NCBI GenBank assembly: GCA_044225205.1
Contig: JBGAIY010000064.1
Span: 1-23,941 of the forward strand
Reading direction: 5' to 3'
Length of the DNA stretch: 23,941 nt
DNA from: Myxococcaceae bacterium
Lineage (GTDB): Bacteria > Myxococcota > Myxococcia > Myxococcales > Myxococcaceae
Positions 1-23,941 of this stretch are shown piece by piece. Both the position numbers and the translations under genes were made by a program. The notes beneath the pieces are model-generated. The model was not told the origin of the DNA, ran no database searches, and saw only the letters and a program-made list of their open reading frames with translations. The stretch's first letter is position 1, and every line of letters begins with the position of its first letter.

Positions 1-1
1 G

Positions 2-1336
2 CGGGGTTGGGTTCGCACCCGCCGCGACTCCAAAGCCGGGATTTCATTCGTCAATGTGACCGACGGGAGCTGCCAAGACCCGATTCAGGTCGTCGCCCCC
101 AACACGTTGGCCAACTATCAGTCGCAGGTGTTGCACCTCACGGCTGGCGCTTCGGTCGTGGCCCGCGGCACGCTCGTGCAGTCGCAAGGCAAGGGCCAGT
201 CGATGGAGATTCAAGCCGACGAGGTGGTCGTCTTGGGCCTGGTCGACGACCCCGAGACCTACCCCATTCAGCCCAAGCAGCATTCGCTCGAATTCTTGCG
301 CGAAGTGGCCCACTTGCGGCCCCGCACGAACACCTTCGGCGCCGTGGCCCGCGTGCGCCACCACGCCGCCCAAGCGATTCACCGCTTCTTTCACGAAGAG
401 GGCTTCTTCTGGGTCAACACGCCCATCATCACCGCGAGCGACGCCGAGGGCGCGGGCCAAATGTTTCGAGTCTCGACGCTCGACCTGGCGAACTTGCCCC
501 GCGACGAGCACGGCAAAATCGCCTGGGCCCAAGACTTCTTCGGCAAAGAGGCCTACCTCACCGTGTCGGGGCAGTTGAACGTCGAGGCGTACTGCATGGC
601 GCTCTCGAAGGTGTACACGTTCGGGCCGACCTTTCGCGCCGAGAACTCGAACACGACCCGGCACCTCGCCGAATTTTGGATGATCGAGCCCGAGCTCGCG
701 TTCGCCGACCTGAACGACGACGCGAACCTCGCCGAGCGGTTTCTCAAGTACATTTTCAAAGCGATTTTGAACGAGCGCCTCGACGACCTGAAATTCTTCG
801 AAGAACGGGTGCAAAAAGGCGTCATCGCGCGGCTCGAGACGTTCGTGAATTCGAACTTCGAACGGCTCGACTACACCCAAGCCATCGACGTGCTCAAAAA
901 GTCGGGCAAGAAGTTCGAGTATGCCCCTGAATGGGGCAAAGACCTGCAGACCGAACACGAGCGGTACTTGACCGAGGAGCACGTCGGCCGCCCGGTCGTG
1001 GTGATGAACTACCCCGAGCAAATCAAAGCGTTCTACATGCGCATGAACGACGACGGCAAAACCGTCGCCGCGATGGACGTGCTGGCCCCCGGCATTGGCG
1101 AAATCATCGGCGGTTCGCAGCGTGAAGAGCGGCTCGACTTGCTCGACGCTCGCATGCGCAAAATGAACCTCGACCCGGCGCACTACGGCTGGTACCGCGA
1201 CCTGCGTCGCTACGGCACCGTGCCGCACGCTGGCTTCGGCTTGGGCTTCGAGCGGCTCATCGTTTACCTCTGCGGGCTGCAGAACATTCGCGACGCGATA
1301 CCGTACCCGCGCGTGCCGGGCTGGGCTCAGTTTTGA
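2..1336 (+). CDS. asnS: Asparaginyl-tRNA synthetase, 5'-truncated at the window edge (about 20 aa missing)
   Basis: Frame-2 translation from nt 2 gives ...[30 protein letters not shown]..., colinear with bacterial AsnS. Class II motifs [19 protein letters not shown] and GFGLGFERL are present. Stop is TGA at 1334-1336. Confidence 0.93.
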
Positions 1337-1392
1337 CGCGTGTCGGCGGCCGGCGTTCGCGCGCCGGGCGGCTTTCGCCGAGACTGCCGGCC

Positions 1393-2973
1393 ATGGCCCA
1401 CGTTCGATGGTCGCTCGTCGCACCCGCGTTGCTGTCGTGCGCGTTGCTGTCGTGCAACGCGGTCGACCTGGGGCGGGTGGAGGCGTTTGCGTGCGCCGCC
1501 GACAACGCTTGCCCCAAAGGCACCACGTGCTGCGCCGACCAGCTGTGCCGCGCCGCGTGCGGTCGCGACGCCGGCAACAGCGGCTTTGACGGAGGCTTCG
1601 ACGCGGGTGACGACGGCGGCTCGGCCGTCGACGGAGGGGGCCATGATGGTGGCGGGGTGGGGCTCGACGGCGGCTCCTGTGAGCCGGGTGGCGCTTGCTT
1701 CACCAACCCCGGCGCCCCGTGCACCGCAGGGGTGGCCAGCTGCGGCGAATTCGGCGTCACCTGTGCCGACGCGCCCGACGCCTCGCTCGACGGTGTGGCG
1801 TGCAATGGCGTCGGTATTTGTTCGGGCGGTCAGTGCGTCACTTGCTTCGACGGAGGGGTGTGCAACACCAACCCCAACCGGTGTCGTTCGGGCTCCGTTT
1901 CGTGCGGTACGCCGCCCAACACCTGTGCCGACAGCTCGATGATCATTCTGGGCGCCGGCTCGGCGTGCGGCCCTGGGCGGGTGTGCAGCCCGAGCGGCAA
2001 CTGCGAGACCTGCGACGCGGGCGCCGCGTGCTCGAACTCCAACAGTTGCAAAACCGGAGTCGTTTCGTGCACTTCGGGCGTTCCCGTGTGCTCCGACGGC
2101 GTCAACCGCGATGCGGGCGTGCCCTGCGGCGATGCCGGGGTGTGCTCGGGGAGCGGTACATGCAACGAGTGCAACCCTGGCGTCGCTTGTTCGAGCAACC
2201 CGAACAAGTGCTACCTGGGCCAAGTGGCGTGCCCCGGGTCGACCTGCGTCAACGGGGTCGCGGCTTCGCTGGGTACGCCGTGCGCGGGTGGCTTCTGCAG
2301 CAGCGGCACCTGCGTCGCGTGCAGTCTGGGCGCGGCGTGCAACACCAACCCTGGAGCGCCGTGCATGACCGGCGTCTACGCCCGCTCGGGCACGACCTGC
2401 GCCTGCGTCGACAACGCCGCGGTGCCGAACAGCACCGCCTGCACGGGCGGCTTCTGCTGGGCGGGGGCGTGCGTGGCGTGCGCCGCCGGTACGGCCTGCA
2501 CGCCAGCGGCGTGTCGGGTGGGCCAATACGTCTTCAATGCCACCAATGGCTCATGCACCTGCCAGCAGACGGGCAACGTGGCCAACGGCACCAAGTGCTC
2601 GCTCGGCACCTGCGTGGGAGGGGCGTGCTGCGACGGGTGTACCAGCGCCGACCGAAACACGTGCCTCGCGGGCACGTCGGTCGACAGCTGCGGCGCCGCC
2701 GGAGCCGTGTGCGCGAACTGCACCACCGCTCCGGTCTATTCAGCGTGCACCTACGCGGCCGTGTGCACGACCACGGGCAGCCGCATTCGCACCGACGGCG
2801 TTTGCACGAGCAGCAACACGTGTGGCACGGCCGATACCCTTGTCACGCCAGACCCCGCGTGCGACCGGGTCACCACCGGCAACGTGTGTTCGAACGGGTG
2901 CGGCAACCTGCAGTGCGGCGCCAAGTGCGGCACGACCGGGCTGTGCAACGTGGCTTGCGGGGGAGCCTGTTGA
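1393..2973 (+). CDS. Secreted Cys-rich tandem-repeat lipoprotein (six ~50-aa 8-Cys modules)
   Basis: ATG at 1393 gives MAHVRWSLVAPALLSCALLSC, a signal peptide with a duplicated LLSC lipobox. An ORF-table start at 1333 would overlap the asnS stop and is less likely. A Gly/Asp linker is followed by repeated CxxNPxxCxxGxxxC...CGxGxCxxGxCxxC units. Confidence 0.72.
   Translation: MAHVRWSLVAPALLSCALLSCNAVDLGRVEAFACAADNACPKGTTCCADQLCRAACGRDAGNSGFDGGFDAGDDGGSAVDGGGHDGGGVGLDGGSCEPGGACFTNPGAPCTAGVASCGEFGVTCADAPDASLDGVACNGVGICSGGQCVTCFDGGVCNTNPNRCRSGSVSCGTPPNTCADSSMIILGAGSACGPGRVCSPSGNCETCDAGAACSNSNSCKTGVVSCTSGVPVCSDGVNRDAGVPCGDAGVCSGSGTCNECNPGVACSSNPNKCYLGQVACPGSTCVNGVAASLGTPCAGGFCSSGTCVACSLGAACNTNPGAPCMTGVYARSGTTCACVDNAAVPNSTACTGGFCWAGACVACAAGTACTPAACRVGQYVFNATNGSCTCQQTGNVANGTKCSLGTCVGGACCDGCTSADRNTCLAGTSVDSCGAAGAVCANCTTAPVYSACTYAAVCTTTGSRIRTDGVCTSSNTCGTADTLVTPDPACDRVTTGNVCSNGCGNLQCGAKCGTTGLCNVACGGAC
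1678..2640 (+). repeat. Protein-level tandem repeat region: about six units of an 8-Cys ~50-aa module inside the Cys-rich lipoprotein (approximate bounds)
   Basis: Repeated pattern C..G..C.TNP..C..G...C......C.D......G..CG.G.C..G.C..C read directly from the translation. Units have diverged at the DNA level. Confidence 0.6.
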
Positions 2974-3102
2974 GCGCAGACCGGTTCACCCACGAGGCCG
3001 GGCGCCAGGCGGTCGTCGCTCGTCAAGTGGCGACCGAGCCGAGGTGACGGCGGGGCGCTTTCAAAAGACAAGCGCGCCGAGTCGTGGTGAATACGGTTCG
3101 CC

Positions 3103-4464
3103 GTGAGTGACGACCTCGAAGACGCGCTGCAAGAACTCGAAGCTGGCGGAGAGTCGCCGGTGTACCTCGTCGTCGGCGAAGAGTTTCTCGTGCGCAAAGC
3201 GGCTGAAACGCTGCTCGCCAAGTTGGTGCCCGGTGGTTCGGCCGACCTGAACCTCGTCACGATGGACGGCGCGTCGCCCCGCGACATCGCGTCTGAATTG
3301 GCGACGCTGCCCATGTTCGGCGGGCGCAAGGTCGTCTTCGCGCGAGACCCCGAATTTCTCGCCCCGAAAAAGGGCCGGGTCGACGCGCTGGGCCGCGCCC
3401 GCGACGCGTGGAAAGCGAACCGCAAGAAAGAGGCGGCGCGGCGGGTGCTGGCGCTCGCGGCGAGAGCGGGGTGGGGAGCCGGCGACCTCGACCCCGGTCG
3501 CGAAGGCGCCCCGAAGCCCGACGACTGGGAGCGCGAGCTGGGCATTCAGCTCGCCGAGCTCGACGTCGCTTTCTTGAAAGAAATTTCGGCGTTTTGCGTG
3601 AGCGAAGGCATCACCGCGCCGTCGAGCGACGACACCGTCTTGAGCGAATGGCTCTCGAAGAAGCCCGCGAAAGGGCAGGTGCTGGTCATCGCCGCGACCG
3701 AATTCGAAGCGAAGAACGCGTTCATCAAGTTGGTCAAAGACGAGGCGCGGTTTCTCGAGTTCAAGGTCGCCTCGAAGCTCAAAGACCTCGACCTGACCCA
3801 GTTCGTGGCCGAGACGCTCGAACCGTACAAGAAGAAGCTCGGCGCCGGCGCGCTCGACGTGCTCAAAGAACGGGTGGGCGGCAACTTTCGGTTGCTCCAG
3901 TCTGAATTGACGAAGCTCGCGCTGCACGCCGACGGGGCGACCATCACCGTCAAAGACATTGAGCTTCTGGTCGGCCACGCCCGCGAAGACGAATACTTCG
4001 AGTTGTCAGACGCGATTCAAAAGCGAAACTACGAAGCGGCCATGAAGTACGTCGAAGACGCGCTGGCCCAGGGCGGGCACCCGCTCATGATGCTCGGGTC
4101 GGTCGCCGGCATCGTTCGCAATTTGCTCATGAGTTACGAGCGCATGATGCAGCTGTCGGGCGGTAAACCGCCCCGCAACTACAACGACTTTCAAGCCCGG
4201 CTGTGGCCCAAAATCGAAGCCGAGACCAAAGCCGCCAAGGCCAAGTTGCCGCACCCGTACGCCGCCTTCATGGGCATGCAGTCGGCGGTGGGCTACGGGC
4301 GTCAGGAGCTGCTCCGGGGGCTCGTCAGTTGTGCCGAAGCCGACCTGGCGCTCAAGCTCGGTGGCGGCGAACTCGTGCTTGAACGCCTCGTGTGGACCTT
4401 GTGTGGCAAAGCCCCCGCGTGGGACTCGGGCATGCACGTGATTCGACGCGAAAACGAGCGGTAA
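3103..4464 (+). CDS. holA: DNA polymerase III delta subunit (HolA), GTG start, with a ~100-aa insertion relative to the E. coli protein
   Basis: C-terminal region ELTKLALHADGATITVKDIELLVGHAREDEYFELSDAIQK...GGHPLMMLGSVAGIVRNLL matches the HolA clamp-loader delta fold. N-terminal VYLVVGEEFLV matches too. The gene lies next to metG-tatD, a conserved neighbourhood. Confidence 0.82.
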   Translation: MSDDLEDALQELEAGGESPVYLVVGEEFLVRKAAETLLAKLVPGGSADLNLVTMDGASPRDIASELATLPMFGGRKVVFARDPEFLAPKKGRVDALGRARDAWKANRKKEAARRVLALAARAGWGAGDLDPGREGAPKPDDWERELGIQLAELDVAFLKEISAFCVSEGITAPSSDDTVLSEWLSKKPAKGQVLVIAATEFEAKNAFIKLVKDEARFLEFKVASKLKDLDLTQFVAETLEPYKKKLGAGALDVLKERVGGNFRLLQSELTKLALHADGATITVKDIELLVGHAREDEYFELSDAIQKRNYEAAMKYVEDALAQGGHPLMMLGSVAGIVRNLLMSYERMMQLSGGKPPRNYNDFQARLWPKIEAETKAAKAKLPHPYAAFMGMQSAVGYGRQELLRGLVSCAEADLALKLGGGELVLERLVWTLCGKAPAWDSGMHVIRRENER

Positions 4465-4489
4465 CCCTTTTGTTTGGTGGCCTTGCAAG

Positions 4490-6562
4490 ATGACGACGAA
4501 GACGACGAAGAAAACGCTTTTGACCTGTGCCTTGCCGTACGCGAACGGCCCCATTCACTTGGGCCACATGGTCGAGCACATTCAGGCCGACGTGTACGTG
4601 CGGTTTCGCAAGTCGTGCGGTGACGACATCACCTTTGTTTGCGCCGACGACACCCACGGCTCGCCGATTGAGTTGGCCGCGCTCAAAGCGAACGTCGCTC
4701 CCGAGGCCTACGTCGCGAAAATCTCCGTCGACCACCAGAAAGACTTCGCCGACTTTCAAATTGGCTTCGACCATTACGGCTCGACCAATTCTGAAGAGAA
4801 CCGGCACTACGCCGAATTGATCTACGGCCGGGCGAAAGAAGCTGGGTCGATTGGCAAAAAAGAAGTCGAGCAGCCCTACGACGCGAAGATGGGGCGTTGG
4901 CTCTCAGACCGGTTCATTCGCGGCACCTGCCCCAACTGCAAGTCACCCGACCAGTACGGCGACGCGTGCGAAAAGTGCCTCAAGACGTATTCTCCGCGCG
5001 AGCTCATCGACCCGCGGTCGGCGTTGTCGGGAGAACCCCTGGAGTGGAAGAAGTCGTCGCATGCGTTCTTCTTGCTCTCGAAGCACGCCGACTTCTTGAA
5101 AGGCGTCATCGCCAACGCCGACTTCATGAACCCCGGGCCGGCGGCCCAGCTCGGGCAGTTTTTCGACAAAGGCCTCGCCGATTGGGACATCACCCGCGAC
5201 GGGCCGTACTTCGGCTTCAAAATACCGGGCGAAGACAACCAGTATTTCTACGTGTGGCTCGACGCGCCCATCGGCTACATCGCGTCGACCGAGCAGTGGG
5301 CCAAGAAGACGGGGCGGGCCAAGAGCGCGCTCGACTATTGGGCCGAAGACGCCGACGCCGACGTGATTCACGTCATCGGCAAAGACATTGTCTACTTTCA
5401 CTGTCTGTTCTGGCCGGCGGTGCTCAAGGTCGCGAAGCTCAAACAACCCAAGCACGTGCACATTCACGGTCACCTGACGGTGAACGGCGAGAAAATGTCG
5501 AAGTCGCGGGGCACGTTCATCAACGCGAGGCCGTACCTCGACGTGCTCGACCCGAACTACCTGCGGTTTTACTACGCGTCGCTCCTCGGCCCCGGCCCCG
5601 AAGACCTCGACTTCGACTTGACGACGTTTCGCGAGCGGGTCAACGCCGAGTTGGTCAACAACTTGGGCAATTTGGCGAACCGCACGTTGTCGCTGTTGGG
5701 CCGCCCCGAATTGGGCAAGCGCTTGGCGACCGCGCCGACCGAGCGGGGGGCCGCGTTGGTCAACGGCGCCCTGGCCCGCGTGCCCGAAATTCGCGAAGCG
5801 TTCTCGAAGTTCGACCACCGCACCGCGGTCAAAGCGATTCTCGAAATTGGCCAGAGCGCGAACCAGTTCTTGACCGAATTCGAGCCGTGGAAGGTGCTCA
5901 AGAAAGACGTCGAGGCCGCACGGGTGGCGCTGACCGAAGCGGCCGAAATCGTTCACCTGTTGACCGCGTTGCTCGACCCGATCGTGCCGGAGTTGGCGGC
6001 GAAATTGGCGACGCAGCTCAACGCGCCGAAGTTGACCTTTCGCCAGCTCGAAACCGCGAAGTACCCGCTGCTTGACCGGCAGCGACCCATCGGTGACGCG
6101 TCGCCGCTCATCAACCGCCTCGAGGCCGACCAGGTGGCGAAGCTGATTGTCGCACCCGCGACCCCGGCCGTCACCGCGGCGGCGCCCAGCACGCCCGCGG
6201 CGAAGAAGCCGGCCGAAGCACCGGTGGGGCCACCGCCCGAAATCGAGTACGGCGACTTCGCCAAGGTGTCGCTGCGTGCGGGCAAGGTGCTCGCCGCCGA
6301 GAAGGTGCCCAAAGCCGACAAGCTGTTGAAGCTCAGCATTGACTTGGGTGAAGGCAGCCCGCGCACCATTGTCTCGGGCATCGCCGAGGCGTACGCGCCC
6401 GAGGCCCTGGTCGGCAAAAACGTGGTGGTGGTGGCGAACTTGAAGCCGCGCGCGCTCAAAGGCATTGAGTCGCGCGGCATGATTTTGACCGCCGGCAGCG
6501 GGGGCAAAGACCTCGTGTTGCTCGACCCGGGCAACGTGCCGCCGGGCGCGGAGGTGAAGTGA
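4490..6562 (+). CDS. metG: Methionyl-tRNA synthetase with a C-terminal tRNA-binding (EMAP/Trbp111-like) domain
   Basis: Contains HLGH (PIHLGHMVEH), KMSKS (EKMSKSRG), the zinc knuckle CPNCKSPDQYGDACEKC, and a C-terminal FAKVSLRAGKVLAAEKVPKADKLLKLSIDLGEG tRNA-binding fold. Confidence 0.96.
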   Translation: MTTKTTKKTLLTCALPYANGPIHLGHMVEHIQADVYVRFRKSCGDDITFVCADDTHGSPIELAALKANVAPEAYVAKISVDHQKDFADFQIGFDHYGSTNSEENRHYAELIYGRAKEAGSIGKKEVEQPYDAKMGRWLSDRFIRGTCPNCKSPDQYGDACEKCLKTYSPRELIDPRSALSGEPLEWKKSSHAFFLLSKHADFLKGVIANADFMNPGPAAQLGQFFDKGLADWDITRDGPYFGFKIPGEDNQYFYVWLDAPIGYIASTEQWAKKTGRAKSALDYWAEDADADVIHVIGKDIVYFHCLFWPAVLKVAKLKQPKHVHIHGHLTVNGEKMSKSRGTFINARPYLDVLDPNYLRFYYASLLGPGPEDLDFDLTTFRERVNAELVNNLGNLANRTLSLLGRPELGKRLATAPTERGAALVNGALARVPEIREAFSKFDHRTAVKAILEIGQSANQFLTEFEPWKVLKKDVEAARVALTEAAEIVHLLTALLDPIVPELAAKLATQLNAPKLTFRQLETAKYPLLDRQRPIGDASPLINRLEADQVAKLIVAPATPAVTAAAPSTPAAKKPAEAPVGPPPEIEYGDFAKVSLRAGKVLAAEKVPKADKLLKLSIDLGEGSPRTIVSGIAEAYAPEALVGKNVVVVANLKPRALKGIESRGMILTAGSGGKDLVLLDPGNVPPGAEVK

Positions 6563-7527
6563 GCGACTGGCGCGCTCAGCGTGACACCGCGTTGCTCGCG
6601 CTCGAGAGCGAGAAACGCGAATCGGCTCGGGTCGAGGCCGCGCTCACCGTGTGCGACCTGGCGCAAGACGTGTCAGACGCCGAGGTGGGCGAATTCGCGC
6701 CGGCGGTGGTGCGGTTGTTGGCCGACCGAAACCCCGAAGTGAAGTGCGCGGGTCTCGCGCTGGCGGTCGAAGTGTTGCCTCCCGACGAATCGAAAGAATT
6801 GCTCATTCGGCACGTCGCCGACCCGATGCCGCGCGTTCGGGTCGAAGCGGTGGGGCGGCTGGCCGACCACGCCTACCCCGACACGCGTGGGGTTTTCGCT
6901 TCGGCGCTCGACGATTCGGTGCAGAGCGTTCGGTTCGAAGCCGCGCGCGGCATGGTCGCGCTCAAACACCCCGCGGGCCTCGAGGTGCTGGTCGCGGCGC
7001 TCGACGACGTCGACCTGCGCTTTCGGGCCGCGGCCGCGCTGGCCCAGCTCGGTGACCGGGCGGCGGTGCCGGCGCTCAAGCGCGTCTTCGAAAAGTGGCT
7101 GTTGCCGCCGTTCGACCGCACGCAGCTCGCCGGGGCGTTGGCTCAATTGGGCGAAGCCGCCGGCGTCGAGCACTTGTTCAAGCGGGCCGGCAAGAAGTGG
7201 TCGGTCGACCGCGCCATGGCCATCGAGCTGCTCGGAGAGGTGAAAGCCCCCAAGGCCCGCGAGCGACTCGTCGACATTCTAAATGACCCGAAAGACCCGT
7301 GTCGCGGCGCGGCGGCGCGGGGGCTCGGGCGGTTGGGTGACGCGTCGGTCGAAGCGGTGCTCGTCGCTTCGCTCCAAAGCCAGTTGCACGACGACGAGCG
7401 TCTCGACGTGGCCGAAGGCCTGTTGCGGCTCGGCACCGACAGCGCGCGCGCCCACGTGACGACCTTGCGCCTCGAGTCAGACGCGGCCCGGGCCGAACTC
7501 GCCGACATGTTGGCGCCGCTCCCATGA
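6559..7527 (+). CDS. HEAT / PBS-lyase-like repeat protein
   Basis: GTG start overlaps the metG TGA (GTGA), and the stop overlaps the tatD ATG (ATGA). Repeated xVRxxAAxALxxLGD units appear (RVRVEAVGRLADH, VRFEAARGMVAL, LRFRAAAALAQLGD, RGAAARGLGRLGD). Confidence 0.8.
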   Translation: MSDWRAQRDTALLALESEKRESARVEAALTVCDLAQDVSDAEVGEFAPAVVRLLADRNPEVKCAGLALAVEVLPPDESKELLIRHVADPMPRVRVEAVGRLADHAYPDTRGVFASALDDSVQSVRFEAARGMVALKHPAGLEVLVAALDDVDLRFRAAAALAQLGDRAAVPALKRVFEKWLLPPFDRTQLAGALAQLGEAAGVEHLFKRAGKKWSVDRAMAIELLGEVKAPKARERLVDILNDPKDPCRGAAARGLGRLGDASVEAVLVASLQSQLHDDERLDVAEGLLRLGTDSARAHVTTLRLESDAARAELADMLAPLP

Positions 7528-8306
7528 TTCTCATCGATTCGCACTGTCACCTCGAACCCAAAGACTACCCGCTCGCCGACGAGCCCATTGCCCGCGCGCG
7601 CGAGAACGGGGTCGTGCACGCGGTGGTCGTCGGGCAATTTCACCAGCCGGGAGACTTCGGGCACGCCCTCGCGGTGGCCCGCGCGCACCCCGACTTCTTG
7701 ACGCCCACCATGGGCATTCACCCGCACGACGCCGCGAAGGCCACCCCGGCCGACTGGGCGAAGCTCGAGACCTTGTGCGCGCTGCCCGAGGTCAAAGCGG
7801 TGGGCGAAGCGGGGCTCGACTTTTACTACGAACATTCTCCTCGCGATGTTCAGGCCGAGGCGTTTCGCCGGCAGTGTCAGTTGGCGAAAGCGCTCGGCAA
7901 GCCGCTGGTTGTGCACGTTCGCGACGCGCACCCCGAATGCATTGACGTGCTGCGCAGCGAAGGCGTGCACGACGGCATGATTCACTGCTTCACCGGTGAC
8001 ACCGATCACGCGCGCGCGTACCTCGACCTGGGCTTCTATTTGAGCATCTCGGGCGTCGTGACCTACAAGAAGACCGAGCCATTGCAGGCCGCGGTGCGGT
8101 TCGCTCCGCTCGAGCGGCTCATGGTCGAAACCGACAGCCCGTACCTCGCGCCCGTGCCGTTTCGCGGCAAGCGCAACCAACCCGCCTACGTGGTCGAAAC
8201 CGCGAAGAAGATCGCCGAACTCCACGGCCAAGGCGCTGAGCTCGTGGCGCTGACCTGCGCGCGCAACTCGAAGCGGCTGCTCGGCCTTTCGGTCGAGCTG
8301 CCGTAG
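7524..8306 (+). CDS. tatD: TatD-family metal-dependent hydrolase (DNase)
   Basis: MILIDSHCHL..., GLDFYYE, VVHVRDAH, IHCFTGD and ETDSPYLAP are the canonical TatD motifs. The gene follows metG, as in many bacteria. Confidence 0.9.
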   Translation: MILIDSHCHLEPKDYPLADEPIARARENGVVHAVVVGQFHQPGDFGHALAVARAHPDFLTPTMGIHPHDAAKATPADWAKLETLCALPEVKAVGEAGLDFYYEHSPRDVQAEAFRRQCQLAKALGKPLVVHVRDAHPECIDVLRSEGVHDGMIHCFTGDTDHARAYLDLGFYLSISGVVTYKKTEPLQAAVRFAPLERLMVETDSPYLAPVPFRGKRNQPAYVVETAKKIAELHGQGAELVALTCARNSKRLLGLSVELP

Positions 8307-8318
8307 CGACCGCCCGAC

Positions 8319-8681
8319 CTACCCCGGGCGCGACCCGACTTCGATGAGCACCTCGCCCGGTGCATGCAGGCAGAACATCGTGCCGCGGTTGTTGGTGCTG
8401 ACGGGGCCCACGGCGACCCCGGCGGCGGTCAACGCAGTGTGCTTGCCCACGACGTCGCCTGGCGTCGGCAGCAAAAAACCGACATGAAACCCCGACGGGT
8501 AGCGCTCGTCGGGCGGCCGTTGCTGCACCACCAAGGTGAAGGGCCCGGGGCCGCGCAAAATGGCCATGGCCGGAGATTGGCGATTGGTGCTGACCCACTC
8601 GAAGCCGAAGTGGTCGACGAAGAACGCCGCCGTCAGGGTGACGTGCGGTACCTGCAAGTCAACGTGGTTGAGAACGAACAT
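8319..8681 (-). CDS. VOC / glyoxalase-bleomycin-resistance family protein (~120 aa)
   Basis: The internal start MFVLNHVDLQVPHVTLTAAFFVDHFGFEW fits the VOC N-terminus, with a GAGGT Shine-Dalgarno 6 nt upstream. The longer 8849 start offered in the ORF track adds a non-homologous extension. Confidence 0.72.
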   Translation of the reverse strand: MFVLNHVDLQVPHVTLTAAFFVDHFGFEWVSTNRQSPAMAILRGPGPFTLVVQQRPPDERYPSGFHVGFLLPTPGDVVGKHTALTAAGVAVGPVSTNNRGTMFCLHAPGEVLIEVGSRPG

Positions 8682-8882
8682 GGTGAACCTCGCAATTCGG
8701 GCACACGGGCCCGACTTGCCGCGGGTACTCACTCGACCTTGCTCCGTCGAGGGTACAGGGTTCCCACCATGGGAGTGACTGGGGCTCACCAAAACCAGTC
8801 GGCCTTTTCCGGCGGGCGGGAGCTTACCCTGTTGCATCACTGCGTGCACTTGGCGAAGGTGGGCTGGGCCGTGGGGGCGTTC

Positions 8883-9434
8883 ATGCGAAGAGCGTTTTGT
8901 TCATGTGTTGGGGTGCTGGCCCTGGTCGGTTGCGGTCGCACCGGGCTTTCTGACGACGGGCGTGACGACCCGACGCCATTGCCCGTGACGACGCGTGCCG
9001 AGCCGCTGTTCGTCGCGAAGGGGGGCCCCTGCCCGACCAAGGGGGTTGAAGCCGACCTGAAGCCGACCGACTCTTCAGACCGGCTCGTGTTGATTGAAAC
9101 GACGAGCGTCTACGAATGCACCGACGTGAGCGGCGAGTACTTGGTGGGCCTCGAAGTGGGGACCCCCAAGCGAGCGTGGGTCGGCGACCACGGTTGCTAC
9201 TTCATCAGTGAAGCGTTCGGCAGAACGCACCCGCTGTCACAAGGCCCGAGTGAGCGCTGGTGGGGTGTGGCCAGGTTTCGTCAAACCGCAGCGTGGTTTG
9301 TGGCGCCCACTGGGGTGTGCACCACGCCGGTCGACGGGCTCGAGGGCGTCGGCACCGACTCGCGCTCGGTCGCTTGGGCGGTCTACGGCAGCGAAGCGGC
9401 GGCGCGTTCTGCGTTCGCGGCGCTCAAACCGTGA
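8883..9434 (+). CDS. Small lipoprotein, no recognised family
   Basis: MRRAFCSCVGVLALVGCGRTG... is a signal peptide with an LVGC lipobox. A GGGGG Shine-Dalgarno precedes it. Transcription is divergent from the VOC gene. Confidence 0.55.
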   Translation: MRRAFCSCVGVLALVGCGRTGLSDDGRDDPTPLPVTTRAEPLFVAKGGPCPTKGVEADLKPTDSSDRLVLIETTSVYECTDVSGEYLVGLEVGTPKRAWVGDHGCYFISEAFGRTHPLSQGPSERWWGVARFRQTAAWFVAPTGVCTTPVDGLEGVGTDSRSVAWAVYGSEAAARSAFAALKP

Positions 9435-9455
9435 GCGCCGGCCTCTGGCGGGCGC

Positions 9456-10703
9456 CTACCGAACCCGCAGATTGCGTGGTGGCGACGGCAACGCCGAGGC
9501 GGCGTACTCGTGCCCGCCCGCGTCGCAGCGAACACCAGCGGGGCGGCCGTTGCCGTCGTGGTCGGTCGAAAGGCAATCGGTGCCCGAGCCCCCGGAGTCA
9601 ATGGCGGGCGAACCCGCCGTCAGGTGAAACCCGTCGGCGCCGCCCAGCCCCGACGACGTGACCGCCTTGTCGGTACCTCCGCACGCCGCGCCCGAGCTGC
9701 CGTACCAGACGTTCGAACGAAACGCCGTGCCCTCGCAGTTGCCGCGCGGGCCCAGGTTGCCCACCCACGCGATGTTGCCGTAGGTGCAGTTGCCACCGGC
9801 CATCATCGGGTTCAAAAACGTGTTGTAGCGCAGCGCCCAGTCGGTGCAGGTCGAACCCTGGTAGTTCATGTTGAGCGTGAAATACGCCGAGCCGAGGTCA
9901 CCGAAGAAGTTGTTCTCGAGGGTGATGTTCTGCGGCTTGGTGCCGCGAAAGGTGCTGAAGAAAATGAGCGACGTGCTGGTCACGTTGTTGGTGAACGTGC
10001 TGTTGCGAATCGTCAGCCCGTTGACGTTGCCGTCGACCCGAATCACCTCGAAGTGGTTTGAATTGCCTCCCGTGTTGACGATGTTGTCGAACGTCACGCC
10101 GTCGACCAGCACGTCGGTCGCCGTCGAAGGGCCAGCGACGTCGGTGCTCGCGAAAATGGCCATGCCGTTCGCGCACGACGAACACGAGAAGTCGCGGAGC
10201 GCGCCGCCGAGCCAACGAATGTGAGACCACCCGTTGGCCGCCCAGGTGACACCGCTGTCGCCCGAGAAGGTGCAGTTGCGGCACGTGATGTGGTTGGTGC
10301 CGTCGGCCGACAAGTCCCACCCGGGGCCGGAGATGTTTTGCAGCTCGTACCAGGCGCCGTTGGTGGTGAGGGCGCCAATGGTCGTCGCCGTTTCGGCGAT
10401 CACCGTGCAGCCCGGCGAGGCCTTGGTGACAGAGATGTTCTGGGGGCCATAGGTGCCCGCTTTCATGCGTATCTGGTCGCCCGCGACGCAGGCCGAAAGG
10501 GCGCTTTGAAGGCTCGCGCAGGCCGCACCGTCGCTGTACGCCGACGCGGTGGCCTGGCGCGCACACGAGCCGCCATTCGTGTCGACCCAGAGGTTCGCCG
10601 TCTGGGCCCAAACGCTCGACGGCAGGCCCAGCACCACGAGCGCCGCGAACGGGCGCAGCCCACCCCGCATGCCCCGCCCACCAGGTGAGTTGATCGTCGT
10701 CAT
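9456..10703 (-). CDS. Secreted right-handed parallel beta-helix (pectate-lyase-fold) repeat protein
   Basis: MTTINSPGGRGMRGGLRPFAALVVLGLPSSVWAQT is a signal peptide, preceded by a GGAGAG Shine-Dalgarno 5 nt upstream. Recurrent N.T...N..... and NNxF turns are present, and the C-terminal DAGGHEY motif is typical of this superfamily. An alternative ATG lies at 10670. Confidence 0.8.
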   Translation of the reverse strand: MTTINSPGGRGMRGGLRPFAALVVLGLPSSVWAQTANLWVDTNGGSCARQATASAYSDGAACASLQSALSACVAGDQIRMKAGTYGPQNISVTKASPGCTVIAETATTIGALTTNGAWYELQNISGPGWDLSADGTNHITCRNCTFSGDSGVTWAANGWSHIRWLGGALRDFSCSSCANGMAIFASTDVAGPSTATDVLVDGVTFDNIVNTGGNSNHFEVIRVDGNVNGLTIRNSTFTNNVTSTSLIFFSTFRGTKPQNITLENNFFGDLGSAYFTLNMNYQGSTCTDWALRYNTFLNPMMAGGNCTYGNIAWVGNLGPRGNCEGTAFRSNVWYGSSGAACGGTDKAVTSSGLGGADGFHLTAGSPAIDSGGSGTDCLSTDHDGNGRPAGVRCDAGGHEYAASALPSPPRNLRVR

Positions 10704-10752
10704 CGTCTCTCTCCGTTCACAGTGTGGCTCGAAGCGCAGGTGAACTTTGAGC

Positions 10753-11457
10753 TTAAGGAGCGACCGCACTCGCTTCGTTCGAGTGCACGCTCTCGGCCCC
10801 AAGTGAATCGACCGCGCCGCAGACGTAGTAGTAGGTCGCCCCGGAACTGACCGTGGTGTCGGTGTACGTGAGCCCGGTGAGGTCTTGCGCCATCACCGTG
10901 TAGGGCCCACCTGGCTTGGTCCCTCGGTAGACCGTGTACTTTACGCCGGCGGTGGTGCTCGCGTCCCACTCCAACGTGAGGGAGCCGGGTGCGCCGGCGT
11001 CGACCGTCGGCAGGCCCGCGTCATGCGCTCCGCCGTCAGGTGCGGGTTGGCCGGCGTCATGGCTGCTGCCGGTGCCTGCGTCGGTCTCGGTCACACCGCC
11101 ACCATCAGCGCCATTGCCACCGCCCGCGCCGTTGCCGCCATCAGCGCCATTGCCACCGCCCGCGCCGTTGCCGCCATCAGCGCCATTGCCGCCATCAGCG
11201 CCATTGCCACCGCCCGCGCCGTTGCCGCCATCAGCGCCATTGCCGCCGCCCGCGCCGTTGCCACCGCCCGCGCCACCACCGGCCCCGCCGCCCAGGCCCA
11301 TGTTGCCGCCGCCGGCTCCGCCACCCGTGTGCATCTGGGCGCCCCCGTCTGGGTGTTCGTCGAAGCCACCGTCGGCGATGCCGCTGCAGCTGACCGCGAA
11401 GAATACGGGGAGGGTGCTGACGAGCAGTGCTCGAAAGAACGTGTGGCTGGGTCGCAT
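10753..11457 (-). CDS. Lipoprotein with a (GGNGAD/GGNGAG)n low-complexity linker and a C-terminal fibronectin type III domain
   Basis: MRPSHTFFRALLVSTLPVFFAVSCSG is a signal peptide with an AVSC lipobox. The C-terminal LTLEWDAS...YTVYRG...YYYVCGAVD is an FN3 signature. The middle of the protein is encoded by a DNA tandem repeat. Confidence 0.8.
   Translation of the reverse strand: MRPSHTFFRALLVSTLPVFFAVSCSGIADGGFDEHPDGGAQMHTGGGAGGGNMGLGGGAGGGAGGGNGAGGGNGADGGNGAGGGNGADGGNGADGGNGAGGGNGADGGNGAGGGNGADGGGVTETDAGTGSSHDAGQPAPDGGAHDAGLPTVDAGAPGSLTLEWDASTTAGVKYTVYRGTKPGGPYTVMAQDLTGLTYTDTTVSSGATYYYVCGAVDSLGAESVHSNEASAVAP
11104..11265 (-). repeat. In-frame tandem DNA repeat (VNTR) of a 36-nt unit, itself two related 18-mers, about 4.5 copies
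   Basis: The + strand unit atcagcgccattgccaccgcccgcgccgttgccgcc repeats perfectly at 11104 and 11140. An 18-nt half unit sits at 11176. A perfect copy follows at 11194 and a variant copy at 11230. It encodes GGNGADGGNGAG. Confidence 0.9.
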
Positions 11458-11586
11458 GGCGTGGGCTCGCTGGTTTCGACTTCGTCTTGCCTCGAGGACA
11501 CCTCGACCCGACGAGCTGCAAGTCGAATGACCAACCAGTTGATTTGTCGTGGCTTTTGGCCAGTCGCGAGGCGAGTTTGGGGCCGC

Positions 11587-13530
11587 CTACGCGGCGCTCT
11601 CGAGCTGGCGGGCGATGACGTCGAGGTTCAGGTCGACGTTCGGCATGTCGGCCAGCATGCTCTCGGGGTCGTACTGAAATTCTGCTTGAGGCACCGTGAG
11701 CAGCGCAGAAATGGCGGGCTCGCCTTTTTTGTCGGCGAATTGAGCGAAGACGACCCGCCCGCGCTCGAGTTGCAGGTGCCCCTCTTGGGGCCCGTTGCGT
11801 ACGGTGAGGCGGCCCGACTTGAGGCCGGCTCCGAGAATTTTGACGAGATCAACGGCGGCGAGTTCATCGAAGTTGCCGCGCACGGTTCTGCCCGGGCCGC
11901 CGTTTTCGACGCGGTCGACATACGCCCCGCGAATGGTGACCGCGGCGTCGTCGGGAGCGAGGGGCACGGGCAAGAAGCCGGTGACTCCGACTTGCACGAG
12001 GCGCTCGCGGCTGGTGGGGTCGGTGGGGTTGCCCAGCACCAAGACCGGCACCGAAGCGCTCTCGGGCCTCGCGCGAAGAAATTGGGTCATGGCGACGAGG
12101 TCGCTCACGCCGTAACCGAGCCCAGCGACAATGACGTCGGCTTCGTTGCCCAAGACGGCGTCGACAATGCCGTCGAGCTTGACGACGGTTTGCACCACCA
12201 AGCCGGCCCGGGTGAGCGCGTCGAGCAGGTCGGTGCGGGTGGCCTCGTCGGGGTCGGCCACGAAAATGTGTCGGCCGTCGTTTTCGACGCGTTGGCGCAG
12301 CAGGTCACCGCTCTGCAACGCCGCGAGGGTCGCGACGATGATGGGGTCGAACAAAACGTTGCCCTGTTCGACCAGGTACGCGAGCGCCTCGTTCTTCGGC
12401 AAGATTCGCCCGAAGGGGTTCGCTGGGTTTCGGGTGAGGTCTAAAAAAGCGTCGACCGCCGAAATGATGCGCGCCGGAGCGGGGATGTCTTCACCTTTCG
12501 CGCCGAGGGGCACCCCCGACCCGTCGTACGCTTCGTAGACGTGCGCGAGAATTGCGTTCACGGCGGGCGGCAGGTGCACGGTTTCGAACAGCTTGATCGG
12601 CGCCCGCGCATACCGCTTCGCTTCGGCGCGGGTGTCGGGCTGCATGGCGAGCAGGGGCAGGGTGAAGTGCTTGTCGGTACGCTTGCCCAAGTCGTGCAAA
12701 TACGCCGACAGCGACGTGTTCGACACTTCACGCGGAGGCAGGCCCATTCGTCGCGCAATCAACCCGGCCTGGCGCGCGACTTGCGCGGAGTGGCCGCGAA
12801 AGTCTTTGCGGCCCATTTCCATCATCGACACGAGAATGTTGAGCGTTTCGAAGTAGTCGTTTTCGGCGATGCTGCCGCGCACACCCCCGAGTGCGTCGCG
12901 CAGCTGCGTCGCGTTGATTCGGCTCGACGTTCGACCCGAATTGCTGCCGCGGTCATTGCCGGTGCCCGTGCCGGTGGCAATGGGGGCGAGCCTCGAGTCG
13001 GCTCCGTCGTACGCGCGCGCCAACGTGAGGGTGTCGCGCTGCAGCGCTTGCACGCCGGCGCCCTGTTCGAGCGCGGCGAAAGCCGTGTGGTCGCCGTAGT
13101 AGTGTTTTTTGATGCCGGCCTGAATGGCGCTCCGCACCCCGACGAAGGCGAACACTTCGTTCATTTCGGTGACGAGCGCGATTTCGCGGGTGAGCGCCTC
13201 GTTCTGCGGCTCGGCCATGACGATCGACAAAATCTTTCGCTCGGCGTCGAGGGCGATGGGCAAGAAATCTTGGGCTTCGGCCATTCGCACCGGCACTTTG
13301 TCGAGCACCGAAGGCGCAATGGTCGCTTTCGCGAGTTTTTCGGCTGACACGAAGCGGGTGTTGAACTGCTGGGCCAAGAAGCGCAGAAGCGCGTTCTCTT
13401 GCACGAGCCCCAGTTCGACGAGGCAGTCGCCCAGGCGGTGCCCGGTAATTTTTTGGTGCGCGAGCGCTTGCTCAATGGCTTCGGCCGACACCAGGCCGGC
13501 TTCGATCAGACGCTCACCCAAACGCTTCAT
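11587..13530 (-). CDS. Multidomain c-di-GMP signalling protein: tandem MshEN motifs, a degenerate HD-GYP domain, a receiver-like (pseudo-REC) domain and a C-terminal DUF4388 (PATAN-like) domain
   Basis: The N-terminus carries two 24-aa MshEN-type motifs, RLGERLIEAGLVSAEAIEQALAHQ and RLGDCLVELGLVQENALLRFLAQQ. The HD motif (LHDLGK) is present, but the HHE...GYP signature is altered to HVYEAYDGSGVP. A CheY-like segment lacks the phospho-acceptor Asp at the expected position (ADVIVAGLG). The C-terminus, DLVKILGAGLKSGRLTVRNGPQEGHLQLERGRVVF, resembles DUF4388. Confidence 0.85.
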   Translation of the reverse strand: MKRLGERLIEAGLVSAEAIEQALAHQKITGHRLGDCLVELGLVQENALLRFLAQQFNTRFVSAEKLAKATIAPSVLDKVPVRMAEAQDFLPIALDAERKILSIVMAEPQNEALTREIALVTEMNEVFAFVGVRSAIQAGIKKHYYGDHTAFAALEQGAGVQALQRDTLTLARAYDGADSRLAPIATGTGTGNDRGSNSGRTSSRINATQLRDALGGVRGSIAENDYFETLNILVSMMEMGRKDFRGHSAQVARQAGLIARRMGLPPREVSNTSLSAYLHDLGKRTDKHFTLPLLAMQPDTRAEAKRYARAPIKLFETVHLPPAVNAILAHVYEAYDGSGVPLGAKGEDIPAPARIISAVDAFLDLTRNPANPFGRILPKNEALAYLVEQGNVLFDPIIVATLAALQSGDLLRQRVENDGRHIFVADPDEATRTDLLDALTRAGLVVQTVVKLDGIVDAVLGNEADVIVAGLGYGVSDLVAMTQFLRARPESASVPVLVLGNPTDPTSRERLVQVGVTGFLPVPLAPDDAAVTIRGAYVDRVENGGPGRTVRGNFDELAAVDLVKILGAGLKSGRLTVRNGPQEGHLQLERGRVVFAQFADKKGEPAISALLTVPQAEFQYDPESMLADMPNVDLNLDVIARQLESAA

Positions 13531-13631
13531 CGTCGCCCGTCACCCTACCAATGATTTCAACAGATTCAGCATTGCTGCATCGGTCAGCCAACCCAGCAGC
13601 GGTCACCCAAGGTCGCTGGTTGAACGAAAAC

Positions 13632-13670
13632 GGCCCGTGAACGCGGCGGCGTTGCACCGCGTCACGGGCC
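13632..13670 (-). terminator. Rho-independent terminator for the OB-fold gene
   Basis: Inverted repeat ggcccgtga(a)cgcgg ... ccgcgtcacgggcc, 14 bp with one bulge. On the - strand it is followed by gttttcgtt. It sits between the OB-fold gene stop (13695) and the MshEN gene start (13530). Confidence 0.55.
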
Positions 13671-13694
13671 AAAAAAACAAGCAATACCCAATTG

Positions 13695-14495
13695 TTACGA
13701 CTGCGAGGGGGGCTCGCCCACGAGGGCGGTCAAGGGCTTGAACGACAAGCCCTCGGGCAGGCCGGGGTCGCGCTTGAGCTCGGGCTTTTCGCTCTTCGAA
13801 GCGGTGGTGGCATCATCGCCGCGCGGTTTGTGCTCGACGCGTGGGCCCCGCTCGCGCCGGTCGCGGCGCCGCCCCGTGCCGGGGGCCGGAGCGCCTTCGT
13901 GGGCCGCCGCGTGCGCGGGGTGTGCTTTGACGCCGCGTTCGTCGATGGCGGTCAGCAGCACGTCGAGCGCTTGCAGCACCTTGGGGTCGTCGAGCAGCCG
14001 CAGCACGCGTTGCCGAATGGCCTTGGGGGAGTGCGCGTCGGGCCCGTGTTCGGCTTTTACGCCGTTGGGCGAGCCCGCGGTGGCCACGGCGGCTTCGGCG
14101 GTCGGCGGGGGGGCGACGTAGTTGAATTCGTTGGGGTCAATGGGCTCGGGGTCGAGGCGCTCGAGCCGGTCGATGACCAGCTGGAGCTTGCCGTGAAAGA
14201 CTCCGATTTTGCCTTTGACCAGCAGGTAGTCTCCGGCGGCGAAGGCCGCCTCGGCGGGGTCGACGTTCTCGAAGACTCGGGCGTCGAGTTGGCCCGTCTT
14301 GTCGACCAACGACACCGAGAGGTAGGGCTTGCCCGAACGGCTGCTGTGCCGCTCTTTGGTGACCGCCTTGAAGACGGTGTGAATGGGGGCCCCATTCTTC
14401 ACGTCTTTGACGTACACCTTGCGAATTCGCTCTTCTTCTTCGGTCGTCGTTGTGGGGGCGGCCACGTTCTGTTCTGTCGGTTCTGTCTGGTTCAC
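13695..14495 (-). CDS. YhaM-like OB-fold nucleic-acid-binding protein lacking the HD nuclease domain, with a basic disordered tail
   Basis: The segment ...ERHSSRSGKPYLSVSLVDKTGQLDARVFENVD...DYLLVKGKIGVFHGKLQLVIDRLERL has the tRNA_anti/OB pattern of the YhaM N-terminus. The following helical part (IRQRVLRLLDDPKVLQALDVLL...AHPAHAAAHEGA) ends where the YhaM HD domain would begin. The first codon is GTG and there is no clear Shine-Dalgarno, so the start is uncertain. Confidence 0.6.
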   Translation of the reverse strand: MNQTEPTEQNVAAPTTTTEEEERIRKVYVKDVKNGAPIHTVFKAVTKERHSSRSGKPYLSVSLVDKTGQLDARVFENVDPAEAAFAAGDYLLVKGKIGVFHGKLQLVIDRLERLDPEPIDPNEFNYVAPPPTAEAAVATAGSPNGVKAEHGPDAHSPKAIRQRVLRLLDDPKVLQALDVLLTAIDERGVKAHPAHAAAHEGAPAPGTGRRRDRRERGPRVEHKPRGDDATTASKSEKPELKRDPGLPEGLSFKPLTALVGEPPSQS

Positions 14496-14564
14496 GGTCG
14501 TGCGACACTACAACCACTTCGCCTCTTCACGAAGCGCCACGAAACGAAACACCTCGAGTTCACC

Positions 14565-15200
14565 ATGACCTGCTTGCTTTTGATTTCGCTGCTTTTGTCG
14601 GCCGACGAGCCCCGCTGGGAGCTTTCAGCCGAAGACACCGGCGTCAAAGTGTATGGCCGCAAGCGCGCCGACAGCGAAATTCGCGAAATGAAGGCCATCG
14701 GCCTGATGGACGCAACCCCCCAAGAAATCTGGAAAGCCGTACGAGATCTCGAGCACTACACCACCACCATGCCGTACATGGAGGAGGGCAAGGTGCTCTC
14801 GCGCGACCCCGACGACAAGGTCATCTTGTTCTATTCGAAGCTCAACACGCCGCTCGTCGACCGCCGCGACTACATCATTCGCCTGCTCGACGAGAGCGAC
14901 TGGAAAGACGGCAAGGGGTTTCTCAAAGTGTCGTGGACGGTGGTCAACGACAAAGACGACCTCGTGCCGGTGAAAGCCGACGTGGTGCGCGTTCGGGTCA
15001 ACGACGGGTACTGGCTGCTCGAGCCCCGCGAAGACGGCAAAAAGACCTTCGTCACCTATTACATCTACACGGCACCCGGCGGGTCGATACCCAACTTCAT
15101 TGCGAACAAGGGCAACAGCATCGCGGTGCCGAAGGTGTTCGACGCCATTCGCAAGACCGTCGCGCGCGAGCGCGCCGCGGCCGCGCCCAAGAAGCCTTAA
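14565..15200 (+). CDS. START / Bet v1-like (SRPBCC) lipid-binding domain protein with an N-terminal signal peptide
   Basis: MTCLLLISLLLSADEPRWE starts a protein of ~200 aa with a START-like pattern (KVYGRK...EIREMKAIGLMDATPQEIWKAVRDLEHY...YYIYTAPGGSIPNFIANKG). It is transcribed divergently from the OB-fold gene. Confidence 0.72.
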   Translation: MTCLLLISLLLSADEPRWELSAEDTGVKVYGRKRADSEIREMKAIGLMDATPQEIWKAVRDLEHYTTTMPYMEEGKVLSRDPDDKVILFYSKLNTPLVDRRDYIIRLLDESDWKDGKGFLKVSWTVVNDKDDLVPVKADVVRVRVNDGYWLLEPREDGKKTFVTYYIYTAPGGSIPNFIANKGNSIAVPKVFDAIRKTVARERAAAAPKKP

Positions 15201-15249
15201 ACTCACTTGTGGGGCTTGCGGCGGGCTTGGGCCTTGGCCGTGACCCGAA

Positions 15250-15570
15250 TCAGCACCAGCGCGTCGACGACGGCCACTCCGAAGCCGGCGAGCTGGAAAC
15301 CCAGTCTTTTTCTTTGATCAAAATGAGCGCGACCGTGGCGCCGACCACGCCGATGAGCGCCCACAGAAACCACGCGCCCCCCCAGACGTCGTCGCCGTGG
15401 CGCCTGGCCCGCGCGAGCACCGGGTAGGAGTCGGCGCGGCGCCACTGGGTTTTGCCCTCTTCGAGAATCTCGTCAGACGGCTCGACCAGGCCCATGAGCC
15501 ACGCCTGCTCGACTTGGCCGAAGCTCTCGTAGCTGAGCTCACCGTCTTGGTTTCGAACTCGGTACTTCAT
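15250..15570 (-). CDS. DUF4339 (GYF-like) domain membrane protein, translationally coupled to the upstream FAD gene
   Basis: MKYRVRNQDGELSYESFGQVEQAWLMGLVEPSDEILEEGKTQWRRADSYP fits the DUF4339 pattern, followed by the TM helix WFLWALIGVVGATVALILI. Its ATG overlaps the TGA of the FAD gene (ATGA at 15567-15570). The 3' end may be frameshifted at a T5CT3 run (see findings). Confidence 0.58.
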   Translation of the reverse strand: MKYRVRNQDGELSYESFGQVEQAWLMGLVEPSDEILEEGKTQWRRADSYPVLARARRHGDDVWGGAWFLWALIGVVGATVALILIKEKDWVSSSPASEWPSSTRWC

Positions 15571-17240
15571 GCGTTCAACTCGTTGCAAATTTGGTCGGCA
15601 ATGCGCAACCCGTCGATGCCCGACGACACGATGCCGCCAGCGTACCCGCAGCCTTCGCCGGCCGGGTAGAGCCCCGCGAGCGAGACCGACTGGAGCGCGT
15701 CGTTGCGGGTGACTCGCACCGGGCTGCTCGTGCGCGCTTCGATGCCAATGAGCAGCGCGTCTTCGGTGAGAAACCCGCGCATTTTCTTGTCGAACAGCTT
15801 GATGGCCTGCTTGAGCGACTGGGTGAGCGCGTCGGGAAAGAGGGCGTTCAAGTCGGCGTGGGCCAAGCCCGGCCGGTAGGTGGTGCCCTCGGGCTTCTTC
15901 TTGAGCCGGCCCGCCAGGTAGTCGGGTATCGTCTGGGCGGGCGCCCAGAACTTGCCACCGCCGAGCTCGTAGGCCTTTCGCTCCCAGTGGCGTTGAAACA
16001 TGAGGCCGGCGAGCGGCCCGGTGAAGCCCTCGCGGGCGAAGTCGTCGACCGAGACCGACACCACGATGCCCGCGTTCGCGTACTTCGAGTTGCGGCGCGA
16101 GTTCGACATGCCGTTCGTGCACTGAAACCCGTCTTCGGTCGGCGTCGCCACGACAATGCCGCCCGGGCACATGCAGAACGAGTACACGCCGCGCACGTCA
16201 CCGTTGACGGCGAGGTTCTCGGCGAGCTTGTAGTCGGCCGGGGGCAGCTTCGCGTGGCCCGCGACCTTTTCGCCGTATTGAATGGCGTTGATGAGGGGCT
16301 GCGGGTGCTCGGCCCGAAAGCCGATGGCGAACGGCTTCGCTTCGACGAAGACCCGGCCGTCGGCCGCGAACCGTTCGTACAGCTCACGCGCCGAGTTGCC
16401 CGGTGCGAGCACCACCCGGTCGCTTTCGAGGGTTCGCCCGTCGGCCAGCCGCACGCCGCCCACGCGCCCGTCGCGGTACAGCAAGTCTTCGACCCGCGTT
16501 TCGAAGTGCACTTCGACGCCCGCGGCCAAGAGGTCTTTGCGCATCGCCTCGACGGCGAAGGGCAACAGGTCAGACCCAATGTGCGGCTTGCCCTGAATGA
16601 GAATGCGGTCGGGAGCCCCGTACTTGGCGAACGTCTCGATCACCTTGCGCACGTGGGGGTGGTTGATGCGCGTCGACAGCTTGCCGTCGGTGTAGGCGCC
16701 GGCGCCACCTTCGCCGAAGTTCATGTTGCTCTCGGGCAACAGCGTGCCGTCGCGCGACATGAGCGCCACGTCTTTTCGGCGCTGCACGACTTCTCGACCC
16801 CGTTCGACCAGAACCGACTTCACGCCGCGCTCGAGCAAAGCGAGCGCGCAGAACAACCCGGCCGGCCCCGTGCCCACGATGATCGGCCGCAGGTCGGGCT
16901 GGCGTTTGACCGGCACCGGCGGCTGGGGCCGCTCTTCGACCTCGCTCACGTCGGCCGGCAAGGTGTTCGGCACCCGACCCGACACCAGCTCGACCTCGAG
17001 GGTGAAGATGGTGCGGGGGTGGTTTCGCTTGCGCGCGTCGAGCACCGAACGAACGACCCGCACCGAAGCCAGGTCGCTTTCAGTCACCCCGAGCTTCGCG
17101 GCCACCTTCTTCGCGAGCAGCGTGTCGGGCTCGTCGAGCCATTGGGCAATGTTGTTGACGCGGTACGCCACCTTTTGGCGCGTAGCACGGTCGGTGTTGC
17201 CGACGCATTTCAAAGCCTTCACGACCGCAGGGGCCGGCAT
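15567..17240 (-). CDS. FAD-dependent oxidoreductase of the COG2509 'NAD(FAD)-utilizing dehydrogenase' family
   Basis: The Rossmann dinucleotide-binding motif IIVGTGPAGLFCALALLERG is present, together with the characteristic C-terminal FAD-dependent-protein region (GIEARTSSPVRV...GLYPAGEGCGYAGGIVSSGIDG). It is 557 aa with an ATG at 17240. Confidence 0.85.
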   Translation of the reverse strand: MPAPAVVKALKCVGNTDRATRQKVAYRVNNIAQWLDEPDTLLAKKVAAKLGVTESDLASVRVVRSVLDARKRNHPRTIFTLEVELVSGRVPNTLPADVSEVEERPQPPVPVKRQPDLRPIIVGTGPAGLFCALALLERGVKSVLVERGREVVQRRKDVALMSRDGTLLPESNMNFGEGGAGAYTDGKLSTRINHPHVRKVIETFAKYGAPDRILIQGKPHIGSDLLPFAVEAMRKDLLAAGVEVHFETRVEDLLYRDGRVGGVRLADGRTLESDRVVLAPGNSARELYERFAADGRVFVEAKPFAIGFRAEHPQPLINAIQYGEKVAGHAKLPPADYKLAENLAVNGDVRGVYSFCMCPGGIVVATPTEDGFQCTNGMSNSRRNSKYANAGIVVSVSVDDFAREGFTGPLAGLMFQRHWERKAYELGGGKFWAPAQTIPDYLAGRLKKKPEGTTYRPGLAHADLNALFPDALTQSLKQAIKLFDKKMRGFLTEDALLIGIEARTSSPVRVTRNDALQSVSLAGLYPAGEGCGYAGGIVSSGIDGLRIADQICNELNA

Positions 17241-17249
17241 CTGCCAAAA

Positions 17250-17263
17250 CAGACAAATGTCTG
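17250..17263. promoter_or_regulatory. Perfect 6-2-6 palindrome CAGACAaaTGTCTG, 10 nt upstream of the FAD gene start
   Basis: Read directly from the sequence. It overlaps the region where the ribosome-binding site should be, so it is a candidate operator or translational-control hairpin. Confidence 0.35.
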
Positions 17264-17351
17264 CAAGGTGCTACGACCGCTTCGCACCGCGTTGAAACCG
17301 TGCCCAGGGAGGGTGCGAAGGGCGCTACGCAGCCGCGGTTTGGAGACGTTC

Positions 17352-17400
17352 GTAAGTTATTGAATTTGAAGGTTTTATTCAGAATTGAAGCGCTGGCACA
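17352..17400 (+). promoter_or_regulatory. AT-rich promoter-like tract upstream of the small ORF
   Basis: gtaagttattgaatttgaaggttttattcagaattgaag is a sharp AT island in a ~70% GC background. It contains TTGAAT and TATTCA hexamers and a TGGCAC at 17394-17399. It lies 60-100 nt upstream of the ATG at 17456. Confidence 0.4.
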
Positions 17401-17455
17401 CCGGGTGAAGAGGTGTCGGACACGCCGCGTAGGCTGCGGCCTGGGGAGAAACCAC

Positions 17456-17644
17456 ATGAGCACCGATAAAAAAGGCACGAAGATCTTGGCGCGTACGTTC
17501 TTTGCGCAATTGCGTGCGGGTGGTTACACTCAGAACCAGATCATCGACATTGCCAGCGAGCTGATTGACCTGGTGACCGTCGACTTGAAAGCAGATGTGA
17601 AGGCTGTTGACGGCGCGCAGCAAGAAACCCGCGCGAACGCTTAA
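17456..17644 (+). CDS. Small hypothetical protein (62 aa) with GC3 noticeably lower than its neighbours
   Basis: ATG follows a GGGGAGA Shine-Dalgarno 5 nt upstream. Product is MSTDKKGTKILARTFFAQLRAGGYTQNQIIDIASELIDLVTVDLKADVKAVDGAQQETRANA. The gene is followed by two hairpins and a strong terminator. Codons such as aaa, cgt, ggt, ttg and caa are frequent, in contrast to flanking genes. Confidence 0.55.
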   Translation: MSTDKKGTKILARTFFAQLRAGGYTQNQIIDIASELIDLVTVDLKADVKAVDGAQQETRANA

Positions 17645-17735
17645 CAGTCGGTGACCCCACGAGGGCGCCGCTGAAGTTCCGGGCTGGTACCGGGGTTTCA
17701 GGGCCCTTCGGGGTCAAGCGGTAGACCCGCAGTCA

Positions 17736-17768
17736 AAACCCGGCCTGGTGCCGGGTTTCGTTTTTTCT
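17736..17768. terminator. Bidirectional rho-independent terminator between the small ORF (+) and dgkA (-)
   Basis: aaaa-CCCGGC-ctggt-GCCGGG-tttcgttttttct forms a 6-bp GC stem flanked by an A-run and a T-run. The T-run abuts the dgkA stop codon (cta at 17767-17769). Confidence 0.7.
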
Positions 17769-18474
17769 AGGGCCTTCGTTGGCGCGCGTGCGCGGCACTG
17801 CCCATGACCACCAACAACCCCAGGCTCATGGCCCAGAACACGTAACTCTCGGTGAATTCGAGCGTGCGGGCCCAGAGCCCGAGGGCCGCCACCCCCACCA
17901 GCACGACGAGCCAGGTCGGCTTCTTCGACTCGTGCATGAGCGTGCCGCCTAAAAACGCGAGCGGGGCGCCGTAGAGCACTTGGCGCTCAATGGCGTCGGG
18001 GTGGGCGAAAATCGTCTCGGCGTTGTGCACCAAAATCGCGGCGAAAATGGTGACGGTGCCAATGGCGAGCACCAGCACTCCGGCGGCGGCGATGTCTTTG
18101 GTGAGCTTCGCCTTTTCGTCGAACTGTTGAATCGCCAAGTCGACCAGCTGCTCGAGCGCCGAGTTCAGCATTTCGGCGAAGAAAATCAGCATCACGCAAA
18201 ACAGCATCGTCACTTTTTCGGCGAGGCCCAGCGGTATGCCCTGGCCGACCTGGGCCACGAGCAGCGCCGAAATCAGGTGCATGCGCATGTTGCGCTGGTG
18301 CACGACGGTGTGAATGAGGCCGCTCCAGGCGTGCCACAGCGAGCGCACGAAAGTGCTGGCCGAAGTCGGGGCTTGGTACGCGGGCGGCGGTTGCACGCCG
18401 GCCGCTATACCAAACATGGCGCGCGGGTACGCGTCAGACTCCGGCGTGGCCCTCGTCAAAGACACCACGTTCAC
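17767..18474 (-). CDS. dgkA: Diacylglycerol kinase / undecaprenol kinase (DgkA family) with a ~100-aa C-terminal two-TM extension
   Basis: FVRSLWHAWSGLIHTVVHQRNMRMHLISALLVAQ...FFAEMLNSALEQLVDL...DEKAKLTKDIAAAGVLVLAIGTVTIFAAIL is the DgkA core. The likely true start is the internal ATG at 18417 (MFGIAAG...). Confidence 0.8.
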   Translation of the reverse strand: MNVVSLTRATPESDAYPRAMFGIAAGVQPPPAYQAPTSASTFVRSLWHAWSGLIHTVVHQRNMRMHLISALLVAQVGQGIPLGLAEKVTMLFCVMLIFFAEMLNSALEQLVDLAIQQFDEKAKLTKDIAAAGVLVLAIGTVTIFAAILVHNAETIFAHPDAIERQVLYGAPLAFLGGTLMHESKKPTWLVVLVGVAALGLWARTLEFTESYVFWAMSLGLLVVMGSAAHARQRRP

Positions 18475-18630
18475 GAAAACTGATTTCGGCGAATCGTGCC
18501 AGGGCGCCCCCGGGTTGTACCCGGTGGTGTTCTCGTGGGCCCGTCATTCGCCGGTTTGATCAGGTGAGCGTGTGAAGGAGCCTGTGAAGCTCTCTTTAGA
18601 CCGGTCTCTTCCCCTCGGGAGGAAACCACC

Positions 18631-18703
18631 ATTGGAATAGCTCAATTGGTAGAGCATCAGACTGAAACTCTGACTGTCGAAGGTTCGAACCCTTCTTCCA
18701 CCC
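18631..18703 (+). tRNA. tRNA-Phe(GAA)-like gene, 73 nt, AT-rich (~47% GC), with a noncanonical acceptor stem (A1:C72 and U2:C71 mismatches); possibly a foreign or degenerate tRNA
   Basis: Manual fold: acceptor attggaa/ttccacc (5 of 7 pairs), U8, D-arm gctc-aattggta-gagc, anticodon arm tcaga-ctGAAac-tctga, variable loop ctgtc, T-arm gaagg-ttcgaac-ccttc, discriminator c. CCA is not encoded. Confidence 0.55.
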
Positions 18704-18972
18704 GGTCGTTGGCGTGACTTGCCGGCACCGCGTCGGGCGGTCAGTCGTTTCACCCTCACCCGGAGCCCGCAGCCTGACCTGGCTCACCTGCCCGTGCCGT
18801 TCGGCGTGCAGACCAGCCTCCGTCACGCCGGTCGTACGCGTGGGAGTGAGACGGCGACCGTGCGCGTGCCGTTCGACGCGCAACCGAGGCGTGCTCGTGG
18901 GTCACGTCGACGGCCACTTTTTTTCACCAGTGCCGCACCGCAACACAACGCAGCAAAGAGGAGGTTCACGCC

Positions 18973-20088
18973 ATGATCATCGATGTTTCTCTCAACGAGC
19001 GCGCTTTCGTGTTGGTCGACGGGGTGCCCCGCAAGTACCTCGAGCCGGGCCAGCACTCGTTCAGCGCGTGGTTCTCGACCGTGAAGGTCGAAAAGGTCAG
19101 CGTGACCAACCTCTTCGCCGACCTCGACGCGTCGCGCTTGGCGTTGGTGCCCGAGCCCGACCTGAAGGTCGTGACGCTGCTCGCTCACGAGCGGGCCGTG
19201 GTGATGCGCCGGGGCCGCGCGGTTCAGTGGCTGTCGGCCGGCACCCACCAGCTGTGGACGGTGGAGCGCTCGGTCGACCGCAAGACGGGGGCGGTGACGC
19301 CGCTCGTCGAAGTGCTCGTGTTCGACACGTCGTCGGTGGAGGCGCCGCTGTTCAACGCCGACCTGGCGCAGGTCAACAAGGGCAAAGACCACGTCGAGGT
19401 GTTGGCGCCCGAAGGCTCGGTCGTCATTCGCACGGTCGATGGTCACTTCGACGCCGTCTTGCCGGCGGGTCGTCATGCCGCGTGGTGCACGCAGCGCACG
19501 GTGCAGTTCGCGATCATCGACCTGCGTGAGCGGCTGCTGCACGTGAACGGGCAAGACGTGTTGACCCGTGACCACGTGTCGCTGCGGCTCAACGTGTCGG
19601 CGACGTTTCGGGTGAGCGACGTCAAGCGGCTGGCCACGGTGGCCCGCGCGCCTGACGACAGCCTGTACCTCGTCATGCAGTTGGTGGCGCGCGACGCGGT
19701 CATGTCGCGCACGCTCGACGAGGTGCTCGCCGCTCGCGACGAGCTCGCGAAGGTCATGACTCCGCTCGTCGCGGCTCGGGCGACGGCGTTGGGCCTCGAG
19801 CTCGTTGAACTCGGCATCAAAGACCTCATCTTGCCGGGCGACATGAAGGAGTTGCTCAACAAGGTGATTCAGGCGACCAAGGAGGCCGAAGCCAACGTGA
19901 TTTTGCGCCGTGAAGAGACGGCCGCGACCCGCTCGTTGGCCCAGACCGCCAAGGTGCTGCAAGACAACCCCCTGCTCGTGCGCCTGAAGGAACTCGAGGC
20001 GTACAAGGAGCTCGCGGGCAAGGTCGGCAAGCTGAACCTCGTGATGGGTGAGGCTTCGCTGCCGAGCTTGCAGGTCAAAATGAAGTGA
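18973..20088 (+). CDS. SPFH / band-7 (stomatin-prohibitin-flotillin-HflK/C) domain protein
   Basis: A perfect AGGAGG sits 8 nt upstream of the ATG. The region LRLNVSATFRVSDVKRLATV...LVARDAVMSRTLDEVLAARDELAKVMTPLVAARATALGLELVELGIKDLILP...EAEANVILRREETAATRSLAQTAKVL matches the SPFH fold and coiled coil. Confidence 0.85.
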   Translation: MIIDVSLNERAFVLVDGVPRKYLEPGQHSFSAWFSTVKVEKVSVTNLFADLDASRLALVPEPDLKVVTLLAHERAVVMRRGRAVQWLSAGTHQLWTVERSVDRKTGAVTPLVEVLVFDTSSVEAPLFNADLAQVNKGKDHVEVLAPEGSVVIRTVDGHFDAVLPAGRHAAWCTQRTVQFAIIDLRERLLHVNGQDVLTRDHVSLRLNVSATFRVSDVKRLATVARAPDDSLYLVMQLVARDAVMSRTLDEVLAARDELAKVMTPLVAARATALGLELVELGIKDLILPGDMKELLNKVIQATKEAEANVILRREETAATRSLAQTAKVLQDNPLLVRLKELEAYKELAGKVGKLNLVMGEASLPSLQVKMK

Positions 20089-20093
20089 CGGGG

Positions 20094-20128
20094 CGAGCGG
20101 GGAGGCAACTCCCCGCTCGTCTTGTTTG
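20094..20128 (+). terminator. Rho-independent terminator of the SPFH gene
   Basis: cgagcggggag-GCAA-ctccccgctcg is an 11-bp perfect stem with a GNRA loop, followed by tcttgtttgtg. It starts 6 nt after the TGA. Confidence 0.65.
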
Positions 20129-20131
20129 TGC

Positions 20132-21988
20132 TCAGGGCCGCGCCGTGCCCGCGTAGAACCCGTTCGCGCGTTCGACCGCGTCGAGGCCCACCTGGTGGCC
20201 CAGCCGTCGGCCCACGAAGTCGTCGGGCTGCAGGTGAATGCCGCCCCACAGGCGCGACTGGCCGGCTTGGTCGGCCGCGTCGAAGTACGTGGCCCACTGC
20301 AAGGTGACCGGTACCGAAGGGCCACTTTCGAAACCCAGTGACGTGATTCGGTATTCGTTGAGCCCCTGGGGGAAAAACGCGCTGCCGGTGAGCGCCGTCA
20401 ACACCTCGGCGGCGGCGCGGCTGAACGTGCTGTGGCCCGACACATACCCAGGAAACGCGGGGGTCACGAACGTGGCCCGCTGGTAGGGAAACCAGGTCGC
20501 CGTGCGGGCCCAGGCCACCCCGCCCAGGCCCTCGCCGCGCCAGCGCCGCAGGGCCACTTCGCCTTTGTACGCCGCCAACGCTTCGTGGCGCTGACCTGGG
20601 GCCGACGACTCGTCGGTAATGAGCTCAATGAGACCGGGCACCAGCGGCAACCCGTTCTCGTTGTACGAAGCCGCGCTCGGGTCAGACGACTGGCCCAAGC
20701 CGGCGAGGTACCGAATGATCGAAATGGGCCTCGCCGACGTGTAGACCCGTTTGACTTCCCAGGCGGTGATGGCGGCGTCGTGGAGCGCCCCGTTGAGCGC
20801 CAGGTAGACCTTCACGTCCCACTCCAGGGGGTCGAGCGAAGGCCCTTGGCCCGACCAGCGCCGCTCGAAGCCCGGGGCGTCGGCGACGTCGTTGGCCAGC
20901 ACGTTCCAATGGCCGGGGGGCGTTTCAGACTTGGGCCCGTCGGCCCAAAATTCGGCCAAGACGCGCCCAAAGTCGGCGACCGGCACGACGTTCGGCGCAT
21001 ACGGCGCGTGCGTCACCGGGTTCACCGCGTGACCCGAGCCGTCGTTCGCGCCGAGCGAGTTGTTGCCCAGGGCACCAGGCGAAATGTCAATGGTGTCGCT
21101 CGTGAGCCCGAGCTGCGACTGCTTGCGAATGACCTCGACCGCCCACGCGCGCACGTCGGCGCTCAGCGTGTGGGGTGGGGTGCCGGCGTCGTGGTAGAGC
21201 GCGTCGGGCTTGGTTCGCGACATGGCGAACGGGGTGACGTTCTTCCAATGGGCTCCGACGTAGGGTTGCACGCCCCCGTCTTGCGCGATGCCGTTTTGGG
21301 TGAAAGCCTGCGCCAGGCTGAGCGGCTGCCACAGGTCGGGGTTCGCCATGATGGTGCCTGGCGCGGTCACGAAGAGCGGTTGATTCGCGGCGACCCAGCC
21401 GGTCGTGTCGGCGTAGGCATTCGCCTCGTTGGCTCCGTCGTCGGCGCAGGCGGCGATGACCGTGCGCGCAATGTCGTTGCCGACCGCGCGGGCGGTGCCG
21501 CCGTCTGCGTCGGTGTCGGCCGGGTCGTAGCCCAAGCGGCGTACCTCGTCGGCCAAGCACGTCAGCACCACCGGCGCTCCGGCCGAACGGCGGTAGCGGT
21601 GCTCCAGCACCCGGTACGCGGCGTAGGTGATGGCTTCGCGCCTCGCCGCCGGCACGTCGGCCGCGTTGTTTTTGTTGGTGAAATAGACGCCGTCGCTCGT
21701 CGGGTCGTACGTGGCCCAGGCGTCGTACATGGCCGCCGAAACGTGAAAGAGGTTTCGGGCGTGCACCGTGGGTTGCGGCAGGTCGCGGCGAATGGCGGCC
21801 AGGGTCATCTCGTCCCACCTCCGGGCGACCGAGAACCCGGCGTCGGGGCCTTCGACCAGAGCCCAGTCGGCTTCGGTGAACGGGCAGGCCGCGTCGGCGG
21901 TGCTCGGGTCGGCGGGCGACGGCGCAGGGCCGGGGCAGCCCAGGCAGAGGCACGAACCAACCCAGAGGGCGACCAGTCGAATGCGCAT
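20132..21988 (-). CDS. PAP2-superfamily / vanadium-dependent haloperoxidase-like lipoprotein
   Basis: The internal start MRIRLVALWVGSCLCLGC provides a signal peptide and lipobox. The ORF-track start at 22603 adds ~200 Arg-rich residues and was rejected. All three PAP2 motifs are present: KRVYTSARP, YVSGHS and SRLWGGIHLQPDD. Confidence 0.75.
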   Translation of the reverse strand: MRIRLVALWVGSCLCLGCPGPAPSPADPSTADAACPFTEADWALVEGPDAGFSVARRWDEMTLAAIRRDLPQPTVHARNLFHVSAAMYDAWATYDPTSDGVYFTNKNNAADVPAARREAITYAAYRVLEHRYRRSAGAPVVLTCLADEVRRLGYDPADTDADGGTARAVGNDIARTVIAACADDGANEANAYADTTGWVAANQPLFVTAPGTIMANPDLWQPLSLAQAFTQNGIAQDGGVQPYVGAHWKNVTPFAMSRTKPDALYHDAGTPPHTLSADVRAWAVEVIRKQSQLGLTSDTIDISPGALGNNSLGANDGSGHAVNPVTHAPYAPNVVPVADFGRVLAEFWADGPKSETPPGHWNVLANDVADAPGFERRWSGQGPSLDPLEWDVKVYLALNGALHDAAITAWEVKRVYTSARPISIIRYLAGLGQSSDPSAASYNENGLPLVPGLIELITDESSAPGQRHEALAAYKGEVALRRWRGEGLGGVAWARTATWFPYQRATFVTPAFPGYVSGHSTFSRAAAEVLTALTGSAFFPQGLNEYRITSLGFESGPSVPVTLQWATYFDAADQAGQSRLWGGIHLQPDDFVGRRLGHQVGLDAVERANGFYAGTARP

Positions 21989-22114
21989 GAGAGCCGCTCG
22001 CTTACCAAACCGCGCCAGGGCGAGGGTGATTCGTCGAAGGCGCCGAAGTTCTTCACTCCGGCTTGGCGAAAATCGGCCAGTGCAGCGGCGCGGCACTTCT
22101 GAAAAAATCACGGC

Positions 22115-23749
22115 ATGCGCACGTCGACGGGGTTGTTGCTGTTGTGGTGCGGTTGCTCGCTTGCGGTCGACCCAGGCCCCGGCGTTTCGACCCGAGCCGA
22201 TGCCATTCGCGGAGGCACGGTCGACGCCGACGGTGGCTACCCGCAGACATTCATGGTTCGCACCAAGTACGACACTGGCGCACAGAGCTTGTGCACGGGC
22301 ACGCTGATCACATCGCGCACCATACTCACCGCCGCGCACTGCTTCGACCCGGCCGCGGGGCCGACGGGAGCGACGTCGGTGACCGACGTGTACGTGACGA
22401 ACGTGTCTCCCGACCCGGGGGCGACGAGCCCGTTGTGGGCGCGCATCGACCCCTCGCAGTGCCGCGTTCACCCGAACTTTCAAGCGTCGACGCCGCAAGA
22501 CTTCGACGTGGCGTTGACCGTCTTGCCCACCGCGTCGACCGTGAAGCCGGCGCCGCACCAGACCCGAACGCTGACGTCGGCCGACGTCAACGCACCGTTG
22601 CAAGTGGTGGGGTTCGGCGTGACGTCATTCGGCGGTACCGACAGCAAAATTCGCCGCTTCGTGACGTTGCCGCTCAAGTCGTTGACGGCGAAGCACCTGG
22701 GCATTGGCAACGGCGTCGACGAAGGCATGTGCAACGGCGATTCAGGGGGCCCGTCGTTCTTGCGCGGGCGTGACGGGGTTTGGCGGGTGGCGGGCATTCA
22801 TTCGTACGACTCGTCGCGGCCGAACTGCAACGACGGCCTCGACACCCGGGTCGACCTGTTCAAAGACTTCATCGAACAGTTCATTCGTGACCGCGAGGGC
22901 GGCCCGAGCTGCGACGAAGACGGCCAGTGCGCCGCCGGGTGCCCGACGGTCGACGTCGATTGCGTGTGCCAAGCCGACGGCAGCTGCAACGCGCAGTGCC
23001 CGAACCTGTTGACCGACCCCGACTGCCCGGCCGACTGCGTTGGCAACGGGGTGTGCGCGGTCGAAGCGTGCCCGCGGCCCGACCCCGACTGCGTGGCCGA
23101 GCTGGGCGCGTGCACCGCTGCGACCCAGTGCCGTTCTCGGCTGTGCGCGGCCGACCCCCAGCGGGCGAAGTCGTATTGCACGAGCAGTTGCCCGGGCAGC
23201 TGCCCGACGGGCACCGAATGCGTGGGCACGGCGTGCTTGCTGCCGCAGCTGCCGACCGCCACCGAAGGCCAGGCGTGCACGCCCACCGGTACGTTTTGCC
23301 TGGGCGGCACCGCCTGCAGCGGAGTGGCCCCCAACTGGTTGACCTGTCGCAAGACCTGCGCGGCCGACACCGACTGCGAAGCCTCTCTCGACTGCCTCGA
23401 TGCTGAAAACGGGGTGAAGGTGTGCGGGCGAATCGCGGCTCCGGGGGCTCCGTGCGACGTGGCGACGACGCGGTGTACGTCGGGCACCGCGTGCACCGCG
23501 CTGCCACAGGAACCGACGACGTGTCAGGTGACCTGCTCGGGCGACTCGGCGTGCCGGGCCGACGAACATTGCGACCTGGCGGTGGCGCTGTGCCGCCCGA
23601 AAGAGGTGGTCGTGCCGGCCGCGGGAGTCGAGACTTCGAAGCCGGCGACGACGGGGTGCGGAGCGGTGCCCGGCCCCCTTCTGTGGGGTGGGCTCGCGCT
23701 GGCGACGGCGGCGCGCCGGCCCCGGCGCGGCGTGCACCACCCGCGGTGA
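22115..23749 (+). CDS. Secreted trypsin-like S1 serine protease with C-terminal Cys-rich modules and a MYXO-CTERM sorting tail
   Basis: Catalytic triad context: LTAAHC, DVALTVL, GDSGGP. The C-terminus GCGAVPGPLLWGGLALATAARRPRRG has the MYXO-CTERM architecture (Cys, Gly-rich TM, Arg-rich). Between them lie about four ~50-aa Cys-rich modules. Transcription is divergent from the PAP2 gene. Confidence 0.85.
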   Translation: MRTSTGLLLLWCGCSLAVDPGPGVSTRADAIRGGTVDADGGYPQTFMVRTKYDTGAQSLCTGTLITSRTILTAAHCFDPAAGPTGATSVTDVYVTNVSPDPGATSPLWARIDPSQCRVHPNFQASTPQDFDVALTVLPTASTVKPAPHQTRTLTSADVNAPLQVVGFGVTSFGGTDSKIRRFVTLPLKSLTAKHLGIGNGVDEGMCNGDSGGPSFLRGRDGVWRVAGIHSYDSSRPNCNDGLDTRVDLFKDFIEQFIRDREGGPSCDEDGQCAAGCPTVDVDCVCQADGSCNAQCPNLLTDPDCPADCVGNGVCAVEACPRPDPDCVAELGACTAATQCRSRLCAADPQRAKSYCTSSCPGSCPTGTECVGTACLLPQLPTATEGQACTPTGTFCLGGTACSGVAPNWLTCRKTCAADTDCEASLDCLDAENGVKVCGRIAAPGAPCDVATTRCTSGTACTALPQEPTTCQVTCSGDSACRADEHCDLAVALCRPKEVVVPAAGVETSKPATTGCGAVPGPLLWGGLALATAARRPRRGVHHPR

Positions 23750-23941
23750 ATTTTCGTACTGAAGTCGGCCCCACGACCGGCCAAACCCGGCTACAACGAC
23801 CCCATGTGCGTCACGAGACCGCCGGGAGGCGGACAGTTGATGTCGACCAGCGGGAAGGAGGCCGTCGTGAGACGACCCTCGTGCTCCGCCTGGCGAAAGA
23901 AGCACCGCCAGTACCGAGTCTTGCGTGCAGCGTCATCGCGA

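Follow-up and report, generated by a model that had tools for sequence, protein, structure and literature searches.

The domain order 'MshEN - HD-GYP - REC - DUF4388' was listed for M. xanthus ABF87190, which is MXAN_2807, by Wang and colleagues in 2016 (PMC5013675, Suppl. Table 4). The HD-GYP domain of MXAN2807 is without several conserved or catalytic residues and was predicted to be inactive, and an in-frame deletion of the gene left growth, gliding and pilus-dependent motility unchanged (Skotnicka et al. 2015, PMC4686200). Developmental defects were absent from 20 of 24 M. xanthus mutants and MXAN_2807 is missing from the affected mutants that are named, from which we infer that its deletion leaves development unchanged as well. 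Two further HD-GYP proteins with an altered HHE motif, HnoD and ECA3548, have been reported inactive (bioRxiv 10.1101/2021.11.05.467447). The DUF4388 domain is the same as the PATAN domain (bioRxiv 10.1101/2021.06.11.447907); in the literature, cyanobacterial PATAN-REC regulators bind PilB1 and PilC, and the co-occurrence of PATAN with GspE_N/MshEN has already been noted.

Here we describe a gene of this kind, g1, in a 23,941-nucleotide stretch of DNA (the window) of an uncultured Archangium-like myxobacterium, together with its neighbours. A sequence-only reading of the window had not recognized the domain order as a described one; the architecture has been known since 2016.

Domain layout and family of g1

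Profile searches and the predicted fold recovered all four modules that the sequence-only reading had described in the 647-residue protein, in the order MshEN, HD-GYP-type, receiver fold and PATAN (DUF4388/PatA_N) from the N-terminus to the C-terminus. Structural comparisons were made with an AF2 model of the window protein, with Foldseek for the receiver fold, and residue conservation was judged on 50 close relatives.

11587..13530, minus strand: g1, 647 aa; MshEN, degenerate HD-GYP, pseudo-receiver and PATAN; counterpart of MXAN_2807 by architecture and printed N-terminus
13063..13530, minus strand: MshEN domain, residues 1-156; NF053729 and PF05157 matches, 5htl fold
13366-13524, minus strand: tandem c-di-GMP motifs and spacer, residues 3-55
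12856..13062, minus strand: disordered linker, residues 157-225; pLDDT below 50
12283..12855, minus strand: HD-GYP-type domain, residues 226-416; degenerate active site
11896..12282, minus strand: pseudo-receiver, residues 417-545; CheY-like fold
11590..11895, minus strand: PATAN domain (DUF4388/PatA_N, PF14332), residues 546-647; Pfam match

Of the 72 N-terminal residues printed for MXAN_2807, 58 are identical in the window protein, and on this fragment and the shared architecture g1 is identified as its counterpart. The Pfam architecture is shared by at least 120 full-length relatives (62-86% identity), of which the named ones belong to Archangium, Myxococcaceae, Archangiaceae or Myxococcota. 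Close relatives, defined as proteins matching one family member at E <= 1e-100, number at least 457, and the family comprises at least 223 clusters at 50% identity (E <= 1e-30). The MshEN domain is the most conserved part of the family, with 81% mean identity of the relatives to the window protein, and the linker of residues 157-225 is the least conserved, with 50%.

The MshEN domain

Residues 3-55 match the NCBIfam model NF053729 'c-di-GMP_motif' (E 1.1e-18; 66.7 bits, cutoff 38), and residues 66-149 match Pfam PF05157 (38.8 bits, cutoff 23.1). Read directly, motif I extends from R3 to Q26 (RLGERLIEAGLVSAEAIEQALAHQ) and motif II from R32 to Q55 (RLGDCLVELGLVQENALLRFLAQQ), with a spacer of five residues (K27-H31) between them. 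Both 24-residue motifs fit the pattern RLGxx(L/V/I)(L/V/I)xxG(L/V/I)(L/V/I)xxxxLxxxLxxQ, with I19 standing for L. Ten residues of the motifs (R3, G5, L8, G12, L23, Q26, R32, G34, L37 and L52) show little or no variation across the 50 relatives. The modelled domain superposes on the c-di-GMP-bound V. cholerae MshE-N (5htl) with a TM score of 0.87 and an rmsd of 2.1 Å over 144 columns. The two textbook motifs of the sequence-only reading are thus borne out by profiles, direct reading and fold, and as judged from sequence and model the domain is likely to bind c-di-GMP. That reading had also remarked that no ATPase follows the motifs, and no ATPase domain was found among the Pfam and NCBIfam matches of g1; the PilB and NfrB profile models match residues 3-155 only.

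The HD-GYP-type domain

Residues 233-396 match Pfam PF13487 HD_5 (E 3.6e-19), and the domain aligns to PmGH (4mcw) and V-cGAP3. Relative to PmGH, the positions kept are E185 (D243 in g1), H189 (H247), H221/D222 (H279/D280), E278 (E333) and D305 (D360), while H250 is changed to R306, H277 to Y332 and GYP to G339-V340-P341. PmGH H276 corresponds to g1 H330 only across a one-residue insertion, and Q occupies this position in 40 of the 50 relatives. An altered HD-GYP signature had been described before; the loss of HHE and the change of GYP to GVP hold, but the former HHE motif is H-V-Y-E in the alignment and not 'YEA-like'. The domain is consequently without the HHE histidine pair, the GYP tyrosine and one more metal ligand, so that three of the eight PmGH ligands are gone.

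The HHE histidine pair is missing in 51 family members, down to about 25% identity, which argues for a fixed state and not for recent decay. At position 340 the 50 close relatives have V, L, I, T or M, and distant members usually have F, L or V. The remainder of the pocket is held tightly among the 50 relatives: H247, H279 and K283 are invariant, D280 is kept in 48 and D360 in 49, position 243 is acidic in 49, and E333, D336, G337, G339 and P341 are invariant. Even the replaced residues, R306 and Y332, vary little or not at all among them.

The pseudo-receiver and PATAN domains

The Pfam REC score on g1 is 18.4 bits, under the cutoff of 30.2. The model of this region (pLDDT 85-93 over residues 421-542) superposes on CheY4 (4hnr) with a TM score of 0.85, and PhoB and KdpE were also matched. 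The receiver positions D57, T87 and K109 correspond to G470, G500 and V522, in a CheY alignment that is weak (hhalign probability 13.5%), with G500 and V522 inside it and G470 reached by ungapped extension. G470 and G500 are invariant in the 50 relatives; across the family, the acceptor position holds Gly in the g1 clade and Glu in most distant members. The CheY-like segment had been noted as wanting the phospho-acceptor Asp, which agrees with G470, and the Thr and Lys are gone too. At the C-terminus, residues 551-629 match DUF4388/PatA_N (PF14332) with an E value of 1.6e-12 and a score of 48 bits (cutoff 25), so the DUF4388 domain formerly called PATAN-like stands, in keeping with the published equation of the two names.

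Neighbouring genes and their conservation

Two genes follow g1 on the same strand within a segment specific to the lineage, and one precedes it.

13695..14495, minus strand: YhaM-like OB-fold gene (PF01336), upstream of g1 on the same strand
10753..11457, minus strand: g2, probable lipoprotein with repeat linker and C-terminal Fn3-like domain
11108-11275, minus strand: GGNGA(G/D) repeat linker of g2, nine 18-bp tandem repeats
9456..10703, minus strand: g3, secreted right-handed beta-helix with choice-of-anchor Q C-terminal domain
8307..11586, unstranded: lineage-specific segment between tatD and g1
about 8883-9434, plus strand: small lipoprotein-like ORF in this segment
8319-8849, minus strand: glyoxalase/VOC-family gene (ORF) in this segment
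7524..8306, plus strand: tatD, convergent to g1

The probable lipoprotein signal of g2 ends in VFFAVSC. A Pfam search of g2 returned no match; its C-terminal Fn3-like domain matches PDB 3mpc (E 6e-13). The g3 protein is modelled with confidence as a right-handed beta-helix (pLDDT 90); polysaccharide lyases are the nearest solved folds, and the predicted fold belongs to the polysaccharide-lyase or glycosidase type. The FN3 lipoprotein with a Gly-rich linker and the beta-helix (pectate-lyase-fold) protein of the sequence-only reading are thereby recovered, as are their distances of about 130 and 50 bp, measured here as 129 nt between g1 and g2 and 49 nt between g2 and g3. A consensus scan of these gaps, which is weak for high-GC myxobacteria, showed no terminator-like or sigma-70-like site, and RNA folding across the 129-nt gap was unremarkable (z = -1.36). 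Accidental transcriptional read-through from g1 into g2 and g3 in the source organism is possible.

A single genome-collection scan returned only close uncultured relatives. Neither g2 nor g3 lies downstream of the g1 counterpart in any of the ten related loci that reach past the gene, including the closest relatives (86%, 83% and 78% identity). In five of the related loci (L002, L003, L004, L006 and L007) a convergent tatD is the nearest identified downstream gene, and its match starts 40-130 nt past the end of the g1 match in L002, L003 and L004 and 47 nt past it in L007. Elsewhere the place is taken by a LysR regulator (L001, L013), a luciferase-like monooxygenase (L014) or a rarA-like ATPase (L015). 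In the window, the segment between tatD and g1 holds g3 and g2 along with the glyoxalase and lipoprotein-like ORFs.

Relatives of g3 were found in three other genomic contexts, two of which have a g2-like Fn3 gene 12-85 nt upstream of the g3 relative. Those two contexts are clusters of glycosyltransferase, acyltransferase and UDP-glucose dehydrogenase genes, pointing to polysaccharide synthesis, and no MshEN gene was found near the g2-g3 pairs there. In L011 the gene before the g2-like one is divergent and no other precedes it on its strand, so at this locus the pair has to be transcribed from a promoter of its own. We conclude that g2 and g3 are a lineage-specific insertion and not conserved partners of g1.

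Upstream, the YhaM-like OB-fold gene is the real conserved same-strand neighbour of g1: it lies directly before the g1 counterpart in ten of eleven related loci, and the adjacency is lost in the most distant one (L007). The best matches of its product are to the N-terminal OB fold of the OB+HD exoribonuclease YhaM (9h3f, E 1.2e-4; NF010007, E 8.5e-8).

Proposed role of g1 and alternative explanations

Collectively, the protein encoded by g1 is probably a cytoplasmic c-di-GMP receptor or adaptor, most likely non-catalytic, which corresponds to MXAN_2807, has its output in the PATAN domain and is separate from g2 and g3. c-di-GMP would bind the N-terminal MshEN domain through the two canonical 24-residue motifs, as sequence and predicted fold suggest. 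The HD-GYP-like domain, short of three of eight metal ligands and of the GYP tyrosine, would be incapable of normal c-di-GMP hydrolysis, and the pseudo-receiver would not accept a phosphoryl group; both are probably fixed modules that serve structure or transmission. The PATAN domain would then deliver the output by protein-protein contact, and by analogy with the cyanobacterial PATAN regulators it may bind the type IV pilus motor or the cell-polarity machinery. Since deletion of MXAN_2807 changed neither motility nor, as far as can be inferred, development, a role at the pilus motor would be a putative one at most, perhaps redundant or limited to some conditions. The g2 and g3 genes would form a self-contained cassette in a variable slot downstream of g1, outside its system.

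The tight conservation of the HD pocket also suits a protein that is still an enzyme, in which H247, H279, D280, D360 and the acidic residue 243 hydrolyse pGpG, 3'3'-cGAMP or another signal and c-di-GMP on the MshEN domain is the allosteric switch. The tetrad H...HD...D, the acidic position 243 and K283 are kept across relatives, near-invariant R306 and Y332 point to a conserved pocket instead of decay, and by sequence the nearest protein of known structure is a cGAMP-specific HD-GYP enzyme (5z7c). However, three of the eight PmGH metal ligands and the GYP tyrosine are gone family-wide, HnoD and ECA3548 with their altered HHE are reported inactive, and the M. xanthus workers predicted the same of MXAN2807, all of which makes retained catalysis unlikely. 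A related proposal, which we regard as improbable, is that the family senses nucleotides at two sites, with c-di-GMP on MshEN and pGpG or cGAMP bound or slowly turned over in an HD pocket of H247, H279, D280, R306, Y332, E333 and D360; together they would set PATAN binding at the pilus or polarity machinery, perhaps with the OB-fold protein as a partner. The conserved adjacency and the YhaM matches of that protein could further suggest that it and g1 are the two halves of an OB-plus-HD unit that acts on nucleic acid and is controlled by c-di-GMP, but the matches are weak and confined to the OB fold, the HD domain of g1 is of the HD-GYP and not the YhaM type, and the adjacency breaks in L007, so this is very unlikely.

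Least credible of all is that g1 forms one functional operon with g2 and g3 as a c-di-GMP sensor co-expressed with, or controlling, a surface module. c-di-GMP commonly controls matrix and polysaccharide functions, the three genes share a strand across short gaps in which the consensus scan saw neither terminator nor promoter, and the unremarkable RNA fold leaves read-through possible. Against it, none of the ten loci joins a g1 counterpart to either gene, and the pair stands alone in other contexts, in L011 necessarily with a promoter of its own. The coupling drawn in the sequence-only reading, which had itself counted an unconserved neighbourhood against the idea, is therefore not supported, and the synteny result prevents a false link between the g1 receptor and a surface-polysaccharide cassette.

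As a discovery, g1 is of minor importance, with the architecture in the literature since 2016 and the M. xanthus counterpart deleted without visible phenotype. The family is large and well conserved and combines a c-di-GMP-binding module of high quality with three signalling domains that are degenerate or poorly understood, and its residue map and family pattern (an HD pocket without HHE, Glu or Gly at the receiver acceptor position) are starting points for biochemistry.

Comparison with known systems

The closest known protein, MXAN_2807 (ABF87190), has 661 residues against 647 in g1, and as printed it carries E at the end of motif II, as do 44 of the 50 relatives, where g1 has Q55. The MshEN (GSPII) domains of MshE and PilF share with g1 the tandem 24-residue motifs, the five-residue spacer and the predicted fold, with a TM score of about 0.8 between PilF GSPII-B and the g1 model; in these proteins of type II secretion and the type IV pilus an ATPase follows, whereas g1 has signalling-type domains instead. 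Shewanella HnoD and Pectobacterium ECA3548 have an altered HHE like g1 and act, or are thought to act, by binding and not by hydrolysis, and ECA3548 (PilZN-PilZ-HD-GYP) likewise combines a dedicated c-di-GMP-binding module with a dead HD-GYP domain. For its part, g1 uses MshEN and not PilZ, keeps an intact HD motif and continues into a pseudo-receiver and PATAN. The cyanobacterial PatA-type regulators PixG, PixE, LsiR and PatA combine PATAN with a receiver, as g1 does, and their PATAN domain contacts the pilus motor proteins PilB1 and PilC. The order is reversed in g1, with the receiver before PATAN; its receiver is predicted to be incapable of phosphorylation, and its input is likely to be c-di-GMP where the PatA-type regulators respond to a histidine kinase.

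Domain organization and predicted fold of g1

The g1 gene lies in a high-GC window (61-70% G+C) of uniform composition. Profile searches of its product identified the domains listed below.

Features of the g1 gene and its product
11587-13530, minus strand: g1, 647 residues
g1 residues 3-55: c-di-GMP_motif NF053729 (NCBIfam), E 1.1e-18, score above cutoff
g1 residues 66-149: MshEN PF05157 (Pfam), profile search
g1 residues 233-396: HD_5 PF13487 (Pfam), E 3.6e-19
g1 residues 422-528: receiver (Pfam), sub-threshold, 18.4 bits against a cutoff of 30.2
g1 residues 551-629: DUF4388 PF14332, current name PatA_N (Pfam), E 1.6e-12

No secretion-ATPase domain was found in g1 by profile searches, and the matches to the PilB and NfrB models are confined to the first ~155 residues. 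The AlphaFold2 model of g1, computed with 50 relatives as input (mean pLDDT 76.9), contains folded domains at residues 1-156, 226-416, 421-542 and 550-647, with a disordered linker at 157-225. Based on Foldseek comparison, domain 1 superimposes on the N-terminal domain of V. cholerae MshE bound to c-di-GMP (5htl; TM 0.87, rmsd 2.1 Å) and domain 3 on CheY-type receivers (4hnr; TM 0.85). On these profile matches and predicted folds, the domain description made in the sequence-only reading is accurate.

The c-di-GMP-binding motifs are canonical. Both motifs (R3-Q26 and R32-Q55) agree with the 24-residue consensus published by Wang et al. 2016, are separated by the canonical spacer of 5 residues, and have key residues that are invariant or near-invariant among 50 relatives. 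MshEN is the most conserved part of the family, with a mean identity of 81% to the window protein, compared with 50% for the linker. Motif II of g1 ends in Gln (Q55, window 13366-13368), whereas Glu stands at this position in 44 of 50 close relatives and in the M. xanthus counterpart, MXAN_2807, as printed. Single Q-to-E changes in PilF GSPII-B lower the affinity by 77- to 158-fold, with a Kd still at 0.46-0.95 µM (PMC11731258). By analogy with this loss, the affinity may differ within the g1 family, and the window protein may bind c-di-GMP with higher affinity than the majority of its relatives.

Altered HD-GYP and receiver residues

The HD-GYP domain of g1 was compared with PmGH (4mcw; the numbering of the paper is the chain index minus 6).

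Correspondence of PmGH and g1 residues
E185: g1 D243, kept (acidic)
H189: g1 H247, kept
H221/D222: g1 H279/D280, kept
H250: g1 R306, lost; R invariant
H276: g1 H330, across a 1-residue insertion; Q in 40 of 50 relatives
H277: g1 Y332, lost
E278: g1 E333, kept
GYP: g1 G339-V340-P341, Tyr lost
D305: g1 D360, kept

The altered HD-GYP signature noticed earlier is confirmed by the changes H277 to Y332 and GYP to GVP, and H250 is replaced by R306 as well. For the receiver, a profile alignment to E. coli CheY covered g1 residues 479-526 only, at low probability; within this weak alignment, T87 corresponds to G500 and K109 to V522, and ungapped extension places D57 at G470. Both G470 and G500 are invariant in all 50 g1 relatives, and the invariance of G470 supports the extension and thereby its assignment as the acceptor position. 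The phospho-acceptor Asp is thus missing, as the sequence-only reading had suggested, although the alignment is weak and extended. Catalytic residues and the phospho-acceptor are therefore both absent from g1.

These changes can be followed through the family. All of the best 120 matches are full length, with 62-86% identity and the same Pfam architecture, and the named members among them belong to Archangium, Myxococcaceae, Archangiaceae or Myxococcota. Conservation is strong family-wide: at least 457 proteins match a g1 family member at E <= 1e-100, and in a set of 1.84 billion 50%-identity representatives 223 clusters match at E <= 1e-30, many of them as full-length, single-stretch matches with identity down to about 27%. 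In an alignment of 52 members taken from the E <= 1e-30 clusters, the His pair of the HHE site is absent throughout (commonest form x-Y-E), the commonest form of GYP is G[FVLI]P, and the HD motif is retained in most members. Of the distant members (proteins P0234-P0364), the majority have Glu as the receiver acceptor residue and retain both Thr/Ser and Lys-Pro; Gly at 470 and 500 together with the loss of Lys is found in the window's subclade only (g1 residues 466-524, window about 11959-12135). The tandem MshEN motifs are distributed the other way from the retained receiver residues, perfect copies being confined to the window's subclade, and the related locus L007 (44% identity to g1) shows an intermediate state. 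Because of this family-wide residue pattern and the L007 intermediate, the "degeneracy" of the g1 family is an ancient, fixed design rather than decay.

An already catalogued family

The sequence-only reading had taken the domain order to be undescribed. This did not hold, as Wang et al. 2016 (PMC5013675, Suppl. Table 4) list M. xanthus ABF87190 as 'MshEN - HD-GYP - REC - DUF4388', and g1 is an ordinary member of this already catalogued myxobacterial family. Orthology of g1 and MXAN_2807 was decided on the N-terminal MXAN_2807 sequence shown in that paper's supplement, in which 58 of 72 residues are identical to the window protein; a search with the 661-aa Myxococcaceae member P0105 returned the same uncultured relatives and named no M. 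xanthus sequence. Furthermore, Kuzmich et al. 2022 place both HD-GYP and MshEN domains in MXAN_2807.

Suppl. Table 4 gives the tag of ABF87190 as MXAN_2809. We rejected this tag as a misprint, because this accession appears as MXAN_2807 both in Table 3 and in the alignment figure, and the RNA-seq remark on MXAN_2809 in PMC11980068 was therefore left out of account. The misprint could mislead searches, since those expression data concern another gene.

Gene neighbourhood of g1

Two genes on the same strand, g2 and g3, follow g1, and the sequence-only reading had proposed that g1 is coupled to them. In a search of relatives, neither was found downstream of the g1 counterpart in any of the 10 related loci extending past the gene.

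Downstream of the g1 counterpart in related loci
L002, L003, L004, L007: convergent tatD-HEAT-metG, starting 40-130 nt past the match end
L006: tatD-HEAT-metG block, about 1.1 kb past the match end
L001, L013 (86% identity): convergent LysR regulator, then SnoaL-like gene
L014 (83% identity): luciferase-like monooxygenase
L015 (78% identity): rarA-like ATPase

Corresponding region of the window
4490-8306: tatD-HEAT-metG block
8307-11586: lineage-specific segment (VOC-family gene, small lipoprotein-like ORF, g3, g2)
8319-8849, minus strand: glyoxalase/VOC-family ORF, inside the segment
About 8883-9434, plus strand: small ORF, lipoprotein-like signal (MRRAFCSCVGVLALVGCG...), no family match
9456-10703, minus strand: g3, ATG start, 415 aa, signal peptide, choice-of-anchor Q C-terminal domain
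10753-11457, minus strand: g2, probable lipoprotein signal, GGNGA(G/D) linker, C-terminal Fn3-like domain
13695-14495, minus strand: OB-fold gene, 266 aa, PF01336

Because the same tatD-HEAT-metG block lies near the g1 counterpart in relatives, the 3.3-kb segment 8307-11586 is lineage-specific. Among close relatives the region from tatD to the end of g1 differs in content: some have a LysR regulator together with SnoaL-like and DoxX genes, and others a luciferase-like monooxygenase or a rarA-like ATPase, or tatD itself no more than about 130 nt away. No mobile-element hallmarks or genes were seen in the segment, and no direct or inverted repeats were found flanking it; the repeat search turned up the tandem repeat inside g2 and short chance matches rich in GC.

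No terminator is predicted between g1 and g2, and the RNA fold of this gap is unremarkable. A sigma-70 promoter scan returned no sites, a result that is uninformative for myxobacteria, and an Rfam scan of 8200-14600 for riboswitches or RNA elements gave two sub-threshold chance matches only. Read-through from g1 into g2 and g3 is possible in the window organism; if present, it would be an accidental effect of the insertion and no conserved circuit. No conserved linkage joins g1 to g2 and g3, and the earlier interpretation stands for the domains and falls for both the novelty of their order and the coupling.

The real conserved neighbour of g1 is the OB-fold gene, found directly upstream on the same strand in 10 of 11 related loci, with gaps of 50-90 nt where genes were called. 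Its product best matches the OB fold at the N terminus of YhaM, an OB+HD exoribonuclease; the C-terminal half of the product is of low complexity, with abundant Pro, Ala and charged residues. A YhaM-like connection with g1 is a lead, nothing more. A tRNA-Phe (GAA) gene at 18631-18703 (plus strand) is unrelated to g1.

The g2-g3 pair

The readings of g2 as an Fn3 lipoprotein and of g3 as a beta-helix protein were upheld. The C-terminal domain of g2, which has no Pfam match, matches 3mpc (E 6e-13), and the GGNGA(G/D) hexapeptides of its linker are encoded by an 18-bp tandem repeat of 9.3 copies at 11108-11275, also scored with periods 36 and 54. In the g2-like proteins of L008 and L011 this position is taken by a (PA)n linker, and linker composition therefore varies between relatives. 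A confident right-handed beta-helix is predicted for g3 (AlphaFold2, pLDDT 90); a sequence search against PDB gave no match, and the nearest solved folds by Foldseek (Pel9A, PL6 lyases, RbmB and VexL; TM 0.3-0.48) are comparable at the level of fold class only.

Contigs were read for 3 of the 85 g3 relatives. Two carry clusters with glycosyltransferases, acyltransferase and asparagine synthase (UDP-glucose dehydrogenase in one of them), and a gene with a lipobox, a low-complexity (PA)n linker and an Fn3 domain lies 12-85 nt upstream of the g3 relative; the third has another context and no g2-like gene. A MshEN gene was found near the g3 relative in none of the three. Because g3 relatives occur in these other contexts, none near a MshEN gene, g2-g3 is a self-contained pair that moves between contexts, best read as a surface-tethered Fn3 protein with a predicted secreted polysaccharide-cleaving or -modifying enzyme. 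L009, which holds a g3 relative, also has another weak Beta_helix protein and, on its own, a PilZ gene (4328-5962 and 12722-13033) within a few kb.

Possible working of g1

The main rival explanation gives the HD pocket of g1 a residual or alternative enzymatic role. The classical H...HD...D tetrad is retained, and the HD-GYP-specific histidines and tyrosine are not. On the most likely reading, that of a non-catalytic protein, c-di-GMP would be bound by the MshEN domain, the dead HD-GYP domain and the pseudo-receiver may act in transmission or as a scaffold, and the PATAN domain would contact a partner, for which the pilus motor and the polarity system are candidates. Han et al. (bioRxiv 10.1101/2021.06.11.447907) equate DUF4388 with PATAN, note its co-occurrence with GspE_N/MshEN, and report that PATAN regulators bind the pilus motor.

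We found no dedicated functional study of the g1 protein in the literature. Its M. xanthus counterpart, described by Skotnicka et al. (PMC4686200) as short of several conserved HD-GYP residues, was deleted in frame by the same authors (codons 6-655 of 661); of their 24 mutants, 21, this one included, showed normal growth, gliding and pilus-dependent motility. In the 2016 follow-up, development was normal in 20 of 24 mutants, and MXAN2807 is not listed with the defective genes. The M. xanthus repertoire comprises 17-22 MshEN proteins and over a dozen with a PATAN domain. The null phenotypes of the deletion argue for a redundant or conditional role of MXAN_2807 in M. xanthus.
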